Below, piece after piece: positions 1 through 64,000 of a DNA stretch of 64,000 nucleotides. The notes beneath the pieces were generated by a model. That model made no database searches and had not been told where the DNA came from. It saw nothing but the letters and a program-made list of their open reading frames with translations. The stretch comes from Clostridia bacterium (GTDB taxonomy: Bacteria > Bacillota > DTU025). The stretch spans positions 5,841 through 69,840 of the forward strand of contig JAYFQW010000024.1 in the NCBI GenBank assembly GCA_034926675.1, written 5' to 3'. How positions within the stretch are numbered: the first letter of the stretch is position 1; every line of letters starts with the position of its first letter. Made by a program: the position numbers and the translations under genes.

Positions 1-548
1 CTACGGGCGGCAGATGACACGAGTTCCTCGAGATCCGCCGAGTCCGCTACGGGCCTGCCCTCCACCGAAAGGACGACATCTCCGACCCGAATGCCTGCAT
101 CGCGCGCCGGGAGGTATCTGCCGCCATCTACGCCGATCACTGGGTACAACCCCATCACACACACACCGTTGGATGCAAGGAGTATTCCGATGGAGTGGCC
201 GCCTGGCACAACACGCATCTCAGGCACGACGTCAACTACGAGACGCCTGACTGGAATGCTCAGCCTGCCTTCGCCCAGACGCACCTCGACCTCAGTCCGG
301 CCTGGGCGGGCGGGCGTAACAGAGATGCTGCTTCCGCCTGCCCTATTGATGAGAAGAGAGTCCGACGGATCTGAGAGCACCGCCCCCTGCCAGGGGATTC
401 GCGTGTCGATGTCGAACGCCTGGCCCTGGGACACCCGCATTCGAGCTGGCCTCCAGGTCAGCTCCAGGATCGGACCTCCTGCGAAGAGCAGCACAGTCAG
501 GATAAGGATTGCTGCCGCGCCTGCAACCCATTTCGACGTTGTCCGCAT
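1..548 (-). CDS. spoIVB: Stage IV sporulation protein B (SpoIVB), N-terminal part; gene runs off the window start
   Basis: Reverse-complement translation from ATG at 548-546 gives MRTTSKWVAGAAAILILTVLLFAGG... with no stop before position 1. The N-terminal TM anchor is followed by a PDZ region VVDVVPEMRVVPGGHSIGILLASNGVCVMGLYPV...AGIRVGDVVLSVEG that aligns closely with B. subtilis SpoIVB. It is absent from the ORF track because it has no stop within the window. Confidence 0.7.
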   Translation of the reverse strand, partial: MRTTSKWVAGAAAILILTVLLFAGGPILELTWRPARMRVSQGQAFDIDTRIPWQGAVLSDPSDSLLINRAGGSSISVTPARPGRTEVEVRLGEGRLSIPVRRLVVDVVPEMRVVPGGHSIGILLASNGVCVMGLYPVIGVDGGRYLPARDAGIRVGDVVLSVEGRPVADSADLEELVSSAAR

Positions 549-605
549 GTTCCACCCGCTTCGTCGCGGGCTCTCGTCGGGAAAACGCTGACGCCCGCGC
601 GGGTA

Positions 606-635
606 TAAAGTGTCCGCGGTGGATGCAGCGTATTC
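606..635 (-). promoter_or_regulatory. Candidate forespore-type (sigmaG/sigmaF-like) promoter upstream of spoIVB
   Basis: On the minus strand there is GAATA (plus 631-635), an 18-nt spacer, then CACTTTA (plus 606-612). This resembles the sigmaG consensus GHATR-N18-CATNNTA and lies about 55 nt upstream of the spoIVB ATG. Sequence match only. Confidence 0.25.
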
Positions 636-686
636 GCGACAAAACATGCTCGGGTTGGCAACGCGGTATGGCAGTGTGGTAGGTGT

Positions 687-2072
687 CTACGCCCGTTTCA
701 TGCGGGAGATGAAGAAGCCGTCGGCGCCGGATTTCGAGGGGAGCAACTCAAACATGTCGGAGGACTCGCTCCTGCATAAGCCACACGCCGCCTCTGAGGG
801 CATGTGCGGCGCGATGGCGGAGCGTGCGAAATCGCGATGACTTGCGAGAAAGGCAGCGACCTGTTCCTGATTCTCCGCCCGGGTGAGTGTGCATGTGCTG
901 TATACCAGCGTTCCGCCGCTTTTCACGCAGGCGGCGGCGGAACTGAGTATCTGGGCCTGTAGGTCCGCCAGGACGGCTATCTCCTCCGGACTCTTCCGAA
1001 AACGCGCGTCCGGGCGTCGCGCGAGCACTCCCAGCCCAGAGCAGGGTGCGTCCACAAGAACGGCATCAGCCTGCCCCGAATAGGACTCGGCCAGGACACG
1101 TGCATCACAGCAGATCGGCTCAACAGAGGATAGGCCCAGCCTCTCGGATGACTGCCTGATCATCTCCACTCGGTCAGGTGCGACATCGGCCGCGAGAACT
1201 CGTCCGGAATCCCGTGCAAGCTCCGCAATGTGAGTGGCTTTCCCGCCCGGAGCAGCACAGGCATCGATCACGAAATCCCCAGGCTTCGCTGCCAGAACAT
1301 GGGCAACGAGCATCGAACTCTCGTCCTGAACGGAGAACTGCCCCTGATCGAAGCCTGGAAGGGACTCCACCGAATCGATGGGCCCCTCTACTCTGAGAGC
1401 CTCCGGGACCAGCTGGCCAGGCGTTGCCGACACCCCTGCCTTCTTCAGGGAATCAGACACAGCATCGACTGTTCCCCTTGCTGTGTTGGCGCGCAACACC
1501 ACCGAAGGAGCGTCATTGCCCGCCCGAAGCATCTCCTCGGCATTCTCCGGGCCGTAATTCTCAATCCAAAGCCGCACAAGCCACTCTGGATAGGAGAGCC
1601 TCACTGCCATAGCGCGGGCCTGCCCGCAAGCGGGATCGGGAAAACCCGGTTCGAAACTGGGTGATGCGATCCGCCTCAGCACCGCATTGGCGAACGAGGC
1701 GATGCCAGAATGCGTGAGGCGCCTCGCGGATTCCACTGCCTCTGACACAGCAGAATGCTTCGGGATCCGCGACATGAACATGATCTGGTAGGCCCCTGTG
1801 CGCAGTATCGCGAGAGCCAGAGGGTCGATCTGCGACACCAGCCTCGCAGCAGAAGACTCAATGCACCAGTCCAGGGTGACCCTGCGGCGGATGGCGCCGA
1901 AGGCGATCTCCATGCCAAGCCTTCGCTCCCTTGGATCCATCACCTTCCCGCACAAAGACAATGACCAGGCGGCATGGGCGAACATGCCGTCCTGATCACA
2001 TCGGTAGGCGACTTCTATTGCGAGGTCTCTTCCACACGGGGCTGACCTCCGAAAGTCAGGGCGCCTAATCAC
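687..2072 (-). CDS. rsmB: 16S rRNA (cytosine967-C5)-methyltransferase RsmB/Sun
   Basis: 461 aa with an N-terminal NusB-like region and a SAM-methyltransferase core carrying the DACAAPGGKATH and DAPCSGLGV motifs. It sits downstream of fmt as in Bacillus. Confidence 0.9.
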   Translation of the reverse strand: MIRRPDFRRSAPCGRDLAIEVAYRCDQDGMFAHAAWSLSLCGKVMDPRERRLGMEIAFGAIRRRVTLDWCIESSAARLVSQIDPLALAILRTGAYQIMFMSRIPKHSAVSEAVESARRLTHSGIASFANAVLRRIASPSFEPGFPDPACGQARAMAVRLSYPEWLVRLWIENYGPENAEEMLRAGNDAPSVVLRANTARGTVDAVSDSLKKAGVSATPGQLVPEALRVEGPIDSVESLPGFDQGQFSVQDESSMLVAHVLAAKPGDFVIDACAAPGGKATHIAELARDSGRVLAADVAPDRVEMIRQSSERLGLSSVEPICCDARVLAESYSGQADAVLVDAPCSGLGVLARRPDARFRKSPEEIAVLADLQAQILSSAAACVKSGGTLVYSTCTLTRAENQEQVAAFLASHRDFARSAIAPHMPSEAACGLCRSESSDMFELLPSKSGADGFFISRMKRA

Positions 2073-2775
2073 GTCTGCTGTTCCTCAGGACAAGCAACCT
2101 CAGAAGCTGGGTTACTGCAACCGCTGCCGCAGCGACATAGGTGAGGGCGGCCGCCTCAAGGACACGTCTGGCTGCAGGTATTTCGTCTGCTGTCACATAG
2201 CCGCCGTCTGATAGAAGCGCTAGAGCCCTCGCGCTCGCGTTGAACTCCACCGGAAGGGTTATCAGCTGAAATGCCACCGCTCCGATGAAAAGCCATATTC
2301 CCAGGCTCATCAGGAACTGCCCACCCTGGCTTGACGCTAGGAGCATGCCAACGATGAACAGCGGAACTGCTAGAGACGACCCGAAACTCGCCACTGGCAA
2401 TATGGCCTGGCGCAGAGCCAAAGGGCCGTAGCTATCCTGGTTCTGCATCGCATGGCCACTCTCATGGGCCGCAACTGCCACCGCGGCAATTGACGGACTC
2501 CCATATACTTGCGGAGAAAGGCGAAGGGTCTTAGTTCTTGGGTCAAAATGATCTCCCAGCATTGTGCCTATCTCTTCGACCTTGACATCGCGCGCGCCAT
2601 TCGAAGCGAGTATCCCGCGCGCCACATCGCCGCCTGTCATGCCGTAACTGGAGCGAATGCGCAGGTAGCGATTGAAGGTAGACTGCACCTTCATTTGAGC
2701 GTACAGCGCGAATATGAACGCCGGTATCACCAGCAGATAGGTAGGGTCGTAATAGTACATGAAAGGCAAGGTCAA
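2065..2775 (-). CDS. Putative neutral zinc metallopeptidase (YugP-like membrane Zn-peptidase)
   Basis: 236 aa with an HESGHAMQ (HExxH) motif and hydrophobic segments. It overlaps rsmB by 8 bp. Confidence 0.7.
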   Translation of the reverse strand: MTLPFMYYYDPTYLLVIPAFIFALYAQMKVQSTFNRYLRIRSSYGMTGGDVARGILASNGARDVKVEEIGTMLGDHFDPRTKTLRLSPQVYGSPSIAAVAVAAHESGHAMQNQDSYGPLALRQAILPVASFGSSLAVPLFIVGMLLASSQGGQFLMSLGIWLFIGAVAFQLITLPVEFNASARALALLSDGGYVTADEIPAARRVLEAAALTYVAAAAVAVTQLLRLLVLRNSRRD

Positions 2776-2811
2776 TCACCCCTTTCCCATTCGAGCGCTC
2801 CCTGCAGCGCA

Positions 2812-3771
2812 CTAGTTTGACGAGCCGTAGCCCAGAAGCGCACCGGAGGAGATCCTCCGGCCCCTCGCGAACTCCGAGGCCTTCATGCACCTCTTGCCGG
2901 CAGGCTGAACCTCATCCATGGCCACTGCTTCAGCGCCAGACCTGCCGCATCTGATGATGAGCTCACATCGTGGCCCCACGATTACCTGCCCGGAAAGGCA
3001 GTTCGCGCCTGCCGGGCTATCCACCACACTGGCACGGAGGACCCGCAGAAGCTGTCCGTCAAGGCTGGTCCTGGCGCCAGGCTGGGGTGATAGCGCGCGA
3101 ATACGGTTGACTATCTCGCGCGCTCCCCGAGTCCAGTCGATCTCCTCATCCTCAGGGGATATCTTCGGCGCATAGGTGGCAAGGCCGTGATCCTGTGCTT
3201 TTCGAGGCGCTCTCCGCTCTTCCAATAGACGAAGAAACCTGACAAGGAGTTCCCCACCAGCCTGCGCAAGCATTCGCGACATCTCGCCTGCATCCGCATG
3301 TGCCGGGATTGCTACGCGCTGAACTAGGCCCATATCGCCAGTGTCCCAGCCTTCGTCCATGTACATGATCGTTACTCCGGTCTCGGCATCTCCGTTCATG
3401 AGGCATCTCTGAATCGGCGCAGCGCCTCTGTAGCGAGGCAGAAGCGAAGGATGGACGTTGATAAACCCATGCCTGGGAACGGCTAGAAGGCTGCCTGGGA
3501 TCTTCTGCCCGAAGGCCGCCACCACAGCCACATCTGGATCGAGGGACTGCATCGACTGGATGAACTCCGGAGTGCTCACCCGGCGAGGCTGAACAACGGC
3601 GTAACCAAGCTTCTCTGCGGCTTCCTTCACCGGCGGAGATGCAATGCGTCTGCCCCTGCCCGCGGGCTTGTCGGGCTGTGTTGCTACGCATTGAATATCA
3701 TGCCCCGCAGAGCTCAAAGCAAGAAGTGCTGGCACGGCAAACTCGGGCGTTCCCATGAACACTACGCGCAC
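2812..3771 (-). CDS. fmt: Methionyl-tRNA formyltransferase
   Basis: 319 aa; MRVVFMGTPEFAVPAL N-terminus and formyltransferase core. Lies in the def-fmt pair. Confidence 0.93.
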   Translation of the reverse strand: MRVVFMGTPEFAVPALLALSSAGHDIQCVATQPDKPAGRGRRIASPPVKEAAEKLGYAVVQPRRVSTPEFIQSMQSLDPDVAVVAAFGQKIPGSLLAVPRHGFINVHPSLLPRYRGAAPIQRCLMNGDAETGVTIMYMDEGWDTGDMGLVQRVAIPAHADAGEMSRMLAQAGGELLVRFLRLLEERRAPRKAQDHGLATYAPKISPEDEEIDWTRGAREIVNRIRALSPQPGARTSLDGQLLRVLRASVVDSPAGANCLSGQVIVGPRCELIIRCGRSGAEAVAMDEVQPAGKRCMKASEFARGRRISSGALLGYGSSN

Positions 3772-3774
3772 AGG

Positions 3775-4257
3775 CTAATCACCATCCGATTCTTCCACAG
3801 GATGCACATTCTCAGCCTTGTCAGTGAAGAGCACACCATCAAGATGATCTATCTCATGCTGCAAAACCCGGGCCAGAAGATCCTGCGCCTGGATTGCGAC
3901 GCGTCGTCCGCGTCTGTCGTACGCCTCAACATCCACTTCGGCCGCCCGCTTGACGCGCCCCACCATTCCGGGAACCGAGAGGCATCCTTCATCGCTGCAA
4001 TCCTCGCCTTTGGCGGCAACCACGGCGGGGTTGAACAGCGTCCTAGGTCCGTCACCCGCGTCCACAACTATCAGGCGCAGCGCGACACCGACCTGAGGGG
4101 CGGCTAGCCCAACGCCGGGCGCGTCGTACATCGTCTCCAACATGTTCGAAGCAAGCTTAAGCATCGCTGCGTCGATGGTCCGGACCGGCCTGGCCTTGCC
4201 CCTGAGCACCGGATCGCCATCGGTGCGAATCTCCAATATCAACTGCGAATCCTCCAT
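3775..4257 (-). CDS. def: Peptide deformylase
   Basis: 160 aa with the GCLSVPG, EGCLS and QHEIDHLDG motifs. Confidence 0.93.
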   Translation of the reverse strand: MEDSQLILEIRTDGDPVLRGKARPVRTIDAAMLKLASNMLETMYDAPGVGLAAPQVGVALRLIVVDAGDGPRTLFNPAVVAAKGEDCSDEGCLSVPGMVGRVKRAAEVDVEAYDRRGRRVAIQAQDLLARVLQHEIDHLDGVLFTDKAENVHPVEESDGD

Positions 4258-4316
4258 TCAGATCGTACGGATCAGGTGATGACGAACCCCACAGCACGGG
4301 ATGCTGCACTACACCA

Positions 4317-6791
4317 CTACAGGATACTCTCTGGGTTCGTGTTCAGAGCTATTGTAACCCCGCTTGCCGGACCTTCGCAACCTGGCAGGGCCGCAGCGCG
4401 CAGGGCTGCGATGCTTCCGGAGAGCAGCAACACATGCCACCTGTATTTGCCCGCTATCCTCGAGATTGGAGCAGGCGCAGGGCCAACGATCTCCACCTGC
4501 CCTTCGAGAACGGGCTTGCTGCCAGCACAGGCCGATGCTGCCCTGCCTGCGGCCTTCACGACCTGGGATTCATCAGGGCCGGCGATCAGGATGCGCAGAA
4601 GAGCGCGCACTGGAGGATAGCCAAGGCTTTCTCTCTCGGCGAGTTCCGCCTCGTAGAATCCACGGTAGTCGTGGCATGCCGCCTTGGAGATGGAATAATG
4701 CCCTGGGTTGTACGTCTGCACGAACACCGTTCCTGGAACCTCACCCCGGCCGGATCTGCCAGCCACCTGCGATATCAGCTGGAATGTGCGTTCGGCGGCG
4801 CGGAAGTCCGGGAGATTGAGAGCGGTGTCCGCCGAAACCACTCCCACCACGGTCACGTTCGGGAAGTCCAACCCTTTCGCGATCATCTGTGTCCCAACCA
4901 GGATATCCGTGTTTCCGCGGCCAAAAGCCTCCAGTATTGCCCTGTGAGCGCCTTTGCGCCGAGTGGTGTCCACATCCATTCTGGCCACCCGTGCATCCGG
5001 GAAGGAACTCCGCGCTTCCTCCTCGATGCGCTCAGTGCCTGCCCCGAAATACCTGATTCTTGCGCCTCCGCAAGATGGACAGGCCGTTGGGACCTGCTCC
5101 ACATGGCCGCAGTAGTGGCACACCATCTCCGAGCATCCAGCGTGGTAGGTCAGGGATACTTCGCAGTTCGGGCATTTTACAACATAGCCGCAATCCCGGC
5201 ATAGCACGAAAGTGGAGTATCCCCTGCGGTTCATGAACAGAATCGCCTGACGCCCATGGGCGAGGCACTCCTGCATTGCCCCACGAAGTGAGCGGCTGAA
5301 GATCGTCCGATTGCCGGACTTGAGCTCGGCACGCATGTCGACCACGACGATGCTCGGCAGAGGTCTGTCATCGATTCGACTGGGCATCTCCACCCTTGAG
5401 TAGTGCCCTGCCTCGGAAGCCCGGTACGACTCTATGCTTGGAGTCGCGGATCCCAACACCACCGTCGCCCCGGCCCTCTCTGCCCTGAACCTAGCCACCT
5501 CACGCGCATGATACCTTGGGGAATCATCTTGCTTGTACGAGGAGTCATGTTCCTCGTCGATGATGATGACCCCTAGCGACTTCACCGGAGCGAAGACCGC
5601 CGATCTTGCTCCAACAACCACATCGGCTTCGCCGCGGCGTATCCTCTCCCACTCGTCGAGCCTCTCGCCCGCCCCGAGTGCGCTGTGGAGAACCGCGACG
5701 CGGCGGCCGAACCTCCCCATTACCCTGTCCGCCATCTGCGGGGTAAGCGATATGTCCGGCACAAGCAGAATAGCCTGCTTGCCCTGGGAAAGCGCGTGCT
5801 CGATCGCCTTCAGGTACACCTCAGTCTTGCCGGAGCTGGTCACGCCGTGAACTAGCACCACGCCCCCGCCGGAGTCCATACGGGAAACCACGGCATCCAC
5901 CGCTCGCTCTTGATCAGGCGCGAGTTTGAAAGCAGCTTGACGCGGAATGCCGAGGCCTGCGGCTGGGTCTCTGGCCACTGTTAGGTCCGCCCGCTCCACT
6001 AGCTTCCGTCGAACGAGCGCATCAAGAGCGGACGAAGAGCAGCCCGCCTGCCGCAGCAGATCGGCCCTTGGGATCGGCGCCGGCCCTGTCGGCGCCAGTC
6101 CATTCTGCGCCGCCCTGGCCAGCGCCCTCAGGATTCCGGCCTGAGCAGGACTCCTTGCGGCAAGCTCATCGGCGATGGATTCGGGATCCACTGCGGAAGC
6201 CGAAAGCCGAAACGCGCGGACGGTGCGGGGACGGACCTTCGGAGGCATCCATTCGGCCTCAGTCTCCACAAGCCCAGCTCGGACCAAGGCCGCAACCTGC
6301 CTTGATGCATCGCCAATCCCGAGCACAGTCCCGATTTCATCTCTCCGGGCAGCTCCGCCGCACTCAACAAGGTAGTCGAAAACCCGACGCGCGGTCGCCG
6401 TGAGCCTCGCGGCCCGGGCCTCTTCCTCAGAGCCGCTGACGTGCACCACAACCGACGACTCCACGCGAGTGCCCGATGGGAGCATGACCCGAAGCGCATC
6501 TACTAGCAAGCATATGTAAGTCTCCGACATCCACCTGGCGAGATCGATCAGATCCTCGGGGATCGGAGGGGCGCCCGCGACTGGTCCGATGATCTCGCGC
6601 ACCTGATCAACCTCGGACTCATCAATGCGGCCAACAACGAATCCCTCCACGGATCGCTGGCCGAACGGCACCATCACTCTGCACCCGGGAACGATCTTCT
6701 CATGTAGATCCTCTGGGACTATGTAATCGTAGCACTTGTCAACCCTTCGGGCGGGCACGTCCACAACCACCTGGGCGTATCTTGCCTCCAA
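4317..6791 (-). CDS. priA: Primosomal protein N' (replication restart helicase PriA)
   Basis: 824 aa with DEAD/DEAH helicase motifs (GVTSSGKTEVY, DEEHD), a Cys4 zinc-binding region (CPNC...CHYCG...CPSCG) and a C-terminal domain. Follows the priA-def-fmt synteny. Confidence 0.93.
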   Translation of the reverse strand: MEARYAQVVVDVPARRVDKCYDYIVPEDLHEKIVPGCRVMVPFGQRSVEGFVVGRIDESEVDQVREIIGPVAGAPPIPEDLIDLARWMSETYICLLVDALRVMLPSGTRVESSVVVHVSGSEEEARAARLTATARRVFDYLVECGGAARRDEIGTVLGIGDASRQVAALVRAGLVETEAEWMPPKVRPRTVRAFRLSASAVDPESIADELAARSPAQAGILRALARAAQNGLAPTGPAPIPRADLLRQAGCSSSALDALVRRKLVERADLTVARDPAAGLGIPRQAAFKLAPDQERAVDAVVSRMDSGGGVVLVHGVTSSGKTEVYLKAIEHALSQGKQAILLVPDISLTPQMADRVMGRFGRRVAVLHSALGAGERLDEWERIRRGEADVVVGARSAVFAPVKSLGVIIIDEEHDSSYKQDDSPRYHAREVARFRAERAGATVVLGSATPSIESYRASEAGHYSRVEMPSRIDDRPLPSIVVVDMRAELKSGNRTIFSRSLRGAMQECLAHGRQAILFMNRRGYSTFVLCRDCGYVVKCPNCEVSLTYHAGCSEMVCHYCGHVEQVPTACPSCGGARIRYFGAGTERIEEEARSSFPDARVARMDVDTTRRKGAHRAILEAFGRGNTDILVGTQMIAKGLDFPNVTVVGVVSADTALNLPDFRAAERTFQLISQVAGRSGRGEVPGTVFVQTYNPGHYSISKAACHDYRGFYEAELAERESLGYPPVRALLRILIAGPDESQVVKAAGRAASACAGSKPVLEGQVEIVGPAPAPISRIAGKYRWHVLLLSGSIAALRAAALPGCEGPASGVTIALNTNPESIL

Positions 6792-6851
6792 GGTGGCCTC
6801 ACCTCGTATCCGTGTAGGCTTGCAGGGCTGGCGCCCTGCATCCGATTGAGA

Positions 6852-7367
6852 TCATGGCCTGCGCCGCTCGCGCAGGATGATTCCTTCAAGGTGTCTTGCA
6901 AGGCGGGTGACTGGAAGTTCATGATCGGAGATGGGCGTGACCAGGATGGAGTATAGCCGAAGCATGCGCGCTCCCAGGATGTCGGTGAAGAGTTGATCGC
7001 CAACCATCACTGTGCCCGAAGGACCAGTTCCAAGGATCCGCATAGCGCGGCGAAATCCCCATGGCCACGGCTTCACCCAGCCGTACACGGCGGGAATGCC
7101 AAGAGCATCCCGGAAATGCTCACCCCTGGCGGCACAGTTGTTAGTGAGAAGGCACAGGCCGAACCCGGCCGCCCGCGCCCGCGCAAGCCAGTCCAAGGCC
7201 ATCGGCGAGACCTTAGTGCTTCCCCAGGCAGCAAGGGTATTGTCCACATCGACGATGATTCCGGAGATCCCTCGCGCCGCTAGGGCCTTCAGGTCGATCT
7301 CCCATACTGCATCCACGCGTTCGTCCGGAGAGAGCAGGCTGATCATCCTCCCATCCCATGGCGCCAT
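6852..7367 (-). CDS. HAD-IIIA family phosphatase (YqeG-like)
   Basis: 171 aa with the IIVDVDNTL (DxDxT) motif and GDQLFTDI. Confidence 0.7.
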   Translation of the reverse strand: MAPWDGRMISLLSPDERVDAVWEIDLKALAARGISGIIVDVDNTLAAWGSTKVSPMALDWLARARAAGFGLCLLTNNCAARGEHFRDALGIPAVYGWVKPWPWGFRRAMRILGTGPSGTVMVGDQLFTDILGARMLRLYSILVTPISDHELPVTRLARHLEGIILRERRRP

Positions 7368-7405
7368 TATACCATGCGATGGGCGTGTGGTGATCCCTGC
7401 CAGTT

Positions 7406-7885
7406 TCAGGGGCCTGTTCTCCAGGCCTCCTTCACCGTCCTTTCGATCTCTGCCGTAAGGTCAGGTCCGAGCGCGCACTGCGGAGAGTTGACCTCGGAAG
7501 TAGTGCGATTCTCAACGATGAGGACCGCCGCGTCAGGACTCAGCACGTGAGTGTGCCAGACTGACCGTCGCACGTTGTACGCCTTCATGGGGTTCATCTC
7601 AAGCGCCCTCATCGACTCAACAGATCCATCCGGAGCGCCGCTCTCGAAAGCAAACAGAATGCACTTCCCGGCAAGCAGCACGAACACTTCGTCGGTCTCG
7701 TCGTGGCGCTGCATTGAGCGGATGTTCCCCGGCGCAACCCCGTCACAGAAACGCAATACCGCAACTCGCCATTCTCCGAAGTCTATCAATGGACTATACC
7801 CATCTGAGGTCATCGGGTATTCGTCGATCAGATGCGCGATACCCGCACGGCTTAACATGGCAGCACCCCACATTCTCTCACCCAA
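7406..7885 (-). CDS. Hypothetical protein, possibly cupin-fold; last gene of the sugar locus
   Basis: 159 aa with no recognisable catalytic motif. It overlaps the stop of the upstream GH gene by 8 bp, which suggests co-transcription. Confidence 0.4.
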   Translation of the reverse strand: MGERMWGAAMLSRAGIAHLIDEYPMTSDGYSPLIDFGEWRVAVLRFCDGVAPGNIRSMQRHDETDEVFVLLAGKCILFAFESGAPDGSVESMRALEMNPMKAYNVRRSVWHTHVLSPDAAVLIVENRTTSEVNSPQCALGPDLTAEIERTVKEAWRTGP

Positions 7886-10670
7886 GCTCCACGCGGATTC
7901 TGTGCTCGCACTGCGAATCCAGGGCTTCGATGGCGCTCCGCGGCGCCAGAGCCCCTCGCGAGGTCAGCTTGAAGGATAGTTCCGCTCCGTCGACTGTCAC
8001 TGCAGTCACCCTGTATTCGCCATATTGCTTATGATGCTGATTGTGGTACTCGATCCACAGTCGCCGATCAGCATGCACACACTGGACCCCAGCGCACCCC
8101 GATGAATCGAACTCATCGGCAAGAAGCCTTGGGCAGAACAGCAAGTCGCCCATGGCGCCGCGCACTCCGTAGGCCTCGGATATCATGGTGATCAGGAGCC
8201 AGCTCGCGGATCCGGTAAGGTAGTGGTACACCCCACGCCCTCTCGCATCGATGTATTCGGGGATCCCTGGGTACATTCGGCTCGCGCCCGCGTCGCGGCA
8301 CAGCTTGTATACGGACTGCACGACATCCCGTCCCTCGGAGGCAAACCCGCGCTTGTATAGCGCGTTCGCGTACATCACCGCCATGTGGCTGAACATCGCC
8401 CCGTTCTCCTTGTGCCCATATGCGAAACTAAAGCACCTGCCCATGTCAGGGCGGGGGCAGATAGTGTTAGTGTTCAGGCGAATCCCTCCGTTGGCCGGAT
8501 CAGCCAGGCGTTTGCGCACTGCGCTGATGATCTTGCGCACCTGTTCATCACGGGCCGCGCCTCCCATTACCGTGAACACCTGCCCAGTTAGGGTCATCAC
8601 ATCGCCACCAACAGCAACATCGCCCGCGCCAGCGCCCGCATCAGCGCCCTCCAGCGAGTTCCCAGCATTGTCGTAGTATCCGTTGAACCAGCCAGATCCG
8701 TCGCCGGCCTCTATCCACTCCTCCTGCCTGATGTGCTCCTTGATCCATCGCGCCTTCCGTCGCAGATCGGCCCCAAGATCAGCCGCGGGGACTCTCCTCT
8801 TTCGCCCGCTCACCATGCCAGAACAGGACGCGAAGTACTCGCCGAGCACAGCGCGCTTGTCCGGCACTGAATCGTAGTCGGTGAGATGACCGCCAGCAGT
8901 ATCGATGAGGGGAGTGAGTTCCTCGGCAATCTCCAGTTCCAGCCCTGCCCGGATGCCACTTTCCATTGCGCCGTTTCGCCCAGGGCACGAGCTCTCGCCC
9001 AGGCCAGCCTCGCAGCTGCCTTTGCACGCGGCAAGGGCGTCTATCAGCTCAGCCAACCCCTCGAGGTTCCATCCATACATCGCAGTGAATGCCACGCTTT
9101 CCCCGCGGTCGCTCGCCATGTCGAGCGCATCATTCCAGTCGGCGCCCTCCAGGCGGATGGAGTTGTGCTCACCCACGTTGAAGAACTGCACCAGATGGGG
9201 AACAAGGAGATGCTCCAGGACCGACCCCAAGTATTCGGCGCCATCGGCCCGCCTGAGAACAGGCGGTTCGGCAGGGTTCCACCGTTCATCGCGCCGCTGC
9301 GCCCGGTCGAGCAGACCGTCTCTGAAGTAGCGCTGCTCCGAAAGGAGAAATTCGATATCTCCAGTGAGGTCGATGTACATCCTCACAGCTAGATACGGCC
9401 ATGCTCCGTGGTCCATCCACACCCTGGGAATACCGTTCCTATCGGCTACGAACTCCCCCGGATCGTGTCCGATTATCGTGGCATTGCTGCCATCGATCCT
9501 CACCCCTGCCAGACCCGACAGAAGCAGTTCCCGGGCGGGCTCGGGCTCCAGAAGAAGAACAGCAAGGCAATCCTGCCAAAGATCTCGCCAACCTCTGCCG
9601 CCCTTGCCGTAGTCATGATGCGGAAGGAACGAGCATCCGTAGATCCGTCTGAGCATCGGTTGAAGCGTCACCCATCTCATCCACGCATCGAACTGTGGAT
9701 CTCTCCCGTGGAAGGCGATTCCCCCAACCTTGCGCTCCCAGTGGGCGCAACACTCCGCCAACTGCTCTTCGAACGCCTTCGCAGAGCAGTACTTCTCGGC
9801 CAACCCGTCCACGTTGTCTTCGGAGATGGCCATGGCAATCACGTACGATCTGCTTTCCCCTGGCCGGAGCACGGCCTTTTCGAATCGGAGCGCTCCGGCA
9901 GCCTCATAGCCATCCACATTGGCCCCGGCGGGCAGCCAGTCGTCGGCATTTTCCACCACCGCTCTGGGCCATTCAAGGTTTCCACCCTCTCCCACGAAAT
10001 CGAGGAGCGCAGGATAGGTTCCCACGGGCGGCGCGCCGTCTTCATCAGCTCCGAGCACCGCATATGTCAGGCGATTGGGCCTATGCCCACGTTCGTCGAA
10101 AGACATCGTCGGTGTAACCGTGACTCCGTACCGGGTAGTGCGAGCCCGGTTAAGAAGCGATGTCACGTGCCGATGGTCCCTGATATTATCGGCAGACCGA
10201 CAATACATGGGTATTGCAGCGGTTGGGGTGATCTTCCGTGGATGCGCGCCCGTATTTGTCACCTTCACCAGCATTAGCTCAACCCGGTCGGCGCCCACCG
10301 GGACGAAGTTCGTGATCTCCGCCGAGATGAGGGCCTCGCGGGAGGCCCGGGTCACCCGGTGCCACAGGAACCCTGCATCAACCGTGACATCCTCTTTGGC
10401 GCAAGAGAACCCCATGGCGACCTGCCGGGCGGAATTCCCCGAGGCAGACCACGGGCCATACCCATCGACATACACCCAGAAATTCCTCGCCCAGCGCGAC
10501 TCGTGGAGATCCTCCGCGCTCGCAGGAGGCATCAGGTAAGCATGTTGCCCGGCCTTGATATCGCCGTGAAGCGTGGGCGTGATAGAGCACATCATCCCCG
10601 CTTCGTTGGCAAGCGGGAAGTACAGGTAGCTGATGCCGTCTGCACTCGGAAACGTGAACTCGCCTCTCAT
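7878..10670 (-). CDS. Glycoside hydrolase/phosphorylase of the GH94-like (GH36-superfamily, (alpha/alpha)6-barrel) type, cellobiose-phosphorylase-like
   Basis: 930 aa cytoplasmic protein with a GADWNDALD motif reminiscent of the GH94 catalytic region. It lies immediately downstream of two sugar ABC permeases. The family assignment is tentative. Confidence 0.55.
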   Translation of the reverse strand: MRGEFTFPSADGISYLYFPLANEAGMMCSITPTLHGDIKAGQHAYLMPPASAEDLHESRWARNFWVYVDGYGPWSASGNSARQVAMGFSCAKEDVTVDAGFLWHRVTRASREALISAEITNFVPVGADRVELMLVKVTNTGAHPRKITPTAAIPMYCRSADNIRDHRHVTSLLNRARTTRYGVTVTPTMSFDERGHRPNRLTYAVLGADEDGAPPVGTYPALLDFVGEGGNLEWPRAVVENADDWLPAGANVDGYEAAGALRFEKAVLRPGESRSYVIAMAISEDNVDGLAEKYCSAKAFEEQLAECCAHWERKVGGIAFHGRDPQFDAWMRWVTLQPMLRRIYGCSFLPHHDYGKGGRGWRDLWQDCLAVLLLEPEPARELLLSGLAGVRIDGSNATIIGHDPGEFVADRNGIPRVWMDHGAWPYLAVRMYIDLTGDIEFLLSEQRYFRDGLLDRAQRRDERWNPAEPPVLRRADGAEYLGSVLEHLLVPHLVQFFNVGEHNSIRLEGADWNDALDMASDRGESVAFTAMYGWNLEGLAELIDALAACKGSCEAGLGESSCPGRNGAMESGIRAGLELEIAEELTPLIDTAGGHLTDYDSVPDKRAVLGEYFASCSGMVSGRKRRVPAADLGADLRRKARWIKEHIRQEEWIEAGDGSGWFNGYYDNAGNSLEGADAGAGAGDVAVGGDVMTLTGQVFTVMGGAARDEQVRKIISAVRKRLADPANGGIRLNTNTICPRPDMGRCFSFAYGHKENGAMFSHMAVMYANALYKRGFASEGRDVVQSVYKLCRDAGASRMYPGIPEYIDARGRGVYHYLTGSASWLLITMISEAYGVRGAMGDLLFCPRLLADEFDSSGCAGVQCVHADRRLWIEYHNQHHKQYGEYRVTAVTVDGAELSFKLTSRGALAPRSAIEALDSQCEHRIRVELG

Positions 10671-10674
10671 GCCT

Positions 10675-11586
10675 CTACCCCTTCGTTGCTCCCTGCATCA
10701 GACCGGCAATGAACTGCCTCGACATGAACGCAAACACCACTATCAGGGGGAACGTGGCCATTACTGATCCCACCATGACCGCACCGTAGTCCACCGATGC
10801 CAGGCCTTGCATGGAGCGGAGGGCAACTGGCACTGTAAACGTGTTTCTATCGTGCAGCATTACCAGTGGCATAACAAATGAGTTCCACTGGCCGAGGAAC
10901 GACATGATCCCCTGTGCGCCTAGTGCCGGGCGAATCAGCGGGAGGATGATCTGGAAGTACATCCTGAACTCGCCGCAGCCATCGATCCTGGCACTGTCCA
11001 TCAGTTCACGCGGAACAGCACTGGCTATGTACTGACGCATCAAGAAGATGCCCATGGCGCTTGCCGCCCCAGGAAGATACAGAGCACGGGGGGTGTCATA
11101 CCACCCGAACTTCCTCATCATGATGAACGAAGGAATGATCATGACCCAACCCGGGATCATCACGGTTCCAAGCATCACCCGGAAGAGGGCTTCGCGACCC
11201 CGGAACCTGTACATCGCGAAACCATATCCTGCGAGCGAGCAGAGGAAGAGGGTGATCACGGTGCCGATCACTGCGATGTATACACTGTTCCAGAGGTTCC
11301 TCCAGAATGGTATCTGCGCAATCAAGCTGCGGTAGTTCTCAAGGAATGAACTCCCGAACCACATCGGAGGCGGCGATGAGAATATCTGGCTCCTGCTCTT
11401 GGTGGAGAGCACAAGCATGTACCAGAAGGGGAAGAACGAGGACAAGGTGGCTATCACCAGTGGAGCATACAGCAGGATCCTGGTTAGGACCATTAGGAGC
11501 CATCGACCTGCAGCGGATCGGCCGCATTCTGTTCCTCGCGCGCTCCCAACCCGTCCTCCGCCCATTTCCAACCTTCGTCTCCTCAT
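10675..11586 (-). CDS. Carbohydrate ABC transporter permease (MalG/AraQ-like)
   Basis: 303 aa with 6 TM segments and an EAA-like loop (IDGCGEFRMYFQIILPLIRPAL). Overlaps the upstream permease by 4 bp. Confidence 0.85.
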   Translation of the reverse strand: MRRRRLEMGGGRVGSARGTECGRSAAGRWLLMVLTRILLYAPLVIATLSSFFPFWYMLVLSTKSRSQIFSSPPPMWFGSSFLENYRSLIAQIPFWRNLWNSVYIAVIGTVITLFLCSLAGYGFAMYRFRGREALFRVMLGTVMIPGWVMIIPSFIMMRKFGWYDTPRALYLPGAASAMGIFLMRQYIASAVPRELMDSARIDGCGEFRMYFQIILPLIRPALGAQGIMSFLGQWNSFVMPLVMLHDRNTFTVPVALRSMQGLASVDYGAVMVGSVMATFPLIVVFAFMSRQFIAGLMQGATKG

Positions 11587-12593
11587 AGCCCGCCCTCCTC
11601 CCTATCGCCCCTCATTAGCCTGAAGTTGACCAGTGAGAATGCGAAGATCATCATGAACAACACCCACGAAATCGCAGCTGCCGATCCGAAGTATCTCCAG
11701 TCGAAGGCCACCTGGTATAGGTTCATGGCCACGGTGTAGCCTGCCATGGTCGTCCCGCCCGTCTTCGTAGTCAGGATCATAGGCTCAGTGAACAACTGCA
11801 TGCTCCCGATGATCGAAAGCGTAGCTGCGAACAGTATCATCGGGCGCAGAAGCGGAAGGGTGATTCTGAAGAATACCTGCGGCCATGTAGCGCCGTCCAC
11901 ACGAGCCGCGTCGTAGTACTCGGTGTTTATCGCCTGCAGGCCCGCCAGGTAAAGGATGGTGTTCCAACCAGTCCACTGCCAGACGATGAGAGTGGATATG
12001 GCGGGTTTAACGTACATTGCCTTCCCAAGCCAGTTCACCGGGGGGAGCAGGGATGCCATCCTAAGCAGCGTCTTCGCTGGCCCCCACTGGCATAAGGCCT
12101 CAAGCCCGTAGTTGATCAGGCCCATCCTGTAGCTGAACATGGCTTTGAAAAGAAGTGACACGGCGATGGCAGACGTGAGATAGGGCAGGAACAGACTGGC
12201 CTTGAAGAAGTCCTTGCAGCGCACGAATCCGCCGTTAAGAATAAACGCGAATGCCAAGGCGAACACGTGCTGAGGCACGGCCGATTGGAACATGAGAACC
12301 ACGGTGTTCCTCACAGCTCGCCAGAAGACGTCGTCAGTGAGAAGGTAAGTAAAGTTCTTGATGCCAGCCCACTCCATCGGTCCTACGCCATCCCAGGAGT
12401 GGAAGCCCAAGTACAGCGAAAACAGAAGGGGGAACGCGGAGAACACCAGGAACAAGATGAAAAAGGGCGAGATGAATACATAAGGAGCGGCCTTCTGGCG
12501 CCACATGGCCGAGCGGACAGCTCTTGTCCTCAACATGACCGCCACCATCCCCAAACGTAGATTATGGGAGGGGCCGGATGCATCCACCCGCAC
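11583..12593 (-). CDS. Carbohydrate ABC transporter permease (MalF/UgpA-like)
   Basis: 336 aa multi-TM protein with ARVDGATWPQVFFRITLPLLRP. The true start may be an internal Met (MLRTRAV...). Confidence 0.85.
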   Translation of the reverse strand: MRVDASGPSHNLRLGMVAVMLRTRAVRSAMWRQKAAPYVFISPFFILFLVFSAFPLLFSLYLGFHSWDGVGPMEWAGIKNFTYLLTDDVFWRAVRNTVVLMFQSAVPQHVFALAFAFILNGGFVRCKDFFKASLFLPYLTSAIAVSLLFKAMFSYRMGLINYGLEALCQWGPAKTLLRMASLLPPVNWLGKAMYVKPAISTLIVWQWTGWNTILYLAGLQAINTEYYDAARVDGATWPQVFFRITLPLLRPMILFAATLSIIGSMQLFTEPMILTTKTGGTTMAGYTVAMNLYQVAFDWRYFGSAAAISWVLFMMIFAFSLVNFRLMRGDREEGGL

Positions 12594-12647
12594 ACGGGTT
12601 CCGCTCCCAGCCCCTCTGTCCGGAGCCTCATTGCCATGAATACGGCT

Positions 12648-13916
12648 TTACCTGGCAGTCCTCTTTTCTATCTGAGCCTTTGCTTCCTTGAGAGCAAGGT
12701 CGATATCCTTGCCTTCGTTGAGAACTGACACCAGGGCGGTGCTCACCAGGTCCGAAGCAACGATATCGAACTTATTGGTCTCAATCTCGGGTATCCGCTT
12801 CGCTATGTCGACCCACAGGATCCTCGCCTGCTGACCGGCAAGGAATTCGATCTTCTCGTTGAAGTAGTCGCCTGTCCACGCCGGCATCCAGGCAGGGAAT
12901 GCGTTGGTGGTCTTGAACGAACTCATCTGGGCATCGGCATTGGCGGCGATGAACTCGATGAACTTCCAGGCGGCATCCTTATGCTTGCTCTGCTGCGGAA
13001 TCGCGAGGAAGCTGCCTCCCCAACCCACTAGGAGGTTCTTCTCGCCTGCCTTGAGTGCTGGGAATGCGGCTACTCCCCACTTGCCCTTGGTCTGAGGCGC
13101 CATCCAGTTCTGGAGATGCCCTCCGAGCCAGGCGCCGCTGGGCTGGTAGGCAATCAGGCCCTCCTGGAAGCAGGTGTACCACTCATTGGTCCACGCCCCA
13201 ACCTGAGCGTCCAGGCCAGCGTCTCTGAACTTCTTCGCCCACGTGAACGCGAGCTTGAAGCGCTCGGCGTCGACCAGGCACTTGCCGTTCCCGTCGAAGT
13301 ATGGGCCGGTCTTTATGATCATTGTAGCTATGTCGCCAGCATCGGGGATGAGCCAGCGATCCACCTTGCCGTCGCCATTAGTGTCGCGAGTCACTTTCTT
13401 GCCGAAGTTGTAGAGGTCATCGAGGGTCTTGATCTCCTCGATCTTGGTGTTGAACTGCGCGAAGATATCGCGCCTGTAGTAGGCGCACCCAGGAGCGATG
13501 TCAACAGGCATCGCAACAAGCCTGCCATCATCGGCAGTGCTCTGGGCCCAAGCGTAGGGGGCCACATTACTCTTGTAACGTCCCGCTTCGTACGGCTTCT
13601 GCAGCAGATCCACAAGGCCGCCGCTGGTGACGAACTTCGCTATGTACCCGATCTCGACCGCAGCCACGTCTGGGGCGCCAGACCCTGCCGCTATGGTGGT
13701 GACCAGATTATCGTGGTGGTCTGCGTAACCGAGGGACTTGATCTCCACCTCGATGTCGGGATACTTGACGCTGAATTTGTCGAGCAAGGCCTTGTAGGCA
13801 GTGTCGAGGTCAGGGAATACTCCTACGACGATCTTCTCCTTGGCGGCTCCTAGCGCCGCAGAGGACATCAAGACGAGGCACAGAATGGCGGCTGCCCAGA
13901 GAATGCTCTTCTTCAA
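12648..13916 (-). CDS. Extracellular sugar-binding lipoprotein of an ABC transporter (family 1 SBP)
   Basis: 422 aa with signal peptide MKKSILWAAAILCLVLMSSAALGA, as expected for a family-1 solute-binding protein. Confidence 0.85.
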   Translation of the reverse strand: MKKSILWAAAILCLVLMSSAALGAAKEKIVVGVFPDLDTAYKALLDKFSVKYPDIEVEIKSLGYADHHDNLVTTIAAGSGAPDVAAVEIGYIAKFVTSGGLVDLLQKPYEAGRYKSNVAPYAWAQSTADDGRLVAMPVDIAPGCAYYRRDIFAQFNTKIEEIKTLDDLYNFGKKVTRDTNGDGKVDRWLIPDAGDIATMIIKTGPYFDGNGKCLVDAERFKLAFTWAKKFRDAGLDAQVGAWTNEWYTCFQEGLIAYQPSGAWLGGHLQNWMAPQTKGKWGVAAFPALKAGEKNLLVGWGGSFLAIPQQSKHKDAAWKFIEFIAANADAQMSSFKTTNAFPAWMPAWTGDYFNEKIEFLAGQQARILWVDIAKRIPEIETNKFDIVASDLVSTALVSVLNEGKDIDLALKEAKAQIEKRTAR

Positions 13917-14059
13917 GATGAATCCCTCCTAAGGATTATTCGGTTCGCGATGGCTTACGAGTGTCAGAGTGTGCCCACCCTACTGGAACCTGACGGTATG
14001 TACCCCAAAGTAGCGCCGATAACAGCAGATTCCATGCACCACCCCTTCCGCATGCTCGA

Positions 14060-15085
14060 TTACGCTGTACAAGAAGATCCATTGCCCGCCACAGCAAGCC
14101 CTTGCCCGCACGATTCGCGAACAATGAGTTCCGTTCGAAGCACCAGGCGGACTGGGTTCCTCTCCTCTCCAGAGATGAGCCTGAGAAGCTTGGTTGCACC
14201 CATCTCCCCCATCTCAGCCATGGGCTGACTGACTGTGGTAAGGCGCGGCCTTACCAGGCGCGCATCTCTGATATCGTCGAATCCGATCACGGCGATGTCG
14301 CCTGGAACCGTAAGGCCCCGCTCGGAAAAGAGCTCCATGGCGCCGATAGCCATCATGTCACTTGCGCAGAACACCGCAGTTGGCCTGGGCGAGATCGAAA
14401 GAAGCGCAAGCGCGCCCTCTCGGCCGCAGTCGAGCGAATAGCCACACGAGCTCACCACCTCCGGGTCAAGCCCAGCTTCCTGCATGACGGAAACATACCC
14501 ACGCACACGTTCACTGCTCTCACACAGGCTATCCGGCCCCGCGATCATGGCGATTCGACGGTGGCCAAGCGACACCAGGCGCCGCGCCGCCTGCACTCCT
14601 CCGCTGAAGCTGTCAACCACCACCGAGCTAACCTCAGCGCCGATGGCCCCATCGATCAGGACTATGGGGAACCCGTCCTCCGCAAGCTTCGTGATGGCCT
14701 CCGCATCAGCGCTGCGAGGAGTGAGCACGAGGCCGCCATCGATCCTCCGCTCCCGCAGCAAGTGGACGTAGCTGACGCTTCTGGTGATGTTCTGCCCTAC
14801 ACAGCACACCACCATCTGGTAACCGCGATCCGACAAGGCCGATTCGATCCCATCGAGAATCGGAGCGTAGAATGGAGAGTTGAATTCGGGCACCAGCACC
14901 CCCACGAGGTCGCTGCGGCGCAAGGTCAGGCCCCTGGCCTGGGCATTCGGATGGTATTCCAGCTTCTTTATGGCCCTGGTCACTTTGGCCTGCGTATCGT
15001 GGCTCACCGGAAGCCCGTTCAGAACACGCGACACAGTAGCCTTCGAAACCCCGGCCGTTTTCGCAACGTCTGAGATAGTGGGCAA
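14060..15085 (-). CDS. LacI-family transcriptional regulator
   Basis: 341 aa with an N-terminal HTH (MPTISDVAKTAGVSKATVSRVLNG) and a periplasmic-binding-protein-like sugar domain. Confidence 0.9.
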   Translation of the reverse strand: MPTISDVAKTAGVSKATVSRVLNGLPVSHDTQAKVTRAIKKLEYHPNAQARGLTLRRSDLVGVLVPEFNSPFYAPILDGIESALSDRGYQMVVCCVGQNITRSVSYVHLLRERRIDGGLVLTPRSADAEAITKLAEDGFPIVLIDGAIGAEVSSVVVDSFSGGVQAARRLVSLGHRRIAMIAGPDSLCESSERVRGYVSVMQEAGLDPEVVSSCGYSLDCGREGALALLSISPRPTAVFCASDMMAIGAMELFSERGLTVPGDIAVIGFDDIRDARLVRPRLTTVSQPMAEMGEMGATKLLRLISGEERNPVRLVLRTELIVRESCGQGLAVAGNGSSCTA

Positions 15086-15172
15086 TCGAACCCTCTCCCC
15101 GTGCTTGAACTGGTCTTACTTCATATCGTTGCTGCTGGCTCCGTTTATGACTGCTAGCTGGCACGTTCGTAA

Positions 15173-15187
15173 TTGAACCGGTTTCAA
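15173..15187. promoter_or_regulatory. Candidate LacI-family operator (imperfect palindrome TTGAACCGGTTTCAA)
   Basis: A CG-centred inverted repeat about 88 bp upstream of the LacI-family gene start. It fits the generic LacI/GalR operator pattern TGnAAnCGnTTnCA. Confidence 0.35.
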
Positions 15188-15351
15188 CACAGTTATTCGC
15201 CAGCCTCAAAGAGACTCCTTCCACAGCAAAGGAATTATTCTTCGATGAACCCCGCACTGAACCGAGCTCGCATCGGACGCATGAACTTGATCGAGGCGCG
15301 GGCCGGCAATTGAGCATTGGACGCATTGCCAATATACGAGTCGCGCACCAG

Positions 15352-16059
15352 CTACTTCCCCATCTCCCTGTGAAGCTTGGCTAGGGCGCGCTTCTCGATC
15401 CGCGAGACATATGAGCGTGATATGCCCAGCGCTCGAGAGATCTCTCGTTGGGTCTGCCTTGTTTGATCTCCCATCCCGAACCTGAGCTCCAGCACCCTGC
15501 GTTCCCTGGGCGATAGCCTTGCTAGTTTCTCATGGAGTCGCTCCTGTTCCACCCTGGACTCCACCATCTCGGCCACTGTGTCGCCATCCTGCGTAAGCAC
15601 ATCCATCAGAACGATCTCATTGCCTTCCTTGTCGGATCCGATGGGGTCGTACAGGAACAACTCGCCGCGGTTCTTCCGGCCTGACCGAAGATGCATCAGG
15701 ATCTCGTTCTCGATGCAGCGAGCCGCGTACGTGGCTAGCCTGGTCCGCTTATGACGGTCGAAGGTGTTTATGGCCTTGATCAACCCGATCGTGCCGATGG
15801 AGATGAGATCGTCGGTGTCCTCGCCGGAACTGTCGTATTTCTTCACGACATGCGCCACCAAACGCAGGTTGCGCTCAACCAGGGTCGCTCTGGCTTCCTC
15901 GTCTCCCGCCTCTTTCCTATCGAGCATCTCCTGTTCCTCCGCCTCAGAGAGGGGTGACGGAAAGGCTCCATTTCCAGATACGTAGGAGGTCAGGAGCATG
16001 ATGCCCCTGGCAGTCAGGGCCGCAATAGCCGCAAATGCGCATAGTATGGCAGAAAGCAA
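15352..16059 (-). CDS. sigK: RNA polymerase sporulation sigma factor SigK (pro-sigma-K), uninterrupted
   Basis: YVSGNGAFPSPLSEAEEQ...NLRLVAHVVKKY...FLYDPIGSDKEGNEIVLMDVL closely parallels B. subtilis SigK. The ORF track starts at GTG 16131, but a TTG at 16059-16057 is preceded by GGAGGTGG at a 5-nt spacing. That start gives a 25-aa pro-sequence (LLSAILCAFAAIAALTARGIMLLTS|YVSG), as expected for pro-sigK. Confidence 0.85.
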   Translation of the reverse strand: MLSAILCAFAAIAALTARGIMLLTSYVSGNGAFPSPLSEAEEQEMLDRKEAGDEEARATLVERNLRLVAHVVKKYDSSGEDTDDLISIGTIGLIKAINTFDRHKRTRLATYAARCIENEILMHLRSGRKNRGELFLYDPIGSDKEGNEIVLMDVLTQDGDTVAEMVESRVEQERLHEKLARLSPRERRVLELRFGMGDQTRQTQREISRALGISRSYVSRIEKRALAKLHREMGK

Positions 16060-16156
16060 AGCAGGCCACCTCCATCTCGTGATACAGAGGCAGCCTATGA
16101 GACAAAAGCACATCGTGTGCGTGTCCTGCACGGGTCAGCGGGGATTCGTCAGTCCG

Positions 16157-18013
16157 TCAGGGGGGAGTTCTCCCGCGGCCTGGCAGAGGCCATGGGGCGC
16201 CCATGATAGTCCGGCATATGTCGCCGAAGATGGGTGCGGCTGCATCGCCTCCCGACTCAGGCCCCTCAACCAGCACGGCCAGTGCGATTCGAGCTGTCTC
16301 GACAGGCGCGAATCCCACGAACCAGGCATTGTACAGGGTCTCTCCATCAGCCCCAATCCTGCCTGTCTGAGCTGTGCCGGTCTTTCCCGCAGCATCTAGC
16401 CCGCCTAAGGCCGCTCTCGCGGTCCCGACGGAAACCACTCCCGCCAGCATGCGGCGAAGGTCCGCGGCCACACTCGAGGGAATTGCCTGCACTGCATCGA
16501 ACCACGAATTGCCGGAGTCCTCGCTCTGCCTGCCTGAACGCGCGGCTTGGCCAGTCCTGCGGCCATCGGGACCACAAGCCTCCAAGACCAGTGTTGGCGT
16601 GCGCATCCAGCCGCCGTTCGCAATCACAGAGATCATCGTGGCCGCCTCAAGTGGAGTCATCTCCACCACTGCCTGTCCTAGGGCCAGATTCGCGAGTTCT
16701 GCGGAAAGGCCGGGCCAATCGTTCGTGCCGCCCACTTTGGGATCAACCGTCGCCGCGGCGCGCACTACGGGCAGGCGTCCCGCAAGTGCGAATGGAAGCC
16801 GCACCGCCGCGGCGGCGGCTGTATCCCCAATGCCCATCGCGCGGGCAGTCTCCACCAGCAGCCTCTCGCCGACTGAGTGCGCAGCATCGATGAACGCGGT
16901 ATTGCAGGACTGAGCCATAGCATCTGTGAACGAGATGTCCCCGTGCCCGCCTCGGTCATATGTGCAACATCTGAACTTGTGCCCCCCGGCCTCGATGGCG
17001 CCGGAATCGTGGTAAATCGATCCGGGCTCGCGCACTCCCGACGCAAGAGCTGAAGCGCCAACCACAACTTTGAAGATCGATCCAGGATAGTAAGGCCTGA
17101 TCGCCCTGTTGATAAGAGGACCGCCCGCGCTTCGCATAGCCGACGCGATGTCATCCTGGCTGTACGCCGGACGCGAGACCATGGCAAGAACCTCTCCGGT
17201 CCACGGGTTCATCGCCACCACAGCGCCGGCCATGTGGGGAGCGTTTCTATCGAAAGCCTCCTCCGCAATGCGCTGTAGCTGAGAGTCGATTGACAGCCTA
17301 ACCCATCCGCCGTTTCCACCTACGGTGACAGCTCTTGCTCCTAACCCCGGCAGAGCCCTCCCGTCAGCATCCCTCATCATCCTAACAACCTCTCGGCCCG
17401 GCCCAGCGAGAGCCCAATCGTAGGAACGTTCGATCCCATCGACGCCGGCCACGATTCCAGCGCCCACTCCCACGCCCATGCCTGTGCCTGTTCCAGCAGC
17501 CGACACGGCACGGGATAGGTATCCAACTACATGCTCGGCTGTGCCCTTGTACCGCCCTGCAACGGAAAGCGGCGCTACACCCGTGAGCCGCTGCGCCAGG
17601 CCCACAAACCGGTTCCAGTCAGCCTCGGGGATGCGCACCACTCGCGGCGAGCCGTCCCGCGCCCTGGGCACTACCCGCTCCAATTCAGCAATCGCCTCGC
17701 CAGGGCCTGACACAAGTGACGGGAACACGGCGCCGAGGCGGACTGTCGGCTGATCGTCCCAGGCCTTTCCTCCGGCTAAAGGCATCATGTTCCTATCGAA
17801 GATCGTTCCCCTCGCCTGCCCGATGGGGGCATCCACTGAACGCTGATCAACTGCACGGGATGCATATGCCGTGCCTCGACCGATCGAAACCCAACCCAGT
17901 CGAAGCAACAACAGTGCAGATGCTGCAAGCATAATCCCACGCACTGCCCGTATCCCCACGCCAGTGCCTCGCAATTGGCCCCACCTCATCCGGTATTCTC
18001 CCCATGGGTGCAA
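16157..18013 (-). CDS. Class B penicillin-binding protein / peptidoglycan D,D-transpeptidase (SpoVD/FtsI family)
   Basis: 618 aa with an N-terminal membrane anchor, a PBP dimerisation region and a transpeptidase domain (SIFK, KTGTA motifs). Sits adjacent to sigK. Confidence 0.85.
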   Translation of the reverse strand: MHPWGEYRMRWGQLRGTGVGIRAVRGIMLAASALLLLRLGWVSIGRGTAYASRAVDQRSVDAPIGQARGTIFDRNMMPLAGGKAWDDQPTVRLGAVFPSLVSGPGEAIAELERVVPRARDGSPRVVRIPEADWNRFVGLAQRLTGVAPLSVAGRYKGTAEHVVGYLSRAVSAAGTGTGMGVGVGAGIVAGVDGIERSYDWALAGPGREVVRMMRDADGRALPGLGARAVTVGGNGGWVRLSIDSQLQRIAEEAFDRNAPHMAGAVVAMNPWTGEVLAMVSRPAYSQDDIASAMRSAGGPLINRAIRPYYPGSIFKVVVGASALASGVREPGSIYHDSGAIEAGGHKFRCCTYDRGGHGDISFTDAMAQSCNTAFIDAAHSVGERLLVETARAMGIGDTAAAAAVRLPFALAGRLPVVRAAATVDPKVGGTNDWPGLSAELANLALGQAVVEMTPLEAATMISVIANGGWMRTPTLVLEACGPDGRRTGQAARSGRQSEDSGNSWFDAVQAIPSSVAADLRRMLAGVVSVGTARAALGGLDAAGKTGTAQTGRIGADGETLYNAWFVGFAPVETARIALAVLVEGPESGGDAAAPIFGDICRTIMGAPWPLPGRGRTPP

Positions 18014-18084
18014 AAAAGGCGCGCTGCCAACTTCACGCAGCGCGCTTCAGTATTGCATCGATCAAAGGCCGTCCGACTCCAGCT

Positions 18085-18702
18085 CTACCCCAATGCCGCC
18101 TTGAGCCGGGCAATGAGCATGTCAATGGCGACCATGTTGAACCCGCCTTCTGGGATGATGATGTCCGCGTATCTCTTGGTAGGCTCCACAAACTGCATGT
18201 GCATGGGGCGAACAACTCCGAGATACTGGTCGACGACCGAATCCAGGGTCCTTCCCCGCTCCTTCACATCGCGCATGAGCCTTCTGATGAACCGCACATC
18301 AGGGTCGGCATCCACGTATACCTTGATGTCCATGAGCTCCCGAAGGCGGGGGTCATCGAGGATCAGTATCCCCTCCAGGACCACTACACCTGCAGGCTCT
18401 ACCCGCACTGTCTGGCCGGTTCGGGTGTACGACTCGAAGGAATACGCCGGCTTGTCGACAGCTTGTCCCTCCATGAGCATTTTGACGTGGGAGATGTACA
18501 AATCCGTATCGAATGCGAACGGGTGATCGTAGTTGGTCCGCAGACGTTCTTCAAAGGTTAGGCAGCTCTGATCGTGGTAGTAGGCATCATGTTCGAGCAC
18601 GGCAACTGCGTTTCCAAATGCCTCCGAAACCGTGCGCACCACAGTTGTCTTCCCAGAGCCCGAACCACCGGTTATGCCTGCTACAAGTACTTCCCCTGCC
18701 AT
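18085..18702 (-). CDS. udk: Uridine kinase
   Basis: 205 aa with P-loop [12 protein letters not shown] and Udk core motifs. Confidence 0.9.
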
Positions 18703-18729
18703 CTGTGCGTCACCTCAAGCCTCACGTGT

Positions 18730-19788
18730 TCACTGCTTCTTCTTTGCGAGTCGCGCCCCTCGCTCCACCTTGGCCTTGGCCCGCAAGTGCTCCTCATATG
18801 TCCGGCTGAAGATGTGACTCCCGTCGCCCGCAGCCACGAAATACAGGTAATCGCCTGGCTTGGGTGTGAGCACCGCCGTGATCGATGCAAGCCCCGGGTT
18901 TGAGATCGGGCCGGGCGGCAGTCCTTTGTTGATGTAGGTGTTGTAGGGGGAATCGATCTCAAGATCCGTATTGAGCAAGCGTTCCTTCGGAACAGGCAGC
19001 AGATACTGCACCGTGGCGCAGCTCTGTAGGGGCATTCCCCTCTCGAGTCTATTCAGGAAGACCTGCGCGATGATGGACCTTTCTTCCGGCGCCTTCGCTT
19101 CCTTCTCAACCACCGACGCAAGAATCAGGGCGTCTCGATCCGAGAGAGCCGATGGATGAAACGAAGCCTTATCAAAGGCTGCCCCGGCTGTCTTCTGGAA
19201 CTGCGCAAGCATGGCGCGGATAATCCTAAGTGGCGACACTCCATCCGCAAACTCATAGGTATCTGGGAAAAGGTATCCTTCGAGGGATTCGCCGTACGGC
19301 AGGAACGGGTAGGCCTCGCGGATCTCCTTCGGAGGATCGTTCACCAGCGCCATCGCCTCTGCCTCCTGGGCGAGGCCGCTAACAGCGAAAATGTGCGCAA
19401 TCTGTCGTGCGGTGGAACCCTCCGGAATCGTGATCCTGGTCATCACCACTCGTCCGGATGCAACCGCTTCAAGGATGCTTCGCACACTCTGACCCACAGT
19501 GAACTCGTATCGCCCCGCCTTGAGCAACGATTCCTTACCAAGCATACATGCTTCTATTCTGAATCCTTCCCTGTACCTTATCAAGCCATTTTGTTGGAGG
19601 ATGGCAGCGATCTGCGACGCAGTGGCGCCATCGGGTATGGCAACCTGCACGCGCGCACCCACCGCGCCTGATGATGGAGGGCGCTGCAGTTCCACGAAGG
19701 CCGCTGCACCCACGGCAAGTATCGCTATCAAAATGAAGCCAGCCCACCCGCGCTTTCGGCGGGGCGAAGCACCGGTGTTCGCTTTCAA
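18730..19788 (-). CDS. mltG: Endolytic murein transglycosylase MltG (YceG family)
   Basis: 352 aa with an N-terminal TM anchor and a YceG-like domain. Sits in the ruvX-DUF1292-mltG-udk synteny. Confidence 0.85.
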   Translation of the reverse strand: MKANTGASPRRKRGWAGFILIAILAVGAAAFVELQRPPSSGAVGARVQVAIPDGATASQIAAILQQNGLIRYREGFRIEACMLGKESLLKAGRYEFTVGQSVRSILEAVASGRVVMTRITIPEGSTARQIAHIFAVSGLAQEAEAMALVNDPPKEIREAYPFLPYGESLEGYLFPDTYEFADGVSPLRIIRAMLAQFQKTAGAAFDKASFHPSALSDRDALILASVVEKEAKAPEERSIIAQVFLNRLERGMPLQSCATVQYLLPVPKERLLNTDLEIDSPYNTYINKGLPPGPISNPGLASITAVLTPKPGDYLYFVAAGDGSHIFSRTYEEHLRAKAKVERGARLAKKKQ

Positions 19789-19871
19789 CCTGAGACCTCC
19801 CAGTCGCGCTTATCCGTCGGCAAGCCTTAGCGGAATCAGACTGCACCTCGGCCTGAACCGAACCATATCAC

Positions 19872-19900
19872 ATTATATGGCCTGACCTCGGGGTACGCAA
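19872..19900 (-). promoter_or_regulatory. Candidate sigmaA promoter for mltG
   Basis: On the minus strand: TTGCGT (plus 19895-19900), a 17-nt spacer, then TATAAT (plus 19872-19877), about 80 nt upstream of the mltG ATG. Confidence 0.3.
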
Positions 19901-19922
19901 GAAGCCCCCTTGCAGGGGGCCT
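19893..19922 (-). terminator. Intrinsic terminator-like hairpin downstream of the DUF1292 gene
   Basis: On the minus strand: GCCCCC-UGCAA-GGGGGC (6-bp GC stem, plus 19904-19920) followed by UUCUUGC. It lies between the DUF1292 stop (19943) and the mltG promoter. Confidence 0.4.
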
Positions 19923-19942
19923 CCAGGGGTGATCGCACTATT

Positions 19943-20293
19943 CTAGTATTCCTCGTCCTCTTCGTCCTCATCGTCGTCCTCGTCCTCGAGGTCATCGTCT
20001 TCCTCATCCTCATCGAACGCCTCGAGCGCCTCGACAACCCTCTCGTACTCCTCGTCGTCATCAATATCGGTGAGATACTCCTCACCCTTCTCGTCGACTT
20101 CGATCTTCATGATGACGGCCTCGGCCTCGCAGTACTCCTCGTCCTCGTCCGACTCCTCAAGGCATTCCACAGGCACAAGCACGGCGTACTTGCAGTCGTC
20201 GATTTCGACCATGTCCTCAATAGCGAAATCCTCTTCCTTGCCGTCCTCATCCACGAGAGTCACGATGTTCTCCTCGTCTGGCATGCAGATCAC
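19943..20293 (-). CDS. DUF1292 family protein (YrzB-like) with a poly-acidic C-terminal tail
   Basis: 116 aa. The conserved N-terminal two-thirds (IVTLVDEDGKEEDFAIEDMVEIDDCKYAVLVP) is followed by ...DEDEEDDDLEDEDDDEDEEDEEY. It occupies the position of yrzB between ruvX and mltG. Confidence 0.7.
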   Translation of the reverse strand: MICMPDEENIVTLVDEDGKEEDFAIEDMVEIDDCKYAVLVPVECLEESDEDEEYCEAEAVIMKIEVDEKGEEYLTDIDDDEEYERVVEALEAFDEDEEDDDLEDEDDDEDEEDEEY

Positions 20294-20366
20294 TCCAATC
20301 TAGCCCTTTTTGATTCACCAGAGCACGAGTATCATTTCCACAACTCAGGGGCACGAATTCGCCGAG

Positions 20367-20786
20367 TCAGCCGCGCGCTTGGAGGTAGTCCAAATAGTTC
20401 TGGAGGATCAGCGCAGCTGCGGTCTTATCGATCAGCTCGCGGCGGCGTTTCCGCGGTAGATCCGCTTCAAGGAGGGCTCGTGACGCCTGGACCGTGCTCA
20501 AGCGCTCGTCCCAAGCAACGATGGATACATCAGTCGCTTCGCGAAGACGCTCGCAGAAGTCGCGCACCTTCTGGGCCGATGCGCCGTAGGCGCCATTCAT
20601 ATTTCGAGGCATCCCGATAACGATCTCGCCGGCGCCGACCTCTTTCACAAGCTCCGCCACGGATACAGCATCCTTTCCCCAGCCGCGCGAGGGTATCACC
20701 TTGAGAGGAGAGGCGACTAGGCCAAGCTCGTCGGAGAGAGCGACACCTATTCGAACGTCGCCAAAATCAAGCCCAACACGGACCAA
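20367..20786 (-). CDS. ruvX: Holliday-junction-resolvase-like pre-16S rRNA nuclease RuvX/YqgF
   Basis: A TTG start at 20786-20784 is preceded by AGGAGGT at a 6-nt spacing, giving MVRVGLDFGDVRIGVALSD..., typical of YqgF. The track ORF extends further upstream (to 20858), but that part overlaps the preceding gene. Confidence 0.85.
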   Translation of the reverse strand: MVRVGLDFGDVRIGVALSDELGLVASPLKVIPSRGWGKDAVSVAELVKEVGAGEIVIGMPRNMNGAYGASAQKVRDFCERLREATDVSIVAWDERLSTVQASRALLEADLPRKRRRELIDKTAAALILQNYLDYLQARG

Positions 20787-20797
20787 CCCACGACCTC

Positions 20798-21745
20798 CTA
20801 AACCACCTTGATACAGAACTCCGGGCAATGAGCGACACAGTACCCACATAACACGCACTTGCTGGGGTCAACTTCAGCTCGGGATGTTCCCAGATGGAGG
20901 GCTCCCTGGCCGCAGGCAGCAACACATGCGCCACATCTGGCGCACCACTCTTCGATGAGCAGTCGTTTCTCTCCTGCAAGGCCTCTTAGGACATCTGGAG
21001 ACACCTCACGGCCCTCCATGATAGCGATGTCGGCAGAGAGCTCTGCCTCGGTTTTGACACCAATTGCCACGGAGTGTATGCAATCATGGCCCAAGACCCA
21101 TCTGATCGCGCCCTGAGCCTCCCGGAACAGGTGGCCTCCGCCGAGCGCCTTCATGCTGTACACTCCGACCCCGGCTGCACTCGCCTGGAGTATGGCCGCC
21201 TCCATTTCACCGACGGTACCGTCTATTATACCAATACCACGCATGTTGAAAATGGGATGCACTACATCGATTTCGGGCAACTCGACAACGGCCCTCACTA
21301 CTTCCACCGCATGGGTGGACACCGCCACTGCCCGGATCAGACCCTCTCTCTTGGCATCCACCAGGCCCCGTATGGCCTCAGAATGCCCTTTCAAGGTAAG
21401 CCTGGTCTCCTGCTCGTGAAGACCAAAGAGATCGATATAGTCCAAACCCGTTTCTAAAAGCGCTCGCTCAATGGAGAGCCTCATGTCACGGTAGGTGTAG
21501 GCGTAACACCTCGACGAAACAACTATAGACTCCCGCCGTCGTCCGCGCAAGGCCCTGCCAACCTGTTCATAGGTTCGGTAGAGTTCTGCGGTGTCAATGA
21601 AGCTCACGCCTCGATCCAGAGCCGCACTGAGGAGGCGCGCTCCGGCCTCTACGCCGATGTTCGCCTGAAGCGGTCCCATCGTGAGCGACCCTAAGCACAT
21701 CCGGGAAACCTCGATTCCCGTCTTGCCCAACACCCTGCGTTCCAA
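20798..21745 (-). CDS. Aldo/keto reductase fused to a C-terminal 2x[4Fe-4S] ferredoxin domain
   Basis: 315 aa with an AKR TIM-barrel N-terminus (MERRVLGKTGIEVSRMCLG...) and a C-terminus CARCGACVAAC...CVLCGYCVAHCP (two CxxCxxCxxxCP motifs). Confidence 0.75.
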   Translation of the reverse strand: MERRVLGKTGIEVSRMCLGSLTMGPLQANIGVEAGARLLSAALDRGVSFIDTAELYRTYEQVGRALRGRRRESIVVSSRCYAYTYRDMRLSIERALLETGLDYIDLFGLHEQETRLTLKGHSEAIRGLVDAKREGLIRAVAVSTHAVEVVRAVVELPEIDVVHPIFNMRGIGIIDGTVGEMEAAILQASAAGVGVYSMKALGGGHLFREAQGAIRWVLGHDCIHSVAIGVKTEAELSADIAIMEGREVSPDVLRGLAGEKRLLIEEWCARCGACVAACGQGALHLGTSRAEVDPSKCVLCGYCVAHCPEFCIKVV

Positions 21746-21751
21746 CTAATA

Positions 21752-24208
21752 TCACCACCGCGCCGCACGCTCGTCCACTGCGAATCCAAGCACCGTGAGT
21801 GTGGGCATCATCGAGAGTGTAGCACATGCCACCACACCTGAATCATTGAAGGCCATGGCCGCGCCTGCGCCCGCTAGCCCTGCAAGGAATGCGGCATAAA
21901 GTGGAAACCTCTCATTCCTGAGCCTGAGAAGCGGTCCTGAGGGCCTTACCGCAAGGGCCCCGAGGGCGAGCAGGAAGGCAATGAGAACCCTGGTCCAAGC
22001 CGTGCAGCTCAGCAGTCTCAGGTTCATCTGAAGCTTGCGAACGACCATGATCGCCGCCTGCGCTGGCCCACCTGACTCAATCTCCTGCCATGCTCGCCCT
22101 ATATGGCTGGGCTCTCCTGCGCCAGCGTCCATCAACACCATGGCGGCGCCTAGCGCAAGTGCTCCCACAATCGCAGCTGCTATCACCATGGCGCGCCTTC
22201 GGGCACGGGATACACATGGAAGCTCGGCGCATGCCTCATGGCAACGGTCAGGGCGTGCGGCGCCAACTCCTCCCGGACGCCCGGGCGTGATCGCAAGCAT
22301 CGCAATCGCCGCAGCGAACGCCGACAGCATCCCGCCGAAATTCGCACCCAGACACGGATGCCCCAGGAACACACCTGTCACCGCCGCCAGAATCGCAACT
22401 GCCAGGTTCGCCCCTCCTGAACGCGCCCGGCTCGTGGCGTCGATGCCATTCTCGCCGCGGTTCCCGCGCCGGTTCTCGATGCAGCGCAGACTGCGTTCGA
22501 CAGCGTCCACGATCCCAGCGCTCGATACCACCACAGACCCTACTAGCACCCCCATGAGCTCATTCCCCACACCGTAGTATCTGGCCCCGATCACGGCAGA
22601 ATGCCCTATCAGTGAGGATGCGCATGCGGTTCCGCCGGTCACCGCGTCGGCAGCTATTGCGATGCTTGTTGCGCCCGCGACTGCCAGGACGGCATTCGCG
22701 GCAGATCTGAACGCCGCGAGCGCAGCAGCTGCGATTACTGATGCCAGGACTGCGGCCAGCACGCCAGTCTGCACTGTGCCGACCGTTCCCAGGGCTGAAC
22801 AGGCCAGGAGCGCGAGAGGTCCCGCTGCCACAGCTGGCAGCAATGACGTAGCCACGCCCACCAGAACCCGTGAGGGCGAGAAGTCGAACACAATCGCCAG
22901 GGCCGCAGCGAACACGGTCGCTACTATAAGCCCGATGAAAACTCTCAGAACCGGGCCTCGGGCGTGCGCTGCTGATGTAGCCGAAGCTCCGATGGCCGCC
23001 GCTCGTCTGAGACCATTCGAAGCAGGAATGCACTCCATTGGGGCGCCATCGCAAGGCCAAGCTGCTTCGATCCCTAGTCCGGCAAGGATAGTCGGGACCA
23101 GATCCAGATTGGTCACGATCCCGGTCCGTCTTGTCGTAGCGGCCGTGAGTAGGCCAGATGTAAACCCCCAGCCGGAAATCGCCACAGGCGCTAGAGAGGA
23201 CAACCTCACGCTGCCCGCTGTGGGGGAAGGAGAGCCAGCCCAGGCAGATGCGGGCGCCTCAGGAGATAGGATTATGTAGGCCCTGCTTTCAGAGGGCGGT
23301 CCTACCAGGGAGAACAGGCGCCCGAGCAGCTCATCCAGTCGCCTGTAACACCCTCGCGCCTGTTCCACGCGTCCCGCTGCTGATAGGCTCCTGCTTTCCC
23401 GCGCGGCACGCGCGAAATCCCCGAAATCCACAACTGCCACGCTCGCCCCGTCAGGCCCGGCCATGGCAGCGGCCACTGCCCGAGCGATTCTCTCCACACC
23501 GCACGCCATGCCGTAGGACGCTCTGGGATCACGAACGATGGTGTCTGCGCCCACATCCCCTCTGGAAACAATGCCCCGCTCGTCCATGGCCAGCAGCGCT
23601 CCGGGCCGAGAATGCAAATGCACATCATCGGAGTTCCCAATCAAGTACACTCCAAGCCCGGCAGTGGAGATGGACTCTCCGAGAAGCCCCGGTCTGCCCC
23701 TGTACTGTGACCCCGCATTGTCACGAACAAGCTCTGCAATCCCCATCACCATCACGGAGCCTGCCGCAGGAACGTCACGGGCGCCCAGTCCAAGCATCCT
23801 TGCATACATACCAGCAGCACTTTCACCATGAAAGGCTTCGTCTGCGCCGAACCCAGCGCCGGCGGATGCAGCAGCCACCATTCTCCGCCCGGCGCCTAGA
23901 GCAGCACAGGCCGCGAGTTCCCCTATGATGGCAGAGTCCCCGCCACTCCCGCTGCTGCTGCCTGCGCCTGGTCCTGGGTCTTCACCGGAAGCGGCCGTTC
24001 TCGCGTTGGCCACGCCGATGGCGGAGGAATTGAGCAAAGACCGAAGAAAACTGCCCCCGTACTCGAGTGCGTCCTCCCAGGAGAGGCCGTTTGCCAGCAG
24101 CACAACCGCACAAGGCGCCGGACCGGCCGGCGGAAGCGAAGCACCCGACGCGGCCAATGTCGACGATGCCGCGGACACCAAAGCAGCTGATGTCGCGGAT
24201 GTCGACAC
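21752..24208 (-). CDS. Large hypothetical membrane protein: N-terminal alkaline-phosphatase-superfamily-like domain followed by a polytopic Ala/Gly-rich membrane domain
   Basis: 818 aa. The N-terminal half carries VVLLANGLS...GIVTNLDLVPTILAGLG, which resembles AlkP/sulfatase-core motifs. The C-terminal 400 aa contain at least 10 hydrophobic helices. No confident family assignment, and the start is uncertain. Confidence 0.5.
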   Translation of the reverse strand: MSTSATSAALVSAASSTLAASGASLPPAGPAPCAVVLLANGLSWEDALEYGGSFLRSLLNSSAIGVANARTAASGEDPGPGAGSSSGSGGDSAIIGELAACAALGAGRRMVAAASAGAGFGADEAFHGESAAGMYARMLGLGARDVPAAGSVMVMGIAELVRDNAGSQYRGRPGLLGESISTAGLGVYLIGNSDDVHLHSRPGALLAMDERGIVSRGDVGADTIVRDPRASYGMACGVERIARAVAAAMAGPDGASVAVVDFGDFARAARESRSLSAAGRVEQARGCYRRLDELLGRLFSLVGPPSESRAYIILSPEAPASAWAGSPSPTAGSVRLSSLAPVAISGWGFTSGLLTAATTRRTGIVTNLDLVPTILAGLGIEAAWPCDGAPMECIPASNGLRRAAAIGASATSAAHARGPVLRVFIGLIVATVFAAALAIVFDFSPSRVLVGVATSLLPAVAAGPLALLACSALGTVGTVQTGVLAAVLASVIAAAALAAFRSAANAVLAVAGATSIAIAADAVTGGTACASSLIGHSAVIGARYYGVGNELMGVLVGSVVVSSAGIVDAVERSLRCIENRRGNRGENGIDATSRARSGGANLAVAILAAVTGVFLGHPCLGANFGGMLSAFAAAIAMLAITPGRPGGVGAARPDRCHEACAELPCVSRARRRAMVIAAAIVGALALGAAMVLMDAGAGEPSHIGRAWQEIESGGPAQAAIMVVRKLQMNLRLLSCTAWTRVLIAFLLALGALAVRPSGPLLRLRNERFPLYAAFLAGLAGAGAAMAFNDSGVVACATLSMMPTLTVLGFAVDERAARW

Positions 24209-24326
24209 AGCCGATGCTGCCGCAAGCCCAGGCAGTATGCCCAGGGCAGTGAGAAGCGCCGCTGCAAGGATAACCGCCGCCCCATACCGTGCGGCGGTTG
24301 TCCTGCACCAAGCGGCGCGCTTCCAT

Positions 24327-24602
24327 CTATTTGAGCATGTAACTCTTGACCAGTTCCTCGATGATCTCGTCGCGCTCCACTTTCCTTATGAGGTTCCGGG
24401 CGTTCTTGTGGCTAGTGATGTATGTTGGATCACCAGACAGCAGGTAACCCACCAGCTGATTCACGGGATTGTAGCCCTTCTCAGCCAGAGCCGAGGCGAC
24501 TTCAGTGAGAATCCGCCTCACAGGAGTGACATCCTCATCCGCGCCTAGGACTGGATACTTCACTGTCTCGTCCCACTGGTTGGACATAGGCAACACCACC
24601 AT
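24327..24602 (-). CDS. ireB: IreB/YrzL family regulatory phosphoprotein (UPF0297)
   Basis: [47 protein letters not shown] is near-identical in pattern to B. subtilis YrzL. It lies directly downstream of alaS. The true start may be the second ATG (MSNQWDE...) at 24587. Confidence 0.75.
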
Positions 24603-24616
24603 ACTCGTTCTTATTG

Positions 24617-27283
24617 TTAGCCAAGGCTGGAAGCGTGATGCGCGAGAACGGCCTCGATCCCCGCAGCCAAAGCCTCTTTAATCCTCGATGCGTCGCGTCC
24701 GCCGGCCTGCGCCATGTCTGGGCGTCCTCCGCCGCCTCCGCCTGCGGCCCTGGCGGCCTCCCGGACAATGGCCCCAGCATTGAACCCACGCGCCACCAGG
24801 TCGCGACTGACGGTTGCCACGAAGCTCACCTTGTCGCCGCTGGCAGCACCTAACAGGACGACGCCTGAGCCAAGCTTCTCCCTCACCTTGTCGGACATGC
24901 CCCGCAAGGCCTCTGCGTCCATCTCGTCGACTGCAGAAGCCACCACAGGGATGTCGCCGATCATCACCCTGCCCGCCACGATTGAGTCCACTCCGCCCGC
25001 TGCAAGCTTGCTGCGGAGCCGCGAAATCTCCCGATCCTGCTCGTGCAGGTCCCGCAGAAGCTTATCGATTCTGCCAACCATGGCATCCTCAGGGACCTTC
25101 AGCAGATCTGCTATTTCCTTTACAACCGTGCGGGAGCTGTTCAGATAGGCCAAGGCGCCGAAACCGGTCACAGCCTCGATGCGCCTCACGCCAGCCGCGA
25201 CGCCTCCCTCCGAAACCACCTTCACAAGGCCAATATCGCCAGTGCGAGACACGTGCGTGCCTCCGCACAGCTCGAGGCTGACATCGCCAACCATCACCAT
25301 CCGCACAGTGTCCCCGTATTTCTCATCGAATAGCGCCATTGCTCCGAGCCTGCGCGCCTCGTCAATAGAGGTGAGCGTGGTGGAGACTTGCATGTTCGCC
25401 AGGGTCCAACCGTTCACCAGACGCTCGACCTCTGCCAACTGCTCCGGCCCTACGGGCTCGAAGTGGGAGAAGTCGAACCTCAGCCTCTCGTTGTCGACGT
25501 ACGATCCAGCCTGCTGCACATGGGCGCCAAGCACTCTCCGCAAGGCCGCATGAAGCAGATGGGTTGCCGTGTGGTTTCTGCATATCGCAGCCCGGCGCTC
25601 CTCGTCGACCCGCGCTTCCACCACATCTCCGACTGCGATGCGCCCGTGAGCAACTGCTATGGCATGAACGGCAGCATCGCCGATGGGTTTCGCGACAGAT
25701 CCTACGATGGCCCTGGCGCCGCTTGTAGAGACGATTTCCCCTGTATCGGCCACCTGCCCACCTGAGGCTGCGTAGAATGGAGTGCGATCGAGGACGGCCT
25801 CGCCTGCCTGGCCTTCCGCGAGCTCTCGAACAGCGGCGCCGTCCGGCCCGATGAGAGCGGTGACAGCGGCGCGCTCAGAGAGGTGTTCGTATCCGACGAA
25901 CTCAGAGCCAAGATCACCCAGAGCAGCTTTGTACTTCGCGGATTTCTCGTCGATATAGGCGTTCTCGCCGTGCGCGGCCCTCGCCCGCTCTCTCTGGGCT
26001 GCCATGGACTCGTCGAAGCCCTGCCTGTCCACGCTGAGCCCGCGCTCGCGCGAGATATCCTCTGTGAGCTCAAATGGAAAGCCGAAGGTATCATACAGTC
26101 TGAACGCGTCAGACCCCGACACGCAGGTTCCGCCATCTGCGCTAAGTTTCGCAATGATCGAATCAAGAACGCCAGATCCCTGTTCCAGGGCGACTGCGAA
26201 CCTCTCCTCCTCGAGCTCGATGGTTTTGAGAATACGCTCTCGCTCCCGGTCGAGTTCGGGATAGGCCGAGTGCATAACCTCTATGACCCTGGCGGCTGCC
26301 TGCGAAAGGAAGAGGCCCTGAATGCCTATGAGCTTCCCGAATCGCGCAGCTCGCCGCAGCAGCCTGCGAAGGACGTAGCCGCGGCCCTCGTTCGTGGGGA
26401 GCACACCATCGCATATCATGAATGTTGCTGCCCGCGAATGATCAGTGATCACCCTCACGGCCATATCAGCTGGCCCACTGGCTCCGTATTTCACCTTCGC
26501 CACGTTGGCGATGTAGTCGCGAATTGCGCGAGTCTCATCGGCATCGAATATCGTGGGCACGTCCTGCAGTATCGCAGCCACACGCTCCAGGCCCATTCCA
26601 GTATCGATTCCGGGCCTGTCAAGAGGATTGTAGTTGCCCTGCTCATCCCTGTGGAACTGAATGAACACCAGATTCCAGATCTCCATGAACCGCCCACAGT
26701 CACAGTCAAGCCCGCAGTCGGGCGATCCGCACCCCACATGCGCTCCGCGGTCCACATGAATCTCGGAACACGGACCGCACGGCCCAACGCCTATCTCCCA
26801 GAAATTGTCCGCCTTGCCTTTGCGGACTATTCGATCAGCCGGTATCCCGATCACATCATGCCATATATCGAAAGCCTCGTCATCGTCGAGGTAGATGGTG
26901 ATCCATAGGTCTTGTGCAGCGAAGCCCAGCACCTTGGTGACGAACTCCCAGGCCCAGGCGATGGCTTCAGACTTGAAGTAGTCGCCAAATGAGAAATTGC
27001 CCAGCATCTCGAAGAAGGTGCCATGGCGGGTAGTCCTGCCGACGTTATCGAGGTCGCCAGTGCGCACGCACTTCTGGCACGTGGTGACCCGGAGCTGTTC
27101 AGGCTTAGCGGTGCCAAGGAAGTATGGCTTGAATGGAACCATCCCTGCGGCGGTGAGCAGAAGAGTTGGGTCGCCCGACGGAATCAGCGACGCACTCGGC
27201 AGTATCTTGTGCCCTTTGGATTCAAAGAATTTGAGGTATGCTTGCCTCAGTTCATCAGTCTTCAAAGCCATTACACCCCACAT
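24617..27283 (-). CDS. alaS: Alanine--tRNA ligase
   Basis: 888 aa with a class II core, editing domain ([16 protein letters not shown]) and C-terminal DHHA1. The start is probably the internal Met ([10 protein letters not shown]). Confidence 0.95.
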
Positions 27284-27424
27284 TGTGCAGCCTATGCCGG
27301 AACGCAGGTTCTGACGGTTCCAGATTCTCAGAGTACCTTATCACAACAGCATGGGACATACAATACAACTCCGGTTGCCGGGTTTCCGGTTGCCACTCCG
27401 GATCGACCCCTCAGGCGCAGTGGC

Positions 27425-28561
27425 TCACTCATCCACTGGGAAGCCTGGGAAGAGGCGGCTCGCCATAATCGCAATGACGGCAGTCACCGGAACCGCCAGC
27501 AGAATCCCCACTACTCCGAACAAACTCCCGCCAACTAGCAACGCCCCGATAACCACGAGCGGATGCAGGCCCACACACTCGCCTACGATTCTTGGGGAGA
27601 TGATCACCGATTCCACCTGTTGAATGCCGACGAACGCCACCGCTGCAAGGACCGCGGTCACTGTGGACCTCTGCGCAGCCATGAGCACCGCCGGAACCAT
27701 GCCGAACACTGGGCCAAAGTACGGGATTATCTCGAGCACCCCCGCAAGGAACCCGATCGGCAGTGCGAATTCCACCTTGAGCAGCGCAAGGGATACGCCA
27801 GTGGCCACGCCCACAAAGGTGCACACTATCACCTGTCCTCGGACCCATCCTGCGAGGGCCTGATCGATATCGGAGACCATTCTCATCACACTGTCGCGCG
27901 ATCGGGAGGGAATCCACGAAGAGAATCTGCGGCTGATGATGTCGACATCGCGGGTGAGATAGAAGGCGATCACAGGAGCAAGCATTATGCTGGCAAGCTG
28001 CGACATCACCGACGATACCGCTTTCCCCGCAGCACGTGCGATTTCGCGTACGTACGCCTCCGCTCGAGCCACTGCTGCAGATGCAAGGCCCGCTGCTGCG
28101 CCTTTGGGGAGGAAATGAACTCGTTTGCTCCAGTCTTCGGCAATTCCATTCAGCGCAGTCCCGGCGCCGGCTTTGCCACTCACGATCTCGTTGAGCTGGT
28201 TCGCAAGAGGAGGAATCACAAATGCCAGAGAGAATCCTATCGTCGCAGTTACAATCACGTAAGCAGTGAATATCGCGGCAGCCCTGTTCGCCCCGCGCGC
28301 CTCGGCGAACCTCACCAGCGGCGAGATGGTGTAGGATATGGCAATTGCGACTAGGAACGGTGTGAACGCCTGCCTCGCCTGGATTGCCACAACGAAGGCA
28401 GCCAGCATCCCCAGGGCAATGGCCGCCTTTCGCAGGTTCCCCCCACGCCTTTGCTCCGTTGTGCATTCCTCCTCCGCAGCCAGTCGAGTCGGTTCGGACC
28501 GCCGCTTGACCAGGACAGGTTGGGCGATGCCGTGGCAATGCAAATGGACCGGCCTCGGCAA
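27425..28561 (-). CDS. AI-2E family transporter (PerM/YhhT-like permease)
   Basis: 378 aa with 8 TM segments in an AI-2E/UPF0118 layout. A different-frame ORF (27429..28538) in the track is rejected as an artefact. Confidence 0.8.
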   Translation of the reverse strand: MPRPVHLHCHGIAQPVLVKRRSEPTRLAAEEECTTEQRRGGNLRKAAIALGMLAAFVVAIQARQAFTPFLVAIAISYTISPLVRFAEARGANRAAAIFTAYVIVTATIGFSLAFVIPPLANQLNEIVSGKAGAGTALNGIAEDWSKRVHFLPKGAAAGLASAAVARAEAYVREIARAAGKAVSSVMSQLASIMLAPVIAFYLTRDVDIISRRFSSWIPSRSRDSVMRMVSDIDQALAGWVRGQVIVCTFVGVATGVSLALLKVEFALPIGFLAGVLEIIPYFGPVFGMVPAVLMAAQRSTVTAVLAAVAFVGIQQVESVIISPRIVGECVGLHPLVVIGALLVGGSLFGVVGILLAVPVTAVIAIMASRLFPGFPVDE

Positions 28562-28597
28562 CCCGTTCCCGAGACCGGTCCTACAGATATCCTCACG

Positions 28598-28843
28598 TCA
28601 GTCCTCGGTGTCTTCCCCCATCCCGAACCGCCGCCCGATAGACTGCATGGCCTCCACCACAGGCTTCCGGACTGTGCCCGACTGCCGTGACACCGTTCGA
28701 GTGGACTTCCGCTTCATGCCTGTCGGTGATTCCCGGGTGACCTCTTCTGTGAGTACCTCTCTCCGGCGGCCCGAAGAGTTCATCAACATGAACATTCCCA
28801 GCCCCGCCCCGAGAAGGCCCCCAGTGAGGAGAACCCTCCACAT
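28598..28843 (-). CDS. Hypothetical small membrane-anchored protein (81 aa)
   Basis: The only ORF in the 348-bp gap between nifU and the AI-2E gene. It has an N-terminal hydrophobic helix and then a basic/acidic tail. The SD is weak (AGGAGA abuts the ATG), so it may not be a real gene. Confidence 0.3.
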   Translation of the reverse strand: MWRVLLTGGLLGAGLGMFMLMNSSGRRREVLTEEVTRESPTGMKRKSTRTVSRQSGTVRKPVVEAMQSIGRRFGMGEDTED

Positions 28844-28909
28844 TCTCCTGATGACCGATCCCTCCCTTCCACACAGGGTAGTATTCCCACGGTCCGGTCG
28901 GGATACACC

Positions 28910-29359
28910 CTACTCCTCTTGGTCGCCGTGGTGGCTGTGGTCCTCTACCTCTATTGAGGAGGGGTCGATGCCTACATCCACTCCTGGATGCTTCTCAAGA
29001 TAGTCCTTTATGGCAAGGTGAAGAGCGTCTGCCGCAAGGTTGGAGCAGTGCATCTTCACCGGAGGAAGCCCGCCCAAGGCCTCTGCGACTGCCTTGTTCG
29101 ATATCTCCAGAGCATCGCGAACGCTCTTGCCCATCACCATCTCTGTGACCATGCTTGATGTGGCTATTGCCGCACCGCACCCGAATGTCTTGAACTTGAT
29201 ATCCGTTATCACGCCGTCTTCAATCTTGACCGCCATGCGCATAATGTCCCCGCACACAGGGTTCCCAACCTGCCCCACACCGTCTGCATCAGGTATGTCG
29301 CCCACATTGCGGGGATTGCTGAAGTGGTCCATTACCTTCTCATTGTACAATTCCAACAC
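28910..29359 (-). CDS. nifU: Fe-S cluster assembly scaffold protein NifU/IscU
   Basis: 149 aa with conserved Cys motifs GNPVCGD, FKTFGCGAAIA and HCS. Confidence 0.9.
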   Translation of the reverse strand: MLELYNEKVMDHFSNPRNVGDIPDADGVGQVGNPVCGDIMRMAVKIEDGVITDIKFKTFGCGAAIATSSMVTEMVMGKSVRDALEISNKAVAEALGGLPPVKMHCSNLAADALHLAIKDYLEKHPGVDVGIDPSSIEVEDHSHHGDQEE

Positions 29360-29426
29360 CTCCGTTCGACCATGGATGCCCGCAGTCCGCTGCCGTTTCC
29401 TGCATTGCAGTTGCGCGGTTGTCTCT

Positions 29427-30671
29427 CTAGTTCCTCGGCGCGACGCAGCAATCGTGGGCGTTCACGCACACATCCTTGATGCCGCAGGCAGTTTTCTGGT
29501 ATACAGGCGACATGGCCCGCATCTTGTCGACTATGCCGGGCATGACCTCTAGCACGCGGTTGATGTCCTCATCAGTGGTGTACATTCCCAAAGTCATCCT
29601 GACTGAGCCATGAGCCACCTCATGCGGAAGCCCCATCGCCATCAGCACGTGGGACGGCTCAAGTGAGCCTGAGGTGCAAGCTGACCCGCTTGAGGCGGCT
29701 ATGCCTTTCATGTCGAGGTTCAGGAGAAGCGACTCGCCCTCAACATAGAGGTAGCTTATGTTCACATTATTGGGCAGCCTCATCGTGGGATGACCGTTGA
29801 GTTTCGTATCGGGAATCAGGTGCTCAAGCCCTGTAATCAGCCTGTCGCGCAGGGCGATCTCGTGAGTGAAAGACTCCGCCATCTCCGCCACGGCGAGTTG
29901 AATGGCGACGCCCATGCCCACCATTGACGCCACATTCTCAGTGCCGGCGCGGCGCTTTCTCTCCTGCGGTCCGCCGTTGATGAGGGGAACCGGCCTGATA
30001 CCCCGCCGCACATACAGGGCGCCCACACCCTTCGGGGCGTAGAACTTGTGCCCCGACATGGAGAGCATATCCACTCCCAGCGCCTTCACATCGATGGGAA
30101 CATGCCCGACGGATTGCACTGCATCGGTATGGAAGAGGACCCCCGCCGAGTGGGCTATCCTCCCTATCTCTTCGATAGGCTGAATCGTGCCAACCTCGTT
30201 GTTTGAGTGCATGATGCTGATGAGAAAAGTCTCCGGAGTGATCGCCCTCTGGACATCGTCTGGGTGCACCATGCCGTATTGGTCCACAGGGACCACGGTC
30301 ACGTCAAACCCGAGCCTCTTCAGGCTCTCCGCAGTCTCTAACACAGCGTGGTGCTCCACGGCCGAGGTTATTACGTGCTTCTTCTTGCCGTAGACTGCGA
30401 GGGCAGTCCCCTTTATGGCAAGGTTATCGGCCTCAGATCCTCCGCTAGTGAAGATGATCTCCTCTGGAGATGCGCCGATGGCCCCAGCGACCCTCTCCCG
30501 CGCCTCGTCCATGCCACGCTTGGTCTCTCTTCCGAATGAGTGTATGCTCGATGGATTTCCAAACTTCTCAGCTAGATACGGGATCATGGAGTCGAGAACT
30601 TCACGCCTGACCGGCGTGGTGGCAGCGTTATCCAAATATATCCTATCCATGCAACACCCTCCCGATAGCAA
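29427..30671 (-). CDS. nifS: Cysteine desulfurase NifS/IscS
   Basis: 414 aa class V aminotransferase with SGHKFYAPKG (PLP Lys) and an SGSACTSG active-site loop. The start is probably MDRIYLDNAATTP at 30650. Confidence 0.9.
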   Translation of the reverse strand: MLSGGCCMDRIYLDNAATTPVRREVLDSMIPYLAEKFGNPSSIHSFGRETKRGMDEARERVAGAIGASPEEIIFTSGGSEADNLAIKGTALAVYGKKKHVITSAVEHHAVLETAESLKRLGFDVTVVPVDQYGMVHPDDVQRAITPETFLISIMHSNNEVGTIQPIEEIGRIAHSAGVLFHTDAVQSVGHVPIDVKALGVDMLSMSGHKFYAPKGVGALYVRRGIRPVPLINGGPQERKRRAGTENVASMVGMGVAIQLAVAEMAESFTHEIALRDRLITGLEHLIPDTKLNGHPTMRLPNNVNISYLYVEGESLLLNLDMKGIAASSGSACTSGSLEPSHVLMAMGLPHEVAHGSVRMTLGMYTTDEDINRVLEVMPGIVDKMRAMSPVYQKTACGIKDVCVNAHDCCVAPRN

Positions 30672-30686
30672 CAGCTCAGCCAGACC

Positions 30687-31133
30687 TCAGTCGACGCTCT
30701 CAGCATCGCCGTTCCCTTGCGGCGCAGCTATCATATCTTCGAGCGTAGTCGAGTCTAGTATCGACGTAATCCCATCGCGTAACCTAGCCCAAACCGGATG
30801 GGCTGCACAATCGCCAACCCGGCTGCATCCTCCTCCGTCACCGCCGTCTTCTGAAGCGCACGAACACAGTGCTATTGGCCCTTCAAGGGCGCGCACTACA
30901 TCGCCAACAGTGATGCTCCTCGGTTCCCGTGCGAGAGCGTATCCGCCTGCAGCTCCCCTCTGCCCCAAGAGCAGCCCCGCCTTTCGAAGCACTCCGAGCA
31001 GCTGCTCAAGGTAACTTTCGGGGATTCCCTGCCTGGCTGCAACCTCCCGGAGAGATACCGGACCGCGCCCGAACAGCGTGGCCAGCTCCGCCATTGCGCG
31101 TACCCCATACTCGGTGCGCGAGCTTAATTTCAC
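30687..31133 (-). CDS. Rrf2-family transcriptional regulator (CymR/IscR-like) heading the nifS-nifU operon
   Basis: A GTG at 31133-31131 is preceded by GGAGGTGA, giving (M)KLSSRTEYGVRAMAELA...GGYALAREP...LEGPIALCSC..DSTTLEDM, which aligns with B. subtilis CymR. The track ORF extends to 31313, but that extension is rejected. Confidence 0.8.
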   Translation of the reverse strand: MKLSSRTEYGVRAMAELATLFGRGPVSLREVAARQGIPESYLEQLLGVLRKAGLLLGQRGAAGGYALAREPRSITVGDVVRALEGPIALCSCASEDGGDGGGCSRVGDCAAHPVWARLRDGITSILDSTTLEDMIAAPQGNGDAESVD

Positions 31134-31206
31134 CCAATCACCTCCGAGTGCCATACCAAAGGCAGCCTCGGCAATCCCGACCGATTCAGTCGGATTTGTC
31201 AATTTC

Positions 31207-31235
31207 AATATACGACGGCATCCGCTGGGTGTCAA
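31207..31235 (-). promoter_or_regulatory. SigmaA-type promoter for the Rrf2 regulator-nifS-nifU operon
   Basis: On the minus strand: TTGACA (plus 31230-31235), a 17-nt spacer, then TATATT (plus 31207-31212), about 70 nt upstream of the GTG start. It lies in the divergent intergenic region shared with iorA. Confidence 0.5.
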
Positions 31236-31312
31236 CAGATGATCGCATGAAGGAGTCGTGGAGTTGTGTGTGGAAATCATGGTTCTGTGGCAATGCGCAG
31301 GAGGGATGAGCA

Positions 31313-33253
31313 TTGAAAACGCTGATGACTGGAAATGAGGCTATGGCGCGGGGCGCATGGGAGGCTGGCGTGAGGTTCGCCTCGGCCTACCCGGGAACAC
31401 CTAGCACCGAGATTGTGGAGAGTGTGGCGCGGTACAGGGAGATCCGATCTCAGTGGGCAGTGAACGAGAAGACCGCCCTCGAAGCTGCACTGGGGGCATG
31501 TATTGCTGGTGTGCGGTCCATGTGCGCGATGAAGCATGTGGGGCTCAATGTGGCCGCTGATCCCCTGTTCTCCTCGGCCCATGTGGGAGTGAATGCTGGA
31601 TTCGTGATAGTCACTGCCGACGACCCTGGCTGTCATAGCTCCCAGAACGAGCAGGACAACAGGCACTACGCCAAGTTCGCCAAGCTCCCTATCGTGGAGC
31701 CTTCCGATTCCCAGGAGGCTCTCAACTACATGAAGGCTGCCTTTGATATCAGCGAGGCCTTCGACACGCCAGTCCTGTTCCGATCCACCACAAATCTTTC
31801 CCACGGGAAGACTCCCGTGATTGTCGGCGAGCGAGTCGAGGCGCCTCCCCGTGCGTACGAGAGGACGCAATCCAAATACGTCCTCATGCCGGCTGCTGCC
31901 CGAGCTCGCCATGCAGTGCTCGAGGAACGCCTCCTGAAGCTTGCGACATACGCCGAGATCTCGCCATTGAACAGGATTGAGTGGGGTTCCCGCTCGATCG
32001 GGATCATAACGAGTGGTGTGGCGTACCAGTTCGCCCTCGAGTCGTTGGGGCAGAAGGCCTCCTACCTCAAACTTGGAATGAGTTTCCCGTTCCCTAAGAA
32101 TCTTGTGAGGCGGTTCTCAACCGAAGTGGAACGGCTTGTTGTGATTGAGGAGCTCGATCCGTTCATCGAGGAGGCCGTCCGCGCACTCGGCATTTCCGTT
32201 GAGGGCAAGTCGCTGATCCCACTCACCGGCGAGTTGGACACTGGAATCGTGGCTCGGGCGTTCGGATTGTCCCTGGCGAGCCTCGGCGCAGGAGTCGGCG
32301 CCAAGGCACAGGCAGAGACGGCGCAGGCCGAGGCGCAGGCGCAGGCGGAGGCGCAGGCCGAGACGCAGGCGCAGGCGGAGGCGCAGGCCGAGACGCAGGC
32401 CGAGACGCAGGCGCAGGCGCAGGGGGGAACCCGCGACAAGGCTGACGCGGCGGAGGCGCCCTTGCCCGCCCCGCCGGAGCAGGTCCCTGGCAGGCCTCCG
32501 ATGTTCTGCGCAGGCTGCCCCCACAGGGGAGTATTCTACGAACTCGCCAAACTGCCTGTGGCGGTATCCGGCGACATAGGCTGCTACACTCTTGGCTCTC
32601 TCCAGCCCTTCGGCGCCATGGATACCTGCATCTGCATGGGCGCCGGCATCTCCACAGGGATGGGGTTCCAGGCGGCCCTGGAAATGCTTAGGGTTGAGAA
32701 GCCCAAACGAACCGTGGGCGTGATCGGCGATTCCACCTTCTTCCACTCTGGTATGACCGGGCTGCTCGACGCGGCCTATAATGGATCAGGGCTCATAACG
32801 TTCATTCTTGATAACCGCATCACTGCCATGACTGGCCATCAGGAGAACCCGGGCAGCGGGTTCAATCTCTCAGGCGATGCTGCCAATGAGGTGAGTATCG
32901 AAGGCATCGTGAAAGCCTTCGGGATCAAGAACGTCGCGACCGTCGATCCGTTCAACCTAGAGAAGGTGCGCGAAGCCTTGGTCGCAGCTCTTGCCGACCC
33001 AGGTCCATCTGTGATCGTGGGCCGCGCCCCCTGCGCCCTCCTCAAGCGATCAGCTGTGAGAAAACCCGCCTACTATGTGGATCAGGAGACCTGCCGCAAG
33101 TGCAAGCTGTGCCTGCGTGTAGCGTGCCCGGCTCTCTATGTGGAGAACGACATGGTGCAGATCGATGCAGACGCATGCGTCGGATGCGGCGTATGCAGCC
33201 AGGCGTGCCGCTGGGGAACGATCAAGATCCTTTCGAAGGCTGGTGACAAGTAA
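31313..33253 (+). CDS. iorA: Indolepyruvate:ferredoxin oxidoreductase subunit alpha, carrying an internal low-complexity (AQAE/AQAET)n insertion
   Basis: 646 aa with TPP-binding and PFOR domains and a C-terminal 2x4Fe-4S region (CRKCKLC...CVGCGVC). The TTG start at 31313 is preceded by GGAGGG. Residues about 325-385 are an AQAE-repeat linker. Confidence 0.85.
   Translation: MKTLMTGNEAMARGAWEAGVRFASAYPGTPSTEIVESVARYREIRSQWAVNEKTALEAALGACIAGVRSMCAMKHVGLNVAADPLFSSAHVGVNAGFVIVTADDPGCHSSQNEQDNRHYAKFAKLPIVEPSDSQEALNYMKAAFDISEAFDTPVLFRSTTNLSHGKTPVIVGERVEAPPRAYERTQSKYVLMPAAARARHAVLEERLLKLATYAEISPLNRIEWGSRSIGIITSGVAYQFALESLGQKASYLKLGMSFPFPKNLVRRFSTEVERLVVIEELDPFIEEAVRALGISVEGKSLIPLTGELDTGIVARAFGLSLASLGAGVGAKAQAETAQAEAQAQAEAQAETQAQAEAQAETQAETQAQAQGGTRDKADAAEAPLPAPPEQVPGRPPMFCAGCPHRGVFYELAKLPVAVSGDIGCYTLGSLQPFGAMDTCICMGAGISTGMGFQAALEMLRVEKPKRTVGVIGDSTFFHSGMTGLLDAAYNGSGLITFILDNRITAMTGHQENPGSGFNLSGDAANEVSIEGIVKAFGIKNVATVDPFNLEKVREALVAALADPGPSVIVGRAPCALLKRSAVRKPAYYVDQETCRKCKLCLRVACPALYVENDMVQIDADACVGCGVCSQACRWGTIKILSKAGDK
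32305..32425 (+). repeat. In-frame tandem repeat (about 30-nt unit GAGGCGCAGGCCGAGACGCAGGCGCAGGCG, about 4 copies) inside iorA
   Basis: Direct repeats are visible in the sequence. They encode (AQAEAQAQAE / AQAETQAQAE)n between the catalytic and ferredoxin domains. Confidence 0.8.
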
Positions 33254-33831
33254 TGCAGGAGACTACTAGTGTTCTTCTGGCTGGAGTCGGCGGGCAGGGC
33301 ATAATACTCGCAGGCCGAGTCTTCTCCCAGCTTCTGCTGAATTCGGATTGTGATGTGAAGATGTCGGAAATCCATGGCATGGCCCAGCGTGGCGGGAGTG
33401 TCACGACACACGTCCGCTACGGCGAACGCGTGTCCGCTCCCACGATTTCCCCGGGCCAGGCCGATGTGATCCTCGCCTTCGAAGCGATGGAAGCGGCCAG
33501 GATGGCCCACTGGCTCAGGCCCGGAGGTGTGATGGTCGCCAACACCAGGCGCATCCCTTCCCTACCCATCCTGATCGCGAAGGAAACCTACCCTGAGGAT
33601 CTTCCTGCACGCCTTTCGGCGCGTGGCATTTCGGCTCACTGGCTCGACGCCTATACTACCGCAGTCGGGCTCGGGAACAGTAAGGCGGAGAACGTTGTGC
33701 TGCTAGGGGCGTTTTCGACAGTGCTGCCCTTTGCCGAAAGCGCGTGGCGGCAGGCAATTGCACAGGTCGTGCCCGCGAAAGCCGTGGAACTCAATCTTGT
33801 CGCGTTTGCCGCCGGGAGGGAACTCGCGTGA
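33253..33831 (+). CDS. iorB: Indolepyruvate:ferredoxin oxidoreductase subunit beta
   Basis: 192 aa with a PFOR gamma-type domain (LLAGVGGQGIILAG). The ATG overlaps the iorA stop (TAATG). Confidence 0.85.
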   Translation: MQETTSVLLAGVGGQGIILAGRVFSQLLLNSDCDVKMSEIHGMAQRGGSVTTHVRYGERVSAPTISPGQADVILAFEAMEAARMAHWLRPGGVMVANTRRIPSLPILIAKETYPEDLPARLSARGISAHWLDAYTTAVGLGNSKAENVVLLGAFSTVLPFAESAWRQAIAQVVPAKAVELNLVAFAAGRELA

Positions 33832-34148
33832 AAGCCAACGCTCCGTTGATGGCATCGGCCCTGCTGGCCGCGGTTGGGGTGCTCTCAGTCCTCTTCGGAC
33901 ACTTGATCGGGGATAAGCACAGGTTTGAACTCATCAACGGGCACAAGGACGAAAAGGCGAAGGACGCCGACCGGTTTGCTCGGTGGATGCAGGGCTGCTT
34001 CTACACCATGGGCGGCATTCTCACCGCTGGAGCAGCTCTGATCTGGATCACGAAGGCGTTTGCCGCGATACTCTTTTGCACGGTGCTGGCCACCACGGTG
34101 GTCCTCGGCGTGATGACCGCCGGCGCGGGCAGATACTATAGGATCTAG
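33828..34148 (+). CDS. Hypothetical small membrane protein (about 106 aa, 3 TM helices)
   Basis: The GTG at 33828 overlaps the iorB TGA (GTGA). An alternative start is the ATG giving MASALLAAVGVLSVLFG. The protein has two or three hydrophobic helices and a central KDEKAKDADRFARW loop. Confidence 0.45.
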   Translation: MKANAPLMASALLAAVGVLSVLFGHLIGDKHRFELINGHKDEKAKDADRFARWMQGCFYTMGGILTAGAALIWITKAFAAILFCTVLATTVVLGVMTAGAGRYYRI

Positions 34149-34323
34149 CGCACGCACAGGGGATCCATCTGCCACTGGGTCCGGCCCGATCGCGCCAGCT
34201 TGTCTTCCTCAGCGACTTGCGCGAAGCGACACGGCGCAAGTTCCCCGCAGGCGCCCAGCGCTGTATTACCGAGATCTTCGGTACGCGCCCTCGGCCAGCG
34301 CACCTGATTTTTCAGAGACCCAG

Positions 34324-34571
34324 TACGGAATCCGTACAGGCATCGCTGGGTACCTGTACGGATTTCGTACTACGCTGAGAGCAGAATCAGCGGACGGCTT
34401 TTGAATACGCACCGATTCATGCAAAAACAGTGTGATGGTCCATACGCAGGAGCCTATAATGGAAGTAATTAGGATATTTGGGGCTCGTCTACCCATCCCT
34501 GTGGGCAAGCAAGGCCTAGCGTTGTACGGATTCCGTACCACTCATGCGGTGAACCAGTACGAATTCCGTAC
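34324..34571. repeat. Array of four 15-bp palindromes (GTACG-N5-CGTAC) in two pairs flanking an AT-rich core
   Basis: Copies at 34324-34338 GTACGGAATCCGTAC, 34356-34370 GTACGGATTTCGTAC, 34524-34538 GTACGGATTCCGTAC and 34557-34571 GTACGAATTCCGTAC. Within each pair the centre-to-centre distance is 32-33 bp. The pairs are 200 bp apart. Confidence 0.8.
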
Positions 34572-34598
34572 TGCCCATGAGGTGCGCAGGGGAAAACC

Positions 34599-35990
34599 TC
34601 ACGTTTCCATCGAGTGCAGCTTCAGTATGCTCTTCTTGATCGAAGCTTCCTCCCCGTTCTCGCCAGGCTCATAGTACACCCGGTCAGTCAATCCATTCGG
34701 CATGTACTGCTGCTGGACGTATGCCCCTGGGTAGTCGTGGGGGTACTTGTAGCCAACTCCGCTTCCCAGGGCCCCTGCACCGCGGTAGGAGGAATCCCGC
34801 AAGTGCGATGGGACATCCACCGAGGGTTTCTCGCGCACATCAGCCTGAGCTGCATCTATCGCCCGCACCACGGCATTGCTCTTCGGAGCGGTGGCTATGT
34901 ATATCGTGGCATGGGCAAGGATGATTCGCGCCTCCGGCAATCCCACCTTCTCGACGGCAAGCAGAGCGGCCGCAGCGACTGTCAGCGCACGGGAATCCGC
35001 CATTCCCACGTCTTCGCTGGCATGTATCATGAGCCTGCGCGCGATGAACCTGGGATCCTCGCCAGATTCGATCATCCTTGCCAGGTAGTGGAGGGCAGCA
35101 TCGGGATCAGAACCCCGCATGCTCTTTATGTAGGCTGAGACCACGTCGTAGTGCATATCGCCGCCTGCATCGTACCGCAGAGCGCGCCGCTGTATGGAAT
35201 CCTCAGCTACCTCCAGCGTTATGTGAACAACACCATCTGAATCAGAAGGGGTGGACAGGGCCGCCACCTCAAGAGCGTTCAGTGCAGTGCGAGCGTCCCC
35301 GTTTGAGAAGCTAGCCAGGTGGTCTAGGGCTTCGGGATCGATTGTTATGTTGATATGGCCAAGACCGCGCTCGCAATCGCTGATAGCGCGTAAAACCACC
35401 GTTCGAACCTTGGCGGCATCGAGCGGCTCCAGCCGGAAAAGCCGTGACCGCGATACCAGCGGAGGGTTCACGTCGAAGAAAGGGTTCTCTGTGGTAGCGC
35501 CTATCATGGTGACAGTCCCGTCCTCCACAGATGGAAGGAGGGCGTCCTGCTGAGCCCTGTTGAACCTGTGGATCTCGTCGATGAACAGAATCGTCCTCTT
35601 GCCCCGGAGTTTCATGCGGTCTCGCGCCTCAGCCACTACCCGCCTGATGTCGGCCACGCCAGCTGTCACAGCATTGAGCCTCTCGAACTCGGCCTTAGTG
35701 GTGACAGCGATAACCTCCGCTATCGTCGTCTTTCCAGAGCCAGGTGGACCGTAAAGGATGATCGACCCGATGCGGTCCGACTCGATCGCGCGCCGCAGCA
35801 ACTTCCCCGGTCCAAGGATGTGCTCCTGCCCAACGATCTCATCGATACTCCTCGGCCTCATGCGGGCAGCCAGGGGAACCCTGTCTCGCGAACCGCCCTG
35901 CTCCAACCCAAAATCGAACAGATCCGCTCCAGGCATGACCCTCACCTCTACGAGATGTCCGCGAAAATGAGCACGAAAATACCCCGCCAT
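34599..35990 (-). CDS. rarA: Replication-associated recombination protein A (RarA/MgsA AAA+ ATPase)
   Basis: 463 aa with Walker A GPPGSGKTT, an AAA+ core, the MgsA C-terminal domain and a C-terminus YKYPHDYPGAYVQQQYMP. Confidence 0.9.
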   Translation of the reverse strand: MAGYFRAHFRGHLVEVRVMPGADLFDFGLEQGGSRDRVPLAARMRPRSIDEIVGQEHILGPGKLLRRAIESDRIGSIILYGPPGSGKTTIAEVIAVTTKAEFERLNAVTAGVADIRRVVAEARDRMKLRGKRTILFIDEIHRFNRAQQDALLPSVEDGTVTMIGATTENPFFDVNPPLVSRSRLFRLEPLDAAKVRTVVLRAISDCERGLGHINITIDPEALDHLASFSNGDARTALNALEVAALSTPSDSDGVVHITLEVAEDSIQRRALRYDAGGDMHYDVVSAYIKSMRGSDPDAALHYLARMIESGEDPRFIARRLMIHASEDVGMADSRALTVAAAALLAVEKVGLPEARIILAHATIYIATAPKSNAVVRAIDAAQADVREKPSVDVPSHLRDSSYRGAGALGSGVGYKYPHDYPGAYVQQQYMPNGLTDRVYYEPGENGEEASIKKSILKLHSMET

Positions 35991-36205
35991 GGCGTAGGTC
36001 TGGCCGCTTCTCCCCCGCGCTGCGAGGTGGGCGCCCTCCTGCTACGTTAACGTTCCGCACCTGCGGCGCGGCACACATGCTCGTAGTAGAGACCGGGCTC
36101 CCTGAGAAGAGATGTTGGAAGTAAACAGCCAGTGCACCCACGTGCACAGCAGGGTTATTGCGTCTTCATTCAGCGGGTATATCATATCACACAGAAGTCA
36201 GCCTT

Positions 36206-37537
36206 TCAACAAACGCGGCCCGGCGCCATAATCTGGAACAAGCGATCTCTGAGCGAGTCAAACCCCACGCGCTCCTGCTCCCCGCCAGTCATGTTCTTCA
36301 AAGTCGCGACGCCAGCGTCCAGTTCATCATCGCCGATGATCGCAACATACCTGGCCCGCAGTTTGTCTGCATAGCGCATCTGGGCCTTCAGGCCGCGTCC
36401 GAGAATGTCGTAGTCTGCGGATATCCCAGCCCCACGCAGTTCGAAGGCAACTGAGAAAGCCTTTTCGCGCGCGCGCTCGCCTAGAGCCACGATGTACACG
36501 TCGAGCTTCTGCGCATACCGATCATCGGAAGCGCTGGCTTTCATCGCGAGCACACAGCGCTCGATCCCACATGCCACGCCCACGCCTGGGGTCGGGCCTC
36601 CCCCGCACTCCTCCACGAGGCCGTCATAGCGGCCTCCTCCTCCCAGTGCATCCTGGGCGCCGATCCCCGCCATGTTGTACTCGAAAGTTGTCTTGGTGTA
36701 GTAATCGAGGCCACGGACTAATCGGGAATTGAGCGTGCAGCCCACCCCAACGGAATCGAGGAGCCTCCTGACCTGGGTGAAGTGGTCCTTGCACTCTGCA
36801 CACAGGTGATCGAACACTGGAGGCGGGCTCGGCAGAAGCGCCCTGCATTCCTCGGATTTGCAGTCGAGCAGCCTCAATGGGTTCCGGTCGTACCTTGACT
36901 TGCAGGATGGACACAGACCATCGTGGACAGGAGCATAAGCTTGCCGGAGCACTTCCCGGTATGCAGGACGGCAGCTAGGGCAGCCGATGGAGTTGAGGTT
37001 CACCACCACGTCCTCGATTCCGAGCGCGCGGAACACCTCGATCGGCATTGCGATGATCTCCACATCCGCAGCCGGAGACGCTGCGCCAAGCACCTCGGCG
37101 CCGAACTGGTGGAACTGACGGTATCTGCCTGCCTGTGGCCGCTCGTACCGGAACATGGGTCCCATGTAGTACACTTTCGTTGGCTGAGGCCGGGCTGCCA
37201 GCCGATGCTCCACATACGCCCGGGCAACCGGCGCCGTACCTTCAGGCCTCAAGGTGATGGACCGCCCTCCCCTGTCGGGGAAAGAGTACATCTCCTTCTC
37301 TACGATGTCGGTAGTCTGTCCGACGCCGCGCTCGAAAAGCTCAGTGTGCTCGAATATGGGCGTGCGTATCTCCCTGTATCCGTATTTCTCAAATGTCTGC
37401 CTCACAATGCCCTCAGCATACTGCCATAATCCCACGTCCTCGGGCAGAACGTCGGAAGTGCCCCTAGGCGCGTTGATCTCCATTGACGCATCCTCCCCTC
37501 CCTGCGGTGCAAGCACGTCCGCCTGGGAATGAGCCAT
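36206..37537 (-). CDS. hisS: Histidine--tRNA ligase
   Basis: 443 aa class IIa synthetase with an anticodon-binding C-terminus. The start is probably MEINAPRGTSDVLP at 37483. Confidence 0.93.
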   Translation of the reverse strand: MAHSQADVLAPQGGEDASMEINAPRGTSDVLPEDVGLWQYAEGIVRQTFEKYGYREIRTPIFEHTELFERGVGQTTDIVEKEMYSFPDRGGRSITLRPEGTAPVARAYVEHRLAARPQPTKVYYMGPMFRYERPQAGRYRQFHQFGAEVLGAASPAADVEIIAMPIEVFRALGIEDVVVNLNSIGCPSCRPAYREVLRQAYAPVHDGLCPSCKSRYDRNPLRLLDCKSEECRALLPSPPPVFDHLCAECKDHFTQVRRLLDSVGVGCTLNSRLVRGLDYYTKTTFEYNMAGIGAQDALGGGGRYDGLVEECGGGPTPGVGVACGIERCVLAMKASASDDRYAQKLDVYIVALGERAREKAFSVAFELRGAGISADYDILGRGLKAQMRYADKLRARYVAIIGDDELDAGVATLKNMTGGEQERVGFDSLRDRLFQIMAPGRVC

Positions 37538-37612
37538 CAGAAACGGGCCATACGATGTCGGCTATGAAAACGGGCGGGTCGCAACCCGCCCACGTATAAC
37601 CGGGGGAATCAA

Positions 37613-38842
37613 CTACTTCTTGGGCTCGACCGCAGGCTGGGCGCTAGCATCATTCGCAGCCTTCTTCTCAGCCTCAGCCTTGGCTTCTTCTAGAGCCTTC
37701 TGCGCTGCTTCCTTCTGTGCGAGCTGGATATCGGCCATGAGCGCATCCTCAGCTGATGCATCGTCCGCCCTATCCATCTTCCGGTATCCATCGGCTATCA
37801 GTGCGTGAGCGAACACGTCCTTGTCGGCTAGTTCGGACGCCCGCTTGTACAGCTCCACGGCCTGATCAGCATCGCCCGCGTCGCGGTTGGCATCCGCCTG
37901 CGCGATAACCACGTACGGGTCTGTCGGCACGATCTTCGTTGCCTTCTCGAATGCGGCGACAGAGTCCTTCGCCTTTCCCTGCAGCGCAAGGGCCCGCCCC
38001 AGCGCCACCTGGAGATAGGGGTCGCCTGGCTGAAGCTTGGCGGCCTTGCGGTACTGCTTCACAGCCTCGTCGTACTCCTTGGCCTCCATTGCGCGGTAGG
38101 CAAGCACCCTGGAATCGTATATCTTCACCTTGGCCTGCGTTCGAAGGTCCGAAAGGTACTTGTCGCGCAGTTCTTTCTCCTTCCGGAGCCTGATCATCTT
38201 GTCCAGATTAGTGCGGACCTCATCCAGAACCAGCTTGGGCTGGCTCTTCTGCATCCTCTCGAACTCGGCCTTGATCTCATCCTCTGTTGCCTCAACTGCA
38301 CCAACGGCCTGCCTGGGGAATCCCTCTACCATCTGCCGGTCGGCCACCCACTTACTATAGGAAGCTGTGGTGAACCCCCACCGCGACAGTGCGGAAACCC
38401 AGTCAGAATCGTTCTCGAAGTTGGCGCGGTCCGACTTGACCTGCGAGTCCACTGCGGCCTGATCCGGAGCGTAGTTCGCCTTCTTCGCTGCGTTGAGGAT
38501 TGCTGCGTCATCGATAAGCTTGTCCATGACCGTCGACCTTATCGAATCGAGTTGATCGGGCCTCAGGCCTCCGAATGCCATGCGCTCGTAGTACTGCCAG
38601 GCGAATTCGCGGCTGAGCTCGAGCTCGGTTATGCGCCTGCCATCGACCTTCGCGACAGTGAGCCCACTGCCCTGAGCTGAACCTGAAGACCGTTCCAGAA
38701 ACATAGGTACGATCATGCCAACCGCGAGAAGCCCCGCTATAACGGCTACAAAGGTGCCCATTCGCTTACGCATTCCTACGAACAAATGTGAAACCCTCCC
38801 AGCTATGCTGTGTAACCTACGATATTGTATCGCACGGCTCAA
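37613..38842 (-). CDS. Membrane-anchored SurA-N-terminal-domain / TPR-repeat protein (hypothetical chaperone-like)
   Basis: 409 aa with signal anchor MRKRMGTFVAVIAGLLAVGMIV, a SurA_N-like region, TPR-like repeats (YDEAVKQYRKAAKLQPGDP...) and a Lys/Ala-rich C-terminal tail. Confidence 0.6.
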   Translation of the reverse strand: MSRAIQYRRLHSIAGRVSHLFVGMRKRMGTFVAVIAGLLAVGMIVPMFLERSSGSAQGSGLTVAKVDGRRITELELSREFAWQYYERMAFGGLRPDQLDSIRSTVMDKLIDDAAILNAAKKANYAPDQAAVDSQVKSDRANFENDSDWVSALSRWGFTTASYSKWVADRQMVEGFPRQAVGAVEATEDEIKAEFERMQKSQPKLVLDEVRTNLDKMIRLRKEKELRDKYLSDLRTQAKVKIYDSRVLAYRAMEAKEYDEAVKQYRKAAKLQPGDPYLQVALGRALALQGKAKDSVAAFEKATKIVPTDPYVVIAQADANRDAGDADQAVELYKRASELADKDVFAHALIADGYRKMDRADDASAEDALMADIQLAQKEAAQKALEEAKAEAEKKAANDASAQPAVEPKK

Positions 38843-38917
38843 GCAGTGTCAACGCACCCGCAAGGCGCGCGCAAGGCTGCTGCAAGGCGCAAGCCAGGGC
38901 TGAACGATCCCTATGCT

Positions 38918-39568
38918 TCAACGAGAAGGCCCGTTCCAAGCCATCTCATCGCCTATCGTGGTTGCCGCTCCATGCCCAGGATAGACTCGGGTTCGTTCGT
39001 CCATGGGAAACAACACATCGTGGATGGACTTCCACAGTGCACCCTCGTCACCGCCCTCTAGGTCGGTGCGGCCCACACCCATGTTGAACAGGGTGTCGCC
39101 TGTGAACACTACGAGATCCTCAGGCGCCCACAGGCATACGCCTCCAGGAGTGTGGCCAGGCGTGGCCAGAATGCGGAAGTCCACGCCGCCAACGTGCAGT
39201 GTCTCCCCGTCTTCAAGAGTCTCATCCGCATCCAGCCTGTCGTTGCCTGCTCCGCACCGAGCCAGGATGCGGAAGGTGTCGATTGGGCACGCAAGCATGG
39301 GAGCATCTTTCACTCCCACATGCACCTTCGCTCCTGTGATCCGGCGAAGCTCTCCGACTCCACCGATGTGGTCGGGGTGCCCATGAGTGCATATGATTGC
39401 CCCACATCTGAGGCCGAGTGAATCCAGGGCTCTCACTATACCCTCGGCCTGCGCTCCCGGGTCGATGACCGCCGCCTCATCTGCCCCATCGCGCCACACT
39501 ATGTAGCAGTTGGTGGAGAGAGGGCCAACAGCCATACGCTGAACCCTGAGATTCTCTGATTCCGCCAA
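38918..39568 (-). CDS. MBL-fold metallo-hydrolase (glyoxalase II-like)
   Basis: 216 aa with the HGHPDHIGG motif and the downstream His/Asp ligands of the beta-lactamase fold. Confidence 0.8.
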   Translation of the reverse strand: MAESENLRVQRMAVGPLSTNCYIVWRDGADEAAVIDPGAQAEGIVRALDSLGLRCGAIICTHGHPDHIGGVGELRRITGAKVHVGVKDAPMLACPIDTFRILARCGAGNDRLDADETLEDGETLHVGGVDFRILATPGHTPGGVCLWAPEDLVVFTGDTLFNMGVGRTDLEGGDEGALWKSIHDVLFPMDERTRVYPGHGAATTIGDEMAWNGPSR

Positions 39569-39581
39569 TACAGCAACCCCC

Positions 39582-40091
39582 TTAGAAATCCCTGGAGCTG
39601 TCGAGGATTATGGTCACAGGTCCATGGTTCACCAGGCCCACTTCCATCTCTGCTCTGAATACCCCAGTTTCCACATGCACTCCAGTTGCTCGAACCGCGT
39701 CGATGAACTCATGGTAAATCACGACGGCCTGATCTGGAGGCGCAGCATCAGTGAAGCTAGGCCGCTTGCCCCGCCGGCAATCGCCGTAGAGCGTGAACTG
39801 TGAGACTGCAAGCATGCTGCCTCCCACATCCCGAAGAGAGAGGTTCATCTTGCCATAGGCATCATCGAATACGCGAAGGCCCGTGATCTTGTCGGCCATG
39901 TAGCAGACATCATCAGACCCATCCGACCGAGTCACCCCGAGGAGCACCAGTACGCCGCGGCCGATCCTCCCTACCTCCGCACTGCGCCCCATCTCACCGT
40001 CGACCTCTTTGCCGCCAGCCTCTTCACCCCGGGCGTTCTCCTGGCGCACTCTCACCCACGCGCTGCCGACCCTCTGCACAACAGCCCTCAA
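39582..40091 (-). CDS. dtd: D-aminoacyl-tRNA deacylase, with about a 24-aa insertion near the N-terminus
   Basis: MRAVVQRV...VLVLLGV...SQFTLYGD...GRRPSF matches Dtd. An extra [24 protein letters not shown] segment sits between the first strand and the GRIGRG motif. Confidence 0.85.
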
Positions 40092-40147
40092 CTACACCAC
40101 ACCTGCCTGCACCGAAGTATCTGTGATCCTCCTCCAAGCTGAATGCC

Positions 40148-42319
40148 CTAGCTTGGCCGCGCCCTGTGAGCATCGCGGACCCCGGCGACCTTGGAAAGCC
40201 TGCGGATCACCGTGTTCATGTGGGCCACATCGGTTATCTCTACAGTCATGTTGATCATCGCAGCGTGACTTTTGAGAGTTCGAGCGGTGACTGCACTCAC
40301 GTGCGCATGGGTCTCCACCACTGCGTTCATGACATCAGTGAGCAGCCCTGGGCTATCGTGGGCTTCCATTTCGATCTCGACGGCATAGGAGACGCCTTCG
40401 CCGATGTCCCACTCAACCTCAACCCGCCTGTTCTCATCGTCTATCTCGATACCCACATTCGGGCAATCCTCTCTGTGAACAGAAATCCCGCGCCCTCTGG
40501 TGATGTAGCCTACAATGGCGTCTCCTGGCGCCGGGCTGCAGCATCTGGCGAACCTCACGAGCACATTGTCCACACCGTGCACCCGCACGCCCTTAGAAGA
40601 ACGGACACTGGGGTGGGCTTCGCGAGCCGGCCTCTGATCCTCCTGCACCCGTTCTGGCAGGAGTTTCCCTATGGCCTGCGCGGCCGAGATCCTCCCGTAC
40701 CCGATGCTCGCCAGGAAGTCCTCTGCGCTCAGATGGCTGAACTTGTGAGCCGCGTCGAGAAGGCGATCCTCCTTCATGTTCGCGTGAACCTCAGCCCCAA
40801 CGCGCCTCAGTTCCCGCTCAAGCAGTTCCTTCCCTCGCTCGATGGATTCCTCTCTTCTAAGCTCCTTCACCCATTGTCTGATCTTGCCCTTGGCCTTGGC
40901 GGTCTTGGCAATCGCCAGCCAGTCCTGTTTTGGACCGGTGGTCGTCTTGCTCGTGATCACCTCAACGATATCGCCGGTGGCGAGCTCAGTTCCGAGGGGC
41001 GCCATCCTCCCGTTCACGCGGGAACCCACGCACCTGTTGCCCACATCCGTGTGAATCGCGTAGGCAAAATCGATGGGCGTAGAGCCGGCAGGCAAGGCCT
41101 TCACGTCGCCTTTCGGGGTGAACACGTACACCTCATCGGAAAAGAGGTCCACCTTGAGGGTCTCCACGAACTCCTCGCCGTTTCTGGTCTCCTTCTGCCA
41201 TTCCAGAATCTGCCGAAGCCAGGTTATCTTGTCTTCGAAATCGCCGCCTGCTCCGCCTTCCTTATAGCGCCAGTGAGCAGCAATGCCGTATTCCGCCGTC
41301 CGATGCATCTCTACGGTGCGGATCTGGATCTCGAGAGGCTCTCCACGGGGCCCCACTACAGTGGTGTGGAGAGACTGGTACATGTTGGACTTGGGCATCG
41401 CGATATAGTCCTTAAACCGCCCCGGAATCGGCTTCCAGATGGTGTGCACAGCTCCTAGCGCTGCATAGCACTCCCTGAGCGTTCCAACGATCACCCTAAG
41501 CCCCATGAGGTCCCATATCTCGCTGAAATCCTTGCCCTGTTGCGTCATCTTCTGATATATGCTGAAGAAATGCTTAGGCCTGCCCTGGATCTCGCCAGAA
41601 ACCCCTATCTCCTCAAGAGCAGCGGCAAGAGTCCGACGGGCGTCCTCGATGATGCCCTCTCTTTCCTGCCTCTTCTTGGCGACCCGATCCACTAGTTCAT
41701 AGTAGGCTGCTGGCTCAAGATACCGAAGGGAGAGATCCTCGAGTTCCCACTTGATGGCCCACATCCCGAGCCTGTGGGCGAGGGGGGCATATATCTCAAC
41801 CGTTTCCCGCGCAACCCTCTTCTGCTTCTCCGGCGGCGAATGCCGCAATGTGCGCATGTTGTGGAGCCTGTCGGCAAGCTTGATGAGAACCACCCGGATA
41901 TCCTTTGCCATAGATACGAACATCTTCCGAAGGCTCTCTGCCTGTTGCTCCTCGCGGTTCTTGAAATCAAGGCGGGAGAGTTTGGTCACCCCGTCCACCA
42001 GCATGGCAATCTCAGGCCCGAACGTGGTCCTTATCTCATCAATACTCTTGCTCGTGTCCTCCACCACATCATGCAGAAGCCCAGCCGTGATCGTGTTCGG
42101 GTCGAGGTCCATGCCGGCGAGGATGAATGCCACCGCCGCGGGATGCTCGAAATACGCCTCTCCCGACTCGCGGAACTGCCCCGAGTGTGCACACTCAGCA
42201 TACTCCCACGCCTGGCGGACCATTCCCATGTCCACGCCAGGACGATTCTTGCCTGCCTTTGCCAAGAGATCCTCAATGGTGTGTTTGGACCGGACCATGC
42301 TCGCTTGGCCTCCCTGCAC
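40148..42319 (-). CDS. relA: Bifunctional (p)ppGpp synthetase/hydrolase RelA/SpoT (Rel)
   Basis: 723 aa with an HD hydrolase domain, a RelA_SpoT synthetase domain, and TGS and ACT domains. It lies upstream of dtd as in Bacillus. Confidence 0.95.
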   Translation of the reverse strand: MQGGQASMVRSKHTIEDLLAKAGKNRPGVDMGMVRQAWEYAECAHSGQFRESGEAYFEHPAAVAFILAGMDLDPNTITAGLLHDVVEDTSKSIDEIRTTFGPEIAMLVDGVTKLSRLDFKNREEQQAESLRKMFVSMAKDIRVVLIKLADRLHNMRTLRHSPPEKQKRVARETVEIYAPLAHRLGMWAIKWELEDLSLRYLEPAAYYELVDRVAKKRQEREGIIEDARRTLAAALEEIGVSGEIQGRPKHFFSIYQKMTQQGKDFSEIWDLMGLRVIVGTLRECYAALGAVHTIWKPIPGRFKDYIAMPKSNMYQSLHTTVVGPRGEPLEIQIRTVEMHRTAEYGIAAHWRYKEGGAGGDFEDKITWLRQILEWQKETRNGEEFVETLKVDLFSDEVYVFTPKGDVKALPAGSTPIDFAYAIHTDVGNRCVGSRVNGRMAPLGTELATGDIVEVITSKTTTGPKQDWLAIAKTAKAKGKIRQWVKELRREESIERGKELLERELRRVGAEVHANMKEDRLLDAAHKFSHLSAEDFLASIGYGRISAAQAIGKLLPERVQEDQRPAREAHPSVRSSKGVRVHGVDNVLVRFARCCSPAPGDAIVGYITRGRGISVHREDCPNVGIEIDDENRRVEVEWDIGEGVSYAVEIEMEAHDSPGLLTDVMNAVVETHAHVSAVTARTLKSHAAMINMTVEITDVAHMNTVIRRLSKVAGVRDAHRARPS

Positions 42320-42353
42320 TACGTAAAGCGGCTTTATGCAGCGCGAAACCGCC

Positions 42354-44090
42354 TCACACAGCCTCCGACCGCCTCATGTCTTTCAGATTAAGCTCCGCGG
42401 ATTCCCGCCCGTTCCATTCGTTTACCTCCAGGCCGTAGGCGACATCCACCTCTCCAGCCTGACGCGCAAGATCGGCGTAATGCTGTGCCATGCGGAAACC
42501 GATGGCGTCGACAATCCGCGATCCCTTGCCCAGCTTGAGCTTGAGGTGCCGTCCTTCCGGCCCCACCTGTTTCTGCTCGAGAACCAGCAGTCTTCGTGTA
42601 AGAAACACGGGTGTCGGGTTTCCCAGTCCGAACGGTTCGAGAACGGCCAGGCCCCTGGCAAGCTCGATGGAAATCTCGCTCTCCTGCAGTTCCGCGTCTA
42701 CACTCACCTGAGGAACCAAATCCTCGGGAGTGAGCCATCTGTGTCCGAGTTCATTGAGCCTCTCCCGGAATCTGTCCAGATCGTCAGCTCGTATGGAGAG
42801 CCCCGCAGCCTGCGCGTGGCCACCGTACTTCAGCAACAGGTCAGAACATTCCGTCAAGGCCGAATGCAGGTTGAAACCTGGAATGCTTCGCCCCGAACCG
42901 CGGCCCACATCGCCGTCGAACGACACGAGCACAGTGGGCCTGCAGGTAAGCTCCGCGATCTTTGAAGCAACGATCCCGATGACCCCTGAATGCCACGATT
43001 CGGACCCTAGCACTATCGCCCTTGTGGACGCGGTGTTCATCTTGCTGACTGGAGCCCATGCGTCACGAAAAATGCCAGCCTCTATCTCTTGCCTTTTCCG
43101 GTTCTCCTCATCGAGCATGGCCGCAAGGCCAGCGGCTTCCGCCTGAGAATCCGTGAGAAACAGCCTTGCCCCGAGGGAGGGATCGCCGAGCCGGCCAGCT
43201 GCATTCACTCGAGGCGCCATCGAGAAGCCAACATTCCCCGCCTTGATCTCCCGGCCTGCGAACCCAGACACATCTATTAGATTCCGTATTCCCAAATTCT
43301 GTGATGACTTCATCATGGCGAGTCCTGCTCTTGCTATGATCCTGTTTTCGCCGACAAGAGGGACCACGTCAGCTATAGTTCCCAGAGCAACGATATCCAG
43401 ATGGCGCCACGGATCGCCATGCCCAGCAGGGCGATTCGAGAGCTCCCAGAATGCCTGGGCAAGCTTAAACGCGACTCCGACCCCGGCCAGATCCTTGAAG
43501 GGATACAGAGAACCCTTCCTTTTGGGGTTGATAACGGCCAGTGCCCTGGGAATTTCCGGCCCGGCCTCGTGGTGGTCTGTGATGATCAGATCCATGCCCC
43601 GCGATCGAGCCGCAAGCGCCTCCTCCACAGCTCCGATTCCACAATCCACGGTCACCATTACCGACACGCCCTCATCAGCCGCGCGCTCTATCGCTTCGGT
43701 GCTGAGGCCGTATCCCTCCACGAGGCGATTGGGGATGCGATAGTCGACAGAAGCTCCTAAGGCCGACAACACGGTCACGAGAAGCGAGACCGCCGTGACG
43801 CCATCGGCGTCGTAGTCGCCGTAGACTCTGATCTTCTCGCCTCTGGCGACCGCGTCCACAATCCTGCCCGCCGCCTCTTTCATGTCCGGAAGCATAAACG
43901 GATCATGCATGTTCCCACGTGCAGGGGAGAGAAAAGCCGCCGCGGCCTTGCCATCCAGGAGGCCTCGGTTCACAAGCACTCTCGCAACTGGAGCAGGGAC
44001 TCCGCATTCCCGCGCGAGTTCCTCCTCCGCCCGAGGGTTGCCCTCGAGAACCACCCATGTTTTCTTCCTAGCAGCCATTATGCGATCCAC
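42354..44090 (-). CDS. recJ: Single-stranded-DNA-specific exonuclease RecJ
   Basis: 578 aa with DHH (ITDHH) and DHHA1 domains and an OB-fold C-terminus. Confidence 0.92.
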   Translation of the reverse strand: MDRIMAARKKTWVVLEGNPRAEEELARECGVPAPVARVLVNRGLLDGKAAAAFLSPARGNMHDPFMLPDMKEAAGRIVDAVARGEKIRVYGDYDADGVTAVSLLVTVLSALGASVDYRIPNRLVEGYGLSTEAIERAADEGVSVMVTVDCGIGAVEEALAARSRGMDLIITDHHEAGPEIPRALAVINPKRKGSLYPFKDLAGVGVAFKLAQAFWELSNRPAGHGDPWRHLDIVALGTIADVVPLVGENRIIARAGLAMMKSSQNLGIRNLIDVSGFAGREIKAGNVGFSMAPRVNAAGRLGDPSLGARLFLTDSQAEAAGLAAMLDEENRKRQEIEAGIFRDAWAPVSKMNTASTRAIVLGSESWHSGVIGIVASKIAELTCRPTVLVSFDGDVGRGSGRSIPGFNLHSALTECSDLLLKYGGHAQAAGLSIRADDLDRFRERLNELGHRWLTPEDLVPQVSVDAELQESEISIELARGLAVLEPFGLGNPTPVFLTRRLLVLEQKQVGPEGRHLKLKLGKGSRIVDAIGFRMAQHYADLARQAGEVDVAYGLEVNEWNGRESAELNLKDMRRSEAV

Positions 44091-44143
44091 CCATCTTAAT
44101 CAGGGACAATTCGACCTGTGATACAGATCCCCTGCACAGTTTA

Positions 44144-45880
44144 TCATGTTTGCACCCGGTCGCGCTCATCCCGGACGACCTTCGCCAGGAGATCGCGATC
44201 GAACTCATCGACAATGTAGAGGGTCCCATGGGCCACCTCCGCCAGCCTGCGAAGGAACCCCTTGTTCGGGGACAGTCCTATGCACGTGAAGGGAAGACCG
44301 TACTTGGCTATCTGCTCGGCCGCAGTGAGAGCATCCCGTGCAGGGTCTCCAGTCCACTGGTTCATAGTGGGAATCCCATCAGTGAGCAGCACCAGGAGAG
44401 TGGGCGTGGCTTTGCTGCTCGCGAGTACGCGGACCGCCTCGACAATCCCCGCGGCAAGCGGAGTGAGCCCTGCCGGTCTCACGGTTGCCAACCCGTCCTC
44501 CAGCGCCTTCACGGAACGGGCTCGCACCACGTGGCAGGTCACAGATCGATCCTGGAAGGTAAGCACGGTCACCTTGTCGCGGCACGCAAGAAACAGATAC
44601 CTTGCAAGATGCTTCGCGGCCTGGATGCGCTTCCCGGCCATGCTGGCGCTTGCGTCGATCAACAGGCATACGTCGACCTTTCGTCTCCGCCGCCTCTGCT
44701 CGATGCGGACATCGTCTCTCTGCATCGGCAGTATCTCGCCGCTCTTGGCGCACCTCACCGCCCAGGTGGTTACTGTCTCAGGCACAGCGATCTCGCCCCG
44801 GAAATCTGCCTCATCTGCGCGCATTGTGCGAAGAGCAGAGTAATGACCTGCTTTGCCCGCAGAGGAGACCGCGAAATCGCTCCGCTCAAGCGGTGTGCAG
44901 GCTGGCCGAGCCGCCCTGCGGATAAGCCTATGCATCTGGGTTTCGACCTCGCGGGCGAACCGGCGAAGGAAATCCCGGATCCGGAGGCCTTTATCAGAAA
45001 GCGTCACCGAAGCGCCGTCTCCGTCAACTATCTCCAGCGCACGGAGCCTTGCGAGCATGCCCTCGGCATCGCCGAATTCCCGTTCGAGCATGGCATATGG
45101 GCTCTCGCGCCTGTTTGGACTGGCGGCACACTCCAGGAAGGATCGAAGGCTGGTTACAGAACCGAAATCCGCCGACGCATCCAGCGCGTCTTTCATCTCA
45201 GCTGAACGGTCCGTCCCTGAGCCCGGCTGATTGTCCTCGCGAAGCAGCGAATCCATCTGCGAAGAGTATGGCGATAGGTCCAGCGGACTGCCTATGACGG
45301 AATGGTTGTTAGCCACCCTCTCAACCTGACGCAACTCACCCCCTGCCAACCTTATGGCGAGTTCTACTTCGCGGACGAGATAGTAGATCAGGCCCGTCGC
45401 ATCAGGTGGAAGCATGGCTGCAAGATGGACATGGCCTCTGTGCGCAGTTCGGAGCGACGCCTTTCTGCCGAACTTGAGGCTGCCAGTGGCCCGGCCGCCG
45501 CCAGTCCCGGTCTGCACGTCCACGAAGTCCGCGAGGTTTCCAGATGGCCATGATCTAAGCGACCACGGCTCAGGCCCAATACACATCTCCCTCGCGAATT
45601 CCTCCGCTGCATGCCTCACAGCTAAAGCCACCGCAGTGTGGTCTATGTCTGCCAGGGCGTGGAAAACGTCGAGGTGCACGACTTCGAAGGCCTTGGATCT
45701 TCCGTAGAAGACCTGCCCTGCGTCTGCCATGCACCTCACCGTCATCACCTCGGGATGCGCAGGGTCGAGTATGTGAATGCGCCTCGACGCCACTGCAGTC
45801 TCCCCTATGCGCACCCCGAGCCCCCTATCCAGCTCCTGGTTCACGTCTCTGGTGAATGCCGCTATTTCCTCAAGCCTCAA
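44144..45880 (-). CDS. VWA (von Willebrand factor A, MIDAS) domain protein with an about 380-aa N-terminal domain of unknown function; ChlD-like partner of the upstream AAA+
   Basis: 578 aa. The C-terminus VDVCLLIDASASMAGKRI...LLTDGIPT is a MIDAS-type VWA. It overlaps the upstream AAA+ gene by 4 bp (ATGA). Confidence 0.65.
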   Translation of the reverse strand: MRLEEIAAFTRDVNQELDRGLGVRIGETAVASRRIHILDPAHPEVMTVRCMADAGQVFYGRSKAFEVVHLDVFHALADIDHTAVALAVRHAAEEFAREMCIGPEPWSLRSWPSGNLADFVDVQTGTGGGRATGSLKFGRKASLRTAHRGHVHLAAMLPPDATGLIYYLVREVELAIRLAGGELRQVERVANNHSVIGSPLDLSPYSSQMDSLLREDNQPGSGTDRSAEMKDALDASADFGSVTSLRSFLECAASPNRRESPYAMLEREFGDAEGMLARLRALEIVDGDGASVTLSDKGLRIRDFLRRFAREVETQMHRLIRRAARPACTPLERSDFAVSSAGKAGHYSALRTMRADEADFRGEIAVPETVTTWAVRCAKSGEILPMQRDDVRIEQRRRRRKVDVCLLIDASASMAGKRIQAAKHLARYLFLACRDKVTVLTFQDRSVTCHVVRARSVKALEDGLATVRPAGLTPLAAGIVEAVRVLASSKATPTLLVLLTDGIPTMNQWTGDPARDALTAAEQIAKYGLPFTCIGLSPNKGFLRRLAEVAHGTLYIVDEFDRDLLAKVVRDERDRVQT

Positions 45881-47568
45881 CTCAAGTCATCCTCTGCGAA
45901 GACGACCTTGGGGCCGATGTCGGTTATGGGGCGCGCAGGGTTGGGCGGACATGCTTCGCACACCGCAGGCCCGCCTCCGCCCTCATCAGCATCGCCATGC
46001 ACACCAGAACCCACGCTCGCCCTGGCGCCGCCAATCCCGTTTCCTCCGTCTGTCGGGCTTCCGCACCCGGCTGACCTTCTCCCCTGGCCTCCGCCATCCT
46101 CAGGTCCGGCTCCGGATCCGGAGTCAGCCCCATCGGATTTCATGCGCTCGAACACCCTGTGGAGCATCCCACGGATTCCAGGCATCCCGGCAATGCCGGG
46201 TTGGCCCCCAGGCCCGGCCCCAGATCCAAGCCCAAGCCCGGGCCCGGGCCCCGCCCCAACTCTCGACTCCCAGCTGCGGTCGTAGCACTGACCACCGCCC
46301 CCTAGCGCAGACCCTGGCGTCTGCCCAGGCCCCGAGCAGCCCCCTCCTGCCAGGGCAGAGGTTGGCCTGCCGGCCGACTTCTCCTGCATCGCGTCAACGT
46401 ACCGAAGGATGCTCGACAGGGCAGCAATCTCCACCCTGTGCCTTAGCACCGCTGGCAGCACTGCCCTGATGTCCTCCAGCGCAACACAGCTTCTGCCCGC
46501 CAGAGCTGCCCTGCACCTCGAGGTGATCCTGGCTGATTCCATGGCCCTGATGCTCTCGATATCGAAGTCCACGTATATCTGGGCAAGAAGCTCGACCAAC
46601 TCGTCAGGGTAGCTGACCCGCGGAACGAGGGCGCCCGCTGCCACGAGCCGGCCCTTCCATCCCCCCGAACCAGGATCAGCCGGAGCGGATGCAGCGCCCC
46701 TGCTGCCTTCGGGAGCAGACAGCGAGAGCTGCCTGCTCTGGGCGCAAAAGTCGTCGAGCTCTAGGATCCTCCTGATCATCGGCAACTCGCTCGCTCGGCC
46801 CATCTCAACCGACAGATCAAACCTATCGGAAAGCTGCCTCCTCACGTCCTCCAAAGGGCCCGGGTCCTCGTCAGGGTTGGACGCGGACCATACCGAGATC
46901 TCCACAGGCACCGCCACCACCGGGAGACCAGACTCCTCGATCTGCACCCTGCCGGGCTTCGTTCCCATTACATCTAGCAAGACATCGGTTAGCTCGGGGG
47001 AGGTGTCGGCAAGCCGGTTTATCTCATCGATGAAGACTATGCCCCGGTTCGCTCTGGGGATCGTGCCGAGCAGGATGGCAGCGCCTGGCCTCTCTCGGTC
47101 CATTACCTTAGCAAGATCGATGCTGCCTACCACCGTGCCAAGCTTGGCCGAGTGGGATACCTCGAGGAATGGCATCATGATCCTCTCTGAGCTGAGGTCG
47201 TGAAGGCGTGACAGAGGCATGTCGCGATGGACTGGGCAGTGTGGCGCCCATGGCCTGCAGTTGTACTCGCAGCCAGTAATCCGATCGATCCTGGGAAGAA
47301 CGCCAGCCGCCGAGCGCATTATGGTGGTCTTTCCGGTTCCTCTCACGCCTTCCGCGTGCACATGCACTGGCCGCCCCGCTATGGCCGCCACAATGGAGAT
47401 CTCCACTGCTTCAAACAGAGCAGCGTTTCCCTCATGCTTCACAAGGCTCTCGTATGGGCGCAAAAGGAACCCCTCCGCGTCGGTATTGTGCGAAGAGTAG
47501 TATTGCACCGCGCGTGGAGTTTGATCCCCAGTCGGCGGATCACAGCAAGCATGCTCCGTTGATCTCAA
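45877..47568 (-). CDS. ChlI/BchI-type AAA+ ATPase (Mg-chelatase subunit I family) with a long Gly/Pro-rich C-terminal tail
   Basis: 563 aa. GVRGTGKTTIMRSAAGVLP...CEYNC...PFLEVSHSAKLGTVVGSIDL...ANRGIVFIDEINRLADTSPELTDVLLDVMG...LSDRFDLSV aligns segment by segment with BchI/ChlI. The C-terminal 200 aa are Gly-rich low complexity. Confidence 0.7.
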   Translation of the reverse strand: MRSTEHACCDPPTGDQTPRAVQYYSSHNTDAEGFLLRPYESLVKHEGNAALFEAVEISIVAAIAGRPVHVHAEGVRGTGKTTIMRSAAGVLPRIDRITGCEYNCRPWAPHCPVHRDMPLSRLHDLSSERIMMPFLEVSHSAKLGTVVGSIDLAKVMDRERPGAAILLGTIPRANRGIVFIDEINRLADTSPELTDVLLDVMGTKPGRVQIEESGLPVVAVPVEISVWSASNPDEDPGPLEDVRRQLSDRFDLSVEMGRASELPMIRRILELDDFCAQSRQLSLSAPEGSRGAASAPADPGSGGWKGRLVAAGALVPRVSYPDELVELLAQIYVDFDIESIRAMESARITSRCRAALAGRSCVALEDIRAVLPAVLRHRVEIAALSSILRYVDAMQEKSAGRPTSALAGGGCSGPGQTPGSALGGGGQCYDRSWESRVGAGPGPGLGLGSGAGPGGQPGIAGMPGIRGMLHRVFERMKSDGADSGSGAGPEDGGGQGRRSAGCGSPTDGGNGIGGARASVGSGVHGDADEGGGGPAVCEACPPNPARPITDIGPKVVFAEDDLS

Positions 47569-48424
47569 GACCGAACTTGCAGTTGAGCACGGTTGCGGCC
47601 TTTCTGCACATGGTCATGCGGGATAGGAATATCTCGAAGTATTCCATTACGGGGCACATCTCAGTATCGGTCACGAGTGAGAGCGTAATGAGCCTGTGCT
47701 CAGCGTCGATATCCAGCCGGGATTTGGTGGCCGCGTATGACACTCGGTCGTGGATATCGAAGGAGGCCACGTCGCGGTTCCGGACGCGAGTCCGGTGCAC
47801 GTCGGTCTTGTCGGCAAGAATAACCGCTGCCGACACCTCGTTCACAGGGTGGCCATATTCCTCCTCGTGGTTGCCGACTGCCGCCATCACCAGGGCCGTC
47901 TCTTCCACGCTCATGCCCATCCTGGTGAGAAGGGACCACGCCATAATCGCACTGCTCTGTCCGTGATGATCCCTCGACACGACGTTTCCGATATCGTGGA
48001 TATATCCAGCGATGCCCGCAAGCTCCGCCCATCTGGGGTCGTACTTCAGTGTTTCAAGGACATTGTGGGCGATGCTCGACACCAGAAACGCGTGGCGCGG
48101 GCCGTGCTCTGTGTATCCCATCGCTCCAAGGTTCAAGTTCGCCCGTTCCACCAGAGCATTCACCTCGGGGTTGCTCCGCACATCCTTGATGCTCAGCTTT
48201 CCATCCATATGATCATCATCACCTCTGTTGTGTGCTCGCGCGCCCCGCGAGTCTACCCCACACCTACGCCGACAGCCGCGCCATGCAGGCGCGGCCGCCG
48301 TTCTCCGTATGGGCGTTATCCGTGTGGACGTGGACATCGTTCGCTGTGAGCCTACATGTAGTCGAACGCGAACTGATCCAACGGCCCGAAAGGCACGTAC
48401 AGAGTCCATGTGATCTTCTTCCAT
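47540..48424 (-). CDS. HD-domain metal-dependent phosphohydrolase
   Basis: HGPRHAFLVSSIAHNV...IAGYIHDIGNVVSRDHHGQSS matches the H...HD...D motif set. The real start is probably MDGKLSIKDVRS (about 48208), because the upstream part of the ORF overlaps the next gene. Confidence 0.7.
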   Translation of the reverse strand: MEEDHMDSVRAFRAVGSVRVRLHVGSQRTMSTSTRITPIRRTAAAPAWRGCRRRCGVDSRGARAHNRGDDDHMDGKLSIKDVRSNPEVNALVERANLNLGAMGYTEHGPRHAFLVSSIAHNVLETLKYDPRWAELAGIAGYIHDIGNVVSRDHHGQSSAIMAWSLLTRMGMSVEETALVMAAVGNHEEEYGHPVNEVSAAVILADKTDVHRTRVRNRDVASFDIHDRVSYAATKSRLDIDAEHRLITLSLVTDTEMCPVMEYFEIFLSRMTMCRKAATVLNCKFGLEINGACLL

Positions 48425-49137
48425 TGCCTTCCTGAGAAGGCAGGATCAGCGCTCCAAAACGGCAGTATGGCATATGTGCGCATCGTCTCGCCTTTAGCCA
48501 GCGGTTTCTCAGGCAGTAATTCGGGCGCGCTCGCGTAGTACTTCTGCCTGACTGCTCCATCCGCATCCACCACATAGAAAGCCTCTATCGACGGAAGCAC
48601 CATGCAATCCGCTGGTCCGGATATGTTCTCCACTAGGAGGTCGATCTTTACCTCGGGAGGGGCCTCAAGAAGTCCGAGGACAGTGACGCGCACTCCGCCT
48701 ATCTCCTGAGGCGTTGCGAAAAGCCCCTTCCGGTAGGAGAGGGAAACCCATTCGCGGCCCATCATGCGATCATCGACCACGGCGGGGCGGCCTTCGATAT
48801 CGCGAATCTTCAGGTATCTGACTCGCAACTGCCCGTCAGCATTGACGTAGTACACCTTCGCACGGATGCTCTCGCCGAGAACACTCGACTCCACCTTGGA
48901 TATCGATGTGATGCCGTCGGTCTTGCCATCTCTAGCAGAGACATATTCCACCCACGAAAGCGCTGCGTCGGAACAGAAGGACTGCGCCCGCTTCCAGTCG
49001 CACTTCTGAAAAGCACTGACGAACTCCGCCGCGACCGCCTCTGCAGCATCAGCGGCAGCTGCGGCATAGGGGATGCACATGCCCGCCAGGAGAGCTGCGG
49101 CAAGCGCATATGTAATCCAGGTTCTTCTCGTAATCAT
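48352..49137 (-). CDS. Hypothetical secreted protein (signal peptide; unknown function)
   Basis: 261 aa starting MITRRTWITYALAAALLAGMCIPYAAAAADA, with no recognisable domain. Confidence 0.5.
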   Translation of the reverse strand: MITRRTWITYALAAALLAGMCIPYAAAAADAAEAVAAEFVSAFQKCDWKRAQSFCSDAALSWVEYVSARDGKTDGITSISKVESSVLGESIRAKVYYVNADGQLRVRYLKIRDIEGRPAVVDDRMMGREWVSLSYRKGLFATPQEIGGVRVTVLGLLEAPPEVKIDLLVENISGPADCMVLPSIEAFYVVDADGAVRQKYYASAPELLPEKPLAKGETMRTYAILPFWSADPAFSGRQWKKITWTLYVPFGPLDQFAFDYM

Positions 49138-49168
49138 AGATCCAGGCCTCCTATAGTGACGCCGACCC

Positions 49169-49498
49169 CTAGGAACTCTGCTGATTCTCCTTGCCCACTG
49201 TATCCTGCACTGCCCATTTGGAGAAGCGCATGATGATGCGCTCGCCCTGGTCTGCGACGTTCACGATTAGTGCGTCGTCCTTGATCTCGACTATCTCGCC
49301 GTGTATTCCTCCGATGGTTACTACTCTGTTGCCCTTGCGCAACCCCGAGAGCATGGTTTCGCGCTTCTTCTTTTGCGTCTGCTGCGGTCGGATCAGCATG
49401 AAGTAGAAGACCACCATCAGAACGGCAAATGGGAGCAATGTGACTAACAGGTTCTGACTCTGTCCTGGTTGCATTCGCTGCTTACCTCCATTTCCCAA
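49169..49498 (-). CDS. yajC: Preprotein translocase subunit YajC
   Basis: 109 aa with a single TM (LLPFAVLMVVFYFMLIRPQQ) and a YajC motif. Confidence 0.85.
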   Translation of the reverse strand: MGNGGKQRMQPGQSQNLLVTLLPFAVLMVVFYFMLIRPQQTQKKKRETMLSGLRKGNRVVTIGGIHGEIVEIKDDALIVNVADQGERIIMRFSKWAVQDTVGKENQQSS

Positions 49499-49510
49499 GT
49501 GGGTAATGCC

Positions 49511-50653
<1,143 letters not shown>

Positions 50654-51682
50654 CTAGAGTATGAGCATCGCATCGCCAAATGAGAAGAACCTGTACTCCT
50701 GGTTCACGGCCTCCTGATACGAGCTGAGAACGAAGTCCCTCCCTGCGAAGGCCGACACCATCATCACCAGGGTGGATTTGGGCAGATGGAAGTTGGTCAC
50801 CATGGAATCCACGGCTTTGAACCGATAGCCGGGGTAGATGAAGATGCCCGTCCATCCATCACCTGGATTGACGGAACCATCCTCGGCTGCAACGGTCTCT
50901 AGGGTGCGCACGGCTGTGGTGCCAACCGCCACAACTCTTCCCCCAGCCATGCGGGCGCTGTTGATTGCAGCAGCGGTCTCGCTGGATACGTGGTAGTGCT
51001 CTGAGTGCATCACATGCGCTTCGATCTGCTCCGTTTTCACCGGACGGAAGGTTCCAAGCCCGACATGGAGGGTAACCCTGGCCAGCGTCACTCCGTTTGC
51101 CTTAATCCGGTCCAGGAGTTCCTGGGTGAAGTGAAGCCCCGCTGTGGGCGCTGCTGCAGAGCCTCGCACCGATGCGTATACTGTTTGGTACCGGTCTGGA
51201 GTGGACAGATGCTCCTTTATGTAGTGAGGCGTGGGCATCTCTCCTATTGCATCGACCACCGCGTCGACACCTTCAGAAGCCTCGAATGCGATCACGCGGC
51301 CTCCGTAGTCGGTCTTGTCGAGAACGCATCCTGTCATCCTTCCCCCGCCGAAAGAGAGGGTCTCGCCCACCTGCGCGCGCCGACCCGGGCGTGCAAGGCA
51401 CTCCCAGGTCGTGCCTTCGTCGCTTTTCTTCGAAAGGAGCAGGATCTCCACCTTGCCTCCGGTTTCGCGCTTGGCCGAGAGCCGCGCAGGCATCACCCGG
51501 GTATCATTGAGCACCAGCACGTCGCCTCGGCGGAGGTACTCCGGGAGATCGTGGAACTGCCTGTGCTCCACCTCGAGGCTGTCCCGATGGAGCACCATCA
51601 GCCTGGAAGCGTCCCTGATCTGAAGCGGGGTCTGTGCTATCAAGCGCTTTGGAAGGTCGTAATCGAACTCACTGAGCTGCAT
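50654..51682 (-). CDS. queA: S-adenosylmethionine:tRNA ribosyltransferase-isomerase
   Basis: 342 aa; MQLSEFDYDLPKRLIAQTPL... is typical of the QueA N-terminus. Confidence 0.93.
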   Translation of the reverse strand: MQLSEFDYDLPKRLIAQTPLQIRDASRLMVLHRDSLEVEHRQFHDLPEYLRRGDVLVLNDTRVMPARLSAKRETGGKVEILLLSKKSDEGTTWECLARPGRRAQVGETLSFGGGRMTGCVLDKTDYGGRVIAFEASEGVDAVVDAIGEMPTPHYIKEHLSTPDRYQTVYASVRGSAAAPTAGLHFTQELLDRIKANGVTLARVTLHVGLGTFRPVKTEQIEAHVMHSEHYHVSSETAAAINSARMAGGRVVAVGTTAVRTLETVAAEDGSVNPGDGWTGIFIYPGYRFKAVDSMVTNFHLPKSTLVMMVSAFAGRDFVLSSYQEAVNQEYRFFSFGDAMLIL

Positions 51683-51700
51683 ATGTTGGCATGTCCTTTC

Positions 51701-51757
51701 GCGTCACTCGCTTGGCGTCACTCGCTTGGCGTCATTCGCTTGGCGTCACTCGCTGTA
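51701..51757. repeat. 14-bp tandem direct repeat (GCGTCACTCGCTTG x about 4) spanning the era stop and the era-queA intergenic region
   Basis: gcgtcactcgcttg / gcgtcactcgcttg / gcgtcattcgcttg / gcgtcactcgctgt. The last copy encodes the Era C-terminus. The rest fills most of the 63-bp gap before the queA ATG. Confidence 0.8.
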
Positions 51758-52630
51758 GCCGAGTCTGTCGAGGAACGATTCGTCATCTCGCCAGCGTTTC
51801 CTGACCTTCACCCACAGCTGGAGATTCACCTGGGAGCCGAGCAACCGCTGGATCTCCATGCGCGCAAGTGTCCCGGTCTGCCGAAGCACGCTTCCACCGG
51901 CGCCTATCACGATGCCCTTCTGCGATTCTCTCTCCACAAGTATCACTGCACGGATGTCCACTATGTCGCGGTCTTCGCGCCTCGTCATCTCATCAACGAC
52001 GACAGCAATGGAATGCGGTATCTCCTCACGGGTCAGGTCGATCAGTTTCTCGCGGATAAACTCCGCGACAATGAACTCCTCGGGCCTGTCGACTTGAACA
52101 CCGGGTGGATAGTACATTGGGCCTTCCGGCAGCACGGTCGCGATCTCCTCCACGAACCCAGGCAGGTTCCTGCCTGTTGCAGCCGACACTGCTTTCACCC
52201 TCTGGAAACCAGCGAGATCCCTCGAGAGTCGCTCCACCTCTGAGGCCCTCTCCGCACTCACCAGATCGATCTTGTTGATGATGAGCCAGGCAGGAGCAGC
52301 AGCCTTCGAGACATACGACGCCACGGTCTCATCTTCAGGGCGAGCAGGCGATGACGCATCCACCACCATGAGTATGAGGTCCACATCGTCGAGCGCGCCG
52401 CGGGCAGCATTCACCAGCCTTTCCCCCAGCGTGTGGAGGGGCTTGTGTATCCCGGGCGTATCGAGAAACACGATCTGCGCGCCATCGAGATTCGCAATGG
52501 CGGAGATTCGGTTTCTGGTGGTCTGAGGTTTGTCGGTTACAATGGAGACTTTCGCCCCGACAAGCGCATTCAGAAGTGACGACTTGCCCACATTGGGCTT
52601 TCCAACGATAGCCACAAAACCTGATCTCAC
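51746..52630 (-). CDS. era: GTPase Era
   Basis: 294 aa with G-motifs (GKPNVGKSS, DTPG, NKID) and a C-terminal KH domain. It overlaps cdd by 4 bp. Confidence 0.93.
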   Translation of the reverse strand: MRSGFVAIVGKPNVGKSSLLNALVGAKVSIVTDKPQTTRNRISAIANLDGAQIVFLDTPGIHKPLHTLGERLVNAARGALDDVDLILMVVDASSPARPEDETVASYVSKAAAPAWLIINKIDLVSAERASEVERLSRDLAGFQRVKAVSAATGRNLPGFVEEIATVLPEGPMYYPPGVQVDRPEEFIVAEFIREKLIDLTREEIPHSIAVVVDEMTRREDRDIVDIRAVILVERESQKGIVIGAGGSVLRQTGTLARMEIQRLLGSQVNLQLWVKVRKRWRDDESFLDRLGYSE

Positions 52631-53049
52631 AGCATATCCTCCGACCTAAACGCCCCGGGAAGGAGCTCTCCGACAGTGCGGGTGACGCGAATGCCATCGT
52701 TTCCGATCATCGTGACTGGAGTGTTCAGACCAAACTCGGCCATGAACTGCCTACAGATGCCGCACGGCGTCACCGGTTCAGGCCTGTCCGACGCCACCAC
52801 GATGTGCAGAAACTCCCGATCACCCTCAGATACCGCCTTCACAAGCGCAGTCCGCTCAGCGCATATTGTGCCGCCGAACGAGGCGTTCTCCACATTGCAC
52901 CCAGCATATATCCTTCCGCTTTTCGCGAGTGCCGCTGCACCCACTCGAAATCGAGAGTAGGGTGCGTACGCGTTCTCGCGGGCGTGTCGCGCGACCCTGA
53001 TAAGTTCCTCCAGGGCTCCTGGGTTATCACCGGCATCCAGCACAGTCAT
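52627..53049 (-). CDS. cdd: Cytidine deaminase
   Basis: 140 aa with Zn ligands CAER and PCGICRQ. Confidence 0.88.
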   Translation of the reverse strand: MTVLDAGDNPGALEELIRVARHARENAYAPYSRFRVGAAALAKSGRIYAGCNVENASFGGTICAERTALVKAVSEGDREFLHIVVASDRPEPVTPCGICRQFMAEFGLNTPVTMIGNDGIRVTRTVGELLPGAFRSEDML

Positions 53050-54119
53050 CCCTCCACAATCTGAACATCCGTTCCCACCGGGACTACCTGTATCCAGGTG
53101 GCGCCGGGGTTGAGCTTGACGCAGGCGCCATCCGGCCCCAGATAGCGCGTGGGGTCAGACGCTTCCCTCTCCCAGGATCCCCTCACAATCCGCCCGCCTA
53201 TGAGCATCAGCGCGTCTCCACTGCCCTGCCTGGCAATGGACACTCGGCCTTCTTTATCGATGATTTTCGTCACTGCATACTGGATGATGACATTCGCGGC
53301 CGAGATCTGAGCCTGCGAATCCGGGTCGGTATGCGGCTGGCCTCCCATGAACCTGAGGCACCGGTTCGACGACGGATCATACTCCCATCTCACTAAGTAG
53401 CCAGCTGGGTACTTGATCGTTGCCTTGCTCGCGTGATCCTTCATCCGCACCGGCGCCTTCGCGAACTCGAACCCTGATTCAGCGAAATCCGTACGAATAC
53501 CGAGCTTCCTCGCCTGTTCCGCGAGTGCCTTCGGCTTCGCAAATAGGTTGTGCGGCATGCGCCTCGATGGATCTCGGAAGAAGGCAACCCCATTCCTCAT
53601 CTCGTTTATCGCTGGGTACTTCAGCCTGGCGATCATGGCCAGCGCTTCCGCGCTTCCTCCGCAGTGTACGAACATCGCGCCATGCTCCTGCGCAACCTCC
53701 ACTAGGTAGGGCCTGGCGCTGCGAATTGGTCCTATCGGCCCTCCGTCGCACGCGGAGTAGAAGGCGACGAACCTTGTGATTCCGCCCTCTGCAAGCATCT
53801 CGTAAACGACCCGCGCATCCGCAAGTCCCCTCTGGGGCCTGGCAGCAGGGGAGTTTTCAACCGCTGCCGCGAAGTATGTTGGAGAGTCAAACGACGCGCG
53901 CGTCCTCCCATCGAGGGGGTCTATCCACGTCAATGGCCCTGATCTGACGCTATCAGCTTCGTCCCTCCCCAACGACCCGGTATCTGCCGATGAGTCATCG
54001 GATAGCGCGTGTTCGCGCCCACCGATCGACGCCGTCCCGATTGAGAGCCTAATCGCCACGGCGGCGCACAGCACCACGACCATAGCCGCCAGCACCAGCC
54101 AAACTCTGCGGTTCACCAC
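53046..54119 (-). CDS. DUF3048-domain lipoprotein (YerB-like)
   Basis: 357 aa with an N-terminal signal anchor. The domain assignment was made by eye and is unverified. Confidence 0.6.
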   Translation of the reverse strand: MVNRRVWLVLAAMVVVLCAAVAIRLSIGTASIGGREHALSDDSSADTGSLGRDEADSVRSGPLTWIDPLDGRTRASFDSPTYFAAAVENSPAARPQRGLADARVVYEMLAEGGITRFVAFYSACDGGPIGPIRSARPYLVEVAQEHGAMFVHCGGSAEALAMIARLKYPAINEMRNGVAFFRDPSRRMPHNLFAKPKALAEQARKLGIRTDFAESGFEFAKAPVRMKDHASKATIKYPAGYLVRWEYDPSSNRCLRFMGGQPHTDPDSQAQISAANVIIQYAVTKIIDKEGRVSIARQGSGDALMLIGGRIVRGSWEREASDPTRYLGPDGACVKLNPGATWIQVVPVGTDVQIVEG

Positions 54120-55228
54120 TGCAGCCCACCCTTGTGATTTGCTGCCAGACGCACGCTGGGTTCTCTGACTACCTCCAGCCGTTTCCCGCTCTTCGCAAAC
54201 CGACCGGCAATAGGCACAAGCGCCTTCGCAAGCACGGCCCGATCGCCGACTGCGTACACCTTGATTGGATTGACTGGAACAGGTCTTTGGTTAACCAGGA
54301 CCACCGGGCCGACACACCGCACCGAGGAGGCAGCGACGATCCGCTCCCCTCCAACCATCGCGCCTCGCGCACCTGCAGCGAACAGGGCATCAAGGATATC
54401 GAGGATGTCTTTCTGGTGGACTATCTCATCCCACCCGTAGCCGGAAGGGGCGTCGTACGCCCTGACCTGCACGCCGGGGCCATCCATCTCTGCAAGGCCG
54501 GCAGACACCCGTTCCTCCGCAATGGAGGCAGTGAGAGAGGCGATCTCCCTGGATAGGGCAGCTCCGCTTGCCACTGGATCGCCGGAGTCGAACGTCACTC
54601 CTGACTGCGTGATCTGCACCTCAATCGCGTACGGAGCCCTCTGGATGCTTGGGTCCTTCGTGATCGCATCGAGAGTCGTCCGGCTCAGCGCGGACTGACG
54701 GTCCTGCACCTTCACCTCGCCTCCGATTGAGGTGACGAGGACGTAACTGTCAGCCGCCTTGCCGCTCTTCACTCGAGCATCAGCCTCGACAAGCTCCGCT
54801 ATGCGAGACCTGGCGGCCTCTGCCCTGTCTGACTGTACCGCCGACGCCAGTCCACGAGAGATCGCGGACAGCTCTCGCCCTACATCCTCCCTGCTCCGTG
54901 CGGCCGCAAACGCGCTCTGGGCCCCATCCAGCACAGGCCCGGCCGAGCCGATCCCGGTGAATTTGTCCACCTGCAGGATGCCCCTTTCAAGCTCGACGTA
55001 GGCCATGGCGCCGCTCTTGGCCATGTCCACATCGGTCATCTCTCCGGGCAATCTTATGAGTTTGATCTGCCTTCCTATGACTATGGCGTCGAAAAGCAGG
55101 ACGATCGAGGCGAGAAGAAGCAGGGCAAGCCAGTTAAGCTCGCCCATCCTGACCCGCTGTATCCTTACCTTGCGCCGCGCGATCCGGCGATCACTGGGCG
55201 CGGTACGGCGATAGGCTAATGCTGTCAT
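54113..55228 (-). CDS. DUF881-family protein (YlxW/YlxX-like, cell-division associated), copy 1
   Basis: 371 aa with a TM anchor, then a C-terminal VGGERIVAASSVRCVGPVVLVNQRPVPVNP signature typical of DUF881. The real start may be MGELNW at 55147. Confidence 0.65.
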   Translation of the reverse strand: MTALAYRRTAPSDRRIARRKVRIQRVRMGELNWLALLLLASIVLLFDAIVIGRQIKLIRLPGEMTDVDMAKSGAMAYVELERGILQVDKFTGIGSAGPVLDGAQSAFAAARSREDVGRELSAISRGLASAVQSDRAEAARSRIAELVEADARVKSGKAADSYVLVTSIGGEVKVQDRQSALSRTTLDAITKDPSIQRAPYAIEVQITQSGVTFDSGDPVASGAALSREIASLTASIAEERVSAGLAEMDGPGVQVRAYDAPSGYGWDEIVHQKDILDILDALFAAGARGAMVGGERIVAASSVRCVGPVVLVNQRPVPVNPIKVYAVGDRAVLAKALVPIAGRFAKSGKRLEVVREPSVRLAANHKGGLQW

Positions 55229-56243
55229 ACCGCTCCACTCTCACATTGATCCCCCATCGCTTGAGGGAGTTCTTGATCAGATCGAGACTGCTCTCAAGGA
55301 CCTCAGGGTCACCGACCGCCCGCACCACGGCAGGGTTCACGGGAATCGGCCGCTGATTCACAAGGATCTGTGGGCCTGCTGAGCGTATGGACGATGTGGC
55401 GATGAGCCTCTGGCCCCCCACTTCGATACCCTGCGCGCCCGCGGCGAACAGCTCGTTTACTACATCGCGGATGTCCTTCTCCTGAACTACTTCATCTTTG
55501 GAGAAGCCGCCCTCCGCATCGTACATCGACACAGATACTCCGCGTCCTGATAACGGCGAGTATCCCGCAGCGCGCCTTACCTCTTCGTGAGCAAGCCTCA
55601 ACGAATCAGCTTCATCCCGGAGAAGCCTGATTCTGTCCTGCATCGTTCTGGGGGTGATCACGTTCGCTTTGCCCACGGAGATCTCGATATCGATGGGGCT
55701 CGCCAGCCCAGAAAGCGCCGAGCTTTTCTGGATCGCGTCGATGGTTGAGAGGGATAGAACGTGCGCCGAATCCTCCACGCTGATTCGTCCGTCCTGATCC
55801 GCAGAGACAGTGATCATTGCCTGCCCCGTGACGGCCATGGTCTTCTGGTCGCCGTTGATGATGGCAAGCACTGCCTCGCGCCTTCTGTTCTCCTGCTCAC
55901 GTTCTATCACATCGCCGGTAGCCCTGCCATAGTAGCCAATAATGTAGGCGATGGCTTCAGCATCATTCGCCTTCGATACCTCGAACTTGAACTTCGCAAG
56001 GGCATCTCTCACGGCGGCGTTGCGATCAAGCCCCAGCTTAGTTGCTTGTGATTCGTAGTAATCCGCCAACGACATTGCGCCCTCGCGCAGAAGAGCGGTC
56101 TTCGATACCTCGCCCGGAAAGGTGATCAGCTCCGCTGCGCGCGCCAGAACCATGATGTTGACAAAAAGAAGCACTATGATAATGCCAGTGAGCCACTGCC
56201 GCTGCCGCCTGGCAGGTTTCGTTGGCCTGGGCTTGGCTGCCAT
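55191..56243 (-). CDS. DUF881-family protein, copy 2 (tandem paralogue)
   Basis: The start MAAKPRPTKP...TGIIIVLLFVNIMVLA was chosen at 56243 to avoid overlap with dgkA. The C-terminus VGGQRLIATSSIRSAGPQILVNQRPIPVNP is paralogous to copy 1. Confidence 0.65.
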   Translation of the reverse strand: MAAKPRPTKPARRQRQWLTGIIIVLLFVNIMVLARAAELITFPGEVSKTALLREGAMSLADYYESQATKLGLDRNAAVRDALAKFKFEVSKANDAEAIAYIIGYYGRATGDVIEREQENRRREAVLAIINGDQKTMAVTGQAMITVSADQDGRISVEDSAHVLSLSTIDAIQKSSALSGLASPIDIEISVGKANVITPRTMQDRIRLLRDEADSLRLAHEEVRRAAGYSPLSGRGVSVSMYDAEGGFSKDEVVQEKDIRDVVNELFAAGAQGIEVGGQRLIATSSIRSAGPQILVNQRPIPVNPAVVRAVGDPEVLESSLDLIKNSLKRWGINVRVERYDSISLSPYRAQ

Positions 56244-56251
56244 AGCCTGTT

Positions 56252-56629
56252 TCACCTCGCAAGGCCTTTGATGATCGCAAACAACCGTGGGCCGAAGACC
56301 CCCAGGCCGACAGCCACAGCGCCGACAACTGAGACAAGGACCGCTCCTGCGGCCACGTTCTTGGCCGCCGCGGCCAGCGGATGAAATTCCTGAGTGACGA
56401 GATCCACGCACAGCTCCACCGCAGTGTTGATCATCTCCGCTGAGAGCACAATGGTGGCCGCCAGCGCCAGAAGGCACACCTCGCGGGAATCCACACGAAG
56501 AACCATGCACATGGCCCCCACCAGGACGACCGCGACGACGTGGATGCGCAAGTTGCGCTCTGTGCGATAGGCGTGGGCGATCCCAAGGCCAGCAAATCCG
56601 AAACTCTCCCGAACATTACGCGCTTTCAA
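56252..56629 (-). CDS. dgkA: Diacylglycerol kinase / undecaprenol kinase DgkA
   Basis: 125 aa with 3 TM segments, an NLRIHVVAVVLV...SAEMINTAVE core and the motif EMINTAVE. Confidence 0.8.
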   Translation of the reverse strand: MKARNVRESFGFAGLGIAHAYRTERNLRIHVVAVVLVGAMCMVLRVDSREVCLLALAATIVLSAEMINTAVELCVDLVTQEFHPLAAAAKNVAAGAVLVSVVGAVAVGLGVFGPRLFAIIKGLAR

Positions 56630-56662
56630 CCTAACCGCCTCCGGCCAGCGCCCGTCGCCAGT

Positions 56663-57208
56663 CTATCGCGAGAGTCCAATCCTTCCAAGGATCGATTCCT
56701 CAAGCGCTCTCATATCCGCTGCACCCTGCTGAGTCTCGTGGTCATGCCCCGCCAGGTGAAGCACACCGTGGACAGTGAGATAGCAGACCTCTCTCGCAAG
56801 AGAGTGGCCGTACTCCTCTGCCTGTTCCCGAGCGCGAGGGAGCGATATTACCACATCACCGAGAAGCTCATCAGGCATTGAACACTCGATCTCTTCTTCT
56901 TCATCCCCAGCAGGTATCATGTTGGGATGATCGGGCAGTTCCGCCAGCTCGATATCTGTGGCATCGTCAGCAATCAGTTCGTCTGGGTCCTCGAGAGGGA
57001 AAGATAGAACATCGGTGGGCGCGTCGATGCCGCGGTAGTCGGCATTAAGCCTGGCTATCTCAGCGTCATCCACGAAACTCACATCAACCTCGAAATCATC
57101 TCTTCCTAGAACGGTTTGAAGTGCTATCTGAACTGCCTCCCTTACTTTGCCCTCGAGGTCGGGAGCCAGATCGACCTCGTCCTGTCGGTCAACTATCTCC
57201 ACTGACAT
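56663..57208 (-). CDS. ybeY: rRNA maturation endoribonuclease YbeY
   Basis: 181 aa with HGVLHLAGHDHE (H3xH5xH zinc motif). Confidence 0.88.
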   Translation of the reverse strand: MSVEIVDRQDEVDLAPDLEGKVREAVQIALQTVLGRDDFEVDVSFVDDAEIARLNADYRGIDAPTDVLSFPLEDPDELIADDATDIELAELPDHPNMIPAGDEEEEIECSMPDELLGDVVISLPRAREQAEEYGHSLAREVCYLTVHGVLHLAGHDHETQQGAADMRALEESILGRIGLSR

Positions 57209-59504
57209 GCGGCGTTGCTCCTCCCTCGGATCCAGACGCTGAGTGCGCCTGCTCCGTCACCATCTCCGCCTGACTCGCCTGAGAATCGGCGCAGACTGCC
57301 TTGACTTCCGGCTGGCGCTCCTTTGGGGAGTCCTTCTGCACAAGGTCAGGGTATTCGACCCGCTCGTGGTACACACCAGAAAGAACACCCATAAAGGCCG
57401 TCTCCATCGCATTCAAGTCTTTGAGTGTGAGTTCGCATTCGTCGAGCTGTCCATCGTTGAGCTTGTCCTTGACTATCTTTTTCACAGTGTTGTTGATCCG
57501 CCACTGTGAAGGATTCGGCAACGCCCGAACAGCAGCCTCAGTCGAGTCGGCCAGCATGACTATTGCCGCCTCTCTGCTCTGTGGTTTAGGCCCAGGGTAC
57601 CGAAAGTCCTTTTCGTCCACGCACAAGTCCCGATCACTCTCAGTGGCCCTGTAGTAGAAGAATGATACGAGCCCCGTCCCATGGTGTTGCTGAGCAATAT
57701 CCACCACTGCCTCGGGAAGCCGGAATTCGCGGGCCAGATCGGCGCCGTCCTTCGCATGCGACGTTATGATCAGAGTCGAAAGCGACGGACTGATCTTGTC
57801 GTGCGGGTTCGCCTGAGCAAGTTGGTTCTCCGCGAAGAAGTATGGACGCTTCAGTTTGCCGCAATCGTGGTACAGGGCGCCAACCCTCACTAGCAGAGCA
57901 TCAGCTCCGATGGCTTGCGCCGCTGCCTCTGCCAGGTTTCCCACAAGTATAGAATGATGGTAGGTCCCGGGCGCCTCAAGCAACAGCCTTCTGAGCAAAG
58001 GATGGCCTGGATTTGATAGCTCGAGGAGGCGCAGGGGAGATACCGCCCCGAATATGGCCTCGAAGAATGGCAGAAAACCAAGGGTCATCACGGTCGATAT
58101 TATACCATTCACGAATCCGAGATACCATCTCGAAGAGATCGCTGGCTCGCCGAAGGCGGATCCGTATATGAACGACACAGCCGCAATGGCTCCGCCAACG
58201 TACAGCGCTGCGCCGGTCATGCTTGTCCTGTCGCGTAGCCTAGGGATCGCATAGGCGCCGCACGCCCCCGCCGCAGCTGCGACAAGGACTGCAAACATGT
58301 CGCCGCGCATCAAGGCTCCTACCAGCACCGCCACTGACAGGTTGACCACCAGAGCCATTTCAAGGGATACGAGAGACGAGATCACCATGGCCGCAAAGGC
58401 AGCTGGCGCCAGGTAAGGCGCTAAATCCGGCACAACGCTTACAAGCACAGCGCTAGACAGAAGCGACACCAGCCCAGCGACTGCCGAAAGCGCCAGCACT
58501 CCCTGAGCGGACGGGACTCTAGGGGTGAACCTCCTGATGTACGCGGAGGTGTAGGCCACTGCCGTCGCACACAGCGCGACCACGCCAATCCATCCGAGTA
58601 GATTCCCGCGCTTACCCAGAAGGCCCAGATCGGCAAGGATCGCGATCTGCTCTTCAGTAGCTGGATCGCCCCGCCTGATGATGCTCTGCCCCTTGTGAAT
58701 GTACACGGCCTGCACCATCTTGGCCTGTTCGTCCGCTGCCTTCTCCACCCCTGCAAGATTCAGCGATAGATTGGGCCTCAAGGCCGCCACCACCACGCGC
58801 GATGCTGGTCGGATCGCCACTGCTAGGACTCCAAGGCGCGCAAGATCATCAGGAATCCCGCTCGAAACCGCCTGCAGATTGGAATCGGTGATTCGGATTT
58901 CCCTCATCGTGTCTCCAGCCAACGAGACTGCCGCAGACTTGACCGAGTCCAGCTGGGCCCGATCCAGGTCTGCCAGGATCGCCAAGTCATCCACAGACAC
59001 CGAAAGCCCCTTGGCCTCCGTGAGCAGACGCTGGGCAGCACGTGCAACAGCCTGAGCTGAAGCCTTGGGATCATTGGCGTTTGCGGATACAACAGCGGCG
59101 AATACCGAATCCACCGCCTCTTCGGCCATGTACGAGTACGACAGATTGACCTCGTAGTTCCCTGAGAAGCTTGGGGCATTCCTCAGATATGCCTTGCGCG
59201 CGTCCTCCCTGAGCTTGTCCGTGGCGACTCTGTTCACAACGGTGCGTGGAGCATCTATGTCCCTCTTGGCAAGCTGCCCAGGAGCAAGCTCCACCGCCCT
59301 AGGCAGAAGGACCCACGACACCATCACCGCCGCGACGGCTACTGCCACGAAGGCTATCGTGAGGCGGCTTCCGAAAACCGCGCCAATTGCCGCCGAAACA
59401 CGGGATTTCGAGCCAGACGCTCCTCGCGAAGCCGCTCGTGGGCATGCTGTGGCGCCCGGCCGCCCGCTTCCACCCTGTGACTGGCCCTGTGTTGGCTGTG
59501 CCAC
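57189..59504 (-). CDS. pgpH: 7TM-receptor-HD phosphohydrolase (PgpH/YqfF, c-di-AMP phosphodiesterase family)
   Basis: 771 aa with an extracytoplasmic N-domain, a 7TM domain and a C-terminal HD domain (HSILVGNLAEAAA...HD). Follows the phoH-yqfF-ybeY-dgkA-cdd-era order. Confidence 0.8.
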   Translation of the reverse strand: MAQPTQGQSQGGSGRPGATACPRAASRGASGSKSRVSAAIGAVFGSRLTIAFVAVAVAAVMVSWVLLPRAVELAPGQLAKRDIDAPRTVVNRVATDKLREDARKAYLRNAPSFSGNYEVNLSYSYMAEEAVDSVFAAVVSANANDPKASAQAVARAAQRLLTEAKGLSVSVDDLAILADLDRAQLDSVKSAAVSLAGDTMREIRITDSNLQAVSSGIPDDLARLGVLAVAIRPASRVVVAALRPNLSLNLAGVEKAADEQAKMVQAVYIHKGQSIIRRGDPATEEQIAILADLGLLGKRGNLLGWIGVVALCATAVAYTSAYIRRFTPRVPSAQGVLALSAVAGLVSLLSSAVLVSVVPDLAPYLAPAAFAAMVISSLVSLEMALVVNLSVAVLVGALMRGDMFAVLVAAAAGACGAYAIPRLRDRTSMTGAALYVGGAIAAVSFIYGSAFGEPAISSRWYLGFVNGIISTVMTLGFLPFFEAIFGAVSPLRLLELSNPGHPLLRRLLLEAPGTYHHSILVGNLAEAAAQAIGADALLVRVGALYHDCGKLKRPYFFAENQLAQANPHDKISPSLSTLIITSHAKDGADLAREFRLPEAVVDIAQQHHGTGLVSFFYYRATESDRDLCVDEKDFRYPGPKPQSREAAIVMLADSTEAAVRALPNPSQWRINNTVKKIVKDKLNDGQLDECELTLKDLNAMETAFMGVLSGVYHERVEYPDLVQKDSPKERQPEVKAVCADSQASQAEMVTEQAHSASGSEGGATPHVSGDS

Positions 59505-59509
59505 TGACT

Positions 59510-60550
59510 CTACCTCGCTTCCAGCTTGTCGGCTGGCTCCTTGGCCCTCCGGGAGTCGAATCTCTCATAGGCCCGGACGACCTTCTGAACCAGTTCATGC
59601 CTCACCACATCCTGATCTGTGAGATACGCGAACTCAATGCCCTCGATGCCCGATAGGACTGTCTGAACCTCCTCCAGCCCAGAAAACCGCCTCCTCGGCA
59701 GGTCAATCTGGGTGATGTCCCCAGTCACCACCGCCTTCGAAGAGAACCCGAGCCTCGTGAGAAACATCTTCATCTGCTCCGGAGTGGTGTTCTGCGCCTC
59801 ATCAAGGATGATGAATGCATCGTCAAGGGTCCGTCCGCGCATGTAGGCAAGTGGAGCGATCTCGATCAGGCCCTTCTCCCTGTAACGCTCGTACACCTCG
59901 AGCCCGAGCATGTCAAAGAGCGCATCGTACAGCGGACGAAGGTAGGGGTCGACCTTCTCCTGAAGGTCGCCAGGGAGGAACCCTAGCTTCTCTCCGGCCT
60001 CAACTGCAGGACGCGTAAGGACTATCCTGCTCACCTGCTTATTCTTGAATGCCGCTATGGCCATGGCCATAGCGAGATACGTCTTGCCAGTTCCGGCTGG
60101 GCCGATCCCGAATACGATATCGTTCTTCTTTATGGCATCGATGTATTGCTTCTGCCCGATTGTGCGCGGACGTATCTGCTTTCCCCTGGCGGTGACCTGA
60201 ACGACATCTCCAAGCAACCCCGAAAGGGTCTCCGACCGCTCTTCGTGGGCAAGCATCACAGAGTACCTAGTCTCCCGCCCCGAAACACGATTGCCCGCGC
60301 GCACGGCGGACTGCAGATCGCCGAGGACTCGGACGGCCTTCCCCACAGCCTCCTCTGGCCCCGACACAGTCACCTCATTGGCACGGGCGATTATCTTGCA
60401 CCCCAACAGGCGCTCAACCAGCCTCAGGTTCTCATCCCTGTTCCCAAAAAGCGCAGCTGCCTCCGCATTTCCATTCGTGCAGAACTTAGCGTCAACAACC
60501 GGATTGCTCAAAATGAGATTACTCCCCCCGTTCATCTGAGACGTTATCAC
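59510..60550 (-). CDS. phoH: PhoH-family ATPase (PhoH-like protein YqfE)
   Basis: 346 aa with a KH-like N-terminus and a P-loop GPAGTGKTYLA. Confidence 0.88.
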   Translation of the reverse strand: MITSQMNGGSNLILSNPVVDAKFCTNGNAEAAALFGNRDENLRLVERLLGCKIIARANEVTVSGPEEAVGKAVRVLGDLQSAVRAGNRVSGRETRYSVMLAHEERSETLSGLLGDVVQVTARGKQIRPRTIGQKQYIDAIKKNDIVFGIGPAGTGKTYLAMAMAIAAFKNKQVSRIVLTRPAVEAGEKLGFLPGDLQEKVDPYLRPLYDALFDMLGLEVYERYREKGLIEIAPLAYMRGRTLDDAFIILDEAQNTTPEQMKMFLTRLGFSSKAVVTGDITQIDLPRRRFSGLEEVQTVLSGIEGIEFAYLTDQDVVRHELVQKVVRAYERFDSRRAKEPADKLEAR

Positions 60551-61721
60551 GCATTAGTGCGATATCCTCAATGGTCTCAACTATCAAGCACACAGACACG
60601 GCAGATGGGGATAGATCATCGCCCAGTTCATCGACAGATTCCTCCAGCACTGACACTCTCTCCGCGCCTGACGGAATTGCCCGTTGCGCAGCGCTGGCCG
60701 CCTCTTCCCTGGCAAGGGCGAAGGCCTCAGCGCGCGTGACGGAACCGATCCCGAGCGACAGCTCATGCCGTACCTCCCTGGTGATTTCGACGTCAAAGGG
60801 CCCGCCCCTTCCGATGCGCACCCGCCGCACCAGTTCCTCAGTGTCGTACGCATCGTAGGCTCCTCGCCGGCCCACTGCGAACCGGAGGGCGCCGATTGTG
60901 AATAGGTACCGAGCAGAGGATTTCCCTGTCCGAATGCGTTCCTCTATCTCAAGGGGCGTCCTGGCCCGGAACTCTCGCCATACCCGGCCGCGGATGATTG
61001 CCCTGGCGTGGACTGGCTGCTCACCAGGAACGGCAGCTGCGCGCCCTGCCACCAGAACTTGACCACTTACGACGGTTTCTCCCTCGCGAACGCGCGCCTC
61101 GCCAGCGAGTACGATAAGCCTTTCGATCACCGCATCTGATGATGCGACGAGATCGATGTGACCTACTGGCCGCTGTGGCATTATCATGTCGGCCCCGCGA
61201 ACCACAAGCGTAGTTCCCTGCAACTCCACCCCGGCCCACGCGAGTCCGTCCACTGAGCGGGCGAGCTCATCGCGGACAAAGTCAATGTCAATGGATGATC
61301 GCCTGACCCATCGGCGCACACCTAGCCGTTCAAGGACCTCTACGATCCTCGCTCTCCGTTCCGGGGACACGCCGGTCATGTCGATAGTCCACACCACGGA
61401 TGACAGGCCGTACAGGGCGACCGCGAAAAGGACAATGCCGACCACCATCGCCTTACGGCGCCACGCCGCGGAAACGATGAACGGCGCTCCGCCGCGCATC
61501 TCCACGCTGGCTCGACACCCGAACGCAGAGAGCAGGGGGCGAAGCTGCAAATACCCCCGCAGGCTCACTCGAGCCATCATTGCCCCTTCGCCCACGCGAA
61601 CCAGATCACTCAGATCAATATGCTGGCTAGCAGCAGCGTTAACAAATCTCTCAAGCATCCTGCCTGTGACCTTGATTATAACATATCCTCTCATCCACTC
61701 CCACAGGCCGGAAACTGCCAC
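60519..61721 (-). CDS. yqfD: Sporulation protein YqfD (stage IV sporulation)
   Basis: 400 aa with an N-terminus MRGYVIIKVTG, a central TM and a C-terminal domain. It lies between yqfC and phoH as in Bacillus. Confidence 0.75.
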   Translation of the reverse strand: MAVSGLWEWMRGYVIIKVTGRMLERFVNAAASQHIDLSDLVRVGEGAMMARVSLRGYLQLRPLLSAFGCRASVEMRGGAPFIVSAAWRRKAMVVGIVLFAVALYGLSSVVWTIDMTGVSPERRARIVEVLERLGVRRWVRRSSIDIDFVRDELARSVDGLAWAGVELQGTTLVVRGADMIMPQRPVGHIDLVASSDAVIERLIVLAGEARVREGETVVSGQVLVAGRAAAVPGEQPVHARAIIRGRVWREFRARTPLEIEERIRTGKSSARYLFTIGALRFAVGRRGAYDAYDTEELVRRVRIGRGGPFDVEITREVRHELSLGIGSVTRAEAFALAREEAASAAQRAIPSGAERVSVLEESVDELGDDLSPSAVSVCLIVETIEDIALMRDNVSDERGE

Positions 61722-61722
61722 T

Positions 61723-62034
61723 TCAGGACACCCCCCAGCCCACGAACTCTATCCCGCCTATCCACCCCTCCACAATGATCACATCCTGTGAGATCATACT
61801 CACCTTGAGTGCACGTCCGGATATGGAAACCTGCCCAGCGGGTGTATGCACTCTCACCCGCTGGGAGTTCAGCTCAACGACGCCTTCATGGTTTTCGATT
61901 CTCAGGAGGAGATTACCCTCAAGGCTGAGGCATGGCAATCCCAGAGCTACATCTTTGGGCGCCCCAAGCAGATCGGATACCCTTCGCGGCGCCAGGCCAT
62001 GGCTACGCCTGGGAAACCGGCTGCCTGCCGCCAT
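61723..62034 (-). CDS. yqfC: Sporulation protein YqfC
   Basis: About 100 aa; LLRIENHEGVVELNSQRVRVHT matches the YqfC core. Confidence 0.65.
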   Translation of the reverse strand: MAAGSRFPRRSHGLAPRRVSDLLGAPKDVALGLPCLSLEGNLLLRIENHEGVVELNSQRVRVHTPAGQVSISGRALKVSMISQDVIIVEGWIGGIEFVGWGVS

Positions 62035-62091
62035 GCCGCCACCCCCAACCAGGGCTCATCCTCTCAGGCGGCGTCAACAGGTCGCCGCGCC

Positions 62092-63423
62092 CTACTTCGA
62101 CTGTATTCCCGCCTCTGCCGCGCGATGCCGCATCCCAATGTCCCTTCTGTAGTGGGCGCCATCGAACTTGATGGCCTCTACTGCAGTGTAGGCTTTGGCC
62201 CTTGCGCAAGATAGGTCGTCGCCTAGCGCGGTCACCCCGAGAACCCTGCCGCCTGAAGACACAAGCTGTCCATCCAACATGGCAGTGCCTGCATGAAAGA
62301 CCACAGAATCGCCATCGCCTCTCTCAAGGCGTGCCGGGATCTGGATGGGTATGCCCACAGGATGATCGCCTGGGTAACCAGGAGATGCCATCACCACGCA
62401 TACCGAATGAGAACAGCGGAAAGATGGTAGGTCTGGGTTCAAGCCGCCGTGGCAGGCGGCCTCGATGAGGTCCGTGATGTCCGATTCCAGCAGAGGCAGT
62501 ACGGCCTGTGTCTCAGGATCCCCCATTCTGCAGTTGAACTCGAGCACCCTGGGGCCGTTAGCCGTAAGCATCAGGCCCGCAAACAATACACCTACGAATG
62601 GATGACCGTCCGCCGCAAGCTGGGCTATGGCAGGTTGTAGGATCGCCTCACGGATCCACGGCAGATCAGGCATGTCAACAGGCGCCACGGCGCCCATGCC
62701 GCCTGTGTTCGGCCCCTCATCGCCATCTAGGGAACGCTTGTGATCACGGGCGGGAGCGAGCATGCACACGGCGGAACCGTCACTCACGCACATCACGCTC
62801 GCTTCCTCTCCCACGAGGCGCTCCTCCACGATGATCCTCGCAGAGGATTCCCCCCGCGCGCCTGAAGCCAGTGCATCCACCGCGCGCCCTGCTTCCTCAG
62901 GCGTATCGGCAACTACTACTCCCTTGCCGGCCGCAAGCCCATCCAGTTTCACTACTACACCGTTCCCCGACTCGCGCGCCGCCCACATGGCCGCCTCACG
63001 TGCTCTGGACGGCTCGTCGAACACCTCGTAGGCGGCCGTGGGTATCCCTGCTCTATCCATGAGCGACTTTCCATAGCTCTTCGATGATTCGATGCGCGCC
63101 GCTCCCGCATCAGGGCCAAAAACCGCGAAACCCTGCTCTCGCAATGCATCGGCGAGCCCCAATGACAGAGGCAACTCCGGGCCTACCACAGTGTATCTGC
63201 ACCCCGATTCCCGCACAAACCGGACGATTCCGCCGATATCAGTGGCTGCTATGGGAACGCACTGGGCCACTCGACCGATTCCGGGGTTGCCTGGAGCAGC
63301 GAACACCCGCCTTACTCTGCTGCTCGCCGCGAGTTTCCACGCAATCGCATGCTCTCTGCCGCCTGCACCTACTACCAGTACATCGCAGGGAGAGGATGAT
63401 GCGGACATCACGAAGCCCCCCAA
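62092..63423 (-). CDS. purD: Phosphoribosylamine--glycine ligase
   Basis: 443 aa with an ATP-grasp fold and a typical GARS N-terminus (CDVLVVGAGGREHAIAWKL). Confidence 0.93.
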   Translation of the reverse strand: MGGFVMSASSSPCDVLVVGAGGREHAIAWKLAASSRVRRVFAAPGNPGIGRVAQCVPIAATDIGGIVRFVRESGCRYTVVGPELPLSLGLADALREQGFAVFGPDAGAARIESSKSYGKSLMDRAGIPTAAYEVFDEPSRAREAAMWAARESGNGVVVKLDGLAAGKGVVVADTPEEAGRAVDALASGARGESSARIIVEERLVGEEASVMCVSDGSAVCMLAPARDHKRSLDGDEGPNTGGMGAVAPVDMPDLPWIREAILQPAIAQLAADGHPFVGVLFAGLMLTANGPRVLEFNCRMGDPETQAVLPLLESDITDLIEAACHGGLNPDLPSFRCSHSVCVVMASPGYPGDHPVGIPIQIPARLERGDGDSVVFHAGTAMLDGQLVSSGGRVLGVTALGDDLSCARAKAYTAVEAIKFDGAHYRRDIGMRHRAAEAGIQSK

Positions 63424-64000
63424 TCAGTGTGCGAAATGCCTCACTCCTGTAAACACCATTGCTAGGCCGTGGGCATTAGCAGACTCAATGCTGTCGCGAT
63501 CCTTCACCGAGCCTCCAGGCTGGATGATCGCCGTAATCCCCGCATCTGCGGCGAGTTCCACAGTGTCGGCGAACGGGAAGAAACCGTCGGAGGCAAGGAC
63601 CGAGCCGCGAGCCCTTTCACCCGCCGCCTCTATGGCGATCTTGGCAGCGCCGACCCTGTTCATCTGCCCGGCGCCCACTCCGACGGCGCCATCGCCATTC
63701 CAGAGCACAATCGCATTTGATCGTACATGGGCCGCCAGTTTCCACGCGTACGCGAGTTGGATACCCTCCCGCTCATCCGGAGCGCGCTTGGTGACGACAG
63801 AGAACCCGGCGCCGTCGTCACGCGTCGAATCCGGCTGTTGAACAAGGAACCCACCAAGCACCGGCCTCACATCCCAGCTCGGCGCGGCCTGCCATGCTCC
63901 TGCAGACATGTCGATAAGCCGCAGGTTGGGCTTTAGCCGGAGGACCGCCAGAGCATCATCGTCGAACCCTGGGGCCGCGATCACCTCAAGGAACAGCTTC
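63424..64000 (-). CDS. purH: Bifunctional AICAR transformylase / IMP cyclohydrolase PurH, C-terminal part; gene continues beyond the window end
   Basis: ...ESANAHGLAMVFTGVRHFAH is the canonical PurH C-terminus. The frame is open through 64000. Confidence 0.85.
   Translation of the reverse strand, partial: KLFLEVIAAPGFDDDALAVLRLKPNLRLIDMSAGAWQAAPSWDVRPVLGGFLVQQPDSTRDDGAGFSVVTKRAPDEREGIQLAYAWKLAAHVRSNAIVLWNGDGAVGVGAGQMNRVGAAKIAIEAAGERARGSVLASDGFFPFADTVELAADAGITAIIQPGGSVKDRDSIESANAHGLAMVFTGVRHFAH

Follow-up and report, generated by a model that had tools for sequence, protein, structure and literature searches.

Four 15-bp palindromes, set in two pairs around a stretch of lower GC content, lie in the intergenic gap between the convergent genes of a DUF3784-like membrane protein (+ strand; Pfam E 7e-6) and rarA (- strand), at positions 34149-34598 of the window, i.e., of the whole 64-kb stretch of clostridial DNA that was analysed. 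Comparison of sequences suggests that the consensus of the four, GTACGRAWTYCGTAC, serves lambda-O-like replication initiators as their iteron in phages and integrative elements, a point that was absent from the earlier note on this DNA. The reading to which we give about an even chance is that the module is an orphan or relic iteron-type origin that a mobile element left behind or that descends from one; most likely it is a piece of an origin that was left over or hitch-hiked, rather than a new gene switch.

The palindromes and the segment that carries them

The window is core chromosome, with transcription nearly all on the - strand, and its GC content was measured as 59.8%, not the approximately 66% that had been given before. 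The four palindromes of the type GTACG-N5-CGTAC that the earlier note described are all exact, although the first had been placed 1 nt too far to the right, its true start being 34323. The pattern GTACGNNNNNCGTAC has exactly four exact matches in the 64-kb window, where dinucleotide-preserving shuffles give a chance expectation of 0.02 per window, and no additional site with up to three mismatches to GTACGGATTCCGTAC was found in the 64 kb. The four sites (P1 to P4), the core between them and the inferred boundaries of the inserted segment are the following:

34154 to 34163, + strand: left flanking direct repeat, GCACAGGGGA, 5 nt past the DUF3784 stop codon
34164 to 34583, no strand assigned: inferred inserted unit of about 420 bp, made of a GC-rich, palindrome-free left part of 157 nt and the 253-bp module, where relatives have an 11-bp gap
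34323 to 34337, no strand assigned: P1, GTACGGAATCCGTAC, exact pattern match and perfect 7+1+7 dyad
34356 to 34370, no strand assigned: P2, GTACGGATTTCGTAC, exact pattern match, 33 bp from P1
34377 to 34517, no strand assigned: core between the two pairs, including the lowest-GC 100-mer; candidate unwinding region
34524 to 34538, no strand assigned: P3, GTACGGATTCCGTAC, exact pattern match and perfect dyad
34557 to 34571, no strand assigned: P4, GTACGAATTCCGTAC, exact pattern match, 33 bp from P3
34584 to 34593, + strand: right flanking direct repeat, GCGCAGGGGA, 5 nt before the rarA stop codon and resembling the 11-nt gap of the relatives

All four sites fit the consensus, which consists of two 7-bp half-sites GTACGRA about a central A or T, and the spacers inside the two pairs are otherwise unrelated, which upholds the proposal that the palindromes are putative protein-binding sites. 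The sequences that flank the four sites (acccA, tacct, gcgtt and aacca) are not conserved. The start-to-start distances are 33, 168, and 33 bp, and the pairs lie 201 bp apart; the regular spacing described earlier is confirmed, with small corrections to its values of 32-33 bp within pairs and 200 bp between them. All of these inter-site distances are multiples of three, and each reading frame meets the four palindromes in one phase. This shared phase may be a coincidence, of about 1 in 27, and no coding remnant is shown.

P1 and P2 form a 19-nt inverted doublet with arms that are 95% complementary and a loop of 12 nt, which folds with -35 kcal/mol on either strand, whereas the inverted arms of P3 and P4 are weaker (87%). 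P3 and P4, each taken as a unit of 28 nt, repeat in direct orientation with 82% identity. Together the palindromes make up a module of 253 bp (34321-34573), the termini of which (34321-34376 and 34518-34573) are imperfect inverted repeats of 56-59 nt with 76% identity. An artefact of GTAC avoidance or of restriction sites was rejected, as GTAC is no more than mildly under-represented in the window (147 observed versus 229 expected). No description of this 15-mer was found in the literature, where the only matches were papers on the Widom-601 nucleosome.

The earlier note had called the gap unusually long for convergent genes. The gap and the convergence are confirmed, although the window has other long ORF-free gaps. 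In four contigs with 76% RarA identity (L122-L125), the order hisS-rarA followed by the convergent DUF3784-iorB-iorA is kept, and the stop codons of rarA and DUF3784 are only 11 bp apart, TGCGGGCGGGG. Given that these syntenic relatives have an 11-bp gap, the segment of approximately 420-430 bp is, on this sequence comparison, a lineage-specific insertion, as anticipated by the suggestion that it might be an indel; the suggestion that it comes from a mobile element is also counted as supported. The insertion has not replaced the gene ends, a possibility that was rejected because the DUF3784 and rarA genes both retain homologous C-termini. A tRNA integration site was likewise rejected, since the 64-kb window contains no tRNA genes. 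The 10-nt direct repeat that flanks the segment matches at nine of ten positions (empirical P = 0.015 for at least 9/10 between two 30-nt boundary zones), suggesting that a target or an att core was duplicated on either side of a unit of about 420 bp.

Three sequencing runs yielded short-read contigs with the element, at 99.7-100% identity. Each of the three public contigs over the locus breaks in or beside the module (L001 ends at 34516, L194 starts at 34317, and L195 starts at 34241), and the breaks may come from heterogeneity among strains, from a repeat at another genomic site or from hairpins that disturb the assembly.

Other features of the neighbourhood were recorded alongside. A full-length 6S/SsrS RNA lies at 35977-36158 (- strand) between hisS and rarA (Rfam RF00013, 62.5 bits). 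With the start at 35990, as in the longest rarA ORF, the gene would run 14 nt into this RNA and, because the 6S RNA occupies 35977-36158, the start of rarA is placed at 35936, which corresponds to the recorded product of 445 aa. The DNA comes from an uncultured member of the Bacillota, and the closest relatives of its RarA are metagenomic proteins with 74-80% identity, and the best named one is from Caldinitratiruptor (65%). In IorA, a linker of about 40 residues made of low-complexity AQAE/TQAE repeats (window 32297-32425, + strand) precedes the ferredoxin-like CxxC region; in the syntenic relative L122 this linker is shorter and non-repetitive, and the protein has 590 aa versus 646 aa here.

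The core, its reading frame and the hairpins

The layout of the palindromes could also be that of an operator array for a dimeric regulator encoded in trans; bound to both pairs, the regulator would bend the DNA into a loop round a core promoter that controls a small gene or sRNA. The spacing of 33 bp, which is approximately three helical turns, and the 201 bp between the pairs are compatible with this, as is a similar pair found in Mycobacterium (L049) at the start of an HTH gene, i.e., in an operator-like position. A Shine-Dalgarno-like AGGAG, located 6 nt upstream of an ATG at 34459, also points in this direction. Nonetheless, the core does not provide the promoter that this arrangement calls for. 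The hexamers TTGAAT (34401-34406) and TATAAT (34455-34460), which had been quoted as promoter-like, are 48 nt apart and for this reason do not form a sigma-70 promoter, and a sigma-70-like scan of the gap found no -35/-10 pair with a legal spacing of 16-18 bp. The statement that the core is the only clearly AT-rich stretch of the window holds only in part, given that 34380-34479 is indeed the lowest-GC 100-mer (43% GC), but 14 other stretches have 44-47%.

The putative small gene fares no better. The ORF of 71 aa (34459-34674) does start 6 nt after AGGAG and does run antisense into the last 25 codons of rarA, as had been described, although its ATG is at 34459 and not at 34460. Among 1.84 billion representative proteins this ORF has no relative but itself, it has no match in Pfam or PHROG, and its GC3 of 0.54-0.60 is non-coding-like when compared with the 0.68-0.73 of the neighbouring genes. 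A small protein was rejected on these grounds, and a 91-aa antisense ORF is not on record. An sRNA finds no more support, since a search of the gap against Rfam gave no family even at E = 10; a known RNA was rejected because the sole Rfam match, the 6S RNA across rarA, leaves none within the element. Given also that the whole segment is absent in the syntenic relatives and that no regulator gene is adjacent, an operator array is considered quite unlikely.

The hairpins open another possibility, namely that the main role of the doublets is at the RNA level, as barriers at the 3' ends of the two convergent transcripts, those of DUF3784 and rarA, which they would either stabilise or terminate with the help of a factor. 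The predicted stabilities are considerable, with -35 kcal/mol (z -7.2) for P1/P2 on the + strand and -25 kcal/mol (z -3.5) for P4/P3 on the sense strand of rarA, where the hairpin starts 27 nt past the stop codon. The P1/P2 hairpin, however, lies 170 nt beyond the stop codon of DUF3784, and the scan of the gap for intrinsic terminators found none, the hairpins being present but with no T run following them (no U tract in the transcript). Moreover, the relatives cope with a gap of 11 bp, and a barrier role leaves unexplained the exact identity of the 15-mers with those of initiator-associated arrays. Such a main role of the module is very unlikely. If the module is a relic origin, each pair could still form a strong hairpin in read-through transcripts of both convergent genes, and a barrier role may be a side effect of these hairpins.

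The same 15-mer in phages and other genomes

A generic scan for paired GTACG-N5-CGTAC, with one genome per species, gave among the matches listed mostly unrelated repeats, i.e., REPINs of Methylococcaceae, tandem repeats of Streptomyces and a Bacteroidales element. The same listed matches also contained arrays of the exact 15-mer of the window, in MAGs of the Actinomycetota (L005), the Clostridia (L036) and the Proteobacteria (L037). When pairs of the specific consensus were sought, complete scans returned 1 viral and 16 metagenome contigs, with GC contents from 27 to 67%. Outside the window, the arrays of this consensus in phage, metagenome and MAG contigs have 2-4 or more copies. The 15-mer of P1 is also present in the initiator-associated arrays L130, L132, and L143; P3 is identical to the iterons of L005, L036, L129, L137, L140, and L142 (L036 and L005 being among the genome-scan matches listed), and P4 to those of L134.

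The arrays with identical 15-mers (L005, L129, L130, L132, L134, L137, L140, L142, and L143) are overlapped or adjoined by ORFs that match Phage_rep_O or PHROG replication-initiation families. Two arrangements are seen. In L129, L132, L145, L134, L136, and L142 the array lies within an initiator ORF of 262-354 aa, directly after the N-terminal winged-helix domain, and these ORFs match Pfam Phage_rep_O or the PHROG families 'replication initiation O-like', 'replication initiation protein' and 'DnaD-like helicase loader'. In L130, L140, L143, and L037, which form one family, and also in L005 and L137, an initiator-like gene of 126-230 aa has the array across or directly behind its 3' end. Some of these loci have genes of mobile elements as neighbours, namely an integrase and an excisionase-like gene in L037, an excisionase-like and a ParB-like gene in L005, and an HNH nuclease gene in L137. 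In L133 the array is directly upstream of dnaB, and AT-rich runs adjoin the arrays of L129, L132, L135, and L142. With the generic motif GTACG-N5-CGTAC in viral contigs, eight of the ten ORFs that overlap arrays are replication initiators, a proportion to be read in the light of the fact that origins are favoured whenever phage DNA is searched for paired palindromes and that the comparison arrays are themselves inferred origins.

Among the initiators with this iteron, at least five groups can be told apart that are unrelated by BLAST, yet align on one winged-helix core, NNG..GW.S[KR]xTL..A...L...G. The occurrence of one iteron, GTACGRAWTYCGTAC, across at least five unrelated groups implies, as far as sequence can tell, either a conserved mode of recognition or the exchange of the binding domain and the origin as a module.

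At the start of its contig (positions 1-540), the Clostridia MAG BRZ_DA__bin30 (L036) has at least six tandem units of 37-39 bp, each with a 19-bp palindrome, GAGGTACGGATTCCGTACCTC, which are followed by an AT-rich stretch with three direct repeats of about 57 bp. This array abuts the chromosomal genes for a metallophosphoesterase, a glycosidase-like protein and rsmD-coaD. It is possibly another array that lacks an initiator, the contig ending inside the array.

REP/REPIN- or MITE-like elements usually accumulate between convergent genes, and it may be asked whether the module is a low-copy extragenic palindrome of this type, mobilised by a transposase encoded elsewhere and settled between the two genes. 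In Methylobacter and other Methylococcaceae (L004, L006, L009, L011, L012, L019-L034, and others), an abundant REPIN family with many copies per genome is made of GTAGGGTACGCTGTGCGTACC, a spacer of 15-25 nt and then GGTACGCACAGCGTACCCTAC, which shows that the same palindrome arms are classical REP cores in another phylum. Like these doublets, the palindromes of the window have the GTACG...CGTAC core, fold into hairpins and lie as an inverted doublet between convergent genes. The near-perfect left pair, with its long hairpin of -35 kcal/mol, the imperfect inverted termini of 56-59 nt and the breaks of the three public contigs in or beside the element would also be accommodated.

REPINs, however, are present in many copies per genome and have a conserved GTAG flank, while the window has this motif at one locus in 64 kb, with no second copy even at three mismatches, and the four sites have neither a GTAG-type nor any other conserved flank. 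The complete metagenome scan of the exact motif found no multi-copy genome, and most of the interpretable matches are in replication modules, to which the motif of the window is otherwise tied, none being REP-like. An exhaustive protein search with the ORF that spans the core, P3, and P4 also gave no second copy. As for a MITE, the module is not flush with the left direct repeat. The sole candidate for a target duplication (34154-34163 and 34584-34593) is separated from the left inverted terminus by 157 nt, which argues against a TIR-defined MITE; with no second copy in the 64 kb, the MITE-like insertion that had been put forward finds no support as a classical MITE. On balance, an element of the REP/REPIN or MITE type is unlikely.

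A further inverted pair, which is conserved, recurs in Bacteroidales, in contigs of Muribaculaceae, Prevotella and Bacteroides (L018, L038, L041, L043, L051, L054, L055, L072, L075, L088, L094, L102, L105, L111, and L119), in which caattgtGTACGCnnnGCGTACa is followed by about 23 nt that include a GAGGA-like stretch and then by tGTACGCnnnGCGTACacaatg.

A proposed iteron-type origin without its initiator gene

An iteron-type origin would be recognised by at least three to four regularly spaced repeated sites, by a site sequence common to initiator-associated arrays, by an adjacent AT-rich region and by a cognate initiator beside the array. The window offers four sites of one 15-mer consensus at intervals of 33, 168, and 33 bp, and their sequence is the one found in the initiator-associated arrays. 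The core between the pairs is only modestly AT-rich (43% versus 60% GC), 1-2 points below other stretches of the window. A cognate initiator is absent, as tblastn with 12 initiators found no homologue in the 64 kb, and a PHROGs search of the insertion revealed no trace, in any frame, of a decayed one. The layout is also atypical, the sites being arranged as 2+2 and split by 153 bp, whereas the arrays elsewhere are contiguous and have 3-4 sites.

When the insertion is compared with the initiators at the protein level, the tblastn matches are confined to the palindromes. In the + strand frame 34142-34375, P1 and P2 are read in the phase that is typical of real initiators (STESV/CTDFV); this frame stops right after P2 and mirrors the family of small initiators, in which two iterons are in the 3' end of the gene and two are downstream. 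Its assignment as a truncated initiator is nonetheless unproven, since 72 of 200 shuffles did at least as well against the family profile, which gives no signal beyond the residues encoded by the iterons. At the DNA level, a similarity search against 50,697 phage and 72,556 plasmid records, including sso and oriT regions, found no match, and the 20-mers of the core are absent from the viral contigs. Outside the palindromes, the segment has no similarity to any phage, plasmid or compared locus.

We infer from these comparisons that P1-P4 would bind a winged-helix initiator. In the relic-origin model, they would be iterons, i.e., binding sites for dimers of a winged-helix initiator of the lambda-O/replisome-organiser type, and together with the lower-GC core they would constitute an origin-like cis module. 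This module would have come from a phage or an integrative element and would now sit, with no initiator gene, in the insertion of about 420 bp between rarA and the DUF3784 gene, either as what remained when an integrated element was later deleted or as a fragment that was captured illegitimately. On its own the module would presumably be inert, and would become active only if an infecting phage, or a prophage at another place in the genome, provided a cognate initiator in trans.

The closest parallel is ori-lambda, where four dyad-symmetric iterons of 19 bp and an AT-rich region lie inside gene O and are bound by dimers of the N-terminal domain of O. The window shares with it the four dyad-symmetric repeats beside a lower-GC stretch, and the comparison loci share the position of the array, inside Phage_rep_O or O-like genes just past the winged-helix domain. 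Unlike ori-lambda, the locus of the window has a different iteron sequence, sites that are not contiguous but divided 2+2 by the core, and no initiator gene, and it is a core chromosomal intergenic gap and not a prophage. Two clusters of repeats that bracket a central region are also known from the parC centromere of plasmid R1, where two clusters of five iterons flank the parMR promoter. The repeats are protein-binding in parC and putatively so in the window, which, however, has no partition genes and no promoter in its core, and the type of repeat and the associated protein family are different.

The lactococcal phages Tuc2009 and TP901-1 have their origins inside the genes of their replisome organisers (PMC8965321). 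The arrays of the comparison loci are placed in or beside initiator genes, and those of Tuc2009 and TP901-1 are bound by the organiser protein of the phage itself. In phage-encoded resistance (PER), an origin supplied in trans interferes with the replication of the phage, which was shown with cloned plasmid origins (PMC8965321). PER illustrates that an origin with no phage can still matter, but unlike the PER plasmids the module is here seen as one chromosomal copy. By analogy, the host or a resident element might keep the initiator-less origin as a decoy in cis, the iterons of which would titrate or handcuff the O-like initiator of an infecting phage that recognises GTACGRAWTYCGTAC, or else the site might fire in trans and amplify the rarA-hisS region. 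We give these proposals very little credence. The decoy would be the natural counterpart of the laboratory PER effect, and such a natural role, though possible, is unsupported.

That iteron origins lie within initiator genes or next to them is textbook knowledge. An intact copy of such an origin that has no initiator and sits in a gap between housekeeping genes is unusual, and it can be explained as a relic. If this is true, a gap in the core chromosome has retained, long after the loss of a mobile element, a few hundred bases of its origin, intact and with all four sites perfect. For annotation, the practical consequence is that where no promoter is expected in a gap, palindromes paired about an AT-richer core are more likely to be a relic of the replication of a mobile element than a new regulon. 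The 15-bp iteron, common to at least five groups of initiators that are unrelated in sequence and to hosts with 27-67% GC, would be a simple signature in the DNA by which to locate the origins of uncultured phages and integrative elements.

Follow-up and report, generated by a model that had tools for sequence, protein, structure and literature searches.

A ChlI-type AAA+/VWA gene pair conserved upstream of recJ in anaerobic Bacillota is a candidate chelatase-like metal-handling machine

The locus lies in a 64,000-nucleotide stretch (the window) of contig JAYFQW010000024.1 from a Clostridia bacterium, where an earlier, sequence-only reading had described three tightly packed minus-strand genes encoding an HD phosphohydrolase, a ChlI-type AAA+ protein and a VWA protein. 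The ORF listing of the window confirmed all three, as consecutive minus-strand frames at 47540–48424, 45877–47568 and 44144–45880, and profile, PDB and homologue matches support the domain identities. The longest AAA+ frame extends to 47568, which gives the 563-aa numbering used here; the start is most likely the TTG at 47463 (528 aa), with GGAGG 8 nt upstream, and this is also the start of the protein in NCBI record VB144_07420 (528 aa). The HD gene most likely begins not at 48424 but at the ATG at 48208, which has a GAGGTGA ribosome-binding site. With the starts corrected in this way, the HD and AAA+ genes do not overlap and are 76 nt apart, so the tight packing holds for the AAA+ and VWA genes, whose stop and start share the bases TTGA. 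The features of the locus are collected in Table 1.

Table 1. Features of the locus, with positions in the window
Feature	Position	Strand	Basis or remark
HD-superfamily hydrolase gene, 222 aa	47540..48208	-	Weak Pfam HD match; neighbour outside the pair
ChlI/BchI-type AAA+ ATPase gene (motor)	45877..47463	-	PDB, NCBIfam and Pfam AAA_lid_2 matches
Walker A GVRGTGKT, aa 74–81 (563-aa ORF numbering)	47326..47349	-	Aligns with ChlI Walker A
Cys/His insert C100-x3-C104-x4-P-H-C111-P-x-H114	47227..47271	-	Family conservation
Walker B IVFIDE, aa 177–182	47023..47040	-	Aligns with ChlI Walker B
Low-complexity Gly/Pro/Ser/Ala-rich linker of AAA+, aa ~396–539	45952..46383	-	Composition
Conserved C-terminal short motif of AAA+, CPPNPARPITDIGPKVVFAEDDLS	45880..45951	-	67-member tail alignment
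VWA protein gene, 578 aa	44144..45880	-	Translational coupling to AAA+ via TTGA overlap
N-terminal α+β domain, aa 1–215	45236..45880	-	Conserved His/Asp/Glu cluster
Winged-helix-like segment, aa ~240–325	44906..45163	-	Weak profile matches
Low-confidence linker, aa ~326–362, just ahead of VWA domain	44795..44905	-	Model block means
VWA domain with complete MIDAS	44147..44794	-	DASAS 409–413 (nt 44642–44656), T473, D501

Residues 70–387 of the AAA+ protein align with the solved ChlI and BchI structures (PDB IDs: 8osf, E 5e-19; 6l8d; 1g8p), and no other PDB entry matches it at E ≤ 0.001. The Walker A, Walker B and RxQLxDRFD arginine-finger motifs all align with those of ChlI/BchI. Across 67 family members most Walker A positions and both D181 and E182 of Walker B are invariant, and the arginine-finger motif is invariant in the family. 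A ComM/YifB identity was rejected on the PDB matches, and searches of Pfam (E ≤ 0.01) and NCBIfam returned no other family of the ComM/YifB type, leaving the ChlI-type assignment in place. The matches to the NCBIfam models TIGR02030 (BchI-ChlI, 3e-28) and TIGR02442 (1e-38) are both far under the equivalog cut-offs. The Cys/His insert falls in a stretch that is free of Cys in the aligned ChlI sequences; C100, C104, P109, C111, P112 and H114 are invariant among the 67 members and H110 is kept in at least 90%, a pattern suggesting a probable zinc site. The Gly/Pro-rich low-complexity tail reported previously was also recovered: Gly, Pro, Ser and Ala make up 57% of the C-terminal ~170 aa, producing a local GC peak of 0.686 that is the sole composition anomaly at the locus. 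A short imperfect 12-nt repeat lies within the linker. Past residue 395 the tail, terminal motif included, varies between 75 and 220 aa across the family. The terminal motif has the family consensus APPxkARPLxQL..VFTEEDL, and at least 60–70% of the 67 members keep its PP, hydrophobic and acidic EED-L positions.

The VWA protein has full-length homologues (31–66% identity) in 242 species genomes, and its VWA domain carries the expected MIDAS, complete and invariant in the family. The preceding 380 residues, previously taken as one domain of unknown fold, comprise three parts (domain, winged-helix-like segment and linker), and the lack of a known fold holds for residues 1–215. This N-terminal domain is confidently modelled by structure prediction, matched no known family or fold, is confined to the VWA protein's own family and had no match in plasmids or phages; we describe it as a new α+β domain. 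Its conserved cluster (H36, D53, H69, D71, H74, H150, H152 and E173) is retained even in a distant branch at 31% identity, with all residues falling on predicted strands (34–38, 45–53, 67–74 and 150–156) except E173, which sits on predicted helix 164–178. Given the identity of these residues and their placement on adjacent β-strands in the model, a divalent metal is the most likely ligand of the invariant cluster. Further conserved positions in the main branch are D121, Q123, T124, GGGR127–130 and H147; as this GGGR/Q-T-G loop and H147 are invariant in the main branch only, the chemistry may not be the same in both branches. Instead of being a metal donor, the domain could be an enzyme, a metal-dependent hydrolase or ligase that the AAA+ and VWA parts activate or deliver to its target, which we consider unlikely. 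The winged-helix-like segment gave weak matches to the winged helices of Sso10a, PH0730, SloR/IdeR and CggR (E 0.005–0.3); the AF2 model has helices at 242–322, and the few invariant or near-invariant positions are L279, L294, T295 and G298. Around the linker, ten-residue block means in the model are 64 (321–330), 83 (331–340) and 53 (341–350), with residues 341–347 below 50.

We compared gene neighbourhoods in 80 retained related genomes from Clostridia and Negativicutes. In almost all of them the AAA+/VWA pair directly precedes recJ-relA-dtd, or relA in loci that lack recJ, and in ~70 of the 80 loci, across Clostridia and Negativicutes, it lies 0.1–3 kb upstream of recJ. The two genes adjoin in 78 tabulated loci, in most of which the AAA+ stop and the VWA start are at most a few bases apart. 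The pair is intact at other genome sites in Phosphitispora (L090 and L092) and is found at unrelated sites in the distant branch, while Thermacetogenium phaeum has the AAA+ gene and no adjoining VWA gene, which counts against reading the two as a pair. The sequence-only reading had regarded the genes as inserted between yajC and recJ and as an oddity of this genome. Neither view survives the comparison: the pair occupies its usual site, which is filled in the same way across Clostridia and Negativicutes, and is native to the position upstream of recJ. The interval in the window is unusual in lacking secDF and in holding a clade-specific 261-aa hypothetical protein.

No ChlH/CobN-like ORF was found in the window, whose largest ORFs encode GH94, AlaRS, PriA, 7TM-HD, a PBP and similar proteins, and no CobN/ChlH, cob/cbi or tetrapyrrole genes were found there or in 93 related loci (1.5 Mb in total), in agreement with the earlier statement on the window. 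Our literature search found no description of any AAA+/VWA family member. Among the closest known systems is class I Mg-chelatase, ChlI/BchI with ChlD/BchD (PDB IDs: 8osf, 6l8d, 1g8p and 2x31). The AAA+ protein aligns with ChlI/BchI over its full ATPase and lid region, with Walker A/B, arginine finger and sensor 2 all matched, the C-terminal VWA-MIDAS domain is homologous to that of BchD, and a flexible Pro/Gly-rich linker again separates the ATPase and VWA functions, although here it is on the motor and not the adaptor. Unlike ChlI, the motor has the invariant Cys/His insert; unlike ChlD/BchD, the adaptor has no AAA+-like N-half, and carries the His-rich domain and winged-helix-like segment; and scores far under the equivalog cut-offs and the lack of a nearby ChlH partner set the pair apart from Mg-chelatase. 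TIGR02442, a 'putative cobaltochelatase' model of fused ChlI-linker-VWA proteins that occur with CobN, is the best NCBIfam match of both proteins, and because the AAA+ protein matches positions 28–314 and the VWA protein 422–638, the pair looks like such a fusion split at the linker. It differs in being two coupled genes, in having ~360 extra N-terminal residues on the VWA half, in scoring 133 and 84 bits where the cut-off is 779, and in lacking a CobN context.

In CobSTN the work is divided into motor, adaptor and executor, and the adaptor CobT has an N-domain followed by a shaft and a VWA-MIDAS domain (bioRxiv 10.64898/2026.07.21.739949). The pair shares this motor and adaptor logic, with an adaptor that runs from N-domain through disordered linker to VWA-MIDAS at similar lengths, and residues ~326–362, placed like the shaft of CobT in CobST, are a candidate 'shaft' for the AAA+ ring. 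However, CobS is a MoxR-like AAA+ whereas ours is ChlI-type, the CobT N-domain is helical and M48C-like whereas here it is α+β and His-rich, and no equivalent of the executor CobN was found in the window or the 93 loci. As a rule, AAA+ proteins in the MoxR/chelatase clade act with a VWA co-factor responsible for substrate capture (PMC7159879). The chaperone pairs of this clade RavA-ViaA, CoxD-CoxE, NorQ-NorD and CbbQ-CbbO (PMC7159879) are also among the closest systems, but the AAA+ protein here is a member of the chelatase sub-clade and not of MoxR proper, and the N-domain is unique to its VWA family.

The pair could be a classical class I tetrapyrrole chelatase motor, a split ChlI/ChlD (CobS/CobT-like) unit for a CobN or ChlH encoded at another place in the genome, for example in B12 cobalt insertion, which we judge improbable. 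The best profile matches (TIGR02442 for both proteins, and BchI/BchD) and the CobT-like adaptor layout fit this, and BchI/ChlI homologues of non-photosynthetic Firmicutes have been assumed to stand in for CobS/T with CobN (PMC3595025). The scores are far under the equivalog cut-offs, however (in addition to those above, 99 bits against 467), the head of the adaptor resembles neither ChlD/BchD nor CobT, the CobN/ChlH and cob/cbi genes are missing from the window and the 93 loci, and the pair keeps its place among recJ, relA and dtd from class to class.

Improbable to the same degree is a nucleic-acid or stringent-response remodeller that works with RecJ, Apt and RelA, for instance by loading or regulating RecJ. 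The RecJ-family proteins Cdc45/GAN pair with the AAA+ helicase MCM, a relative of the chelatase clade, and such a role would echo that pairing; proximity to recJ, the winged-helix-like segment and weak precomputed MCM (PF00493) matches in some homologues point in the same direction. However, the surrounding block, queA-tgt-yajC-secDF-recJ-apt-relA-dtd-hisS, is long, conserved and mixed in function, so the neighbourhood carries little weight. The pair is also kept at loci without recJ (L001, L031, L076 and L079) and at the unrelated sites of the distant branch, and the invariant winged-helix positions are few.

The HD protein scored below the Pfam cut-off (19.9 bits against 22 for PF01966), and its assignment is instead backed by many homologues carrying PF01966 and the H..HD..H..D residues. 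That the HD, AAA+ and VWA genes form one functional module, a new insertion at a housekeeping site, as first proposed, is very unlikely, even though the window and its close relatives (L005–L015) have them next to one another on one strand. The HD family, with at least 8000 candidates at ~60% identity, far exceeds the pair in size and in conservation. Its normal order is yajC-HD-secDF; in Syntrophomonas wolfei and Limnochorda pilosa the genes run yajC-HD-secD-secF-LapA (then recJ in L. pilosa), with the pair absent from the 20-kb stretch. Outside the window's clade HD, where it falls inside the 10-kb flank, is 3–5 kb upstream of the pair; in the window it adjoins the pair because secDF is missing. 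The 76-nt gap, the usual site of the pair and the restriction of anomalous composition to the AAA+ tail likewise argue against a module. Judged by these sequence comparisons, the HD hydrolase is a housekeeping neighbour in its own right, unrelated to the pair. Least probable of all is a conflict or defence system comparable to the MoxR-vWA ternary systems. Known conflict systems are built around AAA+ and vWA pairs (PMC7159879), but PADLOC gave no match for the AAA+, VWA or 261-aa proteins and a marginal Cas3-HD match for HD alone (E 0.0098), the N-domain is unmatched in plasmids and phages, no effector or variable partner gene is present, and a housekeeping position fixed across classes is consistent with vertical inheritance.

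The reading we favour, with roughly even confidence, is that the AAA+/VWA pair is a compact chelatase-like motor and adaptor, a metal-handling or metal-insertion (maturation) machine whose client is not a tetrapyrrole. From homology and the conserved catalytic motifs, the AAA+ protein would form an ATP-hydrolysing ring that engages the VWA protein. By analogy, contact could be made at the disordered segment just ahead of the VWA domain; instead or in addition, the conserved acidic end of the Gly/Pro tail could dock on this partner, perhaps at its MIDAS metal. ATP-driven remodelling would act on or through the probably metal-binding N-terminal head, and this small domain, fused to the adaptor, would stand in for the large executor subunit (ChlH/CobN); an executor may also be encoded elsewhere in the genome, separate from the pair. 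The AAA+ and VWA genes are a conserved two-gene unit at a shared housekeeping site in many anaerobic Bacillota.

The ChlI/BchI-type AAA+ gene and the VWA-MIDAS gene that follows it (the pair) form a two-gene family, passed on vertically, that belongs with the AAA+/VWA motor-adaptor systems and contains a new domain. They belong to three consecutive minus-strand ORFs at 44144–48424 that are flanked by housekeeping genes; the order of transcription on this strand is cdd, era, queA, tgt, yajC, a gene for a 261-aa hypothetical protein, a putative HD-superfamily hydrolase gene (HD), AAA+, VWA, recJ, relA and dtd. HD most likely starts at the ATG at 48208, preceded by a GAGGTGA ribosome-binding site, which would give a product of 222 aa; its relatives are 219–222 aa long. 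The AAA+ gene most likely starts at a TTG codon at 47463, with GGAGG located 8 nt before it, and from this codon encodes 528 aa, the same as the deposited VB144_07420 (AAA+ residues are numbered here on the 563-aa ORF). With these refined starts, the gap between HD and AAA+ is 76 nt. VWA is translationally coupled to AAA+: its start shares the sequence TTGA with the stop of AAA+, and an AGAGGA site lies upstream. Scanning 39–53.5 kb for promoters and terminators gave counts within ~2 SD of the shuffled expectation and no informative sites. Homologues of the 261-aa protein were seen only in the clade of the window (related loci L005–L015), at the position of secDF in other Bacillota.

Features of the window, with coordinates as window positions
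Position	Strand	Feature	Description
7878–10670	−	930-aa protein	Glycoside hydrolase family 94 (cellobiose/chitobiose phosphorylase-like) catalytic and supersandwich domains
21752–24208	−	818-aa ORF	Ala/Gly-rich, several hydrophobic stretches, no Pfam family; from its sequence, probably a large membrane protein
44144–45880	−	VWA	VWA-MIDAS protein
45877–47463	−	AAA+	ChlI/BchI-type AAA+ protein
46206–46258		Tandem repeat	Imperfect 12-nt repeat CCCCAGGCCCGG, 4.4 copies, in the Gly/Pro-rich tail-coding region of AAA+
47540–48208	−	HD	Putative HD-superfamily hydrolase
48352–49137	−	261-aa hypothetical	Between yajC and HD; hydrophobic N-terminus; no Pfam or NCBIfam family
57189–59504	−	7TM-HD	7TM receptor with intracellular HD hydrolase domain (YqfF-like), second HD-domain protein of the window; in Limnochorda, the equivalent gene stands after yabP and yqfD, which are sporulation genes

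Judged by its sequence, the AAA+ protein falls within the chelatase clade but is not an equivalog. A search of the PDB aligned residues 70–387 with ChlI 8osf (5e-19), 6l8d and BchI 1g8p, ChlI/BchI being the sole matches at E ≤ 0.001, and the alignment spans Walker A, Walker B, the RxQLxDRFD arginine-finger motif and the LRHR sensor-2 region. With a Pfam match to AAA_lid_2 (1.4e-8), the protein has the set of features of chelatase-clade AAA+ proteins, and it lies below the equivalog cut-off of the BchI-ChlI family TIGR02030 (3e-28, 99.1 bits, cut-off 466.95). Its match to TIGR02442 (1e-38) scored 133.2 bits against a cut-off of 779.45. YifB and ComM have a Lon-like N-domain and a C-terminal domain besides a strong PF01078 core. 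We dropped a ComM/YifB identity for the AAA+ protein, as PF01078 scored 18.8 bits, below the cut-off of 20.3, and no other ComM/YifB-type families were found in Pfam (E ≤ 0.01) or NCBIfam.

Across 67 family members, most positions of Walker A, the D-E of Walker B and the arginine-finger motif are invariant, and on this sequence evidence the protein is apparently catalytically intact. A C-x3-C...C-P-x-H insert, missing from the aligned ChlI sequences, is likewise invariant in all 67. Beyond the lid, the sequence turns into a low-complexity tail, which measures 75–220 aa across the family and has a G/P/S/A content of 57% in the protein of the window; it ends in a conserved short motif with the consensus APPxkARPLxQL..VFTEEDL. 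The 12-nt repeat in its coding region is consistent with variation of tail length by slippage.

The VWA protein has a C-terminal VWA domain in which the MIDAS residues D409, S411, S413, T473 and D501 are all invariant among 94 homologues. Its full-length AlphaFold model has a pLDDT of 89.9, with residues 1–215 (the N-domain) forming an alpha+beta domain that, modelled alone, reaches a pLDDT of 90 and a pTM of 0.89. Whereas ChlD/BchD comprise an AAA+-like N-terminal half, a linker and a VWA-MIDAS domain, here the AAA+-like half is absent and the alpha+beta domain stands at the N-terminus; no AAA+ similarity was detected in these 215 residues. Against the BchD/ChlD family TIGR02031, only the VWA part (residues 384–552) matches, at 52 bits (cut-off 499.55), and the score against TIGR02442 is 84.2 bits (cut-off 779.45). 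TIGR02442, a putative cobaltochelatase, describes a single ChlI-VWA polypeptide, whereas here there are two genes, both below its cut-off. Residues ~240–325 give weak winged-helix matches, and residues ~326–362, immediately ahead of the VWA domain, contain a low-confidence stretch in the model.

Pfam returned nothing for the N-domain of the window and nothing consistent for 29 members (E ≤ 10), and a PDB profile search of the VWA protein matched the VWA and, weakly, the winged-helix parts, with no match to the N-domain. Out of 1.84 billion representative proteins, a profile of the N-domain matched only 167 clusters, and most of the full-length matches are 520–660 aa long and carry the domain N-terminally. 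Because the clusters are so few and mostly of this architecture, the N-domain is restricted to the VWA-protein family. Proteins of ~215 aa that consist of the N-domain alone (P0226, P0230, P0231 and P0242) were rejected as a separate architecture: P0230, the sole one placed, lies on a 1.9-kb contig with short ORFs after it and looks like a broken gene.

In the main branch, H36, D53, H69, D71, H74, D121, T124, G127-G128-G129-R130, H147, H150, H152, E173, R184, Y205 and D210 of the N-domain are invariant, and Q123 is at least 90% conserved. Most or all members of a distant branch of ~31% identity (e.g. Phosphitispora) retain G26, S32, H36, D53-A-G, H69, D71, H74, T124, G129, H150, H152 and E173. 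The shared His/Asp core lies on predicted strands 34–38, 45–53, 67–74 and 150–156, with E173 on helix 164–178, and the HxD and HxH spacing is predicted to turn each residue pair to the same side of its strand. From sequence and predicted secondary structure, we infer that the N-domain carries a putative metal site.

The default reading of such genes in the literature is a classical tetrapyrrole chelatase (PMC3595025), here with CobN encoded elsewhere in the genome. We consider this improbable: the equivalog scores are low, the AAA+-like half of ChlD is missing and the N-domain is new. Moreover, no ChlH, BchH or CobN gene was found in the 64-kb window or in 93 related loci (1.5 Mb in total), and the 93 loci also contain no cob genes. 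A literature search found no paper on the AAA+/VWA pair family. At the level of domains, the sequence-only observation was largely correct, and its interpretation is supported in part: the AAA+ protein is ChlI-type, the VWA domain bears a MIDAS site, and there is no ChlH nearby.

Of the species-representative genomes scanned, 242 carry a full-length homologue of the VWA protein (31–66% identity). The label 'orphan' in the sequence-only reading was wrong. We retained 80 of the 242 carriers; these include Clostridia (Thermosediminibacter, Tepidanaerobacter, Thermovorax, Fervidicola, Symbiobacterium), Negativicutes (Lucifera, Sporolituus) and many Bacillota MAGs. Nearly all loci read AAA+, VWA, an interval of 0.1–3 kb, then recJ, relA and dtd, with queA-tgt-yajC 3–8 kb upstream of the pair where the flank is long enough. 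AAA+ and VWA adjoin in 78 loci, mostly with a few bases from stop to start. Because gene order is constant in almost every locus, the pair is native to this site and was not inserted there, contrary to the sequence-only reading. Insertion or horizontal transfer was dropped on the position kept across classes and on searches of plasmid and phage collections, which gave no match to the N-domain; that the Gly/Pro tail is the only anomaly of composition also disfavours insertion.

Synteny is the one argument for linking the pair to RecJ or RelA. The syntenic block is long and mixed, and the pair persists where recJ is missing or at other sites, which makes such a link just as improbable as a classical chelatase. 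In Phosphitispora, for example, lrgAB and an HDOD gene flank the pair. The genes are thus adjacent and co-inherited, have an intact MIDAS site and are still paired at other sites, as expected of an AAA+/vWA chaperone pair.

Several further observations concern the related loci. In another member of the distant branch, a GerM ('Germane') gene and a glutamate/aspartate racemase gene follow the pair (L092 3318–3917, L091 4088–5578), hinting at a possible sporulation or cell-wall context. Thermacetogenium phaeum has an orphan 420-aa AAA+ of the pair family (L089 10001–11263) with no adjoining VWA gene, an Rce1-like protease gene after it and Cas4/Csa1 genes a few kb away. The pair also appears in records labelled Betaproteobacteria, Mycobacterium leprae, Chloroflexota, Bacteroidota and Ignavibacteriales MAGs (L038, L054, L080; also P0031, P0045, P0060). 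L038, L054 and L080 have the usual Bacillota order AAA+-VWA-recJ, and relA-dtd where the contig reaches, at 35–41% identity, and their taxonomic labels are probably wrong. In many relatives (L040, L072, L080, L088 and others), the recJ frames are unusually long, at 850–1200 codons stop-to-stop; the called recJ gene of L088 encodes 949 aa, compared with 578 aa in the window.

The HD protein matches PF01966 weakly (19.9 bits, cut-off 22) and contains the motif residues TEHGPRH, IHDIG, GNHEE and LADKTD; most of its close homologues have a precomputed PF01966 match. It belongs to a family of at least 8000 candidates, with homologues ~55–75% identical among the matches listed. HD occurs without the pair in Syntrophomonas wolfei (yajC-HD-secD-secF-LapA) and Limnochorda pilosa (yajC-HD-secD-secF-(ABC1/UbiB gene)-LapA-recJ). 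In carriers outside the clade of the window, HD lies 3–5 kb upstream of the pair, where inside the flank, and in Sporolituus secDF stands between them. HD adjoins the pair only in the clade of the window (L005–L015), in which that interval lacks secDF; tblastn with Limnochorda SecD and SecF gave no match in the 64-kb window, including the yajC-recJ interval (49169–44090). From the HD family, its contexts and the clade-limited adjacency, the proposed three-gene module is two independent conserved units side by side, and on the contexts without the pair and the synteny table we dropped the module as effectively excluded. A defence system is also effectively excluded, and is the least probable reading of all, since PADLOC-DB gave no match for the AAA+, VWA or 261-aa proteins and only a marginal Cas3-HD match for HD (E 0.0098), and searches of plasmid and phage collections with the N-domain found nothing.

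In MoxR/chelatase-clade AAA+ proteins, VWA co-factors hold the substrate and ATP hydrolysis passes on a conformational change (PMC7159879). In CobSTN, the motor ring takes in a 'shaft' segment ahead of the VWA domain of the adaptor, and the executor CobN lies near the MIDAS site (bioRxiv 10.64898/2026.07.21.739949). By analogy, the AAA+ ring of the pair may grip the VWA protein via the pre-VWA linker, the acidic tail motif or both, and ATP-driven remodelling would act on the putative metal-binding head, the N-domain. The outcome would be a compact chelatase-like metal-handling machine with the executor fused to the adaptor. Drawn from sequence, models and this analogy, the overall picture is to our minds evenly poised between right and wrong; within it, we rate complex formation and the motor/adaptor logic much higher and a specific role in metal delivery much lower. 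In its most specific form, the pair would be a self-contained two-subunit ATP-driven chelatase, in which a ChlI-type ring, tethered by its tail to the VWA adaptor, spends ATP on loading or unloading the metal of the N-domain and inserts this metal into a non-tetrapyrrole client (a protein or a cofactor); a 215-aa domain of new fold would replace the ~1200-aa ChlH/CobN. Such a new class of machine, mainly of anaerobic and thermophilic Bacillota, is a tentative proposal that we think rather unlikely to hold in full.

ChlI/ChlD-like genes of non-photosynthetic bacteria are usually annotated as 'magnesium chelatase' and presumed to be partners of CobN. The pair family is a distinct lineage at a housekeeping locus in ~240 Bacillota species representatives, with a new, probably metal-binding domain predicted in its adaptor and no executor subunit nearby. 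Its annotation should be corrected accordingly: it is probably not a Mg-chelatase, and it is neither a three-gene module nor an insertion; the N-domain is a defined new domain family fit for curation. If the compact-chelatase reading is true, the pair would be a minimal system for AAA+/VWA-driven metal insertion and would indicate that anaerobic Firmicutes have a metal-dependent maturation step not recognised so far.
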